64,000 bases of DNA. Source: Escherichia phage LF82-41. The notes under the pieces are model-generated. The model had not been told where the DNA came from. It did not search any database and was given only the letters and a program-made list of their open reading frames with translations. Positions within the stretch are counted from its first letter, which is position 1, and every line of letters begins with the position of its first letter. Made by a program: the position numbers and the translations under genes. The stretch lies in the sequence record PV660463; one strand, given 5' to 3'. This document shows positions 1 through 64,000 of the stretch, piece by piece.

Positions 1-172
1 CTGACAGCCCAAATATACGTCTTTGTTGTTCAACATTTTTCACCTTACATCCTTGGAGAAATCCTTCAAGACCTCCGAATTGAATACCATCCATAACGAA
101 AGGCCACTGGGCAAAATTACTTAATGCACATGACGGCCATCTAAAATTGCTTCTAATCTCTAACTCAGACAT
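1..172 (-). CDS. hypothetical protein, 3' end truncated by window edge
   Basis: ATG at 172 overlapping TGA of upstream ORF (ATGTCTGA); frame open down to position 1; 57 codons visible; no family recognised. Confidence 0.4.
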   Translation of the reverse strand, partial: MSELEIRSNFRWPSCALSNFAQWPFVMDGIQFGGLEGFLQGCKVKNVEQQRRIFGLS

Positions 173-380
173 CTTTAACACTTATAATTTCAACATCAGC
201 CCAATGACCATAAGCCGGTAGACGGTCTTTGATAGATAAATTTCCGTCATTTTTAGGTAGTTTAATCGATGTGATATACGGTTCTAAATGGTCTTCTGTA
301 TGCGGAGAAACATCTGTCACACGATAAGTAACTTCAACCATTTCCGTACCAAACAATTTCTGGATTAGTTTATTCAACAT
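165..380 (-). CDS. hypothetical small protein (71 aa)
   Basis: ORF track; stop overlaps downstream start, typical T4-like coupling. Confidence 0.4.
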   Translation of the reverse strand: MLNKLIQKLFGTEMVEVTYRVTDVSPHTEDHLEPYITSIKLPKNDGNLSIKDRLPAYGHWADVEIISVKDV

Positions 381-567
381 GTTTCAACCCTTTAATAGGA
401 GATAACTCTTTACCCATACGTATGTCAGAAGTCCAATCAACCCATTGAACAGCATACGCTTCATTGATAATTCCAGCGGCGGTTTTAAATTCAGGGAGAA
501 CTTTAAAAATCACCCCAGGAATTCCAACACCTTTTAATTGGACTGTTTGTGCTATTAAAAATTTCAT
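370..567 (-). CDS. hypothetical small protein (65 aa)
   Basis: ORF track; early-type promoter immediately upstream (592-622). Confidence 0.35.
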   Translation of the reverse strand: MKFLIAQTVQLKGVGIPGVIFKVLPEFKTAAGIINEAYAVQWVDWTSDIRMGKELSPIKGLKHVE

Positions 568-591
568 ATTTTTCCACTTACTAAAGAAATC

Positions 592-622
592 ATTATACTC
601 TAATCCGTCCTTGGATGTAAAC
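592..622 (-). promoter_or_regulatory. early-type sigma70 promoter (-35 GTTTAC, -10 TATAAT)
   Basis: Reverse complement reads GTTTAC-N18-TATAAT upstream of ORF starting at 567. Confidence 0.5.
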
Positions 623-1236
623 TACTTAATGAAATTAATTTCTACCGGATGAACAACAGGTTGAGCAGTGATATATTGAGTAATTGCTTTCATGACTAGA
701 GCTTCAGAGCCAGGATTTTTCTCAACGAATTCACGTGCTTGGTTATGAGCTTCAAGTTCACTTAGTAAACCACTTCGTTGACATCCACGGTCTTGAGTAC
801 CCTGTTCAGATAAAAAGGCGACGATGTATTTTTCATCGTCATAAGGTTTAGGCAGTTGAGCAAATGTTCCTTTACTTCCAAAAGGAGAGTTATGACGCCA
901 CATCACGCCGTGAGGAGTTTCAACCTTCGTATATTCGTGTGGGCCATTTTTCTTAGTTTCTTGATGTGGAACTTCGTAGACCTTAGGGTTAGGACATTCA
1001 ATAAAATGCTCATCTAAATCAGTCGAGAATATTAAAGTAAAACAATTACTGAATTTACCAACACCTGCCTGATAAATTTTACCTTCAGAAGTTCTAATTT
1101 CACAAACTGAGCCAGCATCAGTAACTTCTAAAACTTCAAAAGGCTCGATAAGGTCATATGAGAACATGTTTTTAAGGCGTGGAGTAATATCCCCATTTTT
1201 AAAATTCATTTTATAAAAAGTATTAACTTTAAACAT
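622..1236 (-). CDS. hypothetical protein (204 aa), gene 30.x region
   Basis: ORF track; compact spacing; no recognisable motif. Confidence 0.5.
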   Translation of the reverse strand: MFKVNTFYKMNFKNGDITPRLKNMFSYDLIEPFEVLEVTDAGSVCEIRTSEGKIYQAGVGKFSNCFTLIFSTDLDEHFIECPNPKVYEVPHQETKKNGPHEYTKVETPHGVMWRHNSPFGSKGTFAQLPKPYDDEKYIVAFLSEQGTQDRGCQRSGLLSELEAHNQAREFVEKNPGSEALVMKAITQYITAQPVVHPVEINFIK

Positions 1237-1249
1237 AATTTCCTCAATA

Positions 1250-1265
1250 GGGAGCCGAAGCTCCC
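1250..1265 (-). terminator. UUCG-tetraloop hairpin at gene boundary
   Basis: GGGAGC-CGAA-GCTCCC. Confidence 0.45.
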
Positions 1266-1272
1266 AATTAAT

Positions 1273-1638
1273 TTAGATATCAAATTCGTTAAGAACTACA
1301 TCAAAGATTGCTTCGAGATGTTCAGGTTTAGCTCGGTTACTCAGGATATGACGAATCCAAGTTTTAACCAGAAGTTTACGATTAACACCATTCCAGCAAG
1401 GATGAGTACCTAAATCACGCTGACGGAAATCATCATCTAATGCAATTTTAAAATTTGAACCTTCCATCGTGATTGAAACCGTGATGCCATTTTCAAATCG
1501 CATATAAACGTAATTAGGAGTCATGCACTGTTCGATTTCACATACTGAACCATTTTTATGTTTCCATAAGCAAATAACTTCAGAAGAACCAGCGATACCG
1601 TTAGAAACATATTTGCGTTCGAAGTTGATGTAGTTCAT
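1273..1638 (-). CDS. hypothetical protein (121 aa)
   Basis: ORF track; shares a CMTP motif with neighbouring 122-aa ORF (possible paralogs). Confidence 0.5.
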   Translation of the reverse strand: MNYINFERKYVSNGIAGSSEVICLWKHKNGSVCEIEQCMTPNYVYMRFENGITVSITMEGSNFKIALDDDFRQRDLGTHPCWNGVNRKLLVKTWIRHILSNRAKPEHLEAIFDVVLNEFDI

Positions 1639-1674
1639 TTTATTCTCCAGATGTTTAAGTTGTTTATTGGTACA

Positions 1675-1708
1675 GGTCTATAATAACATAACCTGTACCA
1701 AAGTAAAC
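1675..1708 (-). promoter_or_regulatory. early-type promoter
   Basis: rc: GTTTAC-N17-TATTAT followed by AGACCT. Confidence 0.5.
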
Positions 1709-1712
1709 TGTT

Positions 1713-2081
1713 TTATGCAACTTTAATCCAATTGTCTAAATTTAAAACACCTTTGGCTTTCATTTTTTCGATCAGGTTATCTGCTGTAATGCGTCCATTT
1801 TGATACCATGTAACATCTTCAGAGTAACCAGTTTCTTCGTCAACATATGTTTCTGAACGAATTTTACCGGTAATAATAGTTTTTAATTCGTACGTGTCAC
1901 CTGTGAAAAAGTTTGCTAACACAATTTTCCAAGAGAAATCATCAGAAGGACCTTCAGGGGTCATACAACCTACGAACTCAAATTGCTCTTTGTATAACAT
2001 CCACTGGAATTCTTTAATTTCGATAGCTTTATAACCGTCGTGGTCTTTACATTTGATGTATGAGTTCAGATTGATTTTCAT
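1713..2081 (-). CDS. hypothetical protein (122 aa)
   Basis: ORF track; early-type promoter at 2118-2151. Confidence 0.5.
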   Translation of the reverse strand: MKINLNSYIKCKDHDGYKAIEIKEFQWMLYKEQFEFVGCMTPEGPSDDFSWKIVLANFFTGDTYELKTIITGKIRSETYVDEETGYSEDVTWYQNGRITADNLIEKMKAKGVLNLDNWIKVA

Positions 2082-2117
2082 TTTATTCTCCGGTTGTTTT
2101 ATTGATTAGGTGGTACA

Positions 2118-2151
2118 AGTCTATAGTAACACATCCTACAGGAGAGTAAAC
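2118..2151 (-). promoter_or_regulatory. early-type promoter
   Basis: rc: GTTTAC-N17-TACTAT; upstream of ORF starting at 2081. Confidence 0.5.
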
Positions 2152-2188
2152 ATCTTTTTTAAACTTTTTCTGCCCTAAACGCACAAAA

Positions 2189-2206
2189 GGGAGACCGAAG
2201 TCTCCC
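2189..2206 (-). terminator. UUCG-tetraloop hairpin / putative intrinsic terminator
   Basis: rc GGGAGAC-UUCG-GUCUCCC followed by UUUUG. Confidence 0.5.
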
Positions 2207-2211
2207 TAAAA

Positions 2212-2391
2212 TTATGCAACAACCTTTCCAAAACGAGAAGCATCATCTCGAAGAACTGCACGTGCTCTGCGCATGATCTTCTCAACTGTTTGATTAATAC
2301 GAGAGTTCGACCCACGCTTGTATCCAGCGCGTTTAGAGGTACCATCAACTTTCTTTTCAACTGCTTTCTTTGCTTTAGCTTGTTTTGCCAT
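2212..2391 (-). CDS. small basic protein (59 aa, MAKQAKAKKAVEKK...)
   Basis: My own translation (below 60-aa cutoff of track); ATG at 2391, TAA at 2212-2214, followed by GGGAGAC-UUCG-GUCUCCC hairpin; competes with track ORF 2175-2360 in another frame. Confidence 0.35.
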   Translation of the reverse strand: MAKQAKAKKAVEKKVDGTSKRAGYKRGSNSRINQTVEKIMRRARAVLRDDASRFGKVVA

Positions 2392-2554
2392 TATAAATTC
2401 TCTTTAAATGAAAATGCAGGACTTATTGACATTGCCTGCGCAAGCCCTCAAGGGGAACATAGGTTTTGGGTATTTAACGACAGGATAACCATAAACCCGT
2501 CATCATACCTACCATGACTTACACAGCTAACCTTTTGCTGACGCATGATAGCAA

Positions 2555-2803
2555 TTATTTCAAAGTAATAACAAAATGACGAACTGCTTTGCGTGCTGCA
2601 GAAGCCAGAGGCTTAGCATATTTCAATTCATCTTTAGCTTCCAGTTCAGCAGCCAGAGTAGCCTGAGCAGGATTCAGATGTTTGAAATAACGCAGAATTT
2701 CCAGTGCTTCGGCTTCAACATCAATTGACGCACCGTAGTTTTCGTGACCGTTATTCCATGCGTTGCGTTGCAGTTCAAGAGCGTGTTGTAATTGTTTAAT
2801 CAT
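2555..2803 (-). CDS. rIII: rIII lysis-inhibition accessory protein
   Basis: 82 aa, same length as T4 rIII; position next to gene 31; sequence recalled as rIII-like. Confidence 0.8.
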   Translation of the reverse strand: MIKQLQHALELQRNAWNNGHENYGASIDVEAEALEILRYFKHLNPAQATLAAELEAKDELKYAKPLASAARKAVRHFVITLK

Positions 2804-2927
2804 TTTAAATTCTCAATTCGAGATAATATTTAGTAGCCACGTTCGTCTGAATTTCACCTTCTTTCGACAAGTCTCTCAGTTGTAGGCTACCGCTTAGAAG
2901 AGTGTTCTCTTCATATAGTTATTTATA

Positions 2928-3260
2928 TCACTTATAAAGACACGGAATAGCTTTATAGTGGCATGTTACGAATTTCTGTTTAATTTCTTTAGGTTGTTTA
3001 AGTCCCAAAGCCACAAATGGATGTGGAACATTTCGAATTTGTCCAACTGGTAGTGGAGTCAAATCACCGACTTCAACAAAACCTTCAGGAACATCAGGAC
3101 CTACAGAATGAACTACACATAGTTCAGGAACTTCACCTTGAACACGTTTACCAATCACAAGTCCTGATTCGGTAACTTCTTCATCACCTGCTTGAGCGGG
3201 TTCAGAAACCAGAATGACATATTCACCAACAGCACGAATTGGGAGTTGTACTTCAGACAT
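2928..3260 (-). CDS. 31: gp31 co-chaperonin (GroES analogue for capsid folding)
   Basis: 110 aa; N-terminus [20 protein letters not shown] matches T4 gp31 as recalled; synteny rIII-31-cd. Confidence 0.9.
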
Positions 3261-3317
3261 CTTATTTCCTTGTTGTTTGACGATAGATTAATAATACCAT
3301 ACTATTCGTAAAGCATA

Positions 3318-3626
3318 TTACATAAGAAGCAAACGTTCTACCGGAGTACCATCAACCGAAATTACTTTATCAAGGCGGAAAGAACGCCACTGACCTAACT
3401 TGGTATCAAATGCTCGAACTGATTCACGAGGTTCAGAACGAACTTCTGTTGCCGGATTGTTATTTTCATATTTGACTTCAAGTTCATCGCGGGAGGCAAA
3501 CATAGTGCGTACCTCGCCGTTAGCCTTTTCAAATACAACACAATGAACGCCTACAGACAGAATAGTTTTAATACGTTCACGAAGAACCATAGTTTCTTGT
3601 TCAGTTAAAATCATATTATTCACCAC
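3318..3626 (-). CDS. hypothetical protein (102 aa, 31.x-like)
   Basis: ORF track; between 31 and cd. Confidence 0.5.
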   Translation of the reverse strand: MVNNMILTEQETMVLRERIKTILSVGVHCVVFEKANGEVRTMFASRDELEVKYENNNPATEVRSEPRESVRAFDTKLGQWRSFRLDKVISVDGTPVERLLLM

Positions 3627-4197
3627 AAAAGTTTCGGATTTGTTCCCAATTCAGAGAACGAAGATTATTACGAGAGTACTGAATTACTTCAATACCAGCT
3701 TGTTTAAGAATGTCTGCCCAGTTTTCAGGAGATCGGTCATATAATTCTGCATATACAACCTTTTTAATACCTGACTGCGTAATAGCTTTAGTACAATCAG
3801 GACATGGAGAAAGCGTCGTATATAACGTAGCACCTTCAATAGAATTACCTTTACGAGCGGCAAACAAAATTGCATTCAATTCTGCATGGATTTCATTATT
3901 AGCAGACCATGCACTATGAGCAGCTCGATGTTCTTTGGCTAAAACAAAATTATCTACCCGTCCAAATGCTGTAGTGCCTTCTTTATGTCCAGCAACGATG
4001 ACTGGGATTGGTTTATTCTTCAACCAACCATTTTCAGATGCATGTTCGCAACAGTTAACGCCACCTGCAGGTGAACCGTTATATCCAGTAGAAATAATGC
4101 GTCCATCTTTTTCAATGACGGCACCAACTTTCCATGAACAACATTTTGATTCTTGAGAAATCAGATATGCAATCTGAAGGTATGTGCTAGCTTTCAT
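3616..4197 (-). CDS. cd: dCMP deaminase
   Basis: 193 aa; zinc-deaminase motifs HAELNAI and SPCPDCTKAI; synteny. Confidence 0.93.
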   Translation of the reverse strand: MKASTYLQIAYLISQESKCCSWKVGAVIEKDGRIISTGYNGSPAGGVNCCEHASENGWLKNKPIPVIVAGHKEGTTAFGRVDNFVLAKEHRAAHSAWSANNEIHAELNAILFAARKGNSIEGATLYTTLSPCPDCTKAITQSGIKKVVYAELYDRSPENWADILKQAGIEVIQYSRNNLRSLNWEQIRNFCGE

Positions 4198-5189
4198 TAT
4201 TGAACCTTATTAATATAAGTTAACAGCTCTTTAGTTTGTTCCCAACTGATGCACGCATCGGTAACGGAAACGCCATAGGACATATTATCAGAAATTTTTT
4301 GATTTCCTTCATGTAGGAACGATTCTATCATAATTCCTTTGACCAAATCATTAGCTGCTAAATTTTTACCAATACCAATTTGATTGCTATAATGCCCATC
4401 AGCGTTTGCATGGCTACAGTCAACCATTACATAATGATTCAGACCTACTGCCCTTGCTTTGTTAGAAGCTTCTTGAATATCAGAAGAATGATAGTTCGGG
4501 CCGTTGGTCCCGCCACGCAATACGATATGCGTATTCTGATTACCTTCAGCTTCAACAATGCCTACAGTACCATCGACGTCCATACCCATATACCGATGAG
4601 GCCAGGCGGCACTATACATCGCGTCTGTAGCTACTTTAATAGAACCATTGGTTGCGTTCTTGAAGCCTACGCACATCGGTAGACCTGAAGCAATTTCACG
4701 ATGTGTCTGACTTTCAGTCGTACGGGCGCCAATAGCAACCCATGAGAAAATACCAGAAAGATACTTAATCGTGAATGGGTCTAATACTTCAGTTGCTAAT
4801 GGAAGTCCCATACGTAGAAGTTTACGACACAATGTTCGTGCAACTATAAGACCGTGGTTCATATCAAAACTTCCGTCAAGATATGGATCATTTACAAGAC
4901 CTTTCCAACCTACGGTAGTTCGAGGCTTTTCAAAATAAACGCGCATCACTAACAGAACATTAGGAAGACGAGTTTGAAGTTCAGCCAGACGTTTGCCGTA
5001 TTCAACAGCAGCAATAGGGTCATGAATTGAACAAGGACCTACAACAATAAGTTTGCGTGGGTCTTCACCGTTCATAATCGAATTAACTTGTTCGCGATGA
5101 GAAGCCACTTGTGATGCGTAAGCTTCCGACAAAGGAATAATCTCAGCCAGTTCTTTTGGAGAAATAAGTTTTCCGACGACAGGTAACAT
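4197..5189 (-). CDS. 3-deoxy-D-arabino-heptulosonate-7-phosphate (DAHP) synthase, class I (AroG/AroF-like)
   Basis: 330 aa; motifs GPCSIHD, RVYFEKPRTTVGWKGL, GARTTESQ, CSHAN, EGNQ, TDACISW align with E. coli AroG catalytic residues; RBS AAGGA; stop overlaps cd start by 1 nt. Confidence 0.85.
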   Translation of the reverse strand: MLPVVGKLISPKELAEIIPLSEAYASQVASHREQVNSIMNGEDPRKLIVVGPCSIHDPIAAVEYGKRLAELQTRLPNVLLVMRVYFEKPRTTVGWKGLVNDPYLDGSFDMNHGLIVARTLCRKLLRMGLPLATEVLDPFTIKYLSGIFSWVAIGARTTESQTHREIASGLPMCVGFKNATNGSIKVATDAMYSAAWPHRYMGMDVDGTVGIVEAEGNQNTHIVLRGGTNGPNYHSSDIQEASNKARAVGLNHYVMVDCSHANADGHYSNQIGIGKNLAANDLVKGIMIESFLHEGNQKISDNMSYGVSVTDACISWEQTKELLTYINKVQ

Positions 5190-5309
5190 AACAATCCTTA
5201 GGAGATATAAACAGATTCTGATTCAACAATACCTTTAACCGGATTAGACAGGCTAAGTTGGTAGTGCTCAGATTTATGACCATTCTCGATAGTAATGAGA
5301 TAGCTCTCA

Positions 5310-5546
5310 TTATAGTGTTCCATATACTCGAGTTGCTTCAACAAGACCATCACTGCCTAATTTAAGGCTAGTAATCTGGTCACCATCTTTAGGATTAACG
5401 ATTATGAGAAAAGAACGTGGAGATTCTTGAATAACTCGTAATGTTGCATCCTGGAAACGTTCAGACACTTTATTGATGAGTGCTTGAGCAAATTCTTTTA
5501 CTTTAATCTGAAATTCGTGTACTGTAATTGGGGTTTCACTTAGCAT
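5310..5546 (-). CDS. hypothetical protein (78 aa)
   Basis: ORF track. Confidence 0.4.
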   Translation of the reverse strand: MLSETPITVHEFQIKVKEFAQALINKVSERFQDATLRVIQESPRSFLIIVNPKDGDQITSLKLGSDGLVEATRVYGTL

Positions 5547-5607
5547 TTCGATTTCCTCATTGTGTTGGTAGAGTTATAGTATCACAACTCCACCATGTTG
5601 TAAACCA

Positions 5608-5883
5608 TTAAATTGCTTTGCATTCAATTTTTTGTGTACCGAAATTGATATCACATTGGATAACTAAATCGCCGTCAAGATCAAATACCACTATGACGTG
5701 TGCAGACCCAGGGAGAAGAGTAATAGCAATAGAATCTACTTGGTCTGGGAGTAAAGCATTGAGTACATGAGTTAGTTGAGCATGAACTCTGAGTTCGGCT
5801 GCATTATCAAGCACTTCAAACATATTATTAGCAATAATCTGACTGAAGACTACCTTTACAATTTCAGAATAAGTTGGGAACAT
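5608..5883 (-). CDS. hypothetical protein (91 aa)
   Basis: ORF track. Confidence 0.4.
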   Translation of the reverse strand: MFPTYSEIVKVVFSQIIANNMFEVLDNAAELRVHAQLTHVLNALLPDQVDSIAITLLPGSAHVIVVFDLDGDLVIQCDINFGTQKIECKAI

Positions 5884-5890
5884 AATTACC

Positions 5891-6115
5891 TCAGTGCACA
5901 GTATTTACTTTAACTCGAACAACAAATCGCTCGGTTGGTTCACCTACAGGAACAAACTCTACATGATATTCGCCTTTGTATCGAGTATTCAGGTCATTAC
6001 GAATTCCTGCGAGTTTGTTGATTAATGTAGGACTCATATTAAGTCCCACTAGTTTACGAAGCATTTTGTATGCTTCATCTTCGATTTCATGATGTTTATC
6101 GTACATAGTTTTCAT
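5891..6115 (-). CDS. hypothetical protein (74 aa)
   Basis: ORF track. Confidence 0.4.
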   Translation of the reverse strand: MKTMYDKHHEIEDEAYKMLRKLVGLNMSPTLINKLAGIRNDLNTRYKGEYHVEFVPVGEPTERFVVRVKVNTVH

Positions 6116-6286
6116 TTAACCATTCAATTGCCTGGTCGACGTTATCAAATATGCCACCGTCCAAACGTTCTTCATGCTCATAGTTCAGCACATCAATACC
6201 GAACTGTCCATTTACTAAAGGCCAGGCAACAAACAAATATTCTTTATGCCGTTCAATGGCCTCAATCACTTCATATAATCGTTTCA

Positions 6287-6287
<1 letters not shown>
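6096..6287 (-). CDS. hypothetical protein (63 aa)
   Basis: ORF track; abuts pseT. Confidence 0.35.
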
Positions 6288-7373
<1,086 letters not shown>

Positions 7374-7374
<1 letters not shown>

Positions 7375-7673
7375 TATTTTATTCCTAAGAAAATTTCAAG
7401 AATACGAATGTTATGCTCGCGCCGGTCTTTATTAATTTCAGCAACGTTTTTATTAATTGACGTACTTCTAACGTTTGAAGAAATAAATTTAATCATATGA
7501 CTTTTGAGTTGTTGCAAATCCATCCCTTTTTCTTTAGCAGCTTTACGAAGAGCTTTACCTGCTTCATCTAGTGCCTTTGCTGCATCTTTGTCATAATTGC
7601 CAAGTGACATTCCACGACAGATATCAATATACTCATCAGACCGTTTGATGTAATTCTCTAGTAATGTTTTCAT
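7374..7673 (-). CDS. hypothetical protein (99 aa)
   Basis: ORF track. Confidence 0.4.
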
Positions 7674-7730
7674 TTAGATTTCCTCAATTATCCATAGGAG
7701 CATTATAATCTGCTCCTGAGAGTTTGTAAA

Positions 7731-7955
7731 CTATTTTACTAAAGATTCAATATACTCATGAAGAGCTTTAGTCGCTACTGCCCACTTATTCTGATATTCA
7801 TTTTTCAGATTAGCACGAGACTGAACTAACAATCGGTCATTAGTCGGAGGCAAAGATTCTAATCGTTGAATCTGGCGCCCATAAATCATAGCCGCCATTT
7901 CAGATTCATAGATAAGCCCTTTAATGTATTCATGCTGTTCTTTAGTCATTGGCAT
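7731..7955 (-). CDS. hypothetical protein (74 aa)
   Basis: ORF track. Confidence 0.4.
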   Translation of the reverse strand: MPMTKEQHEYIKGLIYESEMAAMIYGRQIQRLESLPPTNDRLLVQSRANLKNEYQNKWAVATKALHEYIESLVK

Positions 7956-8236
7956 TTTTCCTCTTTTAAACCACTACGATAATAACATATCATAGTCTTC
8001 TGGTCATGTACATATCTTTTTACGTCGTTTAACCAGATACGAAATTCTTGAGAGTCTTCAAACGGCATTCCAACCCATGGATTACCATCAATAACCTTTA
8101 CTTGCCATTTCTGGTTATATTCAACAATAGATTCAGGCCATGGTGGATGTAAAGTTTCTTTAGGGCTTAAGGGCACATCCTGGGCACATCCAGCCAAAAT
8201 ACCAATAGATAATACAACTGCGGTTAATTTAATCAT
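7946..8236 (-). CDS. putative lipoprotein (96 aa)
   Basis: N-terminal hydrophobic signal with lipobox-like LAGC. Confidence 0.45.
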   Translation of the reverse strand: MIKLTAVVLSIGILAGCAQDVPLSPKETLHPPWPESIVEYNQKWQVKVIDGNPWVGMPFEDSQEFRIWLNDVKRYVHDQKTMICYYRSGLKEEKCQ

Positions 8237-8589
8237 TCTGAGAGCTTCCTGAGGTCTTCTGCAAAGGAATCGAAGGACCTGTTGATTTGTTTTTCGACCA
8301 ATCCTGGCTTACTTGCCACCACGTTCTTCTTCTTCGAATCCTTACGGAGCTTTTCATTTTCGGCCTTAAGTTGGTCAACTAAAACACGGTTCTTATAAGT
8401 CATTTCTTCGATTGACTGATATTGAACTTTGAAGTCGTCTAATACTTTAGCATTGTTTTTAGCAGCCTCTTTAACAGAAGCTAATTCAGTATTCAACGAA
8501 TCAACTTTGTTGTTTAAGACAACTATTGTTACCGTAGAAACTAGAGCAAAAGCTGCTACTATAACATAAATCGGATTTACTTTAAGCAT
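8233..8589 (-). CDS. membrane-anchored coiled-coil protein (118 aa)
   Basis: N-terminal hydrophobic helix then charged heptad-like sequence. Confidence 0.45.
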   Translation of the reverse strand: MLKVNPIYVIVAAFALVSTVTIVVLNNKVDSLNTELASVKEAAKNNAKVLDDFKVQYQSIEEMTYKNRVLVDQLKAENEKLRKDSKKKNVVASKPGLVEKQINRSFDSFAEDLRKLSE

Positions 8590-9077
8590 GTTTGAATAAT
8601 CTCAATGATTTCGTCTCGGGATAATCCATTGATAAGAACTGTTTTAGGCCCATCAGTTTGGATTTTGTAGGTCTCAAACATTACACACAACTCTTCTGCT
8701 GTATGATATGGACTTGAAATTCCGAGACGGTTGAATTTGTCGGTAAGAGGGTCGCAAATGATGTAGAATTTTATACCTGCGATATGTACATTTGGTTGAC
8801 TAATATTAATGAACACATTAGCGTCATATTTAGTTAAATTGTTTTGAAGAAATTCTACCATAGCATTAACTGCTTCTGGCATCGCTTCGCGTTTCTCTTC
8901 AGCGTATCGGGTTGAATACTCTTTTTGCTTTAACTTCTTTTTAGCATTTTTCGCTAGAGTAGTACGAAGGTCCGTAAGATAACCAACTGGACGGCCTTTC
9001 TTAAAGACCCGGATTCCATCTGTAGAATCACCAAATGCTGCCACAACCATATCGTTAGTAATCAATTGCATATTCAT
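8577..9077 (-). CDS. alc: probable Alc (host transcription shut-off) by synteny
   Basis: Start reassigned to ATG at 9077 (RBS GAGGAGAAAATT) giving about 166 aa, near T4 Alc length; adjacent to rnlA as in T4; sequence identity not verifiable. Confidence 0.55.
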   Translation of the reverse strand: MNMQLITNDMVVAAFGDSTDGIRVFKKGRPVGYLTDLRTTLAKNAKKKLKQKEYSTRYAEEKREAMPEAVNAMVEFLQNNLTKYDANVFINISQPNVHIAGIKFYIICDPLTDKFNRLGISSPYHTAEELCVMFETYKIQTDGPKTVLINGLSRDEIIEIIQTCLK

Positions 9078-9105
9078 AATTTTCTCCTCGTGTTGTTGAT
9101 AAAAC

Positions 9106-9137
9106 CCATAGTAACACCATCCTTGGTGTTTGTAAAC
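9106..9137 (-). promoter_or_regulatory. early-type promoter (upstream of alc-like gene)
   Basis: rc: GTTTAC-N17-TACTAT. Confidence 0.5.
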
Positions 9138-9139
9138 CA

Positions 9140-10273
<1,134 letters not shown>

Positions 10274-10290
10274 TCAGTTAGTTTTTTTAA

Positions 10291-10320
10291 ATTATACCAC
10301 AATCCTTGTGGTGTGTAAAC
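10291..10320 (-). promoter_or_regulatory. early-type promoter upstream of rnlA
   Basis: rc: GTTTAC-N18-TATAAT. Confidence 0.55.
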
Positions 10321-10730
10321 TACTTTTTCTTATGTTGGATATTCCAAGGCGGGTTGAACTTTTTGATAAAAAGCGGTTCTTCAAGGTCCATTGTTGCGAT
10401 GGTCATTGAACCAAGTTCGTTGGTGACTGAAAGGTCAAAACATTGGCGGGCCCAGAATTCAACCTTTTTGCCTTGCATTAAGGCATCCAAAATCATAAGT
10501 GATTTTCTTGAATCTGAAGTCTGGTCTTTTCGATTTATGGCTGTTCGATAATAGTTAATGCGTTTCTTTAAATTCTTGGTTTTACCAATATACACAAGTT
10601 CGTCATCTATAGCAATAGCGTATATGACATTTTTCTTATTAGGGACATCAACTGTTTTAATTGTTGCATCTTCTAATAGCTCCAATTCTGTATATTTAAT
10701 AAAGGAATATTCGGCGGCAATATCTTTCAT
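10320..10730 (-). CDS. denA: endonuclease II (GIY-YIG family)
   Basis: 136 aa as T4 DenA; GIY-YIG motif VIYAIAIDD...YIGKT; synteny rnlA-denA-nrdB. Confidence 0.85.
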   Translation of the reverse strand: MKDIAAEYSFIKYTELELLEDATIKTVDVPNKKNVIYAIAIDDELVYIGKTKNLKKRINYYRTAINRKDQTSDSRKSLMILDALMQGKKVEFWARQCFDLSVTNELGSMTIATMDLEEPLFIKKFNPPWNIQHKKK

Positions 10731-10738
10731 AATAAAGT

Positions 10739-10752
10739 GGGACCGAAGTCCC
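10739..10752 (-). terminator. UUCG-tetraloop hairpin after nrdB
   Basis: GGGAC-CGAA-GTCCC. Confidence 0.45.
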
Positions 10753-10756
10753 GTCC

Positions 10757-11947
10757 TTAGAAATATTTTTTGTATGAATTGATTACATTTTGGTCTACAT
10801 CATTATCAATTTGTGCGACAAGATAAGAACTGATTTCAACTTCCTGAGGAGCTGCTTGAACTAAATCAGAGTTCAGATATTCACGAATCCAAGGATACGG
10901 ATGCTTGGTCGGAGCATCAGTGATTGGGCATGGCAAACCGCACTGTTTCATACGAGACACAGTCAAGTAATCAACAAAAGCACACATACTCTGCGTATTG
11001 ATACCTGGACATGTACCATCTTTAAAGAGGTGTGCAGCCCATTCCTTCTCTTGACTATTTACTTCCATAAAGATATCTACTGCTTCTTGCTCACACTCTT
11101 TAGCAATTTGAACCCACTCATCACCATCAGTACCAGATTGAAGTTGACGGATAATGTACTGAGTACCCTTGAGGTGGAGTTGTTCGTCACGAGCAATGAA
11201 CTTCATAATCTTTGCATTACCTTCCATAATTTCCATATTTTTATGGAAGTTGAAAGTACATGCAAATGATACGTAAAAACGAATAGCTTCCAACGCGTTG
11301 ATTACATGGAGGCAGAGGTAAAGAGATTTCATTAGCTCACGCTTCCAATATGTCTCATGCTCAATAGCATCTTCAATAACGTCTTCGTCTGCATTAATTT
11401 CTTTTTGGTATTCGATATCAGCTTTAGCGTTTTCCCAATAACGAGTTTTAACCAGAACATCATCGTAATATTTACCTATTGATTCAGCTCGTTTCATGAT
11501 TGCTTCGTCTAATACAATCTCATCAAATACCTTAGATGGGTCTGTATAAAGATTTCGCATAATATGAGTATACGAACGAGAGTGAATAGTTTCACTGAAT
11601 GTCCATGTTGCAACCCATGTATCTAATGAAGGGTCAGAAATCAGTGCCATAAGTACCGCAGATGGGGCCCTGCCTTGGATAGAATCTAATAATGATTGAT
11701 ACTTAAGATTGTTTGTAAAGATGTCCTGTTGGAACTGAGGAAGCTTATTGAACTGCGCAGAGTCCAACATCAAGTTTACCTCTTCGGGGCGCCAGAAAAA
11801 TGAGAGAGATTTTTCAGTAAGGTCTTCAAAAACTTTATGGCGTTGAATATCATAACGCGCAATACCAAGACCAGAACCAAAGAACATCGGTTCATTCAAA
11901 ACATCGACTTGTTGTGTGTTAAAAACTGTACTCATTATATTTCTCAC
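10757..11947 (-). CDS. nrdB: ribonucleotide reductase small subunit (class Ia)
   Basis: Continuous ORF with di-iron/tyrosyl-radical family features; likely true start is the internal ATG at 11935 (MSTVF...); no intron. Confidence 0.93.
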   Translation of the reverse strand: MRNIMSTVFNTQQVDVLNEPMFFGSGLGIARYDIQRHKVFEDLTEKSLSFFWRPEEVNLMLDSAQFNKLPQFQQDIFTNNLKYQSLLDSIQGRAPSAVLMALISDPSLDTWVATWTFSETIHSRSYTHIMRNLYTDPSKVFDEIVLDEAIMKRAESIGKYYDDVLVKTRYWENAKADIEYQKEINADEDVIEDAIEHETYWKRELMKSLYLCLHVINALEAIRFYVSFACTFNFHKNMEIMEGNAKIMKFIARDEQLHLKGTQYIIRQLQSGTDGDEWVQIAKECEQEAVDIFMEVNSQEKEWAAHLFKDGTCPGINTQSMCAFVDYLTVSRMKQCGLPCPITDAPTKHPYPWIREYLNSDLVQAAPQEVEISSYLVAQIDNDVDQNVINSYKKYF

Positions 11948-11988
11948 TTAGTTTTAACTCATCCATGAGTAAATTATAATCAAAAGTC

Positions 11989-14244
11989 TTAAAGCTTACA
12001 AGCAGAACAATCTTCAGCTTTAGGTGTTTCTAATTCATAGTCATCTGTACCTGACCCATCACGAGTGTTATGATAGTAGAGGTTTTTTCCACCAAAGTAC
12101 CAGAAGTAAAGCAGATCGTCAAGCATTACTGACATTGGCACTTTACCTTTCTCAAATACTGCAGGGTCATAGTAAGTATTAGCAGAAGCAGATTGGCACA
12201 CCCATTTCAACATGATAGCAACTTGAGTCAAATAAGGTTTATTACCTTTCTTAGCAAGTTTCCACGCGTAGTCGTAAAGACCCATGTTATGTTCTATATT
12301 AGGAACAACCTGACGGAAGTTGCCTTCTTTAGATTCTTTAATACTCACTGGACCACGCGGCGGTTCAATCCCGTTTGTAGAGTTAGATACTTGACTGCTT
12401 GACTCACAAGGCATGAGTGCAGACAACGTTGAGTTACGAATTCCATGTTCTTTGAGTTCAGCTCGAAGTTCTTCCCAGTCACAGACGTAGTTCGGGGCTG
12501 CGATTTGGTCAATTTTTTTATTGTACCAGTCGATAGGTAATTCGCCTCTAGACCATTTAGTGTCTGAATAATACTCACAAGGTCCTTTTTCTTTGGCAAG
12601 TTTGATTGACGCTTTGATAAGGCCATATTGTAATCTCTCAAACAATTCATGAGTCAAATCGTTAGCATCTTCGTATGAAGCAAAGTTAGAAGCTAACCAG
12701 GCTGCATAGTTAGTAACACCAATACCAAGATTACGACGCTTTTTAGCTTTTAAAGCTTCTGGAACCGGATAGTCTTGATAGTCTAACAGGTTATCAAGTG
12801 CACGTACTTGTACTTCGGCCAGTTCATTAATTTTATCTTGGTCTTGCCAATCAAATTTATCTAATACAAAAGCAGATAACGTACATAAACCAATTTCAGC
12901 ATCAGGACCATTCACATCATTAGTTGGAATAGCGATTTCACAACATAAGTTACTTTGACGAATTGGAGCTTTTTCACGAATAAATGGAGTGTAGTTATTC
13001 GTGTTATCAACAAACTGTGGATAAATTCGAGCAGTACCAGAACGTTCAGTCATGAACAATTCAAAGAGTTCTAGTGCTTTGATTCTTTTCTTTCTGATTG
13101 TTGGGTCTTTTTCAGCTTTCTCATAAAGCTCACGGAATTTATCTTGATCTTCAAAGAACGAGTAATATAGTTCGCCTGACATTTCGTGAGGGCTAAATAA
13201 AGTAATATAATCATTTTTACCAAGGCGTTCCATCATAAGGTCATTAATCTGAATTCCGTAGTCCATATGTCGAATACGGTTTTCATCCACGCCTTTGTTA
13301 TTTTTCAGAACTAATAGGTTCTCTACTTCTAAGTGCCACATCGGATAATACGCTGTAGCAGCACCACCACGAATACCACCTTGAGAACAAGATTTTACTG
13401 CAGTTTGGAAATGTTTCCAGAACGGAATAACACCAGTATGTCGAACTTCACCCATACCGATCTTAGAACCTTCTGCACGAAGCATACCAACGTTGATACC
13501 AATACCAGCTCGTTTAGAAATATATTCAATAATTGATGCCGAAGTTTTGTTAATAGATTTTAACGAATCACCAGCTTCAATAACTACACAACTAGAGAAC
13601 TGGCGAGTTGGAGTACGAGCACCTGCCATAATTGGAGTAGGCAATGAAACTTGATGAGTAGAAACGGCATCATAAAAACGAATAATATGTTTCAAACGGT
13701 CATGAGTTTCATCCTGATGTAAGGCCATGCCAATAGCCATGATAGCAAACTGTGGAGTTTCATAAATCTTCCCAGTTGTTTTATCTTTAACTAGATATTT
13801 TTCTTTAAGCTGCATAGCACCAGCATAAGTCAGGTCAAAGTCTCGTTCATGTTTAATCTGTGAATCGAGATAAATGATTTCTTCTGCTGAATATTGAGAC
13901 AACAGCTCAGGGTCGTATTTGCCTTCATTAACACAATAAGAAATATGGTCGATAAAAGCAGGCGGTTCAAACTGCCCATACACATCTTTACGAAGTGCAA
14001 ACATTAATCCTTTAGCGGCAACATATTGATAGTCAGGTTCTTCGACAGAAATCAAGTTAGCTGCAACTTTAATACAAATCTTCTGGATATCTTTGGTACT
14101 CATCCCATCAACCAGATGAGTCTTAATTTCTTCATACAATTCGTATGGGTCGATTTGTGTTCCTTCACACTGCCAAGTTAAGACTTGAATAATTTTCTGT
14201 GCATCAAAATTTTGGGATACACCACTGCTCTTAGTTACTTGCAT
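11989..14244 (-). CDS. nrdA: ribonucleotide reductase large subunit (class Ia)
   Basis: 751 aa; active-site SNLCCEIA and C-terminal Cys pair (CSACKL). Confidence 0.95.
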   Translation of the reverse strand: MQVTKSSGVSQNFDAQKIIQVLTWQCEGTQIDPYELYEEIKTHLVDGMSTKDIQKICIKVAANLISVEEPDYQYVAAKGLMFALRKDVYGQFEPPAFIDHISYCVNEGKYDPELLSQYSAEEIIYLDSQIKHERDFDLTYAGAMQLKEKYLVKDKTTGKIYETPQFAIMAIGMALHQDETHDRLKHIIRFYDAVSTHQVSLPTPIMAGARTPTRQFSSCVVIEAGDSLKSINKTSASIIEYISKRAGIGINVGMLRAEGSKIGMGEVRHTGVIPFWKHFQTAVKSCSQGGIRGGAATAYYPMWHLEVENLLVLKNNKGVDENRIRHMDYGIQINDLMMERLGKNDYITLFSPHEMSGELYYSFFEDQDKFRELYEKAEKDPTIRKKRIKALELFELFMTERSGTARIYPQFVDNTNNYTPFIREKAPIRQSNLCCEIAIPTNDVNGPDAEIGLCTLSAFVLDKFDWQDQDKINELAEVQVRALDNLLDYQDYPVPEALKAKKRRNLGIGVTNYAAWLASNFASYEDANDLTHELFERLQYGLIKASIKLAKEKGPCEYYSDTKWSRGELPIDWYNKKIDQIAAPNYVCDWEELRAELKEHGIRNSTLSALMPCESSSQVSNSTNGIEPPRGPVSIKESKEGNFRQVVPNIEHNMGLYDYAWKLAKKGNKPYLTQVAIMLKWVCQSASANTYYDPAVFEKGKVPMSVMLDDLLYFWYFGGKNLYYHNTRDGSGTDDYELETPKAEDCSACKL

Positions 14245-14331
14245 ATATTCCTCAGTATAGGTTGATAGACATTACTCCAAACGGGATAGTATTTATCCCG
14301 TTAATTTATTATACACTTTTAAACTGAAGCG

Positions 14332-14586
14332 TTAATTATCCTCAGCAATAATTTCTTCATATTCTTTAGGAGTCAAGACTGTAATATCGAAATAAACCAG
14401 AGGCTCTTTTTCCATACCGAATCCACCACAGAATTCACGATATTCATAAATTCGTTCATGTGAATGGCAAATGAATCGTTCACCTTTAACTGTGATTTCA
14501 CTATTCGGTGAAGGGATATCCAGTTCACTCGGATTTTTCATTTCAAAAATTGTGGTGCCATATGAATTAATAAAACGTAAAATCAT
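14332..14586 (-). CDS. hypothetical protein (about 84 aa)
   Basis: Track ORF 14332-14649 trimmed to ATG at 14586, 1 nt after td stop. Confidence 0.4.
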   Translation of the reverse strand: MILRFINSYGTTIFEMKNPSELDIPSPNSEITVKGERFICHSHERIYEYREFCGGFGMEKEPLVYFDITVLTPKEYEEIIAEDN

Positions 14587-14587
14587 T

Positions 14588-15448
14588 TTATACCGCCATT
14601 TTAGCTTTGATAGCTGGATGTGATTCGTAATTTTTAAGAATGAAATCACTCGGATTCATATGCTCTGTTACCCAATGAAGCTGTAGTGTCGTGCTCCAAT
14701 CAGAGAATCCTTCAGGCCAATCAATTTTAAGTTCACACAGTTCTTTAGGCTCACGACGAAGAACTTCTTTGCATTGTTCTACATGATTGCTGTAGATATG
14801 CGTGTTGCCGCCTGAGAACACTAAATCGCCCGGGATAAGATTACACATCTTAGCTACAATATGAGTCAAGGCAGCGTACGAGGCAATGTTGAACGGCAAA
14901 CCCAAGAAAACATCTACACTGCGTTGATACCATTGTAAATCAAGATGTCCATTACGCACATTGAACTGATAGAACATATGGCAAGGAGGAAGAGCCATTT
15001 GATTTATTTCGGCCGGATTCCAGGCAGAAACAATTTGACGACGATCAGTTGGTAATTTTTTAATACGGTCGATTGTTTCAACTAATTGGTCCACACCACC
15101 GAAATCACGCCATTGTTTACCATATATAGGACCAAGTTCACCACTATGATAACCGAGGTCTTTTGCCTGATTTTCGTAATTATCGTCCCAAATAGTTTTA
15201 CCTTCAATTAGACTACCATGAGTACGAAGACGTAATTCATTAACATTAGTAGAACCGGACATGAACCACAGTAACTCGGCAATACAAGCTTTCCATGCTA
15301 ATTTCTTAGTTGTTACTGCAGGGAATCCTTTAGTCAGGTCCCAACGTAATTTAGTTCCGAACAGGGCAATTGTTCCTGTGCCTGTACGGTCGTCTGTTTC
15401 GTAGCCATTTTCTAGGATATCATTAATCAGGTATTGGTATTGTTTCAT
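14588..15448 (-). CDS. td: thymidylate synthase
   Basis: 286 aa uninterrupted ORF; active-site PCH motif (ALPPCHMFYQF); no intron. Confidence 0.95.
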   Translation of the reverse strand: MKQYQYLINDILENGYETDDRTGTGTIALFGTKLRWDLTKGFPAVTTKKLAWKACIAELLWFMSGSTNVNELRLRTHGSLIEGKTIWDDNYENQAKDLGYHSGELGPIYGKQWRDFGGVDQLVETIDRIKKLPTDRRQIVSAWNPAEINQMALPPCHMFYQFNVRNGHLDLQWYQRSVDVFLGLPFNIASYAALTHIVAKMCNLIPGDLVFSGGNTHIYSNHVEQCKEVLRREPKELCELKIDWPEGFSDWSTTLQLHWVTEHMNPSDFILKNYESHPAIKAKMAV

Positions 15449-16032
15449 TTATATACGCTCTCAGTAATTTCGGTGAGTTCATCGATTCTGTAGTAATGAG
15501 ATTCTACCATAGAACGTTGAAGCATAATATCTTGGATGAAATCTTTATCAAGTTGAACATCGGAATTAACACGACATTTCTTAATGATTTTAGTCATCAC
15601 AATTTCATCGGCATAAGGCAGTGCTTGTTTTAATAAGGCAGAACCGCCGATAACAGATACATCAACATGTTCAGTAGAAAGTTTAAACGGTACGTCTGTT
15701 GAAGGGCCGAACAAGTTAATTTCACTACCAGTCACCAGGGTAATAAATTCTGCTTGGGTGATATAGAACCGTGCAAGTTCGTCGCTTTTAGTCCTAGGCA
15801 GTTTTCTGGCCATATCAGTGACAACCACATGAGTACGATCTGGTAGTAGACGAGGTAATGATGCAAAAGTCTTAGCACCCATAACCAATACAGTGTTTTT
15901 AGTGCGAGCAACAAAGTTACTCATATCTTGTTTGATATGCTTCCACGGCAGTCCATCACCTAATCCAAAAGCATATTCCAGTTTATCATCAACTGTTTTA
16001 GATGGTGCGCATGCGAATACCAATTTAAGCAT
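15445..16032 (-). CDS. frd: dihydrofolate reductase
   Basis: 195 aa; position between td and 32 as in T4; DHFR-like length. Confidence 0.85.
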   Translation of the reverse strand: MLKLVFACAPSKTVDDKLEYAFGLGDGLPWKHIKQDMSNFVARTKNTVLVMGAKTFASLPRLLPDRTHVVVTDMARKLPRTKSDELARFYITQAEFITLVTGSEINLFGPSTDVPFKLSTEHVDVSVIGGSALLKQALPYADEIVMTKIIKKCRVNSDVQLDKDFIQDIMLQRSMVESHYYRIDELTEITESVYK

Positions 16033-16270
16033 CTTTAAGCCCTTTAATAACTTTTTGGATTTGTGATTTTGATGAAACTAAATCACACTGGATTTGGCAA
16101 CCATCGGCAGGGTCAAATGTTGTAACGCAAACACGTGCTGGCATGGTGTATTCGTCAGACAAATCGAATGCATCAGCAATATATTTGGCTAAATCCGGGT
16201 GGTCTAAATTGACCGAAGTATAAACTTCATATCCGTCATCACCCTTGGAGTATTCAACAACAATAATCAT
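16025..16270 (-). CDS. hypothetical protein (81 aa, frd.x-like)
   Basis: ORF track. Confidence 0.45.
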   Translation of the reverse strand: MIIVVEYSKGDDGYEVYTSVNLDHPDLAKYIADAFDLSDEYTMPARVCVTTFDPADGCQIQCDLVSSKSQIQKVIKGLKDA

Positions 16271-16272
16271 TT

Positions 16273-16464
16273 TTATTTCCTCAGATATTTTTTGACCATA
16301 TAGTATTGGAATTCAAACATTCTTGAATCAATAACAAAAATTTGTTTTCTTGGGCATTCATTTAATCGTACAGCTGAACACCCAAACGCAAGTTCATGAT
16401 ATTGTTTCTTTTCTATTTCTGAAAGGAAAGTTCTAAGATAACGGAAAAATAGACAGTTAATCAT
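16273..16464 (-). CDS. hypothetical protein (63 aa)
   Basis: ORF track. Confidence 0.35.
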   Translation of the reverse strand: MINCLFFRYLRTFLSEIEKKQYHELAFGCSAVRLNECPRKQIFVIDSRMFEFQYYMVKKYLRK

Positions 16465-16466
16465 AA

Positions 16467-16778
16467 TTATTTCCTCAGATTTTTCTTAACAACTTTCCAA
16501 TCGGCTTTAAACGATTCAACATCAGAATGGTGAATCCAGAATCCTGCGCTTTCACCATCTTCGTAGAGTGGACATCCATCACATTCTTCATTCCATCCCA
16601 TTTCACGTAAAGCTTCTTCAGCTTGTTCAAGGAGTTCAGCATCTTTACCAACAACGTTGAAGTACCATTTACCTCTAACTTCAGAATCTTTGATGCTCTG
16701 TCGTTGCAATCTCATTTTATTCTCCTTCACTTTTGATTTGATAGGGCTACTATAACATAGCCCTATCTGATTGTACAC
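16467..16778 (-). CDS. hypothetical protein (103 aa)
   Basis: ORF track. Confidence 0.45.
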   Translation of the reverse strand: MYNQIGLCYSSPIKSKVKENKMRLQRQSIKDSEVRGKWYFNVVGKDAELLEQAEEALREMGWNEECDGCPLYEDGESAGFWIHHSDVESFKADWKVVKKNLRK

Positions 16779-17164
16779 TACTTTTTAAAAGTTTTTTGCA
16801 AAAGTTTGATGATTTCGTCGACGTTGGTTTCATCTACAATACAATGGATTTTTGTTACACCTAAAGTTATACCTTCGTTAGTAGATTGTGGCTTTTCTAA
16901 AGTTACCTCAGTAAAGTATTTGAATTCTTCAGAGTAAATCTCAAAATACGTCTCAAGTGGGCCACCAGCCATGTATTCAGTGCCGTCTTCCATAGTTACA
17001 CGTACCACACAGTCACCAGCACAATCATCACTTTCCATTTCATCTACAACAAAACTAGGTCCGTGCTTCTCTATTAAATTTAGCATCATTACATTGCAAC
17101 GGCACTCGTTAGCAAAGTCATCTTTAAATAAAGGGTTAATGATATAAGATTTTCCGATTTCCAT
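16778..17164 (-). CDS. hypothetical protein (128 aa)
   Basis: ORF track; early promoter at 17193-17222. Confidence 0.45.
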   Translation of the reverse strand: MEIGKSYIINPLFKDDFANECRCNVMMLNLIEKHGPSFVVDEMESDDCAGDCVVRVTMEDGTEYMAGGPLETYFEIYSEEFKYFTEVTLEKPQSTNEGITLGVTKIHCIVDETNVDEIIKLLQKTFKK

Positions 17165-17192
17165 TTTGATTTCCTCATGTTGTTGATAAGTC

Positions 17193-17222
17193 TATACTAA
17201 CACATCCAGGGAAGAAGTAAAC
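17193..17222 (-). promoter_or_regulatory. early-type promoter
   Basis: rc: GTTTAC-N17-TAGTAT. Confidence 0.5.
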
Positions 17223-17253
17223 AACTTTTTCAGCAATTTACAGATACTCAAAA

Positions 17254-17271
17254 GGGAGACCGAAGTCTCCC
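17254..17271 (-). terminator. UUCG-tetraloop hairpin after gene 32
   Basis: rc GGGAGAC-UUCG-GUCUCCC then UUUUGAG. Confidence 0.55.
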
Positions 17272-17277
17272 AATTTA

Positions 17278-18177
17278 TTATAGACCAGCTAACAGGTCAT
17301 CGAGGTCGCCATCGTCAGAAGACGAGGAACTCATGAAGTCATCTTCAGTTTTTGCAGAACTAAAGGCTTCCATGTCTTTATCAAAATCGTCAAGGTCGGA
17401 AGCAACTTTATCTGCAACAGAAGCTGCTGCGGCTGCTGCACCACCAAGAGCGGCAGTGCCAAGAACCTTAGCGAAAGATTCATTTAATTTTTCAAAGGAT
17501 TTGAACTGGTCTTTAGCCGTCAAAGTAGTAAGGTCTACCATCTGGTCATATAGTTCTTTCTGGAATGCTTCGTCATTAATACGAGGAATTTCAGATTGAC
17601 CCAAGAATTTAGATTCGTCGTAGTTGCTAAAACCAGAAACCTGCTTAGCTTTCAGAACGAAGTTGGCACCTTCAAACGGGCAAGTAACATCAACCGGAGT
17701 TTCACCCATTTCGGTATCAACTGCAATCATTGCATTGATTTTGTCCCAAATCTTTTTACCGAAACGATATTTAAATACTTTACCTTCATTATCTGGAGCT
17801 TGAGGGTCTTTAACAACCAGAATATTAGCCCAATAAGAAGTTTTACGTTTCAGTTGAGAATATTCAGTTTTGTTGGTATTGTACAGGTCATTTTTACTAA
17901 TGTACTGACATACAGGACAAGAGTCGTAATCACCATGTGTAGAAGAGCAATTTTCAATATACCATTTACCATTTTTCTTGAAACCGTGGTTAACAAGAAT
18001 TGCAAATGGTAGTGCGTCATCAGTTTTTGCTGGCAGGAAACGAATTACCGCTTGACCATTACCTGATGCATCTAGCTTCAGCTTCCATTCGCCTTTATCT
18101 TCTGAAGAGAAACCTTTGTTACCGTTCAGTTTAGCCATTTGAGCAGCGAGGTCAGCAGTAGATTTACGTTTAAACAT
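17278..18177 (-). CDS. 32: single-stranded DNA-binding protein gp32
   Basis: 299 aa; zinc site [16 protein letters not shown]; acidic Ser/Asp-rich C-terminus. Confidence 0.95.
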
Positions 18178-18256
18178 TATATTTACCTTTATTTAGATTA
18201 TTTAAATTATTTACAGTTGGTTACTACGACACTTATACCTCGTAGCTGGTATGATT

Positions 18257-18264
18257 TATTTATA
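18257..18264 (-). promoter_or_regulatory. late-promoter-like TATAAATA box upstream of gene 32, with MotA-box-like AGCTTTA nearby
   Basis: Forward tatttata = rc TATAAATA about 80 nt upstream of gene 32 start. Confidence 0.4.
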
Positions 18265-18293
18265 AAGTAATTTTAACACACAAGAAATAAAGC

Positions 18294-18947
18294 TTAATAC
18301 TTACATGATTTGATTGTTTCTATGAACAATTTCTTAGCAGCATTTCCATCGATTTGAAGTATTTTTCGATATGCCTTTAATTTGGTAGAATAATTTTGCC
18401 AGACTAAATTGTCGGTGAGTTCGTCGTGCTTATCTATAATATTCAAGAATGAATCCAACAACAAGAAGGTTTCAAATGAAATTATATTGCTTTGTAGCAA
18501 TTTAAATATGTAGCTCGACTGAACTTTATTATTATAATCAAATATCTCTTGAAGCGCACTAACTTCCACTTTCTTACTGAAATAGTAGATGTTACGTACA
18601 TCTTCAGCAAACGTCTCCTTGGCTTGTTTGAGTCGTCCAATATATTCCCTATAGAAAACTAATGCATCAGCGTCTGATATCTCACCAATCCATGCGTCTT
18701 GGTTAGCAACTAAGTTGCTTATGAATATCAAGGTGAGTTCCTTCAATTTATATTTCTCTGCTAGTTTTTCAAAGAAATATTTATCTCGGCGTTTTTGATA
18801 CGCATTATCCGAAACACGCATGCACCAGTTATATTTGATTACGTCATACCGACCACCAAAATGGTTTTTGCACATCAAGTATAGTTTGTATACCGATTTT
18901 CCATTAATATAACGTTCTCCATCAGGAGGCATACGTATTTTAATCAT
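18294..18947 (-). CDS. 59: helicase loader gp59
   Basis: 217 aa as T4 gp59; synteny 32-59-33. Confidence 0.88.
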   Translation of the reverse strand: MIKIRMPPDGERYINGKSVYKLYLMCKNHFGGRYDVIKYNWCMRVSDNAYQKRRDKYFFEKLAEKYKLKELTLIFISNLVANQDAWIGEISDADALVFYREYIGRLKQAKETFAEDVRNIYYFSKKVEVSALQEIFDYNNKVQSSYIFKLLQSNIISFETFLLLDSFLNIIDKHDELTDNLVWQNYSTKLKAYRKILQIDGNAAKKLFIETIKSCKY

Positions 18948-19282
18948 AATAAGAAATCTAACGTATTAGTTTTTTCACCACGAGCAACTGATGGGCGAAG
19001 CATGTTTTCGTCAATTGCTTCGCTTGTAATTTTTTCAACAATTCCTGTAGGAATAAATTTAGCAAATTGTGTTTCTGGAATAGAATTTTCTTCTAAGAAA
19101 GCAGTTGTTGCTTCTAAATAAGACATACCAAATTGTTCAACCATAGATTCGATAATGAATCCGTTTTCTTGCCGGTCAAGCAATTTAGCGATATCATCTT
19201 TATCATGTTTTACTGCTAATTCTTGTTCAGATAAACCGGCCTCATCAACCGGTTTAATATCACTTAGTGAAAACTGTGTCAT
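18944..19282 (-). CDS. 33: late transcription accessory protein gp33
   Basis: 112 aa as T4 gp33; synteny. Confidence 0.85.
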   Translation of the reverse strand: MTQFSLSDIKPVDEAGLSEQELAVKHDKDDIAKLLDRQENGFIIESMVEQFGMSYLEATTAFLEENSIPETQFAKFIPTGIVEKITSEAIDENMLRPSVARGEKTNTLDFLL

Positions 19283-19529
19283 AAAGCTCGACTACCTCTT
19301 CGTTTTCAGCTTCAAATTGATCACGAGCGTCTTTATGATAAAGAGCTAACAAACGATTAAACATTTTTCCATCGACACCAAGCTCTTCTTTAGCACGAGT
19401 ACGAATGTCTTTAATCAGTTCATTATAACCAGAAATTTTAAGTTTGTTATCGGAAGCTTCCTTGACTAGTTTAGCCAGTTCTTCACCATGCACATCTTGA
19501 TTAAATTCAACTGCTTCTTTCTTAGCCAT
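19260..19529 (-). CDS. dsbA: dsDNA-binding protein DsbA
   Basis: Start reassigned to ATG at 19529 (RBS GAGGTAAAC), giving 89 aa as in T4. Confidence 0.75.
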   Translation of the reverse strand: MAKKEAVEFNQDVHGEELAKLVKEASDNKLKISGYNELIKDIRTRAKEELGVDGKMFNRLLALYHKDARDQFEAENEEVVELYDTVFTK

Positions 19530-19536
19530 GTTTACC

Positions 19537-20454
19537 TCAGAATTCATTAATTACACTTGTTAATTTAGAAAGACCAGATTTTACAAAGTATGAATAAATC
19601 TTGCCTTTAGGTTGTTGTTTATACGAGTTATAATACTCTATAATGGTTGAAGCAATATTATCAGGGATATAATCAAAATCAATGAGAACCAAATTTTCTT
19701 GATACCGTTTATATTCTTCTGCACTTAATAATACTTCAGCTTGAGAACGGTCATTGGCAATTGCTTCAATAATCGTCGTTTTCATGCTCGGAGTTCGTTC
19801 ACCATCAACTCGAGTAAACCAGAAGTCACCACGAACTCGAACAGATGCAACGCCATCTTTACGGTCACCTTTAAGAATTTTAGTCATGCAATCAATTTCA
19901 GCAGAACCGTTCTTAATTTTAACCCATTTTTTCTGTGGTGGCGACCACTGTTTAACGTTAGGGTATTTGTGTAATTGTGTAAAGTCACCGTCTGATGCAA
20001 CAATACATACCTTATGACCGGCTAATGACAAATATTTAGTTAATACACCGATATGGTCATCCGCTTCATACTTATCAATATCCATTACAACGTATGGCAT
20101 GTATTTCTTAATCTCATCAACAACTTGGCGGAGTGCAGTAAAATATCCTTCCCAATCCCACTTTGAAGCTTCACGATCGGTTTTACGATTTTTCTTGTAA
20201 TAGTAAGCAAAATCACGTCGCCAATAACCTGAAGTAGCATTATCCATACACAATACAAATTTTGTATAGCCTTGCTTACGGAACATCACTACGTTTTTAC
20301 GAATTGAATTCAAGATTACATGACGAACCATCGGAACAGTAATTTTATCGCCGTCTTCAAAGTTGTTTAATGCAGCTGCCAATGCAATGTTACTAAAGTC
20401 GGCAAGTGCAATACCTTCTTTGTAATCTTCATCCAACATCATTTCTAAATCCAT
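19537..20454 (-). CDS. rnh: RNase H (5'-3' exonuclease, FEN-1 family)
   Basis: 305 aa as T4 RNase H; synteny preceding gene 34. Confidence 0.9.
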   Translation of the reverse strand: MDLEMMLDEDYKEGIALADFSNIALAAALNNFEDGDKITVPMVRHVILNSIRKNVVMFRKQGYTKFVLCMDNATSGYWRRDFAYYYKKNRKTDREASKWDWEGYFTALRQVVDEIKKYMPYVVMDIDKYEADDHIGVLTKYLSLAGHKVCIVASDGDFTQLHKYPNVKQWSPPQKKWVKIKNGSAEIDCMTKILKGDRKDGVASVRVRGDFWFTRVDGERTPSMKTTIIEAIANDRSQAEVLLSAEEYKRYQENLVLIDFDYIPDNIASTIIEYYNSYKQQPKGKIYSYFVKSGLSKLTSVINEF

Positions 20455-20483
20455 ATGAACCTCTTGTTCAGTTAGTCAACTTG

Positions 20484-20516
20484 TCTATAGTAACACACTC
20501 ATTTGAAAGCGTAAAC
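20484..20516 (-). promoter_or_regulatory. early-type promoter upstream of rnh
   Basis: rc: GTTTAC-N17-TACTAT. Confidence 0.5.
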
Positions 20517-20519
20517 TGG

Positions 20520-20527
20520 TATAAATA
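20520..20527 (+). promoter_or_regulatory. late promoter (TATAAATA) for gene 34
   Basis: Exact TATAAATA 30 nt upstream of gene 34 ATG. Confidence 0.75.
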
Positions 20528-20557
20528 AGTATTATTGAAACAATAAAGGAAAAACGA

Positions 20558-23500
20558 ATGGCCGACATCAAACGTAAGTTCAGAGCCGAAGACGGTCTGG
20601 ACGCCGGTGGCGACAAGATTGTTAACGTAGCATTAGCCGACCGTACAGTAGGTACTGATGGCGTAAACGTTGACTTCCTGGTACAAGAAAACACCGTTCA
20701 AGTATATGATTCTACGCGTGGATATAACAAAGGATTTGTTGTTCTTTATGACAACCGTTTATATCAAGCAATAAATGATATCGTATCTCCTTCCGGGGCA
20801 TTTAACCTTTTACAATGGCGTGCAGTTCGTACCGATGCACAATGGATAACTGTCGCTTCTGGGACTTATCAACTTTCTTCAGGTGAATCGATTTCGGTTA
20901 ACACTGGTGCCGGCAATGATATGGTTTTCACATTGCCAAATACGCCGGTTGATGGTGATACTGTTGTTTTGGCTGATATTGGTGGAAGAACCGGGACAGT
21001 TAAAGTACAGATTAACGCGTCTGTGCAGAGTATTTTAAACTTTAGAGGTGAACAAGTTCGTACAGTTTTAATGACGCGTCCACGTTCACAACTATTGTTT
21101 GTGTTTAGTAATCGTTTGTGGCAGATGTATATTACCGATTATGGTAAAGAATCAATCACTGTTACACCTGCGACACCATATCAAGCACAAGCAAATGATT
21201 TTATCGTTCGTCGTTTTACTAGTGCAGCACCAATCAACATTACACTTCCACGTAATGCTAACAATGGTGATATAATCAGCCTAGTCGATTTAGATGGATT
21301 AAACCCACTATATCATACAATTGTTAAAACATTTGATGATACAACGTCTATTGGCGAAGTCGGGACTCATATTGCCGAAGGCAGAAATGACTCTGACGCG
21401 TTTTTTGTTTTTGATGCTTCAAATAGTTTATGGCGTATATGGGAAGGCGACCAGAAATCGCGTCTTCGTATTATCCGTGCAGATTCAAATATTCGTCCAA
21501 ATGAAGAAGTTCTTATTTTTGGCACAAATAACGCTACAGCCGGAACTATTAATCTTACGCTGCCTTCCGGAATTTTGAGTGGTGACACTGTTAAAATTTC
21601 AATGAACTACATGCGTAAAGGCCAAACAGTAAAAATTAAAGCTGCCGAAGGTGATACAATTGCTTCTTCTGTTGCATTGCTTCAGTTCCCTAAACGTTCT
21701 GAATATCCACCTGATGCTCAATGGGTCTCTGTTACTGAACTAGAATTCAATGGCACTACTTCATATGTTCCTGTATTAGAATTAGCGTATATCGAAGATA
21801 CCGTTGCTGGTACACGTTATTGGGTTGTGCAACAGAATGTCCCTACAGTAGAACGTGTTGATGCTGGAACTGATGCTACACGAGCTCGTTTAGGTGTTAT
21901 TGCTCTTGCTACTCAAGCGCAAGCAAATGTTGATTTAGAGAATACTCCAGCTAAAGAAGTGGCTATTACTCCTGAAACGTTGGCAAATCGTACAGCAACT
22001 GAAGCTCGACGTGGTATCGCTAAAATTGCTACAACAGCACAAGTTAACCAGAATTCCACAGCAACATTTGTGGACGATACTATTGTTACGCCTAAAAAAC
22101 TAAATGAGCGTACAGCAACTGAAACTCGTCGTGGTCTTGCTGAAATTGCTACTCAGGTTGAAACCGATGCTGGTCTTGATGACACAACGATTATTACACC
22201 TAAGAAATTACAGGCACGTCAGGGTTCTGAAACACTATCGGGTATAGTTAAATATGTATCAACTACTTCTGCTACACCTGCCGCGACCCGTGGAGCTGCA
22301 GGTACTAATGTTTATAATAAAGACACAACCACGTTAACTATTTCTCCTAAAGCCCTTGACCAATATAAAGCAACTTATGCTCAACAAGGTTCAGTAATTT
22401 TAGCTGTTGATAGTGAAGTAATTGCTGGTCAATCACAAGCAGGTTATTCTCACGCTGTAGTAACTCCTGAAACACTACATAAGAAAACTTCTACTGATGG
22501 ACGTATTGGTTTAATTGAAATTGCTACGCAAGCAGAAACTAATGCTGGGACTGATTATACACGTGCAGTAACGCCTAAGACGTTAAATGATAGGAAAGCT
22601 ACGGAAGGATTATCCGGCATAGCCGAAATTGCTACGCAAGTTGAATTTGATACTGGAACTGATGATACTCGTATCTCGACTCCACTGAAAATTAAAACTC
22701 ATTTTGATTCTTCTGACCGTACCAGTGTTAATTCTGATTCTGGACTTATTGAAGAAGGAACCTTGTGGAACCATTATACTCTTGATATTTCTAAAGCAAA
22801 TGAAACACAACGTGGTACACTTCGCGTAGCGACTCAGGCAGAATCTAATGCAGGAACTTTAGATGATGTTCTTATTACTCCTAAAAAGCTTTTAGGGACT
22901 AAGTCCACTGAAACGTCTGAAGGTGTAATTAAGGTTGCTACTCAGGCTGAAACTGTAACAGGAACTTCTGCTAATACCGCTGTATCTCCTAAGAATTTAA
23001 AATGGATTGTCCAGAACGAACCAACATGGGCTGCTACTACAGCAATTCGCGGATTCGTTAAAACTTCATCCGGTTCAATTACATTCGTTGGCAACGATAC
23101 TCAAGGTAGTACCCAGGATCTGAATCTTTACGAGAAAAATAGTTATGCTATTTCTCCATATGAATTAAACCGTGTACTTGCTAACTATTTGCCATTAAAA
23201 GCAAAAGCTGCTGACGCAAATTTATTAGATGGTCTAGATTCATCTCAGTTCATTCGTAGGGATATTGCACAGACGGTTAATGGTTCACTAACCTTAACCC
23301 AACAAACGAATCTGAGTGCCCCTCTTGTATCATCTAGTACTGCTACGTTTGGTGGTTCGGTATCTGCTAATAGTACATTAACTATTTCTAATACAGGTGC
23401 TTCAACTCGCTTAATATTTGAAAAAGGTCCACAAACTGGAAACAACCCTGCTCAGGCGATGAATATCCGTGTATGGGGTAACCAATTCGCCGGCGGTTCT

Positions 23501-24433
23501 GATACATCTCGTGCTACGATATTTGAAGTTGGTGATGAAACATCTAACCACTTTTATTCACAACGGGATAACCTTGGTAATATTACTTTCAGCATCAACG
23601 GTACAGTTCGGCCGATTAATGTTAATGCATCCGGAACATTGAATGCTAATGGTGCGGCAACATTCGGTCGTTCAGTTACTGCTAATGGCGAATTCATTAG
23701 CAAGTCTGCAAATGCTTTCAGAGCAATTAGCGGTGATTACGGATTCTTTATTCGTAATGATGCTGCTAATACCTATTTTATGCTTACTGCATCCGGTGAT
23801 CAGACCGGTGGATTTAATGGATTACGTCCTTTGGCTATTAATAATGCATCTGGCCAAGTAACGATTGGTGAAGGCTTAATCATTGCCAAAGGTGCTACTA
23901 TAAATTCAGGTGGTTTAACTGTTAACTCGAGAATTCGTTCTCAGGGTTCTAAAACATCTGATTTATATACCCGGGCGCCAACATCTGATACCGTAGGATT
24001 CTGGTCAATCGATATTAACGATTCAGCCACTTATAACCAGTTCCCAGGTTATTTTAAAATGGTTGAAAAAACTAATGAAGTGACTGGGCTTCCATACTTA
24101 GAACGTGGCGAAGAAGTTAAATCTCCTGGTACATTGACCCAGTTTGGTAATACACTTGATTCGCTTTACCAAGATTGGATTACTTATCCAACAACTCCAG
24201 AAGCACGTACAACCCGTTGGACTCGTACATGGCAGAAAACTAAAAATTCTTGGTCAAGTTTTGTTCAGGTATTTGATGGTGGAAACCCTCCTCAACCTTC
24301 TGATATTGGTGCTTTACCTTCTGATAATGCAACAATCGGAAACTTGACAATAAGGGATTTCTTAAGGATTGGTAATGTCCGCATTATTCCAGACCCTGTG
24401 AATAAATCTGTTAAATTTGAGTGGATTGAATAA
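20558..24433 (+). CDS. 34: long tail fibre proximal subunit gp34
   Basis: 1291 aa; internal repeated motif (TxxTExRRGxAxIAT); late promoter TATAAATA 30 nt upstream. Confidence 0.95.
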   Translation: MADIKRKFRAEDGLDAGGDKIVNVALADRTVGTDGVNVDFLVQENTVQVYDSTRGYNKGFVVLYDNRLYQAINDIVSPSGAFNLLQWRAVRTDAQWITVASGTYQLSSGESISVNTGAGNDMVFTLPNTPVDGDTVVLADIGGRTGTVKVQINASVQSILNFRGEQVRTVLMTRPRSQLLFVFSNRLWQMYITDYGKESITVTPATPYQAQANDFIVRRFTSAAPINITLPRNANNGDIISLVDLDGLNPLYHTIVKTFDDTTSIGEVGTHIAEGRNDSDAFFVFDASNSLWRIWEGDQKSRLRIIRADSNIRPNEEVLIFGTNNATAGTINLTLPSGILSGDTVKISMNYMRKGQTVKIKAAEGDTIASSVALLQFPKRSEYPPDAQWVSVTELEFNGTTSYVPVLELAYIEDTVAGTRYWVVQQNVPTVERVDAGTDATRARLGVIALATQAQANVDLENTPAKEVAITPETLANRTATEARRGIAKIATTAQVNQNSTATFVDDTIVTPKKLNERTATETRRGLAEIATQVETDAGLDDTTIITPKKLQARQGSETLSGIVKYVSTTSATPAATRGAAGTNVYNKDTTTLTISPKALDQYKATYAQQGSVILAVDSEVIAGQSQAGYSHAVVTPETLHKKTSTDGRIGLIEIATQAETNAGTDYTRAVTPKTLNDRKATEGLSGIAEIATQVEFDTGTDDTRISTPLKIKTHFDSSDRTSVNSDSGLIEEGTLWNHYTLDISKANETQRGTLRVATQAESNAGTLDDVLITPKKLLGTKSTETSEGVIKVATQAETVTGTSANTAVSPKNLKWIVQNEPTWAATTAIRGFVKTSSGSITFVGNDTQGSTQDLNLYEKNSYAISPYELNRVLANYLPLKAKAADANLLDGLDSSQFIRRDIAQTVNGSLTLTQQTNLSAPLVSSSTATFGGSVSANSTLTISNTGASTRLIFEKGPQTGNNPAQAMNIRVWGNQFAGGSDTSRATIFEVGDETSNHFYSQRDNLGNITFSINGTVRPINVNASGTLNANGAATFGRSVTANGEFISKSANAFRAISGDYGFFIRNDAANTYFMLTASGDQTGGFNGLRPLAINNASGQVTIGEGLIIAKGATINSGGLTVNSRIRSQGSKTSDLYTRAPTSDTVGFWSIDINDSATYNQFPGYFKMVEKTNEVTGLPYLERGEEVKSPGTLTQFGNTLDSLYQDWITYPTTPEARTTRWTRTWQKTKNSWSSFVQVFDGGNPPQPSDIGALPSDNATIGNLTIRDFLRIGNVRIIPDPVNKSVKFEWIE

Positions 24434-24441
24434 GAGGTATT

Positions 24442-25569
24442 ATGGAAAAATTTATGGCTAAGTTTGGACAAGGATACGTCCAAACGCCATTTTTATCGGA
24501 AAGCAATTCAGTACGATTTAAATTAAGCATAGCGGGCTCTTGTCCGCTATCAACATCTCCTGCTTATATTAAGTTCCAGGATAATCCACTTGGGTCCCAG
24601 GTTTTTTCTGTTGGATTAAACGTTCGTGTAATAAATCCTACAACAGGTGCAGTAGTTGAATCTAAGTCATATAATTTCTCTACTGAAAACGACGCCACGT
24701 CAAGTGCATTTGTTACTTTCATGGACACATACGCTTCAAATTTTATATTTGCTCTTGTTACTAACGCTAAAACAAACTTTCCGCCAGAAGTTCTTGCATG
24801 GTTTACCAAAGCTGGGAGTTCTGCTATTCCATTAGCTCAACAAGTTTTAAATATAGTGGACATTTCTTATTCGGCATTTTATATTTCTGGTAAGAATGCT
24901 ATAGCGCTAGAACATATTAAGTATAGTAATAAGAAAACTTCAACCGACTATAGTACACCACTTGATGTTGTGTACGACACGATCGATGATATTGGTGCGA
25001 CCGGCTTCCCTAGACGTACGTATGAATCGACAGACACATTTTTATCTGCTGTTGGAGGTACTAATAACGAAATTAAAAGGATGCCTACAACATCCATTAT
25101 TACACCTCTCGCTGGGTATAAATTGAAGCCTGGAGATTTCCTTTATATGAAATTCCAACTAATGGCTGATGCCGATTTGTTAGCACAAGGGACGACACGA
25201 CTTTCTATTCGTTTCTTTAAATCTCCTTCTACTTCACCTATTTCATTTAAGGATACAAACTTTGATGGGGCTGCAGGTGAATGGAAGATATATGAAGACT
25301 ACATAGAAATTCCTGCTGGTGCTGACGGGTTCACGATTTATTGTTATCGTACAGCTCCAGTCGGGCAAGGTGGATTAAGAAACGTTATATTCACTGAAGT
25401 ATCATGTAATGGAAGCGTTTCAAAACCTGCTGAGTTTGGTATAAATGGTATTCGTGTAAATTATGTTTCAGAATCTTTAAGTGCTCCAGACATAATGACA
25501 TTACCTACTCAATCTTCAACTGATACTGGTAAGGTATTTGGACAAGAATTTAAAGAAGCATCAGAATAA
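24442..25569 (+). CDS. 35: long tail fibre hinge connector gp35
   Basis: 375 aa; operon position. Confidence 0.9.
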   Translation: MEKFMAKFGQGYVQTPFLSESNSVRFKLSIAGSCPLSTSPAYIKFQDNPLGSQVFSVGLNVRVINPTTGAVVESKSYNFSTENDATSSAFVTFMDTYASNFIFALVTNAKTNFPPEVLAWFTKAGSSAIPLAQQVLNIVDISYSAFYISGKNAIALEHIKYSNKKTSTDYSTPLDVVYDTIDDIGATGFPRRTYESTDTFLSAVGGTNNEIKRMPTTSIITPLAGYKLKPGDFLYMKFQLMADADLLAQGTTRLSIRFFKSPSTSPISFKDTNFDGAAGEWKIYEDYIEIPAGADGFTIYCYRTAPVGQGGLRNVIFTEVSCNGSVSKPAEFGINGIRVNYVSESLSAPDIMTLPTQSSTDTGKVFGQEFKEASE

Positions 25570-25574
25570 ATTTA

Positions 25575-25592
25575 GGGAGACTTCGGTCTCCC
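25575..25592 (+). terminator. hairpin after gene 35 (terminator / RNA-stability element)
   Basis: GGGAGAC-TTCG-GTCTCCC then ATTTTTG. Confidence 0.55.
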
Positions 25593-25599
25593 ATTTTTG

Positions 25600-25607
25600 T
25601 ATAAATA
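25600..25607 (+). promoter_or_regulatory. late promoter (TATAAATA) for gene 36
   Basis: Exact TATAAATA 24 nt upstream of gene 36 ATG, just after a hairpin. Confidence 0.75.
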
Positions 25608-25631
25608 TGGTATACATATAAGGAGACAACT

Positions 25632-26297
25632 ATGGCCGATTTAAAAGCTGGTAGTACAACTGGCGGTGCCGTTATATGGCATCAAGGTAATTTCCCTTTA
25701 ATGCCAGCAGGTGATGACGTCCTGTATAAAACGTTTAAACTCTATTCAGAATATAATAAACCAAAAGCGGCTGATAACGATTTCGTTTCTAAAGCTAATG
25801 GTGGTACGTATGCATCAAAGGTAACATTTAACGGCGGCGTTCAAGTCCCGTATGCTGTAAACAACACAAACCCGTGCGGTATTTATCCAGGTAACGGTGA
25901 TAATGCTACTTTTGCTGTAGCAAATATCGATATTGTTTCATGGAATGGTATTGGTTTTAAATCATCGCAAGGTTCAGCAGCCCGAACTGTTGTAATTAAT
26001 GCACGTAATGGTGATATTAATACAAAAGGTGTTGTGTCTGCGGCAGGTCAAGTAAGAAGTGATGCAGCTGCTCCTATAGCAGCGAATGACCTTACTAGAA
26101 AGGACTATGTTGATGGACGAATAAATATTGTTACGGATAACGCAAATTCCCGTGTATTGCGTAAAGGCGATACCATGACTGGTACTTTAACAGCACCAAA
26201 CTTTTTCTCACAGAATCCGGCGTCTGAGGCTAATCATGTTCCTCGTTTCGACCAGATTGTAATTAAAGATTCTGTTCAAGATTTCGGCTATTATTAA
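25632..26297 (+). CDS. 36: long tail fibre distal connector gp36
   Basis: 221 aa as T4 gp36; own late promoter at 25600-25607. Confidence 0.9.
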
Positions 26298-26305
26298 GAG
26301 GACTT

Positions 26306-29300
26306 ATGGCTACATTAAAACAGATACAATTTAAAAGAAGCAAAGTAGCAGGAGTTAATCCTACTGCAGCACAATTAGCCGAAGGCGAATTAGCGATAAA
26401 CTTAAAAGATCGAACTCTTTTTACTAAAGACGACCTCGGTAATATTATTAGCCTAGGCTTTGCTAAGGGCGGGCAAGTTGACGGCAACGTTACTATTAAC
26501 GGACTTTTGAGATTAAATGGCGATTATGTACAAACAGGTGGAATGACTGTAAACGGACCAATTGGTTCTACTGACGGCGTAACTGCAAAAGTTTTCAGAT
26601 CTACACAGGGTTCGTTTTATACAAGAGCATCAAACGATACTGCAAATGCTCATTTATGGTTTGAAAATACAAATGGATCAGAACGTGGCGTTTTATATTC
26701 AAAACCACAGTCTGAAAATGAAGGCGTAATTACAATGCGTGTTCGTCAAGGAACCGCTGCGGGAGCTCAAAATTCAGAATTTCATTTCATTTCTACTGAT
26801 GGCGGTATCTTCCAGGCACGTAAGTTAACTGCTTTAACTTCTATTAGTACACCAACTATTAGTGTTAATTTAATTAATCATGATTCTAAATCATTTGGAC
26901 AATACGATTCACAATCATTAGTTAACTATGTATACCCAGGCACCGGTGAAACGAATGGTGTAAACTATCTTCGTAGAGTTCGTGCCAAATCCGGTGGTAC
27001 AATGTATCATGAAATTGCTACTGCACAAACAGACCAGGCTGATGAAGTTTCTTGGTGGTCTGGTAATACACCATCATTTAAATTATATGGTATTCGTAAT
27101 GACGGCCGAATGATCGTCCGCAATAGCGTAGCCATCGGGACCGTGACTGCAGGATACCCGTCAAGCGACTATGGTAATGGTGCCGCTTTAGGATTCGGTG
27201 TTTATTTAGCTCTAGGCGATAACGGGACGGGGCTATCATACAAAAAAACCGGTGTTTATGATTTAGTTGGCGGTGGATATTCTGTTGCTTCTATTACTCC
27301 TGACAGTTTACGTAGTACTCGTAAAGGTATATTTGGTCGTTCCGAGGACCAAGGCGCATCGTGGATAATGCCTGGAATTAACGCGGCATTATTAAGCGTT
27401 CAAACACAAGCAGATAATAACAATGCAGGTGACGGCCAAACCCATATTGGTTATAATTCCGGCGGGAAAATGTCTCACTATTTTCGTGGCGCTGGCCTGA
27501 TGAATATCAACACCCAACAAGGTATGGAAGTCAATCCAGGTGTTTTAAAATTGACTACTGGTCCTAATAATGTTATATTTTATGCTGATGGGGGCATTAC
27601 ATCAACTAAGCAACTTTCAGTTTATAACGGTGTTTATTTAGCGGCTAATAACTCTACAGCAGGTTTAACTTTTGCACCTACAACTACTATTGACGGCACT
27701 AAGCAAATTCTCTGGGAAGGCGGTACTCGCGCAGGACAGAACAAAAGTTATGTGACCATGAAAGCATGGGGTAACTCATTTAATGCCACCGGTGATAAAG
27801 CTCGTGAAACAGTATTTGAGGTTTCTGATGGACAAGGTTATTATTTCTATTCTCAACGCGTAGCTCCGACTGGTTCTGAAACTACTGGTCCTGTTATAAC
27901 TCAGTTCAATGGGCAAGTTAATGCTAATGGAAGTATTAATACCGCAGGAAGTCTTAAAGTTGATGGGCTAAGCACTTTAACCGGCAACGTTACCATGAAT
28001 AACGGTTTGTTTGTTCAAGGTGGGGCCTCAATTACAGGACAGGTTAAAATCGGTGGAACTGCAGATGCCTTCCGTATTTACAATGCGGAATATGGAGCTA
28101 TTTTCCGTCGTTCTGAAGCGGCATTGCATATTATCCCTACACTTAAAGATGCAGGTGAAAGTGGTGGTATTTCTAACCTTCGTCCATTGAGTATTTCTCT
28201 TAACAACGGAATGGTTCAAATGCGTCATTCTGTTACATTGGGTGATGATGGCGCTGGCGGTAATATGGTCACCGTAGACAATGATACAAAACTCGTTGTG
28301 TTGACCACCAATTCGCGTATAAGTCCTAATTTCCGTATGCAAATAGGACAATCGGCATATATCGACGCTGAATGTACTGATACTGCACGACCTGCTGGAG
28401 CTGGTTCATTTGTCTCGCAAAATAATGAAAATGTTCGTGCCCCATTCTACATGAATATTAATCGTACAGATACAAGTACTTACGTTCCTATTTTGAAACA
28501 ACGATATGTCCAGGGCGATAGTTGTTATTCTTTGGGTACATTAATTAGTACGGGTGATTTTAGAATTCACTATCATGAAGGCGGTGATAATGATTCAACA
28601 GGTCCACAAAAGGCGGATTTAGCATGGCAATTTAGACGTGATGGCTCGTTCCGTTCACCTAATAAAATTGAAATTAATACCGTTATAATTGGTACTGATG
28701 GTAATATCACAGGTGGTACTGGTAACTTTGCTAACCTAAATACGACGATAAATAGTCTTAAGACGGATATCATCTCTAGTTATCCGATTGGTGCTCCGAT
28801 TCCATGGCCAACTGATACACCTCCTGTGGGTTATGCTATTATGGAAGGCCAGACGTTTGATACTGACTTGTATCCTAAGTTAGCTGCGGTGTATACTTCA
28901 GGAACTATTCCTGATATGCGTGGACAAACTATTAAAGGTAAACCGAGTGGTCGTGCAGTGTTGAGTACAGAAGCAGATGGTGTTAAATCTCATACCCATA
29001 GTGCTTCTTCTAACTCGGTTGATCTAGGTACAAAAACGACGTCAAGTTTTGACTATGGTACTAAGACGACAAGTAGTTTCGACTACGGTACTAAAACGAG
29101 TAATAATACTGGTGCGCATACACATAGTCTGAGCGGTTCCACAAACTCAACCGGCGCTCATGCTCACACAGATGGTTTAAGGATGAACAGTAGTGGTTGG
29201 AGCCAATACGGAACAGTAACCATTCCGGCAAGTGTATCCACGGTTAAAGGAACCAACCAGCAGGGAGCTGGTTATTGTTCGAAAACAGACAGTCAGGGCA

Positions 29301-29515
29301 ACCACAGTCACTCTTTATCTGGTACTGCTGCAAGTGCAGGAGCACATGCACATACAGTCGGTATAGGTGCTCATACACATACAGTCGGTATAGGTGCTCA
29401 CACGCATACAGTCGCTTTAGGTTCACATAGTCACACAATAACAGTTAACGCAACAGGTAATACAGAGAACACCGTTAAAAACGTTGCATTTAACTATATC
29501 GTTCGTTTAGCTTAA
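26306..29515 (+). CDS. 37: long tail fibre distal subunit gp37 (receptor-recognising)
   Basis: 1069 aa; C-terminal HxH metal-binding repeats (GAHTHS, GAHAHT, HSHS). Confidence 0.93.
29028..29101 (+). repeat. 30-nt tandem coding repeat in gene 37 ([10 protein letters not shown] x2.4)
   Basis: ggtac(a/t)aa(a/g)acga...gactat(/c) units seen directly. Confidence 0.8.
29341..29435 (+). repeat. 27-nt tandem coding repeat in gene 37 (GAHTHTVGI x3.5, HxH metal-binding boxes)
   Basis: gctca(t/c)ac(a/g)catacagtcggtataggt units seen directly. Confidence 0.8.
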
Positions 29516-29520
29516 GGAGA

Positions 29521-29534
29521 GGGCCTTCGGGCCC
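29521..29534 (+). terminator. hairpin between genes 37 and 38
   Basis: GGGCC-TTCG-GGCCC then TTTA. Confidence 0.45.
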
Positions 29535-29543
29535 TTTATAATA

Positions 29544-30095
29544 ATGAAAATTTACCACTACTATTTTGACACTAAAGAATTTTATAAAGAAGAAACATAT
29601 AAACCTGTTAAAGGCGTTGGACTCCCGGCGCATTCTACAACTAAAAAACCACTTGATCCTAAAGAAGGATATGCGATTGTTTTTGACGAACTCATTCAAG
29701 ATTGGATTTATGAAGAAGATCATCGCGGTAAACTAGCTTGGACCTTCGATAAACAACCCGTTAAAATTGATAGTATAGGAAGCTTACAGGGTGCAACATT
29801 TGATGAGCCTGGCGAGTTTGATCTTTGGATAGATGGCGGCTGGAAAGAGGATGAGTGTTATAAACGTTTGACTCTTAGAAATAGAAAACTTGATCAACTT
29901 TTTAAAGAGTACCAAGTCTTGTCTAATTTGGTTGAAGCTTCTGTTGCAAATAAAGACGAGAAATTCTATTACCAGAATCTTAAACGTTTCTTTGCTCTTT
30001 ATGAAAAGCATGAGCATTTAGGTGGCGAATTCCCGGCATGGCCAGAAAAAGAACGAAAATCATTTTTTAAAAGAGTGATAAATATCTTCAGATAA
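29544..30095 (+). CDS. 38: tail-fibre assembly chaperone gp38 (T4-type, not adhesin-type)
   Basis: 183 aa; N-terminus MKIYHYYFDTKEFYKEE matches T4 gp38 as recalled. Confidence 0.92.
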   Translation: MKIYHYYFDTKEFYKEETYKPVKGVGLPAHSTTKKPLDPKEGYAIVFDELIQDWIYEEDHRGKLAWTFDKQPVKIDSIGSLQGATFDEPGEFDLWIDGGWKEDECYKRLTLRNRKLDQLFKEYQVLSNLVEASVANKDEKFYYQNLKRFFALYEKHEHLGGEFPAWPEKERKSFFKRVINIFR

Positions 30096-30105
30096 AGGAG
30101 GTATT

Positions 30106-30765
30106 ATGGCAACACCAAAAGTGTCATTTTCGCCTAGTGATATTCTATTTGGGTTGCTAGATCGTATTTTCAAAGATAACGCTACTGGAAAGGTTTTAAT
30201 GTCCCGAGTAGCGGTAATTATTCTTTTGTTCCTAATGGCACTAATATGGTACAAAGGAAGTATTTTGCTGGATTATTATGTAAGATCTAAGTATGATACT
30301 TATACTGAAATAATCCAAAAAGAACGAGCTTTACGTTTTGAATCTGCGGCTCTAGAACAACTGCAAATAGTTCATATCTCTTCCGGTGCAGATTTTAGTG
30401 CTGTGTATTCTTTCAGACCTAAAAACTTAAATTATTTCGTCGACCTTATAGCTTATGAAGGCAAACTGCCTAGCACAATTTCTGAAAAGTCCCTTGGTGG
30501 ATTCCCAGTAGATAAAACGGCCAATGAATATATAATTCATTTAAGTGGCCGTCATTTCTCGTCTAAATCAGAATTTGCATTTTTGCCTACAAAATCTAAG
30601 ACTGCCGAACTTTCTTATATGTATAGTTGTCCATACTTTAATTTGGATAACATCTACGCTGGAACTGTGACGATGTATTGGTATAAGGGGAGTAATATAC
30701 TTGAGGAAGATCGCTTAGCGGCTATATGCAACCAAGCGGTCCGAATACTAGGAAGGGCTAAATAA
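30106..30765 (+). CDS. t: holin
   Basis: 219 aa; single N-terminal TMD; high similarity to recalled T4 T. Confidence 0.95.
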   Translation: MATPKVSFSPSDILFGLLDRIFKDNATGKVLMSRVAVIILLFLMALIWYKGSILLDYYVRSKYDTYTEIIQKERALRFESAALEQLQIVHISSGADFSAVYSFRPKNLNYFVDLIAYEGKLPSTISEKSLGGFPVDKTANEYIIHLSGRHFSSKSEFAFLPTKSKTAELSYMYSCPYFNLDNIYAGTVTMYWYKGSNILEEDRLAAICNQAVRILGRAK

Positions 30766-31038
30766 TTAGTTGTTAGAATACATCGCTAAATGACGATAAA
30801 TATTTTCAAAACCTTCATTGAATTCACTAATCAGTGTTTTCTTTTCTTCGGCAGTTAAATTTGTAATTAGTTTTCTGAACGAATTCTGATTTAGCTGCCG
30901 ACCATCTTTTTTAATTCCAATCTCATTCAAGAATCCGATGAAACTTGCTCGGTCTTCAACAATATCTTCCCTAGAGAATTTAATCAAAATAGAAGCAATA
31001 GTAATAATTTCACGTACAATTTCAATATCTTTATTCAT
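30766..31038 (-). CDS. asiA: anti-sigma70 factor AsiA
   Basis: 90 aa; MNKDIEIVREIITIASILIKFSREDIVE matches T4 AsiA as recalled. Confidence 0.93.
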   Translation of the reverse strand: MNKDIEIVREIITIASILIKFSREDIVEDRASFIGFLNEIGIKKDGRQLNQNSFRKLITNLTAEEKKTLISEFNEGFENIYRHLAMYSNN

Positions 31039-31084
31039 AACGTTTTATTCATTCCACTTAGTTGATATGGATATAGTACCATTA

Positions 31085-31300
31085 TCAGTGTTGATTGTAA
31101 ACGGCTTTTTCTACGCTTTTAACGTAATCAATGTAGTCTTCCTGTTCGTACGAGTGTAAGACCAAGAACGAGGCTAATAGTTCATTATAGACTAAAGCCT
31201 CACGCTCACGTTCGGCCTCTACTACGTTCTGAAGATTATGACTCATATTGTTCCTTATAACTATCAATGTAGTCCTGTATGTCGAAGAATGACATTTCAT
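31085..31300 (-). CDS. hypothetical small protein
   Basis: ORF track; true start probably internal ATG near 31246. Confidence 0.35.
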   Translation of the reverse strand: MKCHSSTYRTTLIVIRNNMSHNLQNVVEAEREREALVYNELLASFLVLHSYEQEDYIDYVKSVEKAVYNQH

Positions 31301-31448
31301 ATTCTAGGGCATTAAGAGCCCGTTCTTCAGTATAGTCAGAACCAAAGACGATAGTGATTTCACCAGGCTTCATATGATTGAAATCGACACTAAAAGGAAT
31401 ACGAGAACATACTTCGTCTGCCATATCTACGATAACACTACGACACAC
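31236..31448 (-). CDS. hypothetical small protein (non-ATG start in track)
   Basis: Track start is GTG; in-frame with a 17-codon ATG ORF upstream, separated by a single TAA. Confidence 0.35.
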   Translation of the reverse strand: MCRSVIVDMADEVCSRIPFSVDFNHMKPGEITIVFGSDYTEERALNALEYEMSFFDIQDYIDSYKEQYES

Positions 31449-31618
31449 TTCTCGGTTAACCTGATAAAGCTCTGCAAGTTCTTAACAACGAATAACAAGT
31501 TCAGTGGCAGGATTTTCTTTGATTTTAGTAAACATAGTCTTTACCCTTATGTTTTTGTTTGCGTTTAGATTGAAGTTCTGATTTCTTCTTGTCCTTATGG
31601 ACAGAAGCCTTATTGAAA

Positions 31619-31837
31619 TCATGTTTTGCTACAAGATTGTTCATAATGATTTATAACCTCATTTAAACATTTGTCTGTGAAAGAAAACTTTTTAGCCACA
31701 GAACATTCGATAATGTGCTCTTTCAAATCTTTAGAGTCAGTATATCCCATCTCAGTAATAAAGTGGCGAATTAAAGCTTTATTCTTATCATTAACAGAAT
31801 TAAAATAATCTGCTTTAGAATCAATTATTCTCATCAT
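31619..31837 (-). CDS. hypothetical protein (72 aa)
   Basis: ORF track. Confidence 0.4.
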   Translation of the reverse strand: MMRIIDSKADYFNSVNDKNKALIRHFITEMGYTDSKDLKEHIIECSVAKKFSFTDKCLNEVINHYEQSCSKT

Positions 31838-32102
31838 CTAATTTCCTTAATTGATATTGCAACGAGCTAATAATTTCTTCGTTCATTTTAATATACATGT
31901 CGCGCAAGAAAGGTTTTAACCCATCACGAATAATTGCTAACGTATCACCTTTACATAAATTAACCAAATAAGGATGATCTAAAGCATCCCAACCAGGCTG
32001 ATTAGCATACATACCATAATTTTCTTCCATCATAGCATTCAGGCGTTTGATATGATTAATGTGGGCTTCAATAGCATCAATCTGGAGTTGTTTAAGATTC
32101 AT
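31821..32102 (-). CDS. hypothetical protein (93 aa); possibly Arn by position and size
   Basis: Length close to T4 Arn (92 aa) and location between asiA and motA; identity not verifiable. Confidence 0.4.
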   Translation of the reverse strand: MNLKQLQIDAIEAHINHIKRLNAMMEENYGMYANQPGWDALDHPYLVNLCKGDTLAIIRDGLKPFLRDMYIKMNEEIISSLQYQLRKLDDENN

Positions 32103-32563
32103 TAGTAAAGGTCCTCAGAGTAAAGTTCTTTTTCATTACCACCACGTTCAATACGTACTTGTCCAGCGTAAGTTGCAATAATCATTGCTTCTTCACGTGT
32201 CCAATAATTACTATATTGGTCAATAAACCCTTGGTCATCATCACAAACTTGTTGAGTAACTAATTGAGGTTTAACTACATCTAAAACTTCTGCCATATCT
32301 TTAGAATAATGACGAGCACCTGGAATAATAAGAGTTCGTCCATCTTTTAATTTAAAACGGTTGGCTGCGCAGACAATTCGTCGTTGATACTTTTGGTTTT
32401 CATCCCAATACAGAGTCTGCCAACAGATTTCAGGAACTTCGTCTAAAACATTTTGTTCTGTATATTCACCACCGTAAGAAGCTAATTTAGCAGCCAGACT
32501 TTCCGGAGTCTCACGCGACAAAGCTTTATCTAACAGAGCTAAACGTTCTTTAAAAGTTTTCAT
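32102..32563 (-). CDS. hypothetical protein (153 aa)
   Basis: ORF track. Confidence 0.45.
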
Positions 32564-32889
32564 TTAAACCATTCCTTAATACGTTGCCAAATAGATTTTT
32601 GTGCTTGTTTATTTACACCAATCGAACGAATAACCGGTTGTGACTGCTGGTATTCTTTATAATCTTCTTTATAGATTTCGTAAGCTGCATCAACAAATGA
32701 ACTGATCGCAGCCATGTAGTTTTTACGAAGGCCAAATGGCGCGTCATTATTTTCACGAATAACCGTATATTGGCCTGCTTTAATCTTTACAATTGTCCCT
32801 AAATAAGCCCCGTGGTACCAAATATCCCATCCTTCCTGAGTAGGTTCTGCACATTTACGAAGTTCGTTAATAATATTCAGCTTATTCAT
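32560..32889 (-). CDS. hypothetical protein (109 aa)
   Basis: ORF track. Confidence 0.45.
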
Positions 32890-32899
32890 TATGTATTCC

Positions 32900-33532
32900 T
32901 CACAGTACGTTAGTTACAAGGGTAATGATTTCTTTGGACACATTAGGGAAGTCAATGTAAGTATATTTACCACCGATCTTAATCTTAACATCATTTTCAA
33001 GAGAAGTAAACAGCTTTGATTCAGTTTCTGACATGTTGTATGCAAAGATTCTAAGAGCGCCATCTCGACGAATTTCGATCTGACGAATGCCTAGAACTCG
33101 TTTAGCGAATCGAACTTCTAAGTTACTACGGTTTTCACCAATTTCTTTAACTTCAACTTTATCTTTAATATTTTCAAAAACAAAGTTTGCTAATTCATGC
33201 ATTTCAGGAGTAACTCCACGTGCTTTTCTGGTGTTACGTTTCTGAAGAAGTTCTGGAGCATTTTCTTGGGCAAAGAGGTCTGCAGCTTTTTGGATAATAT
33301 CCATTGCTTCGCCGGTTGCCACAAGTCCATCACCGGATTTTTCGACTAAACCTTTCTTAATCAATACACCAATGTTAGAGTTAACAACTGATGCGCTGTA
33401 TTCTGCTTCCAGAGCTTCACGGACATTGGCAGCAGTGGTGAAGTTGTTCTTAATGATATAAACCATTATTGCAGCAGTTTTTTCATTCAGAGCGTTTTCA
33501 GAAGCTTTGATGATGTAAGTAACTTTAGACAT
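32900..33532 (-). CDS. motA: middle-transcription activator MotA
   Basis: 210 aa; MSKVTYIIKAS...NSNIGVLIKKGLVEKSGDGL matches T4 MotA as recalled. Confidence 0.9.
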   Translation of the reverse strand: MSKVTYIIKASENALNEKTAAIMVYIIKNNFTTAANVREALEAEYSASVVNSNIGVLIKKGLVEKSGDGLVATGEAMDIIQKAADLFAQENAPELLQKRNTRKARGVTPEMHELANFVFENIKDKVEVKEIGENRSNLEVRFAKRVLGIRQIEIRRDGALRIFAYNMSETESKLFTSLENDVKIKIGGKYTYIDFPNVSKEIITLVTNVL

Positions 33533-33565
33533 TTTATTTCTCCAAATTAGTATTTGTTTTGATAG

Positions 33566-33598
33566 GTCTATAATATCATGTTTGAAGCAAAAGTAAAC
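33566..33598 (-). promoter_or_regulatory. early-type promoter upstream of motA (also contains TGCTT MotA-box-like element)
   Basis: rc: GTTTAC-TTTTGCTTCAAACATGA-TATTAT. Confidence 0.55.
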
Positions 33599-33635
33599 TT
33601 TATTTTGGGCTCTTTTTAAAAAGCCCTGGTAAAAT

Positions 33636-33851
33636 TTACAAACTCATTTCTTTAATAAGGCCAATAAGTTTTGCCTTTTTAGAACGAAGCTTTTCTAAAT
33701 GACGTCCATTTGAACCGCGAACCACTAAAGAATTGATTTCAACTTCTAAGAAATTTAATTCTTCAACAAGTGCTTTACGAGGAGCATTCATACCAGGTTT
33801 AACTTTACCGAAACGAGTAGTTGTGTTTTGGGTTAATTTCATTTTAGACAT
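33636..33851 (-). CDS. hypothetical protein (71 aa)
   Basis: ORF track; own early-type promoter at 33887-33919. Confidence 0.45.
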   Translation of the reverse strand: MSKMKLTQNTTTRFGKVKPGMNAPRKALVEELNFLEVEINSLVVRGSNGRHLEKLRSKKAKLIGLIKEMSL

Positions 33852-33886
33852 TTTATTTCTCCAATTTGGTTGTTTTGTTTTGATAG

Positions 33887-33919
33887 GTCTATAATATCAC
33901 GTTTGAAGCACATGTAAAC
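33887..33919 (-). promoter_or_regulatory. early-type promoter
   Basis: Near-duplicate of the motA promoter sequence (gataggtctataatatca...gtaaac). Confidence 0.55.
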
Positions 33920-33929
33920 TGTTTTGTGA

Positions 33930-33963
33930 GAAAAAAAAAGCACAAAAGGGAGCTTCGGCTCCC
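33930..33963 (-). terminator. intrinsic terminator after gene 52
   Basis: rc GGGAGC-CGAA-GCUCCC followed by UUUUGUGCUUUUUUUUU. Confidence 0.65.
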
Positions 33964-34039
33964 TAATCATGTTTGTCCAACCAATACAGCCAAATCACTA
34001 GTGCAGCTATTGCACCGAGAAATCCTAAGGCTAGGGCAC

Positions 34040-35365
34040 TCAAAGTGCCTCCAAGTCTTTAGTGTACTCTGTCACAACATCAGTAGACTTCCAATACTCA
34101 TTTTCTTCTTTCTTAGCTTTAGCTTCTTCTGCTAGTTTACGTGCTTCGTCGGAAGTGATATGGAAGATGTTAAGACCTACCAGTTTATCGACATGTTCTT
34201 TATACATTTCGATTTGTGCTAGCTCTTCAGTCAAAGCTTTACGAGTCTTGCCCTGAATCACGATTTCACCGTTGATAACTTTTTTGATGAAGTGTGCCTT
34301 AGCAAAAGCAAGTTTAAATGCTTTTTCGGATTCAAGGATTTTGTTGTCAATACGTTTCTGAACGTAAGTCTTACGGACTTCAACAAAATCTTTGATTAAG
34401 TCCACTACGTTATCGTAGACAGCTAATTTACCCTTTTCATTAATCACTGTGATGTTTTGTGAACGACGTTCGATGAGACTAAAATCTTTCATGATTTTTT
34501 CATGACGTAGCTCTTCATCATCAGGAAGCGAGTATTCTTTGCGGAACTTCACCTTAAACCCAAAGCCGTGTTCACCGCAATCATCTTCCCATGAGATTAG
34601 ACCTTTGTCTTCCAACGGGTCAAGAACTTTACTCACATACGTTTCACGGTCGAATTTATATGGGATTTCAGTTATCTGCATTTGAGTACGAGATGTGAAC
34701 TTGTATGTTCCGTGAATCTCATAACGCCCATCAACTTCATGCACTTCACCATGGAATTCCGGGAATTCAACTTTTGGCTTAGTGACATTTTTACCTTGAA
34801 GAGCTTGTAATACAGCCTTTTTTACCGATTTAAAACTATGAGGCAGAATATTTGTTGCGTAACCGGTTGCAATACCAGATACACCATTCAAAAGAACTGT
34901 CGGAATAATAGGAAGATAGAATTTTGGTGGAATATGTTCTTTATCTTCATGAGCTGGAGCATATTCAGTATCTTTATATACGTTATAGAAATTTTTACTT
35001 ACACGAGCAAAAATATAACGAGATGCTGCAGCTTTTTGGACTGTTCTAGAACCAAAGTTGCCTTGACCATCTAACAGTGGATAGTTGTTGTTCCATGTGT
35101 TAGCCATTAATGCACCTGCATCTTGTGCAGAAGATTCACCATGGTGATAACCTAAATCTGCGACACCGCCTGCAATTGACGCAAGTTTATGAAATTTTTC
35201 TTTATTACCACGAGCTAAATCTAACGCACGATGAACCACAAAACGTTGAACCGGCTTAAATCCATCAATCATATTTGGGATTGCACGGTTTTCAACGGTG
35301 TACATCGCATATGCTAAGGCTTCGTTATCAATAATACTTTTTAGATTACGAGAATTCAATTGCAT
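34040..35365 (-). CDS. 52: DNA topoisomerase II medium subunit (GyrA-like)
   Basis: 441 aa; GyrA-like N-terminus (AYAMYTVENRAIPNMIDGFKPVQRF). Confidence 0.95.
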   Translation of the reverse strand: MQLNSRNLKSIIDNEALAYAMYTVENRAIPNMIDGFKPVQRFVVHRALDLARGNKEKFHKLASIAGGVADLGYHHGESSAQDAGALMANTWNNNYPLLDGQGNFGSRTVQKAAASRYIFARVSKNFYNVYKDTEYAPAHEDKEHIPPKFYLPIIPTVLLNGVSGIATGYATNILPHSFKSVKKAVLQALQGKNVTKPKVEFPEFHGEVHEVDGRYEIHGTYKFTSRTQMQITEIPYKFDRETYVSKVLDPLEDKGLISWEDDCGEHGFGFKVKFRKEYSLPDDEELRHEKIMKDFSLIERRSQNITVINEKGKLAVYDNVVDLIKDFVEVRKTYVQKRIDNKILESEKAFKLAFAKAHFIKKVINGEIVIQGKTRKALTEELAQIEMYKEHVDKLVGLNIFHITSDEARKLAEEAKAKKEENEYWKSTDVVTEYTKDLEAL

Positions 35366-35375
35366 ATTTTCACCA

Positions 35376-35511
35376 TATTAATGAACGAATATCCATTATA
35401 ACATCTGAAATGAAAAGCACTACTTGGATTAGTCCAAACATCACACCGTAGTACAGAACCGTAAGCAACAACAAGAGCCCGAAGGCTCCTGCTAAGATTT
35501 TCTTAATCATT
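35376..35511 (-). CDS. small hydrophobic protein (about 44 aa)
   Basis: My own translation MIKKILAGAFGLLLLLTVLYYGVMFGL...; ATG overlaps stop of upstream mini-ORF (TAATG); coordinates approximate. Confidence 0.3.
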
Positions 35512-35656
35512 ACTCGCCTTTTAACACGTTAATAAGAGCTAAGACCGCTAAGGTGCCTTGTGATACGGCCTGTTGAAATACTGTTGTTTCGCCTGTAACT
35601 AAAGTGTTAACGAATAAAAACGACCAACACAGCAATGCAATAATCCATGATACCAT
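35512..35656 (-). CDS. small hydrophobic protein (about 48 aa)
   Basis: My own translation MVSWIIALLCWSFLFVNTLVTGE...; RBS GAGGTAATT; coordinates approximate. Confidence 0.3.
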
Positions 35657-35708
35657 TTTAATTACCTCAAAAATAAATTAAAGGCCCAACTTAATAGGCC
35701 CGTATAAA

Positions 35709-36155
35709 TTAGTAACTCTGTAGAATGAATTTGAAATTATCAGCCAGAAGACGGTTCATTTCAGTGAGTGTTTGATATTCTGATGTATGATTGCGAGTGA
35801 ATGCCAGAGCCAATTGTCCTTTACCATAACCGGTGGTCAGGGGTTTCATGTTCTTAGCTGCAACAAAGATTACATCATATTCAATATTGTTAGTACCCAT
35901 GGTACGGGCTAGTTGCGAACGGCCTTGACGAATGTGAGAAAGAATTGCATCCAACCCTTGTTTAGAACGTTGACGTCCTACAAAGAATCGTGCTGCTACT
36001 TGTCGCCAATCAGATGAACCTTTAACAAAGAAGTAAAAACCTTCACGAGAACGAAACTCTTTAGAAACTTCAGAACCGTATTCGCCATTACGAACTACTG
36101 CAACAACTTCACCGCCAACTGCCAGAAGGTCTTTACGAGTTAAATATTTGGACAT
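35709..36155 (-). CDS. ndd: nucleoid disruption protein Ndd
   Basis: 148 aa; GFYFFVKGS...[12 protein letters not shown]...[14 protein letters not shown]...[20 protein letters not shown] matches T4 Ndd as recalled. Confidence 0.88.
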
Positions 36156-36231
36156 GCTAATTTCCTCAATTGATTAATGTTTTTGTAATCCATGAGAGCA
36201 TTATACTCTGCTCTCAAGAGTTTGTACAATT

Positions 36232-36432
36232 TTATTCGGCTATATCAGAACGTTCAAAAAGCTCTTCAACAGTTAAACATTCAGTGTCATCTTCAATAAA
36301 GAATCGAGTCCAACACGTTGGGGCGATACAGTTATGAGTTTGTCCGGCGATAGAAGCTACACGAATAAGCTGCTGGCCGTTATCCAGAACAAATTTTTCA
36401 CCAATTTCAACATCTTTAAAAAGCTTAGCCAT
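36232..36432 (-). CDS. hypothetical protein (66 aa)
   Basis: ORF track; promoter at 36461-36490. Confidence 0.4.
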   Translation of the reverse strand: MAKLFKDVEIGEKFVLDNGQQLIRVASIAGQTHNCIAPTCWTRFFIEDDTECLTVEELFERSDIAE

Positions 36433-36460
36433 TTTGTGTTCCTCATGTTTCAGTAAGACT

Positions 36461-36490
36461 ACTATACCATAATCCTACCTTGTTGTAAAC
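36461..36490 (-). promoter_or_regulatory. early-type promoter
   Basis: rc: GTTTAC-N18-TATAGT. Confidence 0.5.
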
Positions 36491-36682
36491 AATTAAATTA
36501 CATTAAAATATGTTAAAGCCAACCATGTTCCAGTGAACGAACATGCAATGTAAAAAACCGTATCACAAATTGTTCTTAGTACAATAAGAAGTGCATTTTT
36601 CATAAGTACCTCAACACAATTGAAAATATTATACAAATCATTGGGATACTAAGCAACCATATTCCTATCCACATTTTAGAGC

Positions 36683-36946
36683 TCATATCTCAACTTCCGC
36701 GAGTTCCATATATCCTTTGTTGATAACCTCTTTAAGGTCTTTAGAAAGAATAACATTAAAATGGTCGTTCATATGCCCGTTAACCAGACGAGTTATTTCG
36801 GCTTCAGATGACATATAAGGCACGTCCGAGTCCCAATGAGATAGACCTAAATGAGTATAAATCATCCCTTCGTCATCTGCGGTGTTGTACATTGAAACAA
36901 ACTCACCAGTCACTTTATGTTTTGCGTAGAAAAATTTAAATTTCAT
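36683..36946 (-). CDS. hypothetical protein (87 aa)
   Basis: ORF track; promoter at 36973-37002. Confidence 0.4.
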   Translation of the reverse strand: MKFKFFYAKHKVTGEFVSMYNTADDEGMIYTHLGLSHWDSDVPYMSSEAEITRLVNGHMNDHFNVILSKDLKEVINKGYMELAEVEI

Positions 36947-36972
36947 GATGTTATCCTCTTTTAGATAGGACT

Positions 36973-37002
36973 ACTATATCATAGTCCTACTTAGTTGTAA
37001 AC
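36973..37002 (-). promoter_or_regulatory. early-type promoter
   Basis: rc: GTTTAC-N18-TATAGT. Confidence 0.5.
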
Positions 37003-37014
37003 ACTTTTATGAAA

Positions 37015-37491
37015 TTAGAGATGAAGATACCAGCCGTTGTAGTTGCTCTTGCGGACGATTTTCTTTAGGTCTTCATGGTCTCCCACGAACTTTATAGAAT
37101 AAGAGAAGACGTCAGGTGAGGTTTCTTTGACATTCAATATAATAATACAGTCAGCGACTCGATGATTAAGGAAGGGCCCTATGTTGATTCCGTTGCCGCC
37201 TGGATAATCACCACTGTATCCTGTGGTAACAGAAATCCATTTAGAATCCATCTGATGTGTCTTGACTTCTACACGAATTCCACAATATTTGGGATGAGCT
37301 AACACGTCCCATGCATACGTATACGGGTCTTCTACATCTTCAATACCTTTATTAACATATCCGTCTAGCCAATTTGCTACTACATACTCTGCAAAGACTG
37401 CAACCTTACAACGTCGAACTACGTCTTCTTTTATTTGACCTGGATCTTGTTTCAACGAGTACCGAGCAGTATCAGCGATCTTAACCTTCAT
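37015..37491 (-). CDS. hypothetical protein, possibly endonuclease IV (denB) by position only
   Basis: Track ORF 37015-37635 trimmed to internal ATG at 37491 (MKVKIADT...) to remove overlap with upstream ORF; location between ndd and rIIB. Confidence 0.4.
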   Translation of the reverse strand: MKVKIADTARYSLKQDPGQIKEDVVRRCKVAVFAEYVVANWLDGYVNKGIEDVEDPYTYAWDVLAHPKYCGIRVEVKTHQMDSKWISVTTGYSGDYPGGNGINIGPFLNHRVADCIIILNVKETSPDVFSYSIKFVGDHEDLKKIVRKSNYNGWYLHL

Positions 37492-37507
37492 TTCGCTAGT
37501 CAAAAAC

Positions 37508-37795
37508 TCATTCGACAGGATAAATGTCGGAAGACTCTTCAGCCTCAACAGTCCCAAGTTCGTCTTTACCATAGATACCTCTAATGTGTAGTTCGCCAAA
37601 ATAAATGCGGTCACCTTCTTCAAGATATTCTGCATCTACCGGTGGGATTTCAATAACAACTTCGTCACATTCTAACCAGCCGTAGTGTGCATCACCAGGA
37701 TGTTTTACCAATTTAGCACAATAAACTGATTTACACTTATGATGACCACGAAGATTAGCAATTTTGGATTCTGATACGTCAAATGGATGAATCAT
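37508..37795 (-). CDS. hypothetical protein (95 aa)
   Basis: ORF track. Confidence 0.4.
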   Translation of the reverse strand: MIHPFDVSESKIANLRGHHKCKSVYCAKLVKHPGDAHYGWLECDEVVIEIPPVDAEYLEEGDRIYFGELHIRGIYGKDELGTVEAEESSDIYPVE

Positions 37796-37815
37796 AATTA
37801 CCCCTAAAGAAAAAA

Positions 37816-37831
37816 GGGGACCGAAGTCCCC
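37816..37831 (-). terminator. intrinsic terminator after rIIB
   Basis: rc GGGGAC-UUCG-GUCCCC followed by UUUUUUCUUU. Confidence 0.6.
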
Positions 37832-37836
37832 AATTA

Positions 37837-38784
37837 TTATTCTGCAAATAATTCAGTAACGTCTGAAATTACTTCATAACGACAAGTACGCATCTTAGCA
37901 TCACCGTAGTCAACCGGGATGGATACAACATCACGTGGATGAACTTTAACCTTAACAACTTTATCTGAGCTTGAACCAAAGTGGCGAATATAAGATTTAG
38001 CACAAACATGGAGACCGCGAGAACAGGTTTGAGTATCATCGTCGTTAACTCGAGTACGAGGCATTGAAACAACTTTACCTGGGGAGTTATCAAATGTACC
38101 ACTATAGCAGTCTAAATAGTCCTTACGAACTACTTTCCATGCATAGAAATACCCATCTTCAGTGATTTCAATATCGTTTGCAACCAAGAAGTCGAATAAA
38201 CGTTGTACAGCTTTTTCGCTTGGGTTTTCTAACAGGTTTTCAAGGAACGGCAGATAGAATTTAAAGTCTTCGCCTTTTTCCATAGAATCAATAATACGAT
38301 TAACCAGGCCAGAACGAATCTCTATACCTTGATAAAATAAACTACCACCTTCAATAACAACATTACCATCAACAAACTTACTAATAGCTTTCTTGATGTT
38401 AATAAGTTCGACAGCTTTACTAAGGTTTCCTGCGACCAGATTAGCTTTAATTTCTTCAAAATTTGCATGACTTGATGGGGTCGCATTGTATGCTACGCGT
38501 CCTTCAATAATTGAAATAAATTTAGATGACGCGTTCCATACGATTTCAGGACGATGTCCGCCGATAATAGGTTCATCATTTTCTGGAACTTCTTCGATTA
38601 CATAAGAGGCATCGTTTGATTCAGGGACAACGCCTTCTGCTTTAAAATTCTTAACAATCTTACGAAGAGTATCTGTTGAAATGTCGAAGTAATCGGCAAT
38701 TTCTTTACGAGTCCATTTGCCTGATTCAACCAGGCCGTAAGCTTCTAACTGTTCTTCTTGGGACAAGCATTTGATATTGTACAT
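37837..38784 (-). CDS. rIIB: rIIB
   Basis: 315 aa; position and size as T4 rIIB; followed by UUCG hairpin terminator. Confidence 0.9.
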   Translation of the reverse strand: MYNIKCLSQEEQLEAYGLVESGKWTRKEIADYFDISTDTLRKIVKNFKAEGVVPESNDASYVIEEVPENDEPIIGGHRPEIVWNASSKFISIIEGRVAYNATPSSHANFEEIKANLVAGNLSKAVELINIKKAISKFVDGNVVIEGGSLFYQGIEIRSGLVNRIIDSMEKGEDFKFYLPFLENLLENPSEKAVQRLFDFLVANDIEITEDGYFYAWKVVRKDYLDCYSGTFDNSPGKVVSMPRTRVNDDDTQTCSRGLHVCAKSYIRHFGSSSDKVVKVKVHPRDVVSIPVDYGDAKMRTCRYEVISDVTELFAE

Positions 38785-38793
38785 AATGTTTCC

Positions 38794-41007
38794 TTATTTA
38801 GCCGCTTCCACGGCCTTCATGAATTTAACGATTTGAGCGACCTGTTCTTTTGAAAGAGTACCACGTCGTCCCATGTATTCTGACACAATATGATAATTGG
38901 TTTCGAATTCAATAACCATTTTATCATCATTATCGTAAGCATTATCTTTAAGCTTATCGAAAATTTTAGCACACAATTCTAACTTCTTATTCAGGTCTGT
39001 ATTAGTAGCACCTGCGAATCGATTCCATCCCCAGCGATTATTTACTGTGGAGAGTTTTGCAAAGTCTTTACTGATTTCTTTGTTCTTAGAGCTAAAATAC
39101 TTACTAAGGAAGTTAAGCTCTTCATTACGAGTAATATGGTTTAGATAGGGCTGTGCTCTACGACTTGGTGATACATACTCATCATAATCCACTTTATCGA
39201 TTAGCGTAATATAGTCATTAATTGATTTTTCGAACAAGCATTCTACTTCACCAAGTTTACGAACTTTCTTAGCAATCTGTGGACGAACTACAGTGAACTC
39301 TTTAATACCTGACAAATCAGCAATACGAGTCAAGAAATTGGAGTCATAGTTCAACCAACCTTTATCTGCATCAAGACATTCAGCATTAGAACGATTACGA
39401 ACTATAGCATAACCTTGGATTTCATCTGCTTCACTTGCCGGAATAAAGAGGTCTTCTGATACCCAAACATCGTTTTCATTCTTAAAGAATCGATGAGCAC
39501 TTGGCGATTTAGGACGAGGCTCATTAGTTCGTTTCCTGACTTCAATCCATGGCTTAACGATTTGTAAAAGCTCTGAAGTCTTGTACATGTTAATGTTGTC
39601 GCCATCAAAGATAACTTTAAGGCGTTCCAGAAGTTTCATTGCATCTTCGTCTGTAGGGTCAACGAATAGTACGCTTTTACCAAAACCGCGTGGAACTTTA
39701 CCAGTTAATTTAACCTCGTCTTTAGACATTTCAATTGAATTAAGAGCTCGCATTAATGGAACGCGTCCCTTAACGTCGTCAATAACAATTTCAACGTTTT
39801 TAATGTTAATGCCAATCAGACTGTTAATTGAAATGGTTGATGATGAGCTACCACTTTCACGAATACGACGAAGACGAGGGGATTCAACGATATCGTATAC
39901 GACACCAAGATTACACCACTCAGGCCCCATTTTAAAACGTTTGTACAACTCAGAATAAGTTAGTTGTTCTTTAGAGTATTTCAGTGATTCAATATTAGAC
40001 CCAGCCTTTTCCATGTATTTACGAGCGGTATAGCCAAGAGAATCAATTTCACGGAACACATGACGCGGGTATTTACAATCAATCCATTTCTTAGAATCTT
40101 CAGCAAATAATTTTGCATCAATTTCTGCAACACGTTTATGGATATTTGCTACTGTACGTTTATCAAATGACAATGCTTCACGAGACGGGGCTACATCTAG
40201 TTCACCCATAGGGAATTTAATATAAGCTGTAGTGCATCGTGTCATCATCCATGTTTGTTCTTTAATAACACTTCCGATTGGATATACAATACCACCGTAA
40301 ACAGCCATGATATTACCGCGTTCACCCCATGGAGCTTCCTTGGCCAAATATACATCGTCAAATTCAGGAAAGTATTTAATATCTTTAACACCACGAACTT
40401 CTGCAATATCACCTAGAGGACGCATAACATAAGCAATTTCAGATGCGAACTTTTCAAAATCTTCCGGGTTAACCGGTACAACTACTTCTACACCCGTACG
40501 GTCATCAGGACCCATCTTATCTACAAAGGTCGGCTTAATCTGTGGACCTGTGTCATCTTGGTAGATTACGTAACCACGAACTTCACCGTTGTGATAAGAC
40601 GTAAGGTTAAACGTATCGGTATATGCTAATGGAGCTTTAGAGCCGAGTCCGAATCCACCAATGAAATCGTTACTCGATGTTTTAGTTGAAGCAAAATATG
40701 AGTTATAAATTCCTGGCTCTTCGTCATTACCTCGAATGGTGAAATCGCTCATACCAGGACCAAAGTCTCGAACTACAAAGCGCGGGTCTAACCGACCTGG
40801 AGCTTGAACAATAAACTTATCAGTGCAACCGTTAAGAATTTGTCCATCGATACAGTTTGTAATTAATTCACGTACACAAGCCAATTCTTTGTTTGTATAA
40901 AGGTCATTAGACAAAATCTTATAAACTTTGCTATTGCCTTGAATAGTGAATGCTGTGCTCTTACCACCTGAACCAATAATAGTTTCTTTAGCCGTTTCAA
41001 TAATCAT
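38794..41007 (-). CDS. rIIA: rIIA
   Basis: 737 aa; GHKL-ATPase-like N-terminal region; adjacent to rIIB. Confidence 0.92.
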   Translation of the reverse strand: MIIETAKETIIGSGGKSTAFTIQGNSKVYKILSNDLYTNKELACVRELITNCIDGQILNGCTDKFIVQAPGRLDPRFVVRDFGPGMSDFTIRGNDEEPGIYNSYFASTKTSSNDFIGGFGLGSKAPLAYTDTFNLTSYHNGEVRGYVIYQDDTGPQIKPTFVDKMGPDDRTGVEVVVPVNPEDFEKFASEIAYVMRPLGDIAEVRGVKDIKYFPEFDDVYLAKEAPWGERGNIMAVYGGIVYPIGSVIKEQTWMMTRCTTAYIKFPMGELDVAPSREALSFDKRTVANIHKRVAEIDAKLFAEDSKKWIDCKYPRHVFREIDSLGYTARKYMEKAGSNIESLKYSKEQLTYSELYKRFKMGPEWCNLGVVYDIVESPRLRRIRESGSSSSTISINSLIGINIKNVEIVIDDVKGRVPLMRALNSIEMSKDEVKLTGKVPRGFGKSVLFVDPTDEDAMKLLERLKVIFDGDNINMYKTSELLQIVKPWIEVRKRTNEPRPKSPSAHRFFKNENDVWVSEDLFIPASEADEIQGYAIVRNRSNAECLDADKGWLNYDSNFLTRIADLSGIKEFTVVRPQIAKKVRKLGEVECLFEKSINDYITLIDKVDYDEYVSPSRRAQPYLNHITRNEELNFLSKYFSSKNKEISKDFAKLSTVNNRWGWNRFAGATNTDLNKKLELCAKIFDKLKDNAYDNDDKMVIEFETNYHIVSEYMGRRGTLSKEQVAQIVKFMKAVEAAK

Positions 41008-41019
41008 ATTTTTCTCTCA

Positions 41020-41220
41020 TCACAAGTTACGTTTAAAAATTTCTGCTACTTCAAGAAGTTCTTCTTTAGTAGCTGTATCGGTTTGTATTTTATATCGAAT
41101 TTCTTTAAAGCGTTCTTTAAAGGACTCTGCTGACTCGATATCAAAAAATCTTTGGATAAGCCGGAATTCCCGGAGCACTGCTTTATCAAAAAGTTCCAAG
41201 TCCACGTTATATGTTCTCAT
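41020..41220 (-). CDS. hypothetical protein (66 aa, rIIA.1-like)
   Basis: ORF track; position. Confidence 0.5.
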   Translation of the reverse strand: MRTYNVDLELFDKAVLREFRLIQRFFDIESAESFKERFKEIRYKIQTDTATKEELLEVAEIFKRNL

Positions 41221-41245
41221 AATATTCTCTTCAGTAGATTCCTAG

Positions 41246-41296
41246 GGCACTATTACTAAAGACCATATAATCTATCATCTTATGTGTAATAGTGCC
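41246..41296 (-). repeat. 11-bp perfect inverted repeat with 29-nt spacer between glycosyltransferase gene and rIIA.1
   Basis: ggcactattac ... gtaatagtgcc. Confidence 0.6.
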
Positions 41297-41312
41297 TCAG
41301 GCTATTCAGGAT

Positions 41313-42413
41313 TTACGCTGTGAAGATTTTATCCCACATCGCAACAACTGCATCTCGGTTATACTTCTTCCATACTGCTTCAGCACGTTTAACTCGAGCT
41401 TCGTATGTGTCAGTGAATTCTAATACAGCTTTTGTGTAAAGCGCAACTACTTCTTTCTTAGGAGTAGAGGAATCAATTTCTACACGCACAGTATCTGGGT
41501 CGTATTCGAATGTCGCGTGCGGATAATCCTTAAAAACTAACTGAATCACAGGGACACCTTTAGAGATGGCTTCAATAGAACTATTCTCTACCGTACCCGT
41601 GTCAGGACACGTATTGATAAGTGCTTTAGCTGTTTTAAGACGTTCCATGATTTCACTGTGTGGAGCATCAATAATAACAGGATACTTAGCCGGCGGTGCC
41701 CATTTACTAGGACAGTATCCTGCACCATTTTCGCCTAGTGCTTTAATCGCTTCAAGAGCAACATCAGTACGACGCATTTTAGTGTCATAACGTTGTGCAC
41801 TAATAATCAGATCAGTCGCCGGAAGAACTTCAGGTTTATCATTCAAACAAATAACCGGATAATCTTCGGCTTCAAACAACGGATTTGCTCGCCAATAATC
41901 ATAATCAATTTTGCCAGTCAGACCTGAAGTCATATAACAATATTTGCGTTCAAATTCACGGAAGGCTTTAGTAGGAGCATAACTCTTACCACCGTTCTTA
42001 TGAATTTGAATAGTCTGGTCCCAAATTTGAACAATGCCACGAGATACCGGTTCAAATGGTGTTGCCATAAAATTCTTATGAACTTTAGAGAGACCTGCGT
42101 CTTTAATTGCCTGAACGGTTAGTTTGGTCGGTTCCATTGTAACAACGAAATCGTACTCATTAATGCCGGCTAGTTCAACAATCTTACGAGCCATAGTATA
42201 ACTCATACCTAGACTGAATTTAGTCAGATGACCAACAGGATGATGATTAACCTTCCAGTCACCAAACGTGTCATTATCAAAGCCGATATAATCAATATCA
42301 GCACCGATGGACACAAGATATTTCAATACATTTAAATGTACTGCTTCAAGACCACCTTGTACACGTTCTGGGTTAAATGGGACTGCGCGAGATGGGATAA
42401 ACATAACTTTCAT
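41313..42413 (-). CDS. GT-B fold glycosyltransferase (GT4-like); candidate DNA sugar-modifying enzyme
   Basis: 366 aa; N-terminal Rossmann start MKVMFIPS...GGLE; C-terminal nucleotide-sugar-binding segment GTVENSSIEAISKGVPVI resembling the GT4 consensus EGFGLVLLEAMAAGKPVI; RBS AAGG; no similarity to recalled T4 alpha-gt or beta-gt. Confidence 0.7.
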   Translation of the reverse strand: MKVMFIPSRAVPFNPERVQGGLEAVHLNVLKYLVSIGADIDYIGFDNDTFGDWKVNHHPVGHLTKFSLGMSYTMARKIVELAGINEYDFVVTMEPTKLTVQAIKDAGLSKVHKNFMATPFEPVSRGIVQIWDQTIQIHKNGGKSYAPTKAFREFERKYCYMTSGLTGKIDYDYWRANPLFEAEDYPVICLNDKPEVLPATDLIISAQRYDTKMRRTDVALEAIKALGENGAGYCPSKWAPPAKYPVIIDAPHSEIMERLKTAKALINTCPDTGTVENSSIEAISKGVPVIQLVFKDYPHATFEYDPDTVRVEIDSSTPKKEVVALYTKAVLEFTDTYEARVKRAEAVWKKYNRDAVVAMWDKIFTA

Positions 42414-42440
42414 AATTAAGCCTTATTAAAATTAAAATGA

Positions 42441-42456
42441 AGCTCCCGAAGGAGCT
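42441..42456 (-). terminator. hairpin after topoisomerase gene 39
   Basis: AGCTCC-CGAA-GGAGCT. Confidence 0.4.
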
Positions 42457-44273
42457 TAGGACATCCATTCTTTACGAAGTTCTGAATCATCACCCATCAG
42501 CATTTCAAAGAGTTCTTTCCAATTTTCAGGAAGTTTAACTACGTCGTACACAGGGTTCTGAATCATTTCACGATACTCTGACTTTTCAAGGGAGCCTAAT
42601 CCCTTGATGTATCGAATACTATGCTTAGGCAGTGTATCTTTAACTTCTTCATACTCAGCTACAGTATAAAACCATTTTTGAGTTTTGCCAATTTGTGCAA
42701 TAATTACAGGTGTTTTAACAAAGCGAATACGTCCTTGTTCAAACAATTCAGGCCAATTACTAAAGAAAGCAAGCAAAGCAGGATAAATACTTCCAAGGCC
42801 GTCATGATCGGCATCGGTCATAATTGCAATATTACGATAGTTCGTATTCTCTGCCTTTTCACCAAGAATAAGACCTGTGATAGCACAGATATCAAAGAGC
42901 TCTTTGTTCTTCATCATATCAGCATATGACATACCCCAGCTATTCATCACCTTACCACGTAATGGGAATCCGCCGTGTAGTTCACGGTCACGAACATCAA
43001 TGAGATAACCAATTGCCGAATCACCTTCTGTTAAGAACAATGTCGTATCTGCATCTTTACCACATTGGTTAGCTTTAATATGTTTATGAACCTTAGCTTT
43101 AGTTGCCTTTTTAGCTGCTTTAGTTTCTGCTGCCTTTTCTGCTGCCAATTTACGAGCTAATGCTGCTTCAACAATAGGCATAATCAAGGCTTCATTTTTA
43201 AGAAGTGCCTGAGCAATTTTCTTAGCATCTAATTGGATATGATTACGAATATCACCATACGTTGACGTTAAACGTTCTTTAGTCTGAGAATCAAAACGCA
43301 TGTTGCTCATGTCTCTAATAAACATCAACATTGTGAGACATTCTTTAACACGAGCTTTAGTGACTTCAATACCCTTATATTTCTTTTTAATACCCGGCAA
43401 AAGATGTTCGCAGATATCGTCCATTACACATTCAACATGATGACCACCATTTTTAGTATGGATGTTATTCACATAAGTTAAATGACGGAAGCCATCTGGT
43501 GATGTTGTGAATGCTATAGAGACTTTATCATTTTCTTGAATGATATTATCTTCACCAAATTGTTTAGCAAATCGTTTAAAATTACCATCAACCTTTTTAC
43601 CATTAAATGTGAACTTGATATCAGGATAAACGACTGCCAATGTTTGAAGTCGGTCTAAAGTAATATCTAAATAAATTTGAGATAAATTATGCTCTTCAAA
43701 TGAAGTGAAATCAGGAGTGAATATTACTTTAGTGCCTTTACCTTTAGATTTCTTAGAAGACCATGATTTGTTTTCCATTCCGTTTGAACAGTTAACAGTG
43801 ATTTCATTTTCGCCATCTGACGTGATGCCTGTAAACAACGTAGAGAAGATATTAGTTAAACTACTCCCGACGCCGTTCATACCACCAGTCTTGCGTTCAG
43901 AGTCATCGCCAAAGTTACCACCGGCCTTTGGAATAGTCCAGGCTGCTACAGGCCCAGGAATTTGTTCACCTGTTTGGTCTGTAACTAAACCTTGAGGAAT
44001 ACCACGTCCGTTATCTTCCACTGAAACTTGATTATTTTTAATTTGCACATCAATTTTATTTGCAAACTTAAATGATGTACGAATAGCTTCATCAACCGAG
44101 TTGTCAATAATCTCATCGATTAATTTAACCAGACCAGGAACATATTCAACTTGTTGATATTTACCAAACAAAAAACGCTCATGGGCTTCTTTGGCCGAAG
44201 AACCAATATACATGCCACTACGTTTCTTAATATGTTCTACATCTGACAGTACCTTAATTTCATTTTTAATCAT
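42456..44273 (-). CDS. 39: DNA topoisomerase II large subunit (GyrB-like), single uninterrupted ORF
   Basis: 605 aa; GHKL ATPase VSVEDNGRGIP and Toprim LFLTEGDSAIGY; corresponds to T4 genes 39+60 fused. Confidence 0.93.
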   Translation of the reverse strand: MIKNEIKVLSDVEHIKKRSGMYIGSSAKEAHERFLFGKYQQVEYVPGLVKLIDEIIDNSVDEAIRTSFKFANKIDVQIKNNQVSVEDNGRGIPQGLVTDQTGEQIPGPVAAWTIPKAGGNFGDDSERKTGGMNGVGSSLTNIFSTLFTGITSDGENEITVNCSNGMENKSWSSKKSKGKGTKVIFTPDFTSFEEHNLSQIYLDITLDRLQTLAVVYPDIKFTFNGKKVDGNFKRFAKQFGEDNIIQENDKVSIAFTTSPDGFRHLTYVNNIHTKNGGHHVECVMDDICEHLLPGIKKKYKGIEVTKARVKECLTMLMFIRDMSNMRFDSQTKERLTSTYGDIRNHIQLDAKKIAQALLKNEALIMPIVEAALARKLAAEKAAETKAAKKATKAKVHKHIKANQCGKDADTTLFLTEGDSAIGYLIDVRDRELHGGFPLRGKVMNSWGMSYADMMKNKELFDICAITGLILGEKAENTNYRNIAIMTDADHDGLGSIYPALLAFFSNWPELFEQGRIRFVKTPVIIAQIGKTQKWFYTVAEYEEVKDTLPKHSIRYIKGLGSLEKSEYREMIQNPVYDVVKLPENWKELFEMLMGDDSELRKEWMS

Positions 44274-44324
44274 GTTGTCTCCTCGTTATGAAGGTATTCT
44301 ATCATCCGAAATCTAAAGCAAAAA

Positions 44325-44336
44325 GGGCCGAAGCCC
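44325..44336 (-). terminator. hairpin after goF-like gene
   Basis: rc GGGC-UUCG-GCCC followed by UUUUUGCUUU. Confidence 0.5.
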
Positions 44337-44762
44337 TTATTTAAATTTAATTTTCTGAAGTGCATCAATTGCAGCCAGTCGCCCTTGTTCACTTTTAACT
44401 GTAATGACCACATCGCCTGATACGATCACCGAACCATCAACAAATTCTATAGAGCCTTTTTTGAAATCAACAGATGTATCTGGTTCCGGAACTTCTTCAA
44501 AGAATTTAAATTCTGCACCATAAAGCAGAATATCACCTTGCATACTATGAATAGTTCGGCCATAATCGCCTACGGCTTCTACAGCAATCACTGAAACGCC
44601 GTAACCAATCATCTCTTCTACAATAAAATCTTTGGACAATAAAGTAGTATGCAGATTAGTATTAAGACGTTTACCAGTCGTATTAAGAATTCTCAAGAAA
44701 TTATCTTCCTGTCCTTTGATAATACGATATTTCTTACCAACTTCAAAACCTTTAAAAGCCAT
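44337..44762 (-). CDS. hypothetical protein (141 aa); goF-like by size and position
   Basis: Same length as T4 goF, immediately downstream of gene 39; identity not verifiable. Confidence 0.45.
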   Translation of the reverse strand: MAFKGFEVGKKYRIIKGQEDNFLRILNTTGKRLNTNLHTTLLSKDFIVEEMIGYGVSVIAVEAVGDYGRTIHSMQGDILLYGAEFKFFEEVPEPDTSVDFKKGSIEFVDGSVIVSGDVVITVKSEQGRLAAIDALQKIKFK

Positions 44763-44764
44763 AA

Positions 44765-44944
44765 TTAACCCTTCTTAAGTAAGTCGTAAAAACCACCGTT
44801 CACATGTTTAGGAGCAGAAACCCGACGAGTAGACAGACGATGACATTCAGGGCAAACATCGTTTTCTCGTTCAGAAATCCTTTTAATTTTTTCATATTCA
44901 TGTCCACAATCTTCAGATTGACATTTATAGTCGTATAACGGCAT
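44765..44944 (-). CDS. small zinc-ribbon protein (59 aa, FmdB-like CxxC...CxxC)
   Basis: My own translation MPLYDYKCQSEDCGHEYEKIKRISERENDVCPECHRL...; below track cutoff; tightly packed between neighbours. Confidence 0.5.
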   Translation of the reverse strand: MPLYDYKCQSEDCGHEYEKIKRISERENDVCPECHRLSTRRVSAPKHVNGGFYDLLKKG

Positions 44945-44946
44945 TA

Positions 44947-45357
44947 TTATTCCTTAAAATGTGCTTTCAACATTTGATACAAAGACCATGCCTGGTCGTT
45001 ATTTTCGATAGTAATCGTCATCACAGGAAATTCAGACAATTCGTCAAGTTCGTCAGAATCTTGCTCTTCAGACTCTTGATATGGATTTCCAACTTCATCA
45101 AAAAACTCTGCTTCACTAGTAGAGAGCCAGATAAAGTTTTCATCAAGAATATCACCACCTGTCGCGTATCCAACCATGCCAGTAGATGTCACAATTTTAG
45201 TAGGACGTCCAAGATGGTCAACATCTAATACTTTAAATGGTTCCATGCCAAGACGTCGTGCATAAATCCCATTATCAGTATGGTCTTTAATAAACTCTTC
45301 TTGGGCACGTTTATCTTTAAATTGGTACCATGAGTTAACGCGGAATTTATTAGCCAT
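44947..45357 (-). CDS. hypothetical acidic protein (about 136 aa)
   Basis: Track ORF trimmed to MANKF start with RBS GGAAGGAAA. Confidence 0.45.
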
Positions 45358-45629
45358 TAGTAAGTTTCCTTCCAATAAGTTGTACCGTTTTCAGTGATTT
45401 CACGGAAGATACCATAGATAGGCATTTCATCACCGAGTTTTTCGTAAACGTAAACCACTTCGGTGTAGCATAAAAATTCGGTCCAGCTTTTCTGTACAAC
45501 AACTAAATCAGGATTAAACAGAACATCTTCAAACTCATCGATGTTTGAATCAGTAGTTACGTTTTTAATGATTTGACGTTTCATAATATTCTCCTCTTGT
45601 TTTGATAGGTCTATAGTATCATAGACCAT
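45357..45629 (-). CDS. hypothetical protein (90 aa)
   Basis: ORF track. Confidence 0.4.
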
Positions 45630-45641
45630 AGTTGTTGTACA

Positions 45642-46166
45642 TCATTTTAGCAAAATAAAATCAACTTGTTCTGCCAATGAACGTCTAAACATTAATTGAC
45701 AACTTCCGAGGATGAAATCAGGTGCTTCATAGACCGCGATGTAGTATCCTTTAGCTTTCAAGAGTTCAACATCCACTTGGTCATCAAACCATGCATAAAC
45801 CGCGTCAACACTTTCAAATCCAAAATAGAACCCTTGAGCCCAATCTTCGTTCAATTCAAATGTGTGCTCAATTCTATAGTATCTTAAGATATTTTGTTCA
45901 AGGAGTTTGTCTTCATTTACTGTAGGACGATTAGGGACATTATAGTTGTCGCCGTGATGGTAGAAGTTACCTGAGAGTATTCCATGCTTATCAAGGAACT
46001 CCCATGTTTCTTCAGAGTTGTCGGTGCCCGACCAACCGTATGGCGAACGAGGTTCTTTATTCCAAGAGGTTTCCCAAATTCTGACGGCTTTACCATCTTC
46101 GATAGCAACTCCTGGTAAAGATTCACGTTGAGTGCAAAAACTACGTTCTACGCGGTAAACTAACAT
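45642..46166 (-). CDS. hypothetical protein (174 aa)
   Basis: ORF track; promoter at 46191-46221. Confidence 0.45.
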   Translation of the reverse strand: MLVYRVERSFCTQRESLPGVAIEDGKAVRIWETSWNKEPRSPYGWSGTDNSEETWEFLDKHGILSGNFYHHGDNYNVPNRPTVNEDKLLEQNILRYYRIEHTFELNEDWAQGFYFGFESVDAVYAWFDDQVDVELLKAKGYYIAVYEAPDFILGSCQLMFRRSLAEQVDFILLK

Positions 46167-46190
46167 ATTATTCTCCTCTGGTTGATATGG

Positions 46191-46221
46191 TTATAATATC
46201 AAAAACAGAGGAGAAGTAAAC
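46191..46221 (-). promoter_or_regulatory. early-type promoter
   Basis: rc: GTTTAC-N17-TATTAT. Confidence 0.5.
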
Positions 46222-46225
46222 AACT

Positions 46226-46645
46226 TTATGCAAAAGATGCTGGACAATATTTTTTGATTTGGAACTCAGGAACTACCATGAACTGTCCAGCGAAAACGAT
46301 GTTATAAAGCTTAACACCATCTTCTACCCAACGGTCGCTAATAAATCCGGCTATTTGCTTAGTTTTCCATGGCGTTCCATCAGTTGCAGCATCAATAGTA
46401 AATTCATGGTCTTTTACAACTAAAACAGACCTGCATAGTTTCCATTTGAACGCTTTTTCTTCTGGTTCAATGAATTGGCTTTTAACGTAACCAATGTTGC
46501 CATCAGCATCACGAACTTTAACTTCATTGCGACCAAAAACAGGATCACTTACATAAAGAACTTCAACCAACTTACCAGCAACTTTAGAGCGAGAAGCATC
46601 CGATACGTGTACGTAATCACCAATAGAGAGATTTACAATATTCAT
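46226..46645 (-). CDS. paralog family member A (139 aa)
   Basis: Shares C-terminal motif GFISDRWVEDGVKLYNIVFAGQF with two adjacent ORFs. Confidence 0.5.
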   Translation of the reverse strand: MNIVNLSIGDYVHVSDASRSKVAGKLVEVLYVSDPVFGRNEVKVRDADGNIGYVKSQFIEPEEKAFKWKLCRSVLVVKDHEFTIDAATDGTPWKTKQIAGFISDRWVEDGVKLYNIVFAGQFMVVPEFQIKKYCPASFA

Positions 46646-46654
46646 AATAATTCC

Positions 46655-47110
46655 TTAAGCTTTACGAGGAGACACATAGCGAGTGATTTCAGATTCTTTA
46701 ACAACTCGGAAGTCACCTAAGAATACGATATTGTATAACTTTTCACCATCTTCAACCCATTGGTCACTAATGAAGCCACACATAATATCAGTTTTGTTTG
46801 GATAACCGTATTCATCGATGAAGTCAAATTCTTTATCAGTCTGGAATTCAACACCTTTGCAAAGGGCCCATTTGAACTGTACATTGGGTTCAGTAGAAGC
46901 AAAATGAGCGCTCACATGAGTTTCCAAGAATTTAGGACTTACGTAAGCGTACTGAGTTTCAGTTTTTCCAGAACTAGGAATGATTCGAACTTTAACTTCT
47001 TTAACACGACCAGTACCATTAGTACGAAGTCCTACCACTTCAACTAGACGACCTGCAGCTTTAGAACGAGATGCAGACGATACACGCTTAATTTCACCAA
47101 TAGTAATCAT
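46655..47110 (-). CDS. paralog family member B (about 151 aa)
   Basis: Motif GFISDQWVEDGEKLYNIVFLGDF; start moved to ATG at 47110 (downstream of promoter that lies inside the track ORF). Confidence 0.5.
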   Translation of the reverse strand: MITIGEIKRVSSASRSKAAGRLVEVVGLRTNGTGRVKEVKVRIIPSSGKTETQYAYVSPKFLETHVSAHFASTEPNVQFKWALCKGVEFQTDKEFDFIDEYGYPNKTDIMCGFISDQWVEDGEKLYNIVFLGDFRVVKESEITRYVSPRKA

Positions 47111-47172
47111 AATTTCTCTCTCTTTGTTTAAGTTGAATTCATTATACTCCATCCGTCCTTGGATGTACAACA

Positions 47173-47667
47173 TTAATTAAGGATATTAACCACAGCACTA
47201 CGTGGAACTACACTAAAATCACCTGCATGAACAACGTTCAGAAGTTCAACACCGTCTTCAATCCACTGATCAGTTACCCATCCATTTACTGGACCAGCGA
47301 ATGGTCGTCGAATTGAAACATATTTACACAACAAATCAGTAGGCTCAATAGGCTTAATCAGAGTACCATACATACAAGCGATATCCATATCAATACAGAT
47401 GTCTTTAACAGGTTCTACTTCTTCAATCAACAGTTCAAAGTCGGTGCTTGGAAGGGCGGTAGTAGAAATTGTACCATATGAATTTTTAATTTCTAAGAAT
47501 AACCAAGGGCCTTCAACTTGTTTGATGAAGTTAACAATAGTGAAACTATTACCTTGAGTGGCACCTAAAATTTCACAAAACTTTTCATAAGCTCGCACTG
47601 AAGCACCGTACCAGTTGATTTGTTTTTCATCTTTCAGGATGTAAGTAGCCGTGGTATTGATATTCAT
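47173..47667 (-). CDS. paralog family member C (164 aa)
   Basis: Motif GWVTDQWIEDGVELLNVVHAGDF; promoter at 47696-47725. Confidence 0.5.
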   Translation of the reverse strand: MNINTTATYILKDEKQINWYGASVRAYEKFCEILGATQGNSFTIVNFIKQVEGPWLFLEIKNSYGTISTTALPSTDFELLIEEVEPVKDICIDMDIACMYGTLIKPIEPTDLLCKYVSIRRPFAGPVNGWVTDQWIEDGVELLNVVHAGDFSVVPRSAVVNILN

Positions 47668-47695
47668 AATATTTTCCTCTCGTTAAGATAGGTTC

Positions 47696-47725
47696 ATTAT
47701 ACTCCAACCATCCTTGGTTGTAAAC
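47696..47725 (-). promoter_or_regulatory. early-type promoter
   Basis: rc: GTTTAC-N18-TATAAT. Confidence 0.55.
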
Positions 47726-47730
47726 TGGTT

Positions 47731-48408
47731 TTATCGCTGTTTTACACTTAACGGGTCAGGATTCTCAGGGACATCTTCAAGGCCAAGCGCATAACGCTGA
47801 GCATATTTTAACATCAAAATATCTTTAGCACAATCGTGAATACTATCATGGGCAACGAATCCTTTTAGCGTACCCATCGGTAATGGACACATACTTAATC
47901 CTCGTGTCAACGAGTAAGCTTCGATTGCCGTACGAATATCACGTTGAGCCCAGAATTTAACAGGTTCTAATTTATCGGTATCAATATCTGGTTCAAGAAC
48001 ACCTTCATCACGATAGAGGTCACGAATCAAATCGACCAAGATAGGGAAGTCAAAGCTCATACCACGGCACCACATCTGTGATTTCCATTGGTCAACTTTA
48101 TTAGCTCGACAATAATCTAAAAAGATTTTAATGCCTTCAAGCGTAGTGACATCGTCTTCAGACGGGGCCAGGTTTTTACGTGCTTCTGCTGATTGTTCTT
48201 TCCACCATTTCATAGTGGATTTAGCGAAAACTCGCTTCCCTTTTTGAGAAGCTAAATTAAATTTAATTCGCTTACCTCGTTGAACAAGTTCTTCAAATGT
48301 TTCAACAACATCAGGGTCCGAATTATATGCAATAACCGCAAGGTCAATAACAGCAGCTTTTGACGTATTGCCGAATGTTTCAAAATCTATAATAACATCA
48401 GTGCTCAT
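47731..48408 (-). CDS. dexA: exonuclease A (DnaQ-like 3'-5' exonuclease)
   Basis: 225 aa; Exo I-like motif IIDFETFG; adjacent to dda as in T4. Confidence 0.85.
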   Translation of the reverse strand: MSTDVIIDFETFGNTSKAAVIDLAVIAYNSDPDVVETFEELVQRGKRIKFNLASQKGKRVFAKSTMKWWKEQSAEARKNLAPSEDDVTTLEGIKIFLDYCRANKVDQWKSQMWCRGMSFDFPILVDLIRDLYRDEGVLEPDIDTDKLEPVKFWAQRDIRTAIEAYSLTRGLSMCPLPMGTLKGFVAHDSIHDCAKDILMLKYAQRYALGLEDVPENPDPLSVKQR

Positions 48409-48417
48409 AATTTTCTC

Positions 48418-49731
48418 TCAAATAAAATGGACGTCAAAACGACCACGAGTTGTGCCGACATACAATAACTGTTTAGCTAGTTCTGAATCGGCATAATGGA
48501 TACACGGTGTATAAACAAAGGCCGTGTCAACAGACATACCCTGGGCCTTATGGAAGGTTGATACTGGTAGTGCCTTCACCTTAGTGAACATGCGTTTAGC
48601 ATCCCAGAATTCGCTCCATGGAGCTTTACCACCTTTATTCCAGAATTTGTATGTTTCTGCAGTCTTAGCCAAAAACAAATTGAATTTATAAAGCTCTTCT
48701 TCAGAAGAAATAACCTTTATATCTTCGCGGACGTATTCTTCATCATCGCCATATGTTTCTACTGTAAGATTCCAGTATCGTATCATATATTCGCCTGAAA
48801 CACCACGTGCTTTAACAAATGTAGACGTTTCTACGGCATCTCGAATACGAACGAATTGCCCGTTATTGAAAAGCATTTCAGACATATTTTTGCCATCTAG
48901 CTTATACGTCTTGGTAAACGGCTCTTGTAGAACAATGACCTCGTCTTTAATAAATGGCTTTTCTGTTTCGAGAAGTTTTCGGCGAATAATTGAATTTAAC
49001 TTGTCCACCGACTTATTTGTGAATGCCATCATTCGATTTTCGAAAAGGTCTTCAGGAGTTTTAACGACATTAAAATAGTTCATCATATATGATTTAAGGT
49101 CTGTATATCCATGAACACCGTGCCCATCAACTACTTTATCATAAATCCATTTGCCATTACGAATATCAGTCGCAACATCAATAATTGGTGCATTGCTACG
49201 TTTAACTTCTGTAAGGTTGCATTGCACGAAGTCTTTGTGAGTGAAGAAAGGACTTAGATACGCAGTTGATTCGCCTGGGTCTACCGGTCGAATCTGGCAT
49301 CGGTCACCAATTCCAATTACTGTACACCATTTAGGGATACTAGCTAACATTATTTTAAACAGAGAACGGTCACACATTGACGCTTCATCAAATAACAGTA
49401 CACGACACAAGGCTAAGTCGGGAACCTTTTTCTGTTCAAACAATACGTTTTCTTCGTATGTGGTTGGGTTGATTTTAAGAATGCTATGAATGGTTGATGC
49501 TTCTTGACCCGCAAGTTTGCTTAGAACCTTTTTAGCAGCATGTGTAGGGGCTGCTAAAATAATACCTGATTCTCCAGAAGAAATAAGGGCTTCAACGATG
49601 AATCTAGTAAGGGTTGTTTTACCTGTACCGGCAGGTCCATTAATAGTTACATGATGTTTCTTTTCTTTAATAGCTTCCATAACAACGTTGAAGGCGTTTT
49701 TCTGGCCTTCAGTCAAATCATCAAATGTCAT
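48418..49731 (-). CDS. dda: DNA helicase Dda (SF1)
   Basis: 437 aa; Walker A GPAGTGKTT. Confidence 0.93.
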   Translation of the reverse strand: MTFDDLTEGQKNAFNVVMEAIKEKKHHVTINGPAGTGKTTLTRFIVEALISSGESGIILAAPTHAAKKVLSKLAGQEASTIHSILKINPTTYEENVLFEQKKVPDLALCRVLLFDEASMCDRSLFKIMLASIPKWCTVIGIGDRCQIRPVDPGESTAYLSPFFTHKDFVQCNLTEVKRSNAPIIDVATDIRNGKWIYDKVVDGHGVHGYTDLKSYMMNYFNVVKTPEDLFENRMMAFTNKSVDKLNSIIRRKLLETEKPFIKDEVIVLQEPFTKTYKLDGKNMSEMLFNNGQFVRIRDAVETSTFVKARGVSGEYMIRYWNLTVETYGDDEEYVREDIKVISSEEELYKFNLFLAKTAETYKFWNKGGKAPWSEFWDAKRMFTKVKALPVSTFHKAQGMSVDTAFVYTPCIHYADSELAKQLLYVGTTRGRFDVHFI

Positions 49732-50039
49732 CGTAAAGTCCCTGCAATTGGAATACTAACAATACGGCCTGTGTCCAGGATTCGTTGATACAATCTTTGC
49801 GTCTCCGCATCTAGTTTAACGTGTTTCATTTCAAGCTTATTAAACCAGAACTTACGCGGAGTTTCGACCATTCTTAGAACTCCCATTTTTAAATCTGTTT
49901 TATACTGTGTTTTCAAAGTATCGAAAACTTTATCTGCAATATCCTTTCTAAAAAATACTGCAGGACGATGCTCATCAAGTGGAACCGGGACAGTAAATCC
50001 TTCCATATCTCGATAAACTATTGCATATACATAAACCAT
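49728..50039 (-). CDS. hypothetical protein (103 aa, dda.1-like)
   Basis: ORF track; overlaps dda start by 4 nt. Confidence 0.5.
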   Translation of the reverse strand: MVYVYAIVYRDMEGFTVPVPLDEHRPAVFFRKDIADKVFDTLKTQYKTDLKMGVLRMVETPRKFWFNKLEMKHVKLDAETQRLYQRILDTGRIVSIPIAGTLR

Positions 50040-50041
50040 AA

Positions 50042-50788
50042 TTAACCTTTAATCAGTTGGAATAATGATGCGCTAAGTGGTAAGCCACGTTTCAATTTTA
50101 ATTTACCAATGAAACCAATCTTTTCAAAACGTTGCAGACCTTGGATAACTTTATCATATGTATCGAAAAGCGATTCAGCGTCAGTTAATTTAGTTTTAGT
50201 TTTCCAGTCAGAGCCTTTAAGAAGAACGTTGAGTTTAGTAAGTTCATGGCCTTCTGCTTGATGTGAGCCATTAATGCGTGCTTTCAAAGCAACAATTCTA
50301 AGTTTAGATTCGTTAGATAAAGGTTGATTTTTCATCATGTTCGCCATATGCTTAACACGATTTTCACGTTTTGCTCGGATTTTTAAAATAGTACCATAAA
50401 CCTTTTTAATTTGGGCCCATTTCTTCTCGTCGAGATTAAGTTTCTCTACTTTACGGGCAGAAGGATTAGCGATACGTCTTGCAATGGCGTCACGTTTCTC
50501 AATAAGTTCTTCTAATGTTAAATCAGAACGAGCCGTGTTATATTTTTTCTTAACCGGGATAACATTACCTTTAATGTAGCCTATATCATTATTAAAACGT
50601 TCTAAGGATAATTTCTCACCTTCAACAGAGTTATTAAAAGATTCACCTGAGTAAGCGCAGACCTTTTGATCAAGAATGTTTTTAAGGTAATTAAAGTCTA
50701 AGTTAAAATCCTTAGAGCGTCTCTTCGCAGAAGCTCTGGTGTGGTCAAGTCGACGATTGATTTTGTTAATTTTATTATTTGATAACAT
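50042..50788 (-). CDS. probable Srd by position; basic 248-aa protein
   Basis: Position between dda.1 and modA and size comparable to T4 Srd; identity not verifiable. Confidence 0.5.
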   Translation of the reverse strand: MLSNNKINKINRRLDHTRASAKRRSKDFNLDFNYLKNILDQKVCAYSGESFNNSVEGEKLSLERFNNDIGYIKGNVIPVKKKYNTARSDLTLEELIEKRDAIARRIANPSARKVEKLNLDEKKWAQIKKVYGTILKIRAKRENRVKHMANMMKNQPLSNESKLRIVALKARINGSHQAEGHELTKLNVLLKGSDWKTKTKLTDAESLFDTYDKVIQGLQRFEKIGFIGKLKLKRGLPLSASLFQLIKG

Positions 50789-50940
50789 AATATTTTCCTC
50801 TGTCTTACGGACGTTAGGTCATTTAGCTGATAGGTCTATAATATCATGCCCTCAGGTAGTGTACACTCTTTTTTCATAAAATGCTTTAATTTTTTATGTG
50901 TTATAATGGTTCTGAGTTCCATCCGGTTATTCCAATTCAG

Positions 50941-51549
50941 TCAGTAACTGACAATAGACAGATTCCAGATTGTATAACGTCCATCCTGAATAATAGAATC
51001 TACACGCAGTGTAGTCCCTATAGGGAGCATAAATTCACATTCGTCAGATATAAGTCTAGCATTAGACCGTCTTGTCGCTTCAGGAAAAGCTCCATTGAAC
51101 TCACAAGATGGCGCAGCCAGAATCATGTTAAGCATATGTTCACGGAAGTTGAAAGCAAATGGTGCATCTTTGATGCAGAACATATTAAATGTTCCGTAAA
51201 AATTATACGAAGCAAAGTTACGTGCTACACCGAACACTGGACTAAAGCTCATTACTCTATCAAATTTAATAATACTACCAATACCTTTATCATCGAGTGC
51301 GGCCATAGTTTTCTTAGAGATTCCACGATACATTGTCTCAGGAACAGAAGACGTCCAATTTCTACGAACGATTGAACTTAACTCCTGTTGAATACAGTCT
51401 GGCTTGTTTTCCATACACTGCCAAAGGATGCTTTGTTCAATGTCGCTGAATTGACTATCAATTTCGTACTGCAATACATCTTGATATTCGGGGTTTTGAG
51501 CACGACGAACCATTTCTTCAATTTCACACTCGTTATACGGCATAAACAT
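50941..51549 (-). CDS. modA: ADP-ribosyltransferase ModA-like
   Basis: 202 aa; paralogous to next ORF; YRGIS (R of R-S-E ART motif); position. Confidence 0.7.
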   Translation of the reverse strand: MFMPYNECEIEEMVRRAQNPEYQDVLQYEIDSQFSDIEQSILWQCMENKPDCIQQELSSIVRRNWTSSVPETMYRGISKKTMAALDDKGIGSIIKFDRVMSFSPVFGVARNFASYNFYGTFNMFCIKDAPFAFNFREHMLNMILAAPSCEFNGAFPEATRRSNARLISDECEFMLPIGTTLRVDSIIQDGRYTIWNLSIVSY

Positions 51550-51606
51550 TTAGGTTTCTCCTGTGGTTGATAAAGGTATAGTATCATCATCGGAAGAGTT
51601 TGTACA

Positions 51607-52188
51607 CTAAAAATTCAACATTTTTAAATGAATGATTTTGTATAGTCGAGATAAAGGGTCATATTCTAAGTCTTCAATTTCCACAATCTCAAATCTAGAG
51701 ATACCTGAGACCATGTATTCTTGTTCAGATTCAATCATATCTAGGACGTCAACACGCGTTTCTTCCATAACATGCTTAGGATTCTTTCCGGCAAGTACAA
51801 TGTTAACCATGTTTTGGTAGTAATCAAAAATGAATGGAGCATTCCTGAGACTAAGAATAGTGTACGTCTGATATTCCCATCTCCCGGAGAATTGACGAGC
51901 TGTACCGAAATCAGTTGTGAACGATGTTACTCGTCCAGGAGACCATTGGCATCCAACAGAAAGAAGGGAAAGACGTTCTACTTCTTCTGGAGTTACACCA
52001 CGGTAGAGTTCTACTGGTACTGTAGAAGTCATATGCTTACGAACAAGATGGTCTAATTCATAGTGGAAATCCGGGTCTTCCTTAGAATCGGTGCAAGCCC
52101 AGAGAATGTTTTGTTCTTGGCGGGTGAATTTACTATCAATCAGATTTGTTAGGTATTCGCGTTCTTGAAGTTCAGATTGACATGTCAT
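51607..52188 (-). CDS. modB: ADP-ribosyltransferase ModB-like
   Basis: 193 aa; paralog of modA (LYRGVT, shared conserved blocks). Confidence 0.7.
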   Translation of the reverse strand: MTCQSELQEREYLTNLIDSKFTRQEQNILWACTDSKEDPDFHYELDHLVRKHMTSTVPVELYRGVTPEEVERLSLLSVGCQWSPGRVTSFTTDFGTARQFSGRWEYQTYTILSLRNAPFIFDYYQNMVNIVLAGKNPKHVMEETRVDVLDMIESEQEYMVSGISRFEIVEIEDLEYDPLSRLYKIIHLKMLNF

Positions 52189-52243
52189 GATAGACCTCCA
52201 TTTAAAGATAAGCCTATCATAACACGAGAGGAGGGAATGTAAA

Positions 52244-52408
52244 CTACTTTTTAAGCTTTCCTACTAAAGGACCATCTGGGCCAGGTTGTTCTAACATGAA
52301 TAAGGACGCTTTAAAAAGCAATGTCAACCCTTTCACCATTCGATACCATGTCTCAAAGTCTTTTTCCTTGATTTCTAGTAAGAATTTCTCTTTCAATTTA
52401 TCTTTCAT
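52244..52408 (-). CDS. hypothetical small protein (54 aa)
   Basis: My own translation MKDKLKEKFLLEIKEKDFETWYRMV...; ATGA overlap with upstream ORF; below track cutoff. Confidence 0.35.
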   Translation of the reverse strand: MKDKLKEKFLLEIKEKDFETWYRMVKGLTLLFKASLFMLEQPGPDGPLVGKLKK

Positions 52409-52593
52409 TTCCAAGGACTCCATGGTGGAGGGTCGTCATAATAAGAGGCAAGGTCTTTCAGGGCTTCGACAGGTAAACTAAAGCCGTGTCGTTGTATAAT
52501 ACTATCTAGTTCATCAACAAGTTCACTACGATGCACTTTAGGAGCCTCAACTTCAGGCTCGTCAAACATACTCATAAGGTCCATATTATTCAC
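52405..52593 (-). CDS. hypothetical small protein (62 aa)
   Basis: ORF track. Confidence 0.35.
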   Translation of the reverse strand: MNNMDLMSMFDEPEVEAPKVHRSELVDELDSIIQRHGFSLPVEALKDLASYYDDPPPWSPWK

Positions 52594-53050
52594 CGAGATA
52601 AAAACTAACAGGTTCAGAGAATGTTTCTAGCGCTACACCTTTTGTCTTAAAAAATTTCCAAATAGCTCGTTGCAAATGGACTAAATCTGCTAATGATGTA
52701 ATAAAGTATTTTTTGGCAAAATACTTATGGTCCCGCTTTTCAAACAGGTCTAAACGCTTTTCAGGATTCACATAAACAGCATTTTCTGTAGATTCGTACC
52801 CTAAATCCTTTATGCCTTCTTCAAGACTAAACGGAGAATTTTTAGAACGAGTAATAGCTCCAACTCGCTCTACACGAATTTTGTAACCTTTAGGAATCTG
52901 CAATTTGCAGAATTCTTCTACGATATATTGCGGATTATTTAGACTTTTGTTAATGAGAATAACTATTTCTAGTGGAGTCTTATCTTCCACTGGTATATGT
53001 TTAAATGACTTGGCTTCAAGCAAATACATTTTAAATAGCATAGCATCCAT
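52586..53050 (-). CDS. hypothetical protein (154 aa)
   Basis: ORF track; in the mrh/srh region of the T4 map. Confidence 0.45.
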   Translation of the reverse strand: MDAMLFKMYLLEAKSFKHIPVEDKTPLEIVILINKSLNNPQYIVEEFCKLQIPKGYKIRVERVGAITRSKNSPFSLEEGIKDLGYESTENAVYVNPEKRLDLFEKRDHKYFAKKYFITSLADLVHLQRAIWKFFKTKGVALETFSEPVSFYLGE

Positions 53051-53256
53051 TATAATTTCCTCGATGGTTCACCCATATAAAGTTTTACAATACGTTCGCC
53101 TTCATCTTCGACGAGCTTTTCTTCATGTTTCTGGAATTCTTTAGCCATATTCTCTTCAAGAACATCCAGCCAATCTTCTGGACCGACACCATCGTCCCAG
53201 CTTTTAAACCATTTAACTATCTTGTTCATTCGCAGCTCCCTGAGCTTGAACCACAA
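53050..53256 (-). CDS. hypothetical small protein (68 aa)
   Basis: ORF track. Confidence 0.4.
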   Translation of the reverse strand: MWFKLRELRMNKIVKWFKSWDDGVGPEDWLDVLEENMAKEFQKHEEKLVEDEGERIVKLYMGEPSRKL

Positions 53257-53537
53257 TCAGAATAACTTGACCCGGAATCACCAGACCAAGACGATACGTA
53301 TGAATGATTATAACTTGATGAGTTTGAAGCAGACTTAGGACGAACAACTTCTTCCATCATGCCGTCACCGATATATTCCCAACCTTTTTCGTGTGTATCA
53401 GGAATAGGCATCATACCTTCGCCTGGTTTAACAGCAAAAAACTTCTTCAGCATCGTAAGCATTAATTGTTCCTCGAACAAAACGAACACCACCATCATCC
53501 CAACGGATTTCGGCATTAAATTTGACGTCTTCACCAT
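53226..53537 (-). CDS. hypothetical protein with Ser/Cys-rich C-terminus (start uncertain)
   Basis: ORF track; N-terminal part overlaps next gene, true start probably internal. Confidence 0.3.
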   Translation of the reverse strand: MVKTSNLMPKSVGMMVVFVLFEEQLMLTMLKKFFAVKPGEGMMPIPDTHEKGWEYIGDGMMEEVVRPKSASNSSSYNHSYVSSWSGDSGSSYSDCGSSSGSCE

Positions 53538-53655
53538 CCATCATGAATGAGTGTACGACTACATCATCGTAATATCCAAGACCGTATTTCAACGAAACTT
53601 CTTGAGCAATCAAAGCACCTAATGTGTTATTAGGTTTAATCCAACGATTTAACAT
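53428..53655 (-). CDS. hypothetical small protein (about 75 aa)
   Basis: Track ORF trimmed to ATG at 53655 with RBS AGAGGAGAA. Confidence 0.4.
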   Translation of the reverse strand: MLNRWIKPNNTLGALIAQEVSLKYGLGYYDDVVVHSFMMDGEDVKFNAEIRWDDGGVRFVRGTINAYDAEEVFCC

Positions 53656-53730
53656 ATTGTTCTCCTCTTGAGTAAGTAAGAATATCTTAACACAGTTTTT
53701 ATTGGTTGTAAACTGTAGAAACAAAAAAAA

Positions 53731-53748
53731 GGAATCCCGAAGGATTCC
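53731..53748 (-). terminator. intrinsic terminator after soc
   Basis: rc GGAAUCC-UUCG-GGAUUCC followed by UUUUUUUU. Confidence 0.7.
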
Positions 53749-53757
53749 TTAAATTAT

Positions 53758-53994
53758 TTAACCACTTACTGGTGTAGGGGTAAACATTGCAGCGTTCTTA
53801 GTTTTCCAAGTTGCTGCATCAGAAACGACATCAGAATAAGCTGCCTTTTCTGATGGAAAGATTTGGTAATGGGAATCTGCAATCCGATGTTCGTTTGAAT
53901 AAATCTCAAACGGCACAGAAACTTCCATACCTTTAACTTCTTTGCCTTCACCAGCAGGATGCGTAAAGGTTTTGATGTTTACATAACCACCCAT
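53758..53994 (-). CDS. soc: small outer capsid protein Soc
   Basis: 78 aa; GYVNIKTF...AHYQ.FPSEKAAYS resembles T4 Soc; late promoter 32 nt upstream; strong terminator downstream. Confidence 0.8.
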   Translation of the reverse strand: MGGYVNIKTFTHPAGEGKEVKGMEVSVPFEIYSNEHRIADSHYQIFPSEKAAYSDVVSDAATWKTKNAAMFTPTPVSG

Positions 53995-53996
53995 AA

Positions 53997-54317
53997 TTAA
54001 CTCCTTTGTTGTTTAATTACAGGTGTATTTATAATGAATTTCTTCGGGACAATAAAATATCCGAATTTAGCTAATATAACAACATCACCGTTAATTATTA
54101 CCGGAGAATAATCATCTGGAGTATTAAATTTCCAGTGGAGTCTAGTATTATATCCATCAGAGCCGAATGCTTTATTAGCCGGTCTCCCGGCTTTTTGCCA
54201 TGCATAAAAATCAAGTTTCATTTGCAACCCAATCAACCATATGTAGATGGTCTGATAATTGACTAACATGCTGAAGCTGATTAGACAGGAGCTTACAAAT
54301 AAGCTCACTGTTATCAT
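53997..54317 (-). CDS. hypothetical protein (106 aa)
   Basis: ORF track; contains the soc late promoter near its 3' end. Confidence 0.4.
   Translation of the reverse strand: MITVSLFVSSCLISFSMLVNYQTIYIWLIGLQMKLDFYAWQKAGRPANKAFGSDGYNTRLHWKFNTPDDYSPVIINGDVVILAKFGYFIVPKKFIINTPVIKQQRS
54026..54033 (-). promoter_or_regulatory. late promoter (TATAAATA) for soc
   Basis: Forward tatttata = rc TATAAATA, 32 nt upstream of soc ATG, inside the preceding ORF. Confidence 0.65.
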
Positions 54318-54383
54318 TTTTAAATAGCTGGTTAATACGTTTCTTGTGGGCTTTCTTAAGCTGGCGTTTATTTAAACGAGCCA

Positions 54384-54905
54384 TTAATAACCTCGGTCTT
54401 GACGTGCGAAGTTTTCAGCATTTTTCAGGTAATACAGTTTAAAGATTTCTTCTGCAGTAAGTCCAAGGCCTTGGAACATATTCAGAACAAAGTGGAGGAT
54501 ATCAATCATCTCAAATTTAATTTCAAGCTGGTCTTCAGGAGACAGTTCATCGATACGACGATTTCGATATTCAGCATGGTGTGCTTTCCATGGCTTCCAT
54601 ACAGAGCTAGCGGCTTTTTCACCGTTGGACATACCACCAAGTGAAGTCAGCAGTTCACGGAATTCATCATCAATATAATCTTTCTGATTACGCAGCCAAT
54701 CAACAACATCACCGGCAGTAGCCAATTCATCAGGATGTTTGTTATGTTCAGGCTTGTCATTTGCCAGACGAACCTGTAAAGATTTCTGCATATCAAGCAT
54801 TACCTGCAGTGGGTCTTTATCTTCGTGAATCAGAGCATTAAAATAAGCTTCTTCTGCTTTATCAACACCAGAAATAAGTTGTGAACATTCGTTAAAGTGT
54901 GCCAT
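54384..54905 (-). CDS. 56: dCTPase/dUTPase gp56 (MazG-like)
   Basis: Start set to ATG at 54905 (MAHFNEC..., RBS AAGGAAAAATA) as in T4 gp56. Confidence 0.85.
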   Translation of the reverse strand: MAHFNECSQLISGVDKAEEAYFNALIHEDKDPLQVMLDMQKSLQVRLANDKPEHNKHPDELATAGDVVDWLRNQKDYIDDEFRELLTSLGGMSNGEKAASSVWKPWKAHHAEYRNRRIDELSPEDQLEIKFEMIDILHFVLNMFQGLGLTAEEIFKLYYLKNAENFARQDRGY

Positions 54906-54993
54906 TATTTTTCCTTTCAATTCAGTATAAGAGAGTTAATTCTAACATTAATTTTATAAAGCGTAATAAATAATAGGTAACTAAGGAGATATT

Positions 54994-55191
54994 ATGTTTA
55001 AACTTCCATCGTTAATCAACGCTATTAAAGGCAATAAAAAGAAAACTGCTATCGCTGCAATAGTTGTAGGTGGCATTATTTCATGGAACTTCGGGATTGC
55101 ACCATTGTTAGTTGCTAATGGTATTATAGTTCCTTCTGTTCCATTGGATACTGTAGTTGATTTGGCCTTTGCTATTATAGGGCTTGTTTAA
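54994..55191 (+). CDS. small hydrophobic protein (65 aa) on the opposite strand
   Basis: Strong SD AAGGAG 7 nt upstream of ATG; two hydrophobic segments; converges on gene 61. Confidence 0.45.
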   Translation: MFKLPSLINAIKGNKKKTAIAAIVVGGIISWNFGIAPLLVANGIIVPSVPLDTVVDLAFAIIGLV

Positions 55192-56210
55192 ATCTTCGAA
55201 TAACGAGATAATCTCATTTTAGCATGCAACCCACTTGAAATATTCTGTTTCATATATTCTAAAATTTCTTGTGGTGTTGCATTTTCTTTCATTACCATAT
55301 CATTCACATCCTTTGATCTCCATGGACTTCGGTCCCAGAACATGACACGTTCGCCTGCATCAACTAATCGCTTCATGCGAGCTATAGTATCCGGATGCCT
55401 AGGTTCATTATCCATTACCCATACCCGACGTTCTTTAAATGGTACCACATCTAAATCTATTGAGCCGCCTGTAATAGCGATTGCATTGGGTATGAATAAA
55501 CTATCAATAGGGCCTTCCATTACCCAGACGTCCCCTTCCTTAACACGTTCAACACCATAAATTTTTGTTGCAGACTCAAACGCTTTAATAGTGATATATT
55601 TCTGAGGAGCATCTTTACGAAGTGCACGTCCTTGGAATGACTCGGCCTTCCCATCTTTATTAAAAATAGGAATCACTAAACGCGGTTCAGGAATCTCTTT
55701 CTTATACGTACCAGGTTGAATCTTGTTGACCAATTTAGGCCATTCTAATGTGAACCATAATCTGTTCCATGATTCTTTAGGAATACACCGAGACTTAACA
55801 TATTTCACAATAGGATGCTCTTCAGGCAGCTTGTCCAGACGAGAACAAGACGGCAAAGAATTTATAGTCTTTTTCTCTGGGGCAGGCTTAGCTTCAGGAA
55901 CCTTTTCAATCTTTGGTTCCATTCTAGCTTTTTCTTTACGAACTTCCATTAGATATTCGCGATAAAGCTCTTCATCATACTCTTTTAAGTATCCGGAAAT
56001 TGTATTATGATATTGACAGTTATAGCAATGCACATTACCTGGAGTACCGCCATAATACCATCCACGAGCTTTCATTGCATCTGTCTGGGAGTCGCCACAA
56101 ACTGGACATCGAAATGTTAATTTAAATGTGCTTGAATTATTGATTTGTCTAAAACGAGGTAGGTGAGAAAACGCACGATAAGCAAATTCATTATCTATCC
56201 ATTCAGCCAT
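55188..56210 (-). CDS. 61: DNA primase gp61
   Basis: 340 aa; N-terminal zinc ribbon CPVCGDS...CYNCQYH; Toprim-type core. Confidence 0.93.
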   Translation of the reverse strand: MAEWIDNEFAYRAFSHLPRFRQINNSSTFKLTFRCPVCGDSQTDAMKARGWYYGGTPGNVHCYNCQYHNTISGYLKEYDEELYREYLMEVRKEKARMEPKIEKVPEAKPAPEKKTINSLPSCSRLDKLPEEHPIVKYVKSRCIPKESWNRLWFTLEWPKLVNKIQPGTYKKEIPEPRLVIPIFNKDGKAESFQGRALRKDAPQKYITIKAFESATKIYGVERVKEGDVWVMEGPIDSLFIPNAIAITGGSIDLDVVPFKERRVWVMDNEPRHPDTIARMKRLVDAGERVMFWDRSPWRSKDVNDMVMKENATPQEILEYMKQNISSGLHAKMRLSRYSKI

Positions 56211-56249
56211 AGTATTCTCCAGAGGCCTTAAATTAATAAGGCCATCATA

Positions 56250-56744
56250 TCACAACTTATTAATATTTACTTTAATTCGCTTTCTTTTCTTGGAAGGAAT
56301 TTGTTCTGGACCTTTATTTACGACTGCACCTGTAGTTGTTCCTGATGCAATAGCTTGAGGGCTGCCACCTGAATCACCAGCAACCATATCCTCAAATAAA
56401 GGGAGTTCTTTAAATATTTCTTTCTGCTGTTCTTCCGTAATGTTATAGCGGGATGCTACGGCACTCCAGGCAGACATCATTGAGGCCATTCCATTAAGAC
56501 CTGGAACAGTGCTCATCATTCGCTTCATTGAACGAACTGAAGCATGAAAAGGTGTATAAGCCGCTTTCTCTTCTGGAGTAGAAGGACGTTTAAGAACACT
56601 TCCACGTTCATCGATGATTTTGGCTTCGTATGCTTTCCATTCGGTAAAAGGTTTTTGCATTAGTCGAATAAACTTATATGCATAAACTGAATCTATTGCA
56701 GTGTTAATAATACCCATAGGTACCTCCTGAGTATATTTAATCAA
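56250..56744 (-). CDS. hypothetical protein (164 aa, 61.1-like)
   Basis: ORF track. Confidence 0.5.
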   Translation of the reverse strand: MIKYTQEVPMGIINTAIDSVYAYKFIRLMQKPFTEWKAYEAKIIDERGSVLKRPSTPEEKAAYTPFHASVRSMKRMMSTVPGLNGMASMMSAWSAVASRYNITEEQQKEIFKELPLFEDMVAGDSGGSPQAIASGTTTGAVVNKGPEQIPSKKRKRIKVNINKL

Positions 56745-56934
56745 TCACAAAGATCGCTTTATCACCGTTTGCATCTGTGACTTCATATGTAGTGTCTTCA
56801 TAGTGTGGAATATTCCAAATTACACCATCATTAGCTTTTACGCTAATATGGCATTGGTGTTTTGAAACAACTTCATAATCTTCAAAACTTGTAAAAACAC
56901 TAATTTTAGAACCAGTGCAAATTGCAGTAGTCAT
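56737..56934 (-). CDS. hypothetical protein (65 aa)
   Basis: ORF track. Confidence 0.4.
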   Translation of the reverse strand: MTTAICTGSKISVFTSFEDYEVVSKHQCHISVKANDGVIWNIPHYEDTTYEVTDANGDKAIFVID

Positions 56935-56935
56935 T

Positions 56936-57595
56936 TTAACCTCGATTCATAAATGCATTAAATATTTGGTCATCAACAGAAATTTCTAATTCGACTTCAA
57001 TTGTTTCAGCCTTTTCTTCAGGTGGTAATTCGTATCCACACACTACAATTTTTTCATCGATATCAAAATATACAGAAGCAATACGGTTAATGTTACTTTC
57101 AGTTAAGTCTAAATCAACATCAACATCTTTTTGACCTACACTTAAAGGATAACTAATACGGGTTATTTTATTATCTTTAACAAAGAGTCCACCAACATAC
57201 TCTGTACTACGTTTGAAGTTTACACGTTTCCGAATTGAAAGATATGATACATCTTTACCGTGAGCTCGGCTCATAGGACATAATGAATAACTAGAATAAG
57301 AGATATCAAATCCTACGCCTTCAACATGTGCCAGAGTATCATGAGTAAACCAATTATAGTCGTATGCCAAATCCATTAAATTATAATATGTGAACGGAAC
57401 TGGATTAACGTCATACGTTGTACCTTTAAAATCTGCCCAGGCAACGATTTCGTTATCTTTAACAATTACAAAAATTACACCAATATGGTATCCGTTATTA
57501 TTTTCATTCGGCGTTATATTATAACATTGTGCATTAGGAAATTTACCATATTTAAATGGCGCATTTTTGTGCATATAATAAATCATATTATTCAC
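56936..57595 (-). CDS. hypothetical protein (219 aa)
   Basis: ORF track. Confidence 0.5.
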   Translation of the reverse strand: MNNMIYYMHKNAPFKYGKFPNAQCYNITPNENNNGYHIGVIFVIVKDNEIVAWADFKGTTYDVNPVPFTYYNLMDLAYDYNWFTHDTLAHVEGVGFDISYSSYSLCPMSRAHGKDVSYLSIRKRVNFKRSTEYVGGLFVKDNKITRISYPLSVGQKDVDVDLDLTESNINRIASVYFDIDEKIVVCGYELPPEEKAETIEVELEISVDDQIFNAFMNRG

Positions 57596-57881
57596 CTGTG
57601 ATTTCGGTTACGATATCTTTGTTATCGAAATTAGGGTCACAATACAAAACATAGTTGTACTGCATGATACCGCCAGACTTAAGTTGTTCAACAACTTTAT
57701 TAACCATATTAGGACGGTCTCGTTTAGTGATGTTCATGATATCAGAGAAGATTTGTTGTTCAACATCTTCTTGATTTGCAGTCATTGACCACTCACAGAG
57801 GTCTTTATCATAACCTGCTGTAACTGGAGCTGGTGCACATGATACTGCGAGTAAGATTGCTGCCAATGATAACTTTTTCAT
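57588..57881 (-). CDS. sp: periplasmic superinfection-exclusion protein Spackle
   Basis: 97 aa as T4 Sp; signal peptide; GYDKDLCEWSMTA...SGG.MQYNYVLYCD matches T4 Sp as recalled. Confidence 0.8.
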   Translation of the reverse strand: MKKLSLAAILLAVSCAPAPVTAGYDKDLCEWSMTANQEDVEQQIFSDIMNITKRDRPNMVNKVVEQLKSGGIMQYNYVLYCDPNFDNKDIVTEITGE

Positions 57882-57907
57882 TTTAACTCCTTAGTTGATT
57901 TGATAGG

Positions 57908-57940
57908 ACTACTATACTATAGTCCATCTATAATGTAAAC
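57908..57940 (-). promoter_or_regulatory. early-type promoter upstream of sp
   Basis: rc: GTTTAC-N18-TATAGT. Confidence 0.5.
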
Positions 57941-57944
57941 AAGT

Positions 57945-58193
57945 TTATTCTTTTTCGCGAATAATAATTACTTGATGAGGCTGCTGAGCAGATTTCTTTT
58001 CGGCAACGATAGACCAAATTAAAGTTCCAATCCAACCAACCATCGTCCAGTTAAAGAGTAAAGATACAAAGAAGATTGCTGTTGTGCTTTTTGTGTCACG
58101 AATAAGTGCGATTACCCAAGGCAACATGTAAATGATGATTGAACCAATACCTGCGATTAAAACTGCTACTGAACTAGCCACGAATAATTCCAT
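57945..58193 (-). CDS. small integral membrane protein (82 aa)
   Basis: Two long hydrophobic segments. Confidence 0.5.
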   Translation of the reverse strand: MELFVASSVAVLIAGIGSIIIYMLPWVIALIRDTKSTTAIFFVSLLFNWTMVGWIGTLIWSIVAEKKSAQQPHQVIIIREKE

Positions 58194-58254
58194 GTTAATT
58201 TCCTCTTGATTTGTTATGTTTATAGTATCTTGTTTTAACTTCGGTGTAAACCAA

Positions 58255-58623
58255 TTAATTAAATTTGTTTAAACGTTCAATACACTGGACGTAGTTATTC
58301 GCGATTTGTTTCTGGGTAGGCTCTTTACCAGTTGTTTCAACATAGCGAATAAATGCGATTTCAGTAGCCTGTAGACAATGTTCTTTAACGCGTTGTTCTT
58401 TTGACATAGCTACAGTATCAGAGTCACGATAACGTTGAGCATGAGCATCAGCTTGAATCATTCGATTACCTACAGTAACCGGGTCTTCCACTTCAACTTT
58501 AGGTTGGTTATACTGTTTAACATTCGGGTTATAAATCAATTGGCCAACGTTATTAGGGATAAAGCCATGAGCACCACATCCGGTTAATCCAAATACCATT
58601 GCTAAAGCGATTAATTTTTTCAT
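58255..58623 (-). CDS. putative lipoprotein (about 122 aa)
   Basis: Start moved to ATG at 58623 (RBS GAGGAAATTGAA); signal peptide with lipobox LTGC. Confidence 0.5.
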   Translation of the reverse strand: MKKLIALAMVFGLTGCGAHGFIPNNVGQLIYNPNVKQYNQPKVEVEDPVTVGNRMIQADAHAQRYRDSDTVAMSKEQRVKEHCLQATEIAFIRYVETTGKEPTQKQIANNYVQCIERLNKFN

Positions 58624-58650
58624 TTCAATTTCCTCTATAGTTGATAGGTC

Positions 58651-58681
58651 TATAGTATCACTACCATAGACCCCTGTAAAC
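58651..58681 (-). promoter_or_regulatory. early-type promoter
   Basis: rc: GTTTAC-N18-TACTAT. Confidence 0.5.
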
Positions 58682-58693
58682 AATTATTTTATT

Positions 58694-58834
58694 TTATTCC
58701 TCGTCTTCATGCTCGTAAGCATGTTCTTCAGATTCACGGTCGCAGTCTAAACAAGTCGCATTATCATATGCATCGAAAACAGCTTCGTCTTCATAGACGC
58801 TACAACCACACACTACACATTCTACTTCTTCCAT
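58694..58834 (-). CDS. small acidic CxxC...CxxC protein (about 46 aa)
   Basis: Start moved to ATG at 58834 with RBS AAAGAGGAAATCTAAA; ECVVCGC...CLDC motif. Confidence 0.4.
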   Translation of the reverse strand: MEEVECVVCGCSVYEDEAVFDAYDNATCLDCDRESEEHAYEHEDEE

Positions 58835-58835
58835 T

Positions 58836-59039
58836 TTAGATTTCCTCTTTACGCCAATCGGATTCAAAAACTTTCTTATCATCAACAAATGCTTCAACTA
58901 AAGCTTTATTTACTTCAGCAAATTGAGAAGTGGCCCGTAGGATTTGGTCTTTATCAGACACGTCCATGGTAACTTCTTTGGTAAACATATTCCCATTTTC
59001 AAACCAACCAATAAACAACACTTTAGCCATATTTTTCAT
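58836..59039 (-). CDS. hypothetical small protein (about 67 aa)
   Basis: Start moved to ATG at 59039 with RBS GAGGAAATCTAAA. Confidence 0.4.
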   Translation of the reverse strand: MKNMAKVLFIGWFENGNMFTKEVTMDVSDKDQILRATSQFAEVNKALVEAFVDDKKVFESDWRKEEI

Positions 59040-59040
59040 T

Positions 59041-59358
59041 TTAGATTTCCTCACAGAAGGCCCATTCAGCGTGATAAACTGTAGCACCTTTAGTATCATT
59101 CATTTGAACTACGTCTACCGGAGAAATTACTCGATAGAGACGTGGTTCACCTCCATAAGAGCGTGCTGCTCGTCCTGCATAAATCTTTGCTAAACCGATA
59201 TCTTCAGTAAAGAATACACGATCCAAGTTTTTCTTACGTCCAGTTTCAGACAGAACTCCTGTTTCTTCAGGAGGACAAAGCATGTTTTCGATGTTAGCTG
59301 AACTACTTGAACCGTGATAAAAAATCTTAAATTCTGCTTTACAATCGATGGTTTTCAT
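59041..59358 (-). CDS. hypothetical protein (105 aa)
   Basis: ORF track. Confidence 0.45.
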   Translation of the reverse strand: MKTIDCKAEFKIFYHGSSSSANIENMLCPPEETGVLSETGRKKNLDRVFFTEDIGLAKIYAGRAARSYGGEPRLYRVISPVDVVQMNDTKGATVYHAEWAFCEEI

Positions 59359-59383
59359 TTTGTTCTCCAGTAGTTGATAGGTC

Positions 59384-59413
59384 TATAATAACACAACTAC
59401 TGGAGAAGTAAAC
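59384..59413 (-). promoter_or_regulatory. early-type promoter
   Basis: rc: GTTTAC-N16-TTATTAT. Confidence 0.5.
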
Positions 59414-59788
59414 TTAAAAACGTAATTTAGATATATCTGCGTTGATTTCGTTTTGGTTTGCGTCGTATGCAATTAAACGAACCGCTTTAGATGGGTCATT
59501 CAATGCATAGAAATGATGGAACATTGCTCGAACGATATCACCATTTACGAGTTCTACCTGGATAGGAGAACCTTTTTCGAGTTGGAAATGTTCATAAGCT
59601 TTGATGGTTCGTAGATAATCAAGTTTTTGATTTCCAGCTCCAACTATTTGTACGATACGTTTGCCCATGTTTTCCATACGAGATACAATAGTTTTAGGAG
59701 CAAGAATAACGTAGGTTGCCAGCGGAGAAACTACTTCAACAGTTGTGTTTTCGGTGATTGCAGTAAAAATTGCTTGAGACATATTCAT
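59414..59788 (-). CDS. hypothetical protein (124 aa)
   Basis: ORF track; promoter at 59818-59847. Confidence 0.45.
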   Translation of the reverse strand: MNMSQAIFTAITENTTVEVVSPLATYVILAPKTIVSRMENMGKRIVQIVGAGNQKLDYLRTIKAYEHFQLEKGSPIQVELVNGDIVRAMFHHFYALNDPSKAVRLIAYDANQNEINADISKLRF

Positions 59789-59817
59789 AATGTTTTCCTC
59801 TTGGTTGGTGTAAGTTC

Positions 59818-59847
59818 ATCATATCATGCCTAGAGGAAGATGTAAAC
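59818..59847 (-). promoter_or_regulatory. early-type promoter
   Basis: rc: GTTTAC-N18-TATGAT. Confidence 0.5.
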
Positions 59848-59854
59848 CCCGAAA

Positions 59855-59870
59855 GGAGACCGAAGTCTCC
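59855..59870 (-). terminator. UUCG-tetraloop hairpin after gene 41
   Basis: GGAGAC-CGAA-GTCTCC with T5 on the plus side. Confidence 0.5.
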
Positions 59871-59876
59871 TTTTTA

Positions 59877-61319
59877 TTAAAATTTTAACTCATTGGCTAA
59901 GCTATCTAGGTCAGCACGTGTTGCTTTGGCTTTACCTACGCGTTCCGTACGATTCACCTCTGCCTGACGCATCTGAGCACCTGCGTTTTCATTTACTGTG
60001 TTAGGTGTGTTCATGCCTTCTTGCTCAATCTCAATCCATTTCTGGTTGCCTTTACGTACACCCATCAAGAACTTGTTCCACTTATTCTTATCACCGTATC
60101 GTGATTTGATTTGTTTGATAAGTTGTTGTTCAGCTTGTGCAAGTTCTTCAGTTTCAATTACAGCCAACATGAAATCTGCTGTTGCTGGTAAACCTGCTGA
60201 TTCTGCAATATCACTCATGTTCATGTCTGAAGCATCCCATGCTGCACGTCCTACTTGAGCTGCAGTCCATAGAACTGTTTCAGATTCTACTGCTAATGCA
60301 CGAAGTTCTTCTGCGATAGCTTTAACTAATGTGTAGCTATTTTCAGTGTAAACTCTGATACGACAAGACCCACAAATACCTAAGTAATCAACCATGATTA
60401 CAGATGGCACAAAGTTCTTCTTGAGTTTCAATTCATTAAGCAATGCACGAAATGTATTAGCATTAGCTCCACCGGTAGGATACTGTTTAACTACTAAACG
60501 TCCTAATGTTGTTTTTGAACGCCATTTTTCCATCTTGGCTTTATATTCAGCATAAGATACGTTACCATCATCGATATCATCGAGTGATACGTCAAGCATG
60601 TTTGCATCTATACGCTTAGCACAAACTTCTTCAGCCATTTCCATGGAAATATAAAGAACATTATGTCCTGTTTGAAGATAATCTGCAGCAAGTGAACAAA
60701 GGCCTAAAGATTTGCCGACGTTAACACCGGCCATTAAAACATTCAGTGTACCGGTTTCAGCACCACCTTTAGTGATTTTATTCAAAATGTTTAATTTGAA
60801 CGGGACCTTACGTGCTTTATTTAGATAAGAAAGCCAGCGTGCTTCATAGTCTTCCATCCAGTCATGACCAACATAACTATCAAACGAAATTGAAAGTGCT
60901 TGACGCATAATATCAGGAATAGCTCCTACGTCAGGCATTTTCTTGTTACGTTGTTCTGGAGGTAGTTCAGCATTAGACTGAATCTCAATGATTTTGGATG
61001 TAGCATTATACATCGCTTTTTGCTGGACATATTTCTCAGTTTCTTTAACCAACCATTCGTGGTCTTCAGGAGTATCAGCCAATTTTTCAATTAGGTCTGA
61101 AGTTCCTTTATATTCGGCTTCAGTTAAAGAACTGTTATCTAAAGCCACCTTTAATGCGTTGATAGATGGCATTGCATTATATTCGTTAACGTGGCTCTTT
61201 ATAATTTTAAAGACATTTTTTGCCGGTCCACGCTCAAAGTAATCAGAATCCATATAAGGCCAGACCTTAGAAAAATAAGCCTGGTCGTATACGAGATGAG
61301 ACAAAATAATTTCTACCAC
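59877..61319 (-). CDS. 41: replicative DNA helicase gp41 (DnaB-like)
   Basis: 480 aa; Walker A GVNVGKSLG; position between uvsX/40 and 61. Confidence 0.95.
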   Translation of the reverse strand: MVEIILSHLVYDQAYFSKVWPYMDSDYFERGPAKNVFKIIKSHVNEYNAMPSINALKVALDNSSLTEAEYKGTSDLIEKLADTPEDHEWLVKETEKYVQQKAMYNATSKIIEIQSNAELPPEQRNKKMPDVGAIPDIMRQALSISFDSYVGHDWMEDYEARWLSYLNKARKVPFKLNILNKITKGGAETGTLNVLMAGVNVGKSLGLCSLAADYLQTGHNVLYISMEMAEEVCAKRIDANMLDVSLDDIDDGNVSYAEYKAKMEKWRSKTTLGRLVVKQYPTGGANANTFRALLNELKLKKNFVPSVIMVDYLGICGSCRIRVYTENSYTLVKAIAEELRALAVESETVLWTAAQVGRAAWDASDMNMSDIAESAGLPATADFMLAVIETEELAQAEQQLIKQIKSRYGDKNKWNKFLMGVRKGNQKWIEIEQEGMNTPNTVNENAGAQMRQAEVNRTERVGKAKATRADLDSLANELKF

Positions 61320-61328
61320 GATAACTCC

Positions 61329-61673
61329 TTAAAAGAATTTAAATTTTTTCTTGGTTCGTTCATTAAAAGCTTGTTGTACTTGCATTGTAACACATTTTTC
61401 AACATGTGGTGCAAGTTCTGCTTTTCTGTCCTGGTCAAGAACTGCAAAGTCCATTACGATTTTACCATCAACCCAGTCTAGTTTTGTAATATAGACTATA
61501 TGATGGGAACCGTCTTCAAGTGTAATCAGAATCTCTTGAATGACATTTTCCATTGCTGAACGGACAATTTTAAGAGATTCATTAAACACTCGTTCTTTGC
61601 GAATGTCCTCCCCTTCCGAAGAAGGGGATTCATCAACGATTTCTAGATTTAAATCATCGAGATTATTCATCGA
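61329..61673 (-). CDS. 40: probable gp40 (head vertex assembly chaperone) by position
   Basis: Track ORF trimmed to internal ATG at 61673 (MNNLDDL...) to remove 150-nt overlap with uvsX; about 114 aa vs 120 aa in T4. Confidence 0.5.
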   Translation of the reverse strand, partial: SMNNLDDLNLEIVDESPSSEGEDIRKERVFNESLKIVRSAMENVIQEILITLEDGSHHIVYITKLDWVDGKIVMDFAVLDQDRKAELAPHVEKCVTMQVQQAFNERTKKKFKFF

Positions 61674-62835
61674 AATCTTCCATTTCGTCAAGGTCGTTTT
61701 CAATATCTGCTGCAGACGGAGCATCAGAAGCTTTAACAGGAACTTTAGTTGTTGCTTTGCAATTAATAAGGTCGTTAACAGCGTCATCAACTTCTTTAAT
61801 AGAAGAGATAGCACCTAGTTTATATTTAGTTTCAATTGCATCTCGGAAAGGTTTGTGTTTAAACAACGGTCCCCAGAATTCTACACAATCAGTAGCTTTA
61901 GCACGCCACGATTTCTCTTCACGAATCATTTCGCCTGTTTCTTCGTCAAGGAATTCACGAGCATACCAACCGGCTTTAGGCTTAACAACAAATCCAATTT
62001 CAGTTGCCATTTCTAACAAGCCACTGAATGGGTCGATACCACCATCAAAATTAACTGTGATTGGGAAAGTAGATTTCTCTTTAACTGTACGAGATTTTTC
62101 TGCTTTCAACGTGAAGTCATAACCGGTCAATTCTGTACCTTCTTTAACCTGACGTTTAGAGATAAAGAATACAGTGTTAGCAGAATAAAGAATACCTGTA
62201 CCACCGCCCATAATCTCTTTAGGATACAATCCGCCAATTTCCATTGCGGTATGGTTAATTGCAACACACGGAATATCTTTAATAGTCAGATACGGGGTCA
62301 CAATACGGAAAAGAGATTTAAGTGCCTTAGCACGAGACATATCACCTACAACTTTCTCGTTCAATGCATCTTCAGTTTCTTTCTTAGATGCAGTATTACC
62401 GATTGAATCGATAAAGATAATAACTTTATCACCGCGTTCAATCGCGTCAAGCTGATTAGTCATATCAACTTTAAGTTGTTCGACTGACTGAATTGGTGTA
62501 TGAACTACACGGTCTAAATCAACACCCATTGAACGAAAATAAGATTCTGAAGCACCAAATTCTGAATCATAGAACAAACAGATTGCATCTTTATATTTCT
62601 TCATATACGCTGCAACCATAGTTAGTCCAAACAACGTTTTAAAGTGTTTAGAAGGAGCAGCAAAAATAGTCAAGCCTGATTGCAATCCTGCATTCAGAGC
62701 ACCACCTAGTGCAATATTCAACATCGGAATACGAGTAGGGACTTCATCACGATTATTAAACAGCTTAGACTTAGTCAAGTCTGCAGTCATTTTAGAAGTA
62801 GAAGCTTTAATCAGACGAGATTTTAAATCAGACAT
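61663..62835 (-). CDS. uvsX: recombinase UvsX (RecA/Rad51 family)
   Basis: 390 aa; RecA-like P-loop region FAAPSKHFKT; acidic C-terminus. Confidence 0.95.
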   Translation of the reverse strand: MSDLKSRLIKASTSKMTADLTKSKLFNNRDEVPTRIPMLNIALGGALNAGLQSGLTIFAAPSKHFKTLFGLTMVAAYMKKYKDAICLFYDSEFGASESYFRSMGVDLDRVVHTPIQSVEQLKVDMTNQLDAIERGDKVIIFIDSIGNTASKKETEDALNEKVVGDMSRAKALKSLFRIVTPYLTIKDIPCVAINHTAMEIGGLYPKEIMGGGTGILYSANTVFFISKRQVKEGTELTGYDFTLKAEKSRTVKEKSTFPITVNFDGGIDPFSGLLEMATEIGFVVKPKAGWYAREFLDEETGEMIREEKSWRAKATDCVEFWGPLFKHKPFRDAIETKYKLGAISSIKEVDDAVNDLINCKATTKVPVKASDAPSAADIENDLDEMEDFDE

Positions 62836-62933
62836 TGTATTTTTCCATAGGCATCATTATATTTTACTCATGTTTAAAAGATAAAACGATTATATACTAA
62901 GGGTTATACAGCATTTAAAACTTTAAATGGCTC

Positions 62934-63482
62934 TTAACGAGCCCATTTAATGATTTCTGTAATCAAATTATTACGTTCGCTTGCATTAAATCCTATAACT
63001 TTGTTAGAACCATCATGATTAAGTAATTGATACGTTTGGATTTTGTTATGAATTGCAAACTCTTCAAAATGTGAAATGACTGTATTAAAACCGAATGAAG
63101 ACAAAGTAATAAGGTCGTCTTCAAAACTTTCAGTCATTTCGTTACGTGTTAAAATAATTGTGAACACATCATGGTTTTGGCAAAGACGAACATAATCCTG
63201 TTCATAAACGTCAAGAACCGAGTCCGCATCTTGTCGAATACGTCCATAAACCCAGTTACTAATATATCCACGGTCTAATAGATAAATCTTAGTAGGGTCT
63301 AAATAATTCAACATCGTTTCGAAACAGCCAACTTCATTTCGAGACTTAACATCGAAACGCCCATCAACTGTTCGTTTAGGGAAATCAATCTTTACATATC
63401 TTTCACTAATTTCCATTATGTCATTAATGAAAGTTGTTTTACCAGCATTATCCGGCCCGTCTACTAAAATAATTTTAGCCAT
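62934..63482 (-). CDS. thymidylate-kinase-like P-loop (d)NMP kinase
   Basis: 182 aa; P-loop LVDGPDNAGKTT (cf. TMK IEGLEGAGKTT) and LDRGYISNWVYG (cf. TMK DRH..S..AYQG); occupies position of T4 beta-gt. Confidence 0.6.
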   Translation of the reverse strand: MAKIILVDGPDNAGKTTFINDIMEISERYVKIDFPKRTVDGRFDVKSRNEVGCFETMLNYLDPTKIYLLDRGYISNWVYGRIRQDADSVLDVYEQDYVRLCQNHDVFTIILTRNEMTESFEDDLITLSSFGFNTVISHFEEFAIHNKIQTYQLLNHDGSNKVIGFNASERNNLITEIIKWAR

Positions 63483-63483
63483 T

Positions 63484-64000
63484 TTATTCCTCGATTACGA
63501 CATCTTCGTATTTAGGTATATTATACGGCGAAGAAATTAAAGCATTAAAGTAGATGAACTCACCAAGACCTGGATGGAATACTTCTTCAGGATTTTCGAA
63601 ATATTGAATCTTCGGACGTCCTTTAAGAATTTGATAGTACTCAGTTTTAGTTGGATTAAAAATTCGAATCAGCGCTTCTTCAGGATACTTATTTCTGTCG
63701 AAACTATTATTTGGATCAGTTATATAAAGCGGTTGACCTAATTGAATTGCGCATTCAACAACTTGTTCAAAACGATAGCATGGGTCACTAATTCGAAATG
63801 GATGAAAAATACCATCTAGATGAATAGGAGCCAAATCACCTACAAGACGCTGCATGACGGAAGGACGTATAACTTTCTGCGTTACGATAATCTTATTACC
63901 ATCTGCACCTGCGTTAACCAGCACTTCTTTTTGACGTTCATTCAACACAGTAGTTTGAAGTGAACGATTAACAGACAACATGTCGGTTTTTAAGAATTCA
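63484..64000 (-). CDS. hypothetical protein, 5' end probably beyond window
   Basis: Frame stays open upstream of the track start at 63981 to the window edge with no SD; no recognisable family; not dCMP hydroxymethylase-like. Confidence 0.45.
   Translation of the reverse strand, partial: EFLKTDMLSVNRSLQTTVLNERQKEVLVNAGADGNKIIVTQKVIRPSVMQRLVGDLAPIHLDGIFHPFRISDPCYRFEQVVECAIQLGQPLYITDPNNSFDRNKYPEEALIRIFNPTKTEYYQILKGRPKIQYFENPEEVFHPGLGEFIYFNALISSPYNIPKYEDVVIEE

Follow-up and report, generated by a model that had tools for sequence, protein, structure and literature searches.

A small open reading frame between genes 56 and 61 of an RB69-like phage is very probably a conserved T-even gene and not a substitute for dam

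Introduction

In the T4 reference record (NC_000866), gene 56 (16270–16785), dam (16846–17625) and gene 61 (17935–18963) follow one another, and the 309-nt gap between dam and gene 61 is unannotated. T4 Dam (MethyltransfD12) is a GATC N6-adenine methyltransferase. RB69 carries the open reading frame (ORF) RB69ORF029w beside gene 61. It was annotated in 2003 as a 'hypothetical protein', and a single transmembrane (TM) segment at residues 21–41 was predicted for its product (Nolan et al. 2006). The Mosigviruses, to which RB69-like phages belong, arabinosylate cytosine rather than glucosylating hmC (PMC6024577, PMC13390438). Published annotations of RB69-type genomes already imply that dam is absent from them.

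Early and middle transcription of T4 has a single polarity (PMC2988020). The T4 late promoter is TATAAATA at positions −13 to −6; among 50 listed late sites, 32 are perfect and nine carry A at −13 (PMC2988020). A(−13) is the commonest natural late-promoter variant (PMC2988020; PMC1524935), and the T at −13 is poorly conserved in RB69 and other relatives (PMC1524935).

Here we analysed 64,000 nt of Escherichia phage LF82-41 (PV660463), hereafter the window. An initial annotation, made from the sequence alone, had proposed that a small hydrophobic ORF takes the place of dam between genes 56 and 61, and that the loss of dam together with different sugar-modification genes points to a distinct DNA-modification strategy. 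Our comparisons make it very probable that the ORF is a genuine conserved T-even gene, the ortholog of RB69ORF029w, and not a dam substitute.

Organization of the locus

The window belongs to an RB69-like T-even phage of the genus Mosigvirus. Across 25 kb, the closest genome was that of Escherichia phage LH01 (97.6% identical). The 2-kb region surrounding the interval matched 652 phage records, with LH01 at the top (97.8% identity) and RB69 at 96.3%. For genome-wide searches, the window was combined with positions 25,000–132,500 of LH01 into a proxy genome; the overlaps at the window ends were 96–98% identical. The following features were assigned at the locus:

54384..54905, minus strand: gene 56, dCTPase/dUTPase, 173 aa (phrog_173, E = 2.9e-45; RB69 and T4 annotation)
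54939..54966, minus strand: middle-type promoter of gene 56 (MotA box TTACGCTTTA at 54966-54957, 12-nt spacer, −10 element TAGAAT at 54944-54939)
54965..54972, plus strand: AATAAATA, putative late-promoter-like element of the T4 type (TATAAATA carrying A at −13), 21 nt 5′ of the ATG of the small ORF
54983..54988, plus strand: Shine-Dalgarno sequence AAGGAG of the small ORF, identified from the sequence, 5 nt 5′ of the ATG
54994..55191, plus strand: small ORF, 65-aa coding sequence, stop included (ORF listing; phrog_2024; annotation of RB69 and relatives)
55188..56210, minus strand: gene 61, DNA primase, 340 aa (phrog_47, E = 5.5e-102; annotation of relatives)

On the minus strand, gene 56 begins with the ATG at 54905; the ORF list places its start at a TTG (54920), which is a mechanical extension. 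The interval between genes 56 and 61 measured 282 nt (54906-55187) and contained no Dam-like sequence, in agreement with the initial annotation, which had described an interval of about 280 nt without dam. The 65-aa opposite-strand ORF with its strong Shine-Dalgarno sequence was likewise found as described, with an ATG at 54994 and a TAA ending at 55191. The reported 4-nt overlap with the primase stop was also confirmed: the TTAA at 55188-55191 is common to the small ORF and the primase gene and reads TAA on both strands. Besides the gene 56 promoter, the minus strand of the interval carries the gene 56 ribosome-binding site. Further left of gene 56, PHROG scans identified soc and two small soc-adjacent ORFs.

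Family and distribution of the small ORF

The product of the small ORF matched phrog_2024 end to end (E = 1.4e-26, residues 1–65 on profile positions 1–65 of 65). It was 97% identical to RB69ORF029w, whose position, strand and 4-nt overlap with gene 61 were all as in the window, and 100% identical to a protein of phage JS09. The protein is placed in pVOG VOG1982 in the record of phage teqskov, and the records of relatives label it hypothetical or 'putative transmembrane protein'. The ORF is already known, being catalogued as RB69ORF029w, PHROG 2024 and VOG1982. Nothing material differs between these entries and the window, which represents another Mosigvirus isolate.

When the 65-aa product was searched with tblastn, it was found in 692 phage records, in 685 of them at a coverage of at least 80%. 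The Mosigvirus type (at least 60% identity) accounted for about 157 records; a second type, roughly 50% identical, was present in about 535 records of Tequatrovirus and related genera. At 90% identity the sequences fell into 76 clusters, every one of them from T4-like contigs of about 170 kb. When 1.84 billion representative proteins were searched exhaustively with the profile, only 15 clusters reached E ≤ 0.001, and the family is a narrow one as judged by these searches. A scan of bacterial genomes with a single query (P0115) gave no match. The ORF was single-copy in the proxy genome.

T4 encodes an ortholog of 66 codons (NC_000866, 17738-17938, plus strand) in the gap between dam and gene 61. 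Its product is 52% identical to the window protein. The T4 ORF has the Shine-Dalgarno sequence AAGGAGG and the same 4-nt TTAA overlap with the gene 61 stop, and 21 nt separate its ATG from GATAAATA, the same distance as from AATAAATA in the window. The upstream neighbour differs, being dam with the early promoter P(E)17.40 in T4 and gene 56 with its middle promoter in the window. The ortholog is missing from the RefSeq annotation NC_000866. In a second T4 record (OZ209057) it is called by Pyrodigal as a hypothetical protein of PHROG 2024. The only frameshifted copies were those in T4_ev240 (−1 in an A-run) and in the indel-ridden record T4_583L. These were dropped as evidence of dispensability, as they are most likely sequencing or assembly artefacts.

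The layout was inspected in the window, RB69, T4, CJ20, SEA1, UTI-E2, teqskov and six metagenomic T4-like contigs. In every T4-like lineage opened, the small ORF was located on the plus strand between genes 56 and 61. The primase gene was its neighbour in Mosigvirus, Tequatrovirus, Gaprivervirus, Salmonella phage SEA1 and more distant T4-like contigs. The 4-nt TTAA overlap with gene 61 recurred in T4, UTI-E2, teqskov, ESCO47, L028 and L030, and gaps of 118, 18 and 9 nt separated the two genes in CJ20, L011 and L014, respectively. Across the genomes compared, the ORF is usually convergent with the primase gene and has the TTAA stop in common with it. ESCO47 and the metagenomic relative L011 carried a diverged paralog (type B, MGTVFYQIW...) in tandem upstream of the ORF (type A), with an 8-nt overlap at the start of type A. 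Type B was the sole paralog in SEA1.

Evidence for coding

At about 36% GC, the chance of an open frame of 65 codons was estimated at approximately 1% per frame, which is only mildly unlikely. The frame nevertheless exceeds chance expectation because it is conserved: in 685 of the 692 records, at least 80% of it is open. We compared the ORF with its orthologs at two evolutionary distances. Against the divergent Mosigvirus ESCO47, the DNA divergence was 25%, the differences at the three codon positions were 14/3/31 and dN/dS was 0.10. Against T4, synonymous sites were saturated, dN was 0.45 and dN/dS was about 0.11. Protein similarity was kept at 43–52% identity despite this saturation. A GGAG-type Shine-Dalgarno sequence preceded the ORF in all orthologs examined. 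These patterns of substitution identify the small ORF as a coding gene under purifying selection.

An untranslated frame could also be conserved, as part of the primase mRNA (a 3′ UTR or processing region) or as a divergent promoter region. The ORF is short, it is located in AT-rich DNA where spurious ORFs are abundant, and the reference annotation of T4 lacks it. Proteomic or ribosome-profiling support for it was not found in the literature searched: this search returned no paper naming RB69ORF029w, no T4 start-site or ribosome-profiling study and no expression data for the ORF in any phage. Such a reading is nevertheless extremely improbable. It does not account for substitutions that are concentrated at third positions, for a protein sequence retained where synonymous sites are saturated, for a frame intact in nearly all records or for a strong Shine-Dalgarno sequence in every lineage. 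The diverged tandem paralog also retains the family motifs. The region had no match in Rfam and its RNA structure was not unusual (folding z = −0.29), results that argue against untranslated conservation and led us to reject a structured RNA or sRNA in the interval.

Status of dam

The genome-wide search for a dam homolog or DPPY motif suggested with the initial annotation was run on the proxy genome and revealed no Dam homolog. With T4 Dam as the tblastn query, the best E value was 0.49 in the 64-kb window, and values were 1.3 or worse in the proxy genome; neither constitutes a homolog. In proxy frames of at least 120 codons, the motif (D/N/S)PP(Y/F/W) occurred once only, as an NPPW at the extreme end of a frame of 159 codons (window position 10355, minus strand). 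No methyltransferase is annotated in LH01 between 25 and 132.5 kb. Genome-wide absence of dam refers to a 97.6%-identical proxy, which stood in for the 105 kb of this phage outside the window.

The lack of dam in the interval as well as the proxy genome, and the arabinosylation of cytosine in Mosigviruses, which do not glucosylate hmC (PMC6024577, PMC13390438), would be compatible with the proposal that the small ORF replaces a lost dam and marks a distinct DNA-modification strategy. The comparison with other genomes renders this proposal barely credible. The ORF is not a substitute for dam, because the T4 ortholog adjoins dam: T4 has both genes, side by side. T4-type Dam (at least 90% identity) was present in only about 182 records, compared with the 692 records containing the small ORF and the approximately 535 with its Tequatrovirus type. 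In T4 and about one third of Tequatrovirus records, dam sits between gene 56 and the small ORF. The dam-less Tequatroviruses UTI-E2 and teqskov, which are of the glucosyl-hmC type, showed a 56-ORF-61 layout identical to that of the window. Most glucosylating Tequatroviruses also lack dam, so its absence is not peculiar to the arabinosylating Mosigviruses, and the initial claim that dam loss and the sugar genes together point to a distinct modification strategy is not supported. The small ORF protein, moreover, has no methyltransferase or nucleic-acid-related feature. It has nothing in common with T4 Dam, which is merely the gene expected at this map position.

No dam was present between gene 56 and the ORF in Gaprivervirus CJ20, in ESCO47, in SEA1 or in three metagenomic contigs (including L011 and L014). 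In the distant members L020, L028 and L030, other small genes intervene in place of dam. Given the record counts and the shared layout of the dam-less Tequatroviruses, dam looks accessory. These sequences are read most simply with 56-ORF(+)-61 as the common arrangement and the dam cassette as an accessory insertion in a T4 subgroup. The framing of the initial annotation, in which dam was replaced within a new modification strategy, was wrong, and the finding as then interpreted was mistaken. In the T-even group dam is a patchy accessory cassette, and its absence should not be taken as a lineage-specific loss.

GATC sites were depleted in both types of genome, with observed/expected ratios of 0.35 in T4 and 0.21–0.26 in Mosigvirus. 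This common depletion is a further argument against a modification strategy tied to the lack of dam. We also rejected GATC avoidance as a dam-less strategy, since the dam-plus T4 is strongly depleted too.

Predicted structure and topology of the protein

The AlphaFold2 model, based on a 71-sequence alignment, had a pLDDT of 82.6 and consisted of helices at residues 4–11, 15–41 (27 residues) and 51–64 (14 residues), with a proline-rich loop at residues 42–50. The initial annotation had recognized two hydrophobic segments. The first corresponds to one full TM helix (15–41) in the model, and the second is reduced to the short C-terminal helix. The net charge was +5 in the N-terminal 18 residues and −2 in the C-terminal part, which fits an N-in/C-out orientation. 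The product is predicted to be a single-pass inner-membrane protein with this topology. Its lysine-rich N-terminus would be cytoplasmic, the TM helix would bear W31-N32, and the conserved loop-plus-helix 'HG..(L/V)P.V.L(D/E)' would face the periplasm.

Among the 71 sequences, W31 and N32 were invariant, and K12, G13, P37, G43, P47, L51, D56 and G63 were conserved in at least 90%. The window protein contains the family core W-N-[FYL]-x3-P ... [HNQ]-[GA]-x2-[LV]-P-x-[VI]-x-[LM]-[DE]. The most conserved part, also in distant members, comprised the periplasm-proximal half of the TM helix and the loop (W-N-F...P...H-G..(L/V)-P.V.L-(D/E)). Conservation of this kind hints at a specific interaction at the outer face of the inner membrane.

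Promoters and transcription

The middle promoter of gene 56 is a strong one; it corresponds to Pm:16038 of RB69 (score 21.6; Nolan et al. 2006) and is annotated as a middle promoter in SA79RD. A MotA box and TATAAT were found upstream of gene 56 in T4, UTI-E2, CJ20 and SEA1. According to the NC_000866 annotation, the transcript from the equivalent T4 promoter is said to prime the replication origin oriA. In the window, the gene 56 promoter is back-to-back with the late-promoter-like element of the small ORF.

The motif NATAAATA occurred at only 14 sites on both strands of the 64-kb window, and some of these precede gp34, gp36, soc and holin t. In the case of holin t (30106-30765; Pfam Phage_holin_T, E = 2.8e-92), GATAAATA was located 21 nt from the ATG. 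The same motif was present 15–34 nt upstream of the ATG of the small ORF in 9 of 11 lineages. It read GATAAATA in T4, AATAAATA in UTI-E2 and teqskov, and CATAAATA in CJ20. In ESCO47 and L011, CATAAATA preceded the first of the two paralogs, and the motif was also found in L013, L020 and L023. Exact ATAAATA was missing in two lineages, SEA1 having ATTAAATA and L014 having none. In the lineages compared, the first base of the motif was A, G or C and never the consensus T. No late promoter is predicted here among the 31 RB69 late-promoter predictions of Nolan et al. (2006).

The position of the motif relative to the opposite-strand promoter varied. It lay outside the MotA box in the window, within the spacer that separates the MotA box from the −10 element in UTI-E2, directly against the MotA box in CJ20 and beside the early promoter of dam in T4. 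Its spacing to the small ORF was kept, which suggests that the motif serves this ORF.

The early genes in the window are all on the minus strand, which is the early/middle polarity here, and the small ORF shares the plus strand with gp34, gp36 and holin t. No plus-strand sigma-70-like site was found upstream of the small ORF. Because of the single early/middle polarity and the lack of such a site, late expression is the best inference for the ORF. The initial suggestion of a possibly late-expressed membrane protein is supported, in that the ORF is a genuine gene for a predicted small membrane protein, is very probably expressed late and has a putative late motif that is conserved in most lineages. 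In the mechanism we propose, gp55-RNA polymerase would transcribe the small ORF late from AATAAATA at 54965-54972, and the mRNA would have a 5′ UTR of roughly 15 nt carrying AAGGAG.

No terminator-like site was found between gene 61, the small ORF and gene 56. The mRNA of the ORF would consequently have to extend in antisense orientation into the 3′ end of the gene 61 mRNA, and early/middle transcripts reading from gene 61 into gene 56 would be antisense to the small ORF. Opposite timing would keep the two kinds of transcript apart.

This arrangement led us to consider that the main function might lie at the RNA level, with a late transcript from NATAAATA running antisense into gene 61 to shut off primase and the peptide being secondary. 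Because of the TTAA stop overlap in most lineages, both mRNAs must overlap, no terminator-like site follows the ORF, and T4 is known to have sites where the two strands are transcribed at separate times (PMC2988020). Even so, we regard such a function as quite improbable. Purifying selection acts on the amino-acid sequence, and the invariant W31-N32 and near-invariant P37, G43 and P47 show that the protein is selected; the ORF and the primase gene do not overlap in three lineages (CJ20, L011 and L014). An RNA-level role and a protein function are compatible and could coexist.

Possible functions

The analysis points to a conserved, probably late small membrane-protein gene under purifying selection that is present in hundreds of T-even genomes and absent from RefSeq T4. 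Sequence searches of Pfam, NCBIfam, PADLOC and PDB with the small ORF protein returned no significant match. Foldseek against the BFVD viral models retrieved family members only; a helical protein of only 65 aa offers too little structure for inference from its fold. One of eight family members matched Ldr_toxin, at E = 0.1 and below significance.

Several features led us to consider a holin- or antiholin-like, or a type-I-toxin-like, membrane-permeabilising peptide with a direct part in host lysis. The protein is of small size and probably made late, and its single TM helix contains a polar Asn. ESCO47 and L011 have translationally coupled tandem paralogs, and the early read-through transcripts would be antisense to the small ORF; the weak Ldr_toxin match also fits. 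One UniProt family member is automatically named 'Holin'. This is one automated label among hundreds of entries named 'hypothetical protein', and the small ORF protein belonged neither to a curated holin family nor to a known type I toxin family. The T-even lysis set is already complete, with holin T encoded in the window. T-even phages also have RI, RIII, endolysin and spanins. The neighbours of the ORF are the dCTPase and primase genes and not a lysis cassette, and in no T4-like genome was it beside the endolysin gene. Outside the T4-like phages, two distant PHROG 2024 members were found, one near a T4-type lysozyme (L022) and one after a tail-tip gene beside an integrase (L029); no recognisable lysis cassette was present among the ORFs surrounding either. 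On balance, a direct part in lysis is unlikely.

Imm, Sp and the RI antiholin are small T4 proteins that control envelope and lysis. They and the small holins of other phages, which have one or two TM segments, are similar to the small ORF protein in size, in having a membrane anchor and in having a short periplasmic part. This is a resemblance only, as no sequence or profile similarity was detected between any of them and the small ORF protein. The genes for Imm and Sp are early and belong to the opposite strand, whereas the small ORF is on the late strand and outside any lysis cassette. We tentatively suggest that this small protein could act late to modulate a process at the envelope, for example lysis timing, lysis inhibition or membrane integrity.

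A more specific reading, which we hold to be rather unlikely, is that the ORF encodes a late envelope/lysis factor that has gone unrecognised in T4 and may be coupled to antisense control of primase. If this were true, the late envelope and lysis biology of T4 (lysis timing, lysis inhibition, late exclusion) would gain an undiscovered player, and the obligatory antisense overlap could couple primase shut-off to the early-to-late switch. The 'Emp' peptide of Mosigvirus AV110 was examined as a lead and rejected, as it is Gp94, an unrelated 109-aa early protein encoded next to motA.

Conservation of the small ORF and its absence from the T4 annotation

The 309-nt gap between dam and gene 61 contains no feature in the T4 RefSeq record NC_000866.4. 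An ortholog of RB69ORF029w and of the 65-aa small ORF of the window was found there:

NC_000866.4 17738-17938 (L004 3739-3939), plus strand: T4 ORF of 66 codons, RB69ORF029w ortholog, with AAGGAGG and GATAAATA upstream

The T4 reference annotation is therefore without a conserved gene. The stops of the small ORF and of the gene converging on it, mostly that of the primase, overlapped in a TTAA in the window (55188-55191), in T4 (L004 3936-3939) and in five further loci (L023, L024, L025, L028 and L030). This overlap was found again across lineages whose small-ORF proteins were just 25-50% identical. At locus L020, the small ORF overlapped an inserted 124-aa ORF instead of the primase gene, and no overlap was present in CJ20, L011 and L014, where a gap of 9-118 nt separated the genes.

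Only two disrupted copies of the small ORF were seen. The copy in T4_ev240 (L026 2483-2608) carried a -1 frameshift within an A-run, and in T4_583L (L027) many deletions of 2-4 nt were strewn over dam and the small ORF. These disruptions are probably artefacts of sequencing or assembly, or the product of deliberate mutagenesis, rather than natural losses.

Paralogous subtypes and distant members of PHROG 2024

PHROG 2024, the family of the small ORF, comprised two paralogous subtypes. Both occurred in tandem in phage ESCO47 (L008 1305-1698) and in a metagenomic relative (L011 3001-3394), with an 8-nt overlap, which suggests that the two copies are translationally coupled. NATAAATA was located upstream of the first tandem copy only. 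SEA1 encoded the second subtype, type B, alone (L009 3001-3225; MGSIFYQIW...).

Outside the T4-like phages, the family had two genuine, distant members (L022 3501-3713 and L029 4001-4210; E about 6e-11). The former occupied the margin of a phage-like element, beside bacterial genes, with a T4-type lysozyme 1.5 kb away. The latter belonged to a siphophage-like prophage, with a tail-tip gene on one side and a serine recombinase on the other. Inspection of both neighbourhoods revealed no clear lysis cassette.

Promoters and late-type motifs

54939-54966, minus strand: gene 56 middle promoter, MotA box and TAGAAT
30077-30765 including the upstream motif, plus strand: gene t, encoding a 219-aa holin (Pfam Phage_holin_T, E = 2.8e-92)

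The gene 56 middle promoter was arranged back-to-back with the putative late-promoter-like element that precedes the small ORF (54965-54972, plus strand), the two overlapping by 2 nt. The promoter at the equivalent place in T4 yields a transcript to which the annotation assigns the role of primer for the replication origin oriA; the gene 56-61 interval may therefore hold the oriA-equivalent promoter of the window phage. In the window, GATAAATA was positioned 21 nt upstream of the holin t ATG in place of the canonical TATAAATA, so this phage does have non-T first positions ahead of a genuine late gene.

GATC depletion and search for a methyltransferase motif

No other 4-mer palindrome came close to GATC in depletion, either in the window or in phage LH01 (L016-L018) and T4 (76000-125999, L019). 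The window contained 46 GATC sites where 210 were expected (observed/expected 0.22), and the proxy genome, composed of the window and the rest of LH01, contained 117 where 553 were expected (0.21). T4, which encodes Dam, was depleted too, with a ratio of 0.35 in the L019 segment versus 0.26 in the LH01 segment syntenic with it. In several loci of 5-6 kb from dam-less relatives (CJ20, SEA1 and L011), GATC was entirely absent.

The sole (D/N/S)PP(Y/F/W) match within a long frame of the proxy genome was an NPPW tetrapeptide at window 10355 (minus strand); it lies in an open frame of 159 codons, right at the C-terminus. This frame showed no similarity to T4 Dam, and the motif is probably a chance occurrence.

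The soc-gene 56 junction

53997-54384, minus strand: two small ORFs between soc and gene 56 (phrog_5782 and phrog_5773)

At this junction T4 carries the homing endonuclease gene segF, whereas the window phage carries a soc.2-like ORF of 57 aa, assigned to phrog_5782 ('virion structural protein'), together with a frame of 106 aa, residues 33-101 of which matched phrog_5773. The junction is a further indel-prone one of the same region.

Follow-up and report, generated by a model that had tools for sequence, protein, structure and literature searches.

In the glucosyl-hydroxymethylcytosine system of phage T4, a ThyA homolog encoded by gene 42 makes a modified dCMP, and GT-B enzymes encoded by beta-gt and alpha-gt then add the sugar. 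Phage RB69 was found to contain arabinosylated cytosines (Thomas et al. 2018, PMC6024577), and the modified base that takes the place of cytosine in its DNA has since been described as mono- or di-arabinofuranosyl-5-hydroxycytosine (Lee et al., NAR 2026, PMC13326640). According to the latter study, the gene-42 homolog gp48 of RB69 is a flavin-dependent dCMP 5-hydroxylase, while gp46:47 and gp3 were proposed as arabinosyltransferases 1 and 2, the role of gp46:47 being put forward as a hypothesis. In the same work, gp45 was labelled 'nucleotide kinase', with a thymidylate kinase (TMK) fold; a comparative study from 2021 had listed it as the thymidylate-kinase homolog RB69p045, presumably for the synthesis of arabinosylated nucleotides (PMC8056088, Table 2). 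RB69 additionally has a dNMP kinase of the T4 gp1 type, gp159, which converts 5-hydroxy-dCMP to the diphosphate and which, together with the hydroxylase, suffices for the incorporation of 5-hydroxy-dC into E. coli DNA (PMC13326640). When glycosyltransferases were assayed singly in vitro, none acted on 5-hydroxy-C DNA; this negative result, reported as 'data not shown', includes the DLP3 ortholog of RB69 gp46:47, and the authors cannot tell whether the first arabinose is attached to the mononucleotide or to DNA (PMC13326640, section 26). For phage HY126, work cited in section 27 of PMC13326640 is summarized there to the effect that AfhE and AfhF account for phosphorylation, uridylylation and dephosphorylation of arabinose-5-P. 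By description, the same trio of kinase, glycosyltransferase and 5-hydroxy-dCMP synthase also occurs as gp214-gp216 in Rhizobium phage RL38J1, a member of an unrelated phage family, but its hexosylated 5-hydroxycytosine carries galactose and glucose instead of arabinose (PMC13326640). This kind of hypermodification protects the DNA of Mosigvirus and of numerous further T4-like phages against both restriction enzymes and CRISPR nucleases and is of relevance for phage therapy and phage engineering.

The DNA analyzed here is a stretch of 64,000 nucleotides from Escherichia phage LF82-41 (PV660463), referred to as the window, and our interest was in two ORFs at its end. The phage is a Mosigvirus with 98-99% nucleotide identity to RB69-like phages; megablast with positions 61000-64000 retrieved 152 phage genomes at a coverage of at least 80%, all of them RB69-like Mosigvirus and the best 99.2% identical. 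We consider it quite probable that the two ORFs constitute the uvsX-proximal end of the Mosigvirus ara-5-hydroxycytosine cluster, with the kinase serving as a pathway-dedicated nucleoside-monophosphate kinase (Table 1). With 98-99% identity, the window belongs to a system that has already been published, and it does not represent a new kind of system. In comparison to the cluster of RB69 (gp45-gp55 and gp3; PMC13326640; PMC6024577), its orthologs are 98% identical and arranged alike, the second locus is the same as well, and there is no substantive difference; the Afh system of phage HY126 is near-identical, too (PDB 9iqz, 9iqc).

Table 1. Features of the modification loci in the window and their RB69 counterparts.
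Feature	Position	Strand	Remarks
P-loop kinase gene, thymidylate-kinase-like fold, 182 aa, ATG start	62934..63482	(-)	ortholog of RB69 gp45 ('nucleotide kinase')
GT-B glycosyltransferase gene, 3' part (residues 129-299 + stop) of 299 aa	63484..64000	(-)	ortholog of RB69 gp46:47, putative first DNA arabinosyltransferase
Gene junction: glycosyltransferase TAA, one base, kinase ATG	63480..63486	(-)	gag gaa taa a atg gct
Second-locus glycosyltransferase, 366 aa, between rIIA and topoisomerase large subunit	41313..42413	(-)	ortholog of RB69 gp3, proposed second beta-arabinosyltransferase
uvsX	61663..62835		downstream of kinase; gp40 and gp41 then follow

The gene order is 41-40-uvsX-segA-beta-gt-42 in T4 and 41-40-uvsX-kinase-glycosyltransferase-(gene-42 homolog) in the window and in near-identical phages. 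An earlier interpretation of the window from its letters (the sequence-only reading) had assigned both ORFs to the slot of T4 beta-gt. The region was identified correctly, but strictly only the upstream ORF occupies the beta-gt slot, whereas the kinase takes that of segA: it is the 299-aa glycosyltransferase and not the kinase that is located directly downstream of the gene-42 homolog, as is beta-gt in T4. The sequence-only reading had also suggested looking for gene 42 past position 64000, and near-identical phages indeed place a ThyA-family gene-42 homolog just upstream of the glycosyltransferase. Located just outside the window, this ThyA homolog has a near-identical counterpart in PDB 9iqc/9ir2 (E 7.9e-161). 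The relative UGJNEcP1, which is well annotated, has the upstream ORF in full as a gene of 299 aa, and the genes upstream of it code for the ThyA homolog, a peptidase-like protein, a HAD phosphatase, a 561-aa NTP-transferase/kinase and a KpsF isomerase (arabinose-5-phosphate). The modification gene cluster runs on upstream, past the window edge, and in 99%-identical genomes the orthologs of RB69 gp45 and gp46:47 are adjoined by the genes for 5-hydroxy-dCMP synthase and UDP-arabinose formation. A scan of positions 62600-64000 for promoters and terminators yielded nothing that exceeded the expectation from shuffled sequences.

The upstream ORF had been listed as 63484..63981 on the minus strand with 165 aa, which is the count from an internal ATG; the sequence EFLKTD stands before this internal Met (EFLKTD-MLSV), and the frame is open to base 63999. 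The window fragment is 98% identical to the cluster representative P0031 (residues 135-299 when counted from the internal Met) and to RB69ORF046c. Since it matches only residues 129-299 of the 299-aa protein, the ORF runs past the window edge, as the sequence-only reading had thought probable, and about 128 codons are missing; the gene extends approximately 385 nt beyond the window. With the 165-aa fragment as query only 3 proteins were retrieved, and the homolog search was redone with the full-length gene from UGJNEcP1. The model of full-length P0031 (pLDDT 94) consists of two Rossmann-like domains with GT-B topology. The ORF that the sequence-only reading could not place in a recognisable family is itself a GT-B glycosyltransferase. 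Among curated glycosyltransferase families, neither Pfam, searched with the fragment, nor NCBIfam gave a match, no precomputed Pfam domains were present on 120 homologs of the 299-aa protein, and the ORF matched only phrog_3891, a phrog of unknown function. Likewise, the PDB contained no solved structure matching the 299-aa glycosyltransferase. Homology to T4 beta-gt was rejected after hhalign of the family profile had returned a probability of 0.09%, and a profile comparison revealed nothing detectable in common with the second glycosyltransferase of the window either. The upstream ORF is the positional counterpart of beta-gt, with which it shares the genomic position alone and no detectable sequence similarity.

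The glycosyltransferase of the second locus is flanked by rIIA-like and gp39-like ORFs, and its product matches the glycosyltransferase of phage HY126 (PDB 9iqz/9ir0) over the full length with an E-value of 5.4e-247. This near-exact match and the assignments made for RB69 (PMC13326640) bear out the proposal of a two-locus DNA-modification module distinct from T4 glucosylation. The assumption of a hydroxymethylcytosine-type base, in contrast, had to be abandoned in favor of arabinosylated 5-hydroxycytosine; the 'gene 42' neighbor is a dCMP 5-hydroxylase (PMC13326640; 9iqc match). As in T4, a glycosyltransferase gene lies directly downstream of a ThyA-family gene near uvsX, but T4 forms 5-hydroxymethyl-C, whereas the base is 5-hydroxy-C formed by a flavin/O2 enzyme in the system described here, and the sugar, unlike in T4, is arabinofuranose supplied by phage enzymes.

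The ORF and the TMK-type motifs of the 182-aa P-loop kinase were found as predicted: the N-terminus reads MAKIILVDGPDNAGKTT, and the motifs are LVDGPDNAGKTT at aa 6-17 and LDRGYISNWVYG at aa 69-80. The kinase ORF is a real gene, as demonstrated by its homologs (n=27 in the database, with E-values down to 2.6e-35) and by its match to the PHROGs family phrog_761 'thymidylate kinase' (E 1.7e-45), and the product is 98.4% identical to RB69ORF045c. Several GenBank/RefSeq records call this protein a thymidylate kinase. Curated TMK models did not recognize it: there was no match to PF02223 in Pfam at E<=1, and the score of 16.9 bits against the dTMP kinase model TIGR00041 is below the cutoff of 83.25. 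A phmmer search of the PDB returned no TMK and no solved structure that matches the kinase. Matches to RecA, thioredoxin and ABC transporters in Pfam, NCBIfam and the PDB were rejected as chance or P-loop-only similarities. The best TMK match of the kinase family profile was vaccinia TMK (E 0.0026), and hhalign aligned GPDNAGKT...FPKR to GVDRAGKS...FPER of human TMPK with a probability of 93%. The AlphaFold model built from 19 homologs (pLDDT 87.8) has the three-dimensional fold of TMKs, and the best fold matches were thymidylate kinases, i.e. nucleotide and not sugar kinases. Structural and sequence comparison to T4 gp1 (PDB 1dek/1del) did not reveal similarity. For both the kinase and the 299-aa glycosyltransferase, our fold results agree with the published fold assignments.

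The kinase has the overall fold of thymidylate kinases (PF02223, TIGR00041) and also appears to have counterparts of their motifs, namely a P-loop whose third residue is Asp, a segment resembling FPxR and, following strand 3, a DR motif, but it is approximately 30 residues shorter and remains under all curated thresholds. Among 19 relatives, 37 residues are invariant. GPDNAGKT, FPKR and DRG are invariant among close relatives, whereas distant members have lost the Arg of FPKR along with a number of flanking residues, and the DR region resembles that of TMKs only weakly. The LID-equivalent segment contains an invariant F-x-D-D-L-I, which is unusual in comparison to the LID of thymidylate kinases with its basic residues.

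Kinase and glycosyltransferase have a nearly equal distribution. In a tblastn search of 50,697 phage genomes, the kinase was detected in 343 records and the 299-aa glycosyltransferase in 348, with identical counts for both genes in phages of Escherichia (176/176), Acinetobacter (57/57), Shigella (15/15) and Proteus (7/7). Among the matches of the kinase in these 50,697 records, there were none outside T4-like phages and none in Tequatrovirus records, and the T4 locus has no such TMK-like kinase gene. Of 25 related loci, 22 have the two genes directly adjoining or overlapping each other, with junctions from -26 to +1 nt; in 16 loci retrieved via the kinase, the order was ThyA homolog, glycosyltransferase, kinase, with junctions from -13 to +1 nt. 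In the window, a single base separates the stop codon of the upstream gene from the kinase ATG (gaggaaTAAaATGgct), and translational coupling at this junction is likely. Six distant metagenomic loci were retrieved via glycosyltransferase homologs alone (36-45% identity), and in all six an ORF of 168-185 aa abutted or overlapped the glycosyltransferase gene. These ORFs matched the kinase profile with E-values of 1e-24 to 1e-40, and the hhalign probability was 99% for both of the ORFs that were compared in this way. In two loci, L025 and L026, the neighborhood comprised nothing but the genes for a flavodoxin-like reductase, ThyA homolog, glycosyltransferase and kinase, and no isomerase (SIS), NTP-transferase or HAD genes were present within 8 kb.

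The matching distribution, the six metagenomic loci and the absence of arabinose genes within 8 kb in L025 and L026 indicate an association of the kinase with hydroxylase and first glycosyltransferase and not with sugar activation. The near-equal distribution of the two genes and the glycosyltransferase-kinase coupling that extends to distant metagenomic loci are the new observations of the present analysis. Deviating arrangements occurred in JS98 (Dhakavirus), Proteus phage Pm5461 and one Klebsiella phage, where the kinase gene is located away from the glycosyltransferase but still within the cluster and shares 4 nt with the gene for the HAD phosphatase. In Morganella phage MP1, the kinase gene lies between the DNA polymerase gene and uvsX and has kept all 37 invariant residues, but no other genes of the cluster were found near it, and MP1 was reported to lack any base-modification enzymes (PMC8056088).

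The pathway that we favor builds on the gene identities, folds, orthology and synteny established above and takes base chemistry, hydroxylase and sugar activation from the literature (PMC13326640). In the published part, the upstream isomerase, the bifunctional kinase/uridylyltransferase and the HAD phosphatase make UDP-arabinofuranose from arabinose-5-phosphate, and the flavin-dependent gene-42 homolog hydroxylates dCMP to 5-hydroxy-dCMP (PMC13326640). The 182-aa kinase may turn a C5-oxygenated dCMP into the diphosphate, by which the modified nucleotide would enter the dNTP pool; candidate substrates are 5-hydroxy-dCMP and/or its O-arabinoside. For the 299-aa GT-B enzyme, the proposed reaction is the transfer of the first alpha-arabinofuranose onto the 5-hydroxyl group, and for the glycosyltransferase of the second locus it is the addition of the second arabinose (PMC13326640). 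We infer the order of glycosylation and phosphorylation. A C5-oxygenated dCMP is suggested as the substrate of the kinase by the mononucleotide-kinase fold, the conserved catalytic motifs, the occurrence in phages with the 5-hydroxy-C pathway (MP1 excepted) and the linkage to hydroxylase and first glycosyltransferase, and we regard the chances of this assignment as evenly balanced. Several observations argue against the favored explanation, namely the orphan kinase of MP1, the displaced genes in JS98, Pm5461 and the Klebsiella phage, the failure of the TMK models, the existence of gp159 and, for the 299-aa glycosyltransferase, the inactivity of its DLP3 ortholog on 5-hydroxy-C DNA in vitro. 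Because gp159 already performs this step, a second 5-hydroxy-dCMP kinase would be redundant.

Given how strictly the kinase is conserved, this redundancy is uncomfortable, and we therefore assign real but limited weight to a pre-replicative alternative, although on balance it is unlikely. In that case, the 299-aa glycosyltransferase would arabinosylate free 5-hydroxy-dCMP, the coupled kinase would be specific for arabinosyl-5-hydroxy-dCMP, which the T4-type gp1 may reject as a bulky arabinoside, the polymerase would incorporate dCTP in its glycosylated form, and DNA would be the acceptor of later sugars only. 5-Hydroxy-dC is a known oxidative lesion, and a phage would presumably benefit from keeping it unexposed in DNA. 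The tight coupling of glycosyltransferase and kinase, deep-branching lineages included, and the occurrence of hydroxylase, glycosyltransferase and kinase as a minimal module in L025 and L026 are consistent with a pre-replicative attachment of the first arabinose. The same is true for the handling of 5-hydroxy-dCMP by a separate gp1-type kinase, for the inactivity of single glycosyltransferases, including the DLP3 ortholog, on 5-hydroxy-C DNA, and for the indecision of the authors between mononucleotide and DNA (PMC13326640, section 26). However, many trivial explanations are possible for an in vitro result of which the data were not shown, and in every case established to date, glycosylation of phage DNA takes place after replication (T4 paradigm; PMC13326640 introduction). 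Moreover, later arabinoses demonstrably go on at the DNA level, E. coli can incorporate 5-hydroxy-dC as such, Dhakavirus, Bragavirus and Klebsiella phages have the kinase gene apart from that of the glycosyltransferase, and MP1 has the kinase alone. Should the substrate of the kinase indeed be a glycosylated mononucleotide, post-replicative glycosylation of phage DNA would no longer be a rule without exception, and the reaction sequence would constitute the first viral pre-replicative nucleotide glycosylation and open up enzymatic access to dNTPs that carry a sugar. The question of the kinase substrate is sharpened by the coupling of glycosyltransferase and kinase, which together with the minimal modules makes it directly testable.

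Among the roles that the sequence-only reading had considered for the kinase, synthesis of a modified nucleotide is the one we favor, whereas the gene contexts speak against the formation of a sugar-nucleotide precursor and a chemical rationale is lacking for phosphorylation of a base in DNA. It is also quite unlikely that the kinase is an ordinary auxiliary dTMP or dNMP kinase that boosts nucleotide supply without a specific role in modification. The main support for such a function comes from the intact copy in MP1, which has no modification cluster (PMC8056088), thymidylate kinases are the best fold matches, and several database records use this name for the protein. With 343 versus 348 records, the distribution of the kinase is near-identical to that of the glycosyltransferase, its position within the cluster is conserved in every locus but MP1, Tequatrovirus records were without a kinase match in tblastn, and the equivalog model for dTMP kinases (TIGR00041) failed. 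Furthermore, dTMP is already covered by the T4-type gp1 kinase. [quoted passage not shown] This reading was set aside because distant loci (L025 and L026) combine the kinase with hydroxylase and glycosyltransferase while having no SIS, NTP-transferase or HAD gene within 8 kb; in addition, the best fold matches are nucleotide kinases, and AfhE and AfhF of HY126 already supply the arabinose steps, as far as they are cited in section 27 of PMC13326640.

Action on a base in DNA, for which 5-hmdU DNA kinases (5-HMUDK) as small phage P-loop kinases within base-hypermodification clusters provide a precedent (PMC8989533), is extremely unlikely for the kinase of the window. By description, those enzymes have DNA as their substrate, on which they create a leaving group, and their genes accompany those of aGPT-Pplase transferases; the locus of the window agrees with neither of these features. 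No genes for aGPT-Pplase or amino-acid:DNA-transferases occurred in the annotated or Pfam-labelled neighborhoods of the loci examined, the fold matches that of mononucleotide kinases, and the tblastn matches were confined to T4-like phages. A phosphate leaving group on the bridging oxygen would be without a role because this oxygen originates from 5-hydroxycytosine (PMC13326640), and with partner genes absent and no chemical rationale, DNA-base phosphorylation was set aside as well.

That the RB69 record lists gp46 and gp47 separately was attributed to a sequencing error (PMC13326640), and related genomes carry one 299-aa gene at the position where the RB69 record has these two.

Two metagenomic contigs carry a minimal form of the modification cluster, in which a Flavodoxin_2-type reductase, the ThyA homolog, the glycosyltransferase and the TMK-like kinase form a four-gene module, and no arabinose-pathway genes were found within 8 kb of it on either contig. 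A reductase of this type is in keeping with a flavin-dependent hydroxylase, and the gene arrangement suggests glycosylation of 5-hydroxycytosine with a sugar donor provided by the host. A viral contig of an unrelated small phage with a family-A DNA polymerase encodes a protein distantly related to the kinase (32% identity, P-loop GPDNAGKTT). Its gene is followed by two ORFs without known function (139 and 282 aa) and then by genes for a ThyA homolog and for what is probably a dCMP deaminase; this group of genes may represent a further pyrimidine-modification cluster.

Positions of the features in the window and in related loci (each locus with its own coordinates)
Feature	Source	Position	Strand
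Four-gene module	Metagenomic contig, 122 kb	L025 6739-9594	
Four-gene module	Metagenomic contig, 169 kb	L026 6715-9555	
Distant kinase relative and following genes	Viral contig, 47.8 kb	L017 6001-9555	
Orphan kinase copy	Morganella phage vB_MmoM_MP1	L013 5995-6525; L023 20500-21030	
Gene annotated as putative chorismate mutase	Morganella phage Rgz1	L019 5023-5400	
Split uvsX	Yersinia phage vB_YenM_TG1 region	L010 7339-9896	
Split uvsX	Proteus phage Pm5461	L021 11249-13576	
Mechanically called gp40 ORF, 161 aa, GTG start	Escherichia phage LF82-41	Window 61329-61814	(-)

Morganella phage MP1, for which base-modification enzymes were reported to be absent (PMC8056088), has an orphan copy of the kinase that retains all 37 family-invariant residues. 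The gene is flanked by those for DNA polymerase and uvsX, and this locus contains no hydroxylase, glycosyltransferase or arabinose genes. In Morganella phage Rgz1, the putative chorismate mutase gene is located within the arabinosylation cluster, between a peptidase-like gene and the ThyA homolog.

For Shewanella phage Thanatos, the published assignments are in conflict. TH1_063 (300 aa) was assigned as UDP-xylose pyrophosphorylase (PMC12838424), whereas Lee et al. took the syntenic gene as the single arabinosyltransferase of this phage (PMC13326640). TH1_063 resembles the 299-aa glycosyltransferase family in size and in its position adjoining the ThyA homolog TH1_062.

The mechanically called gp40 ORF shares about 150 nt with the end of uvsX. 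Since gp40 is annotated with 113 aa and overlaps uvsX by only 8 nt in related genomes, the first-start rule has probably produced an artificially long ORF here. uvsX itself is broken into two pieces by insertions of about 0.8-1.3 kb in the Yersinia and Proteus phage loci, and the insert in Pm5461 is annotated as a homing endonuclease. Together with the position of segA, which adjoins uvsX in T4, these insertions mark the uvsX junction as a site that mobile endonuclease genes target repeatedly.
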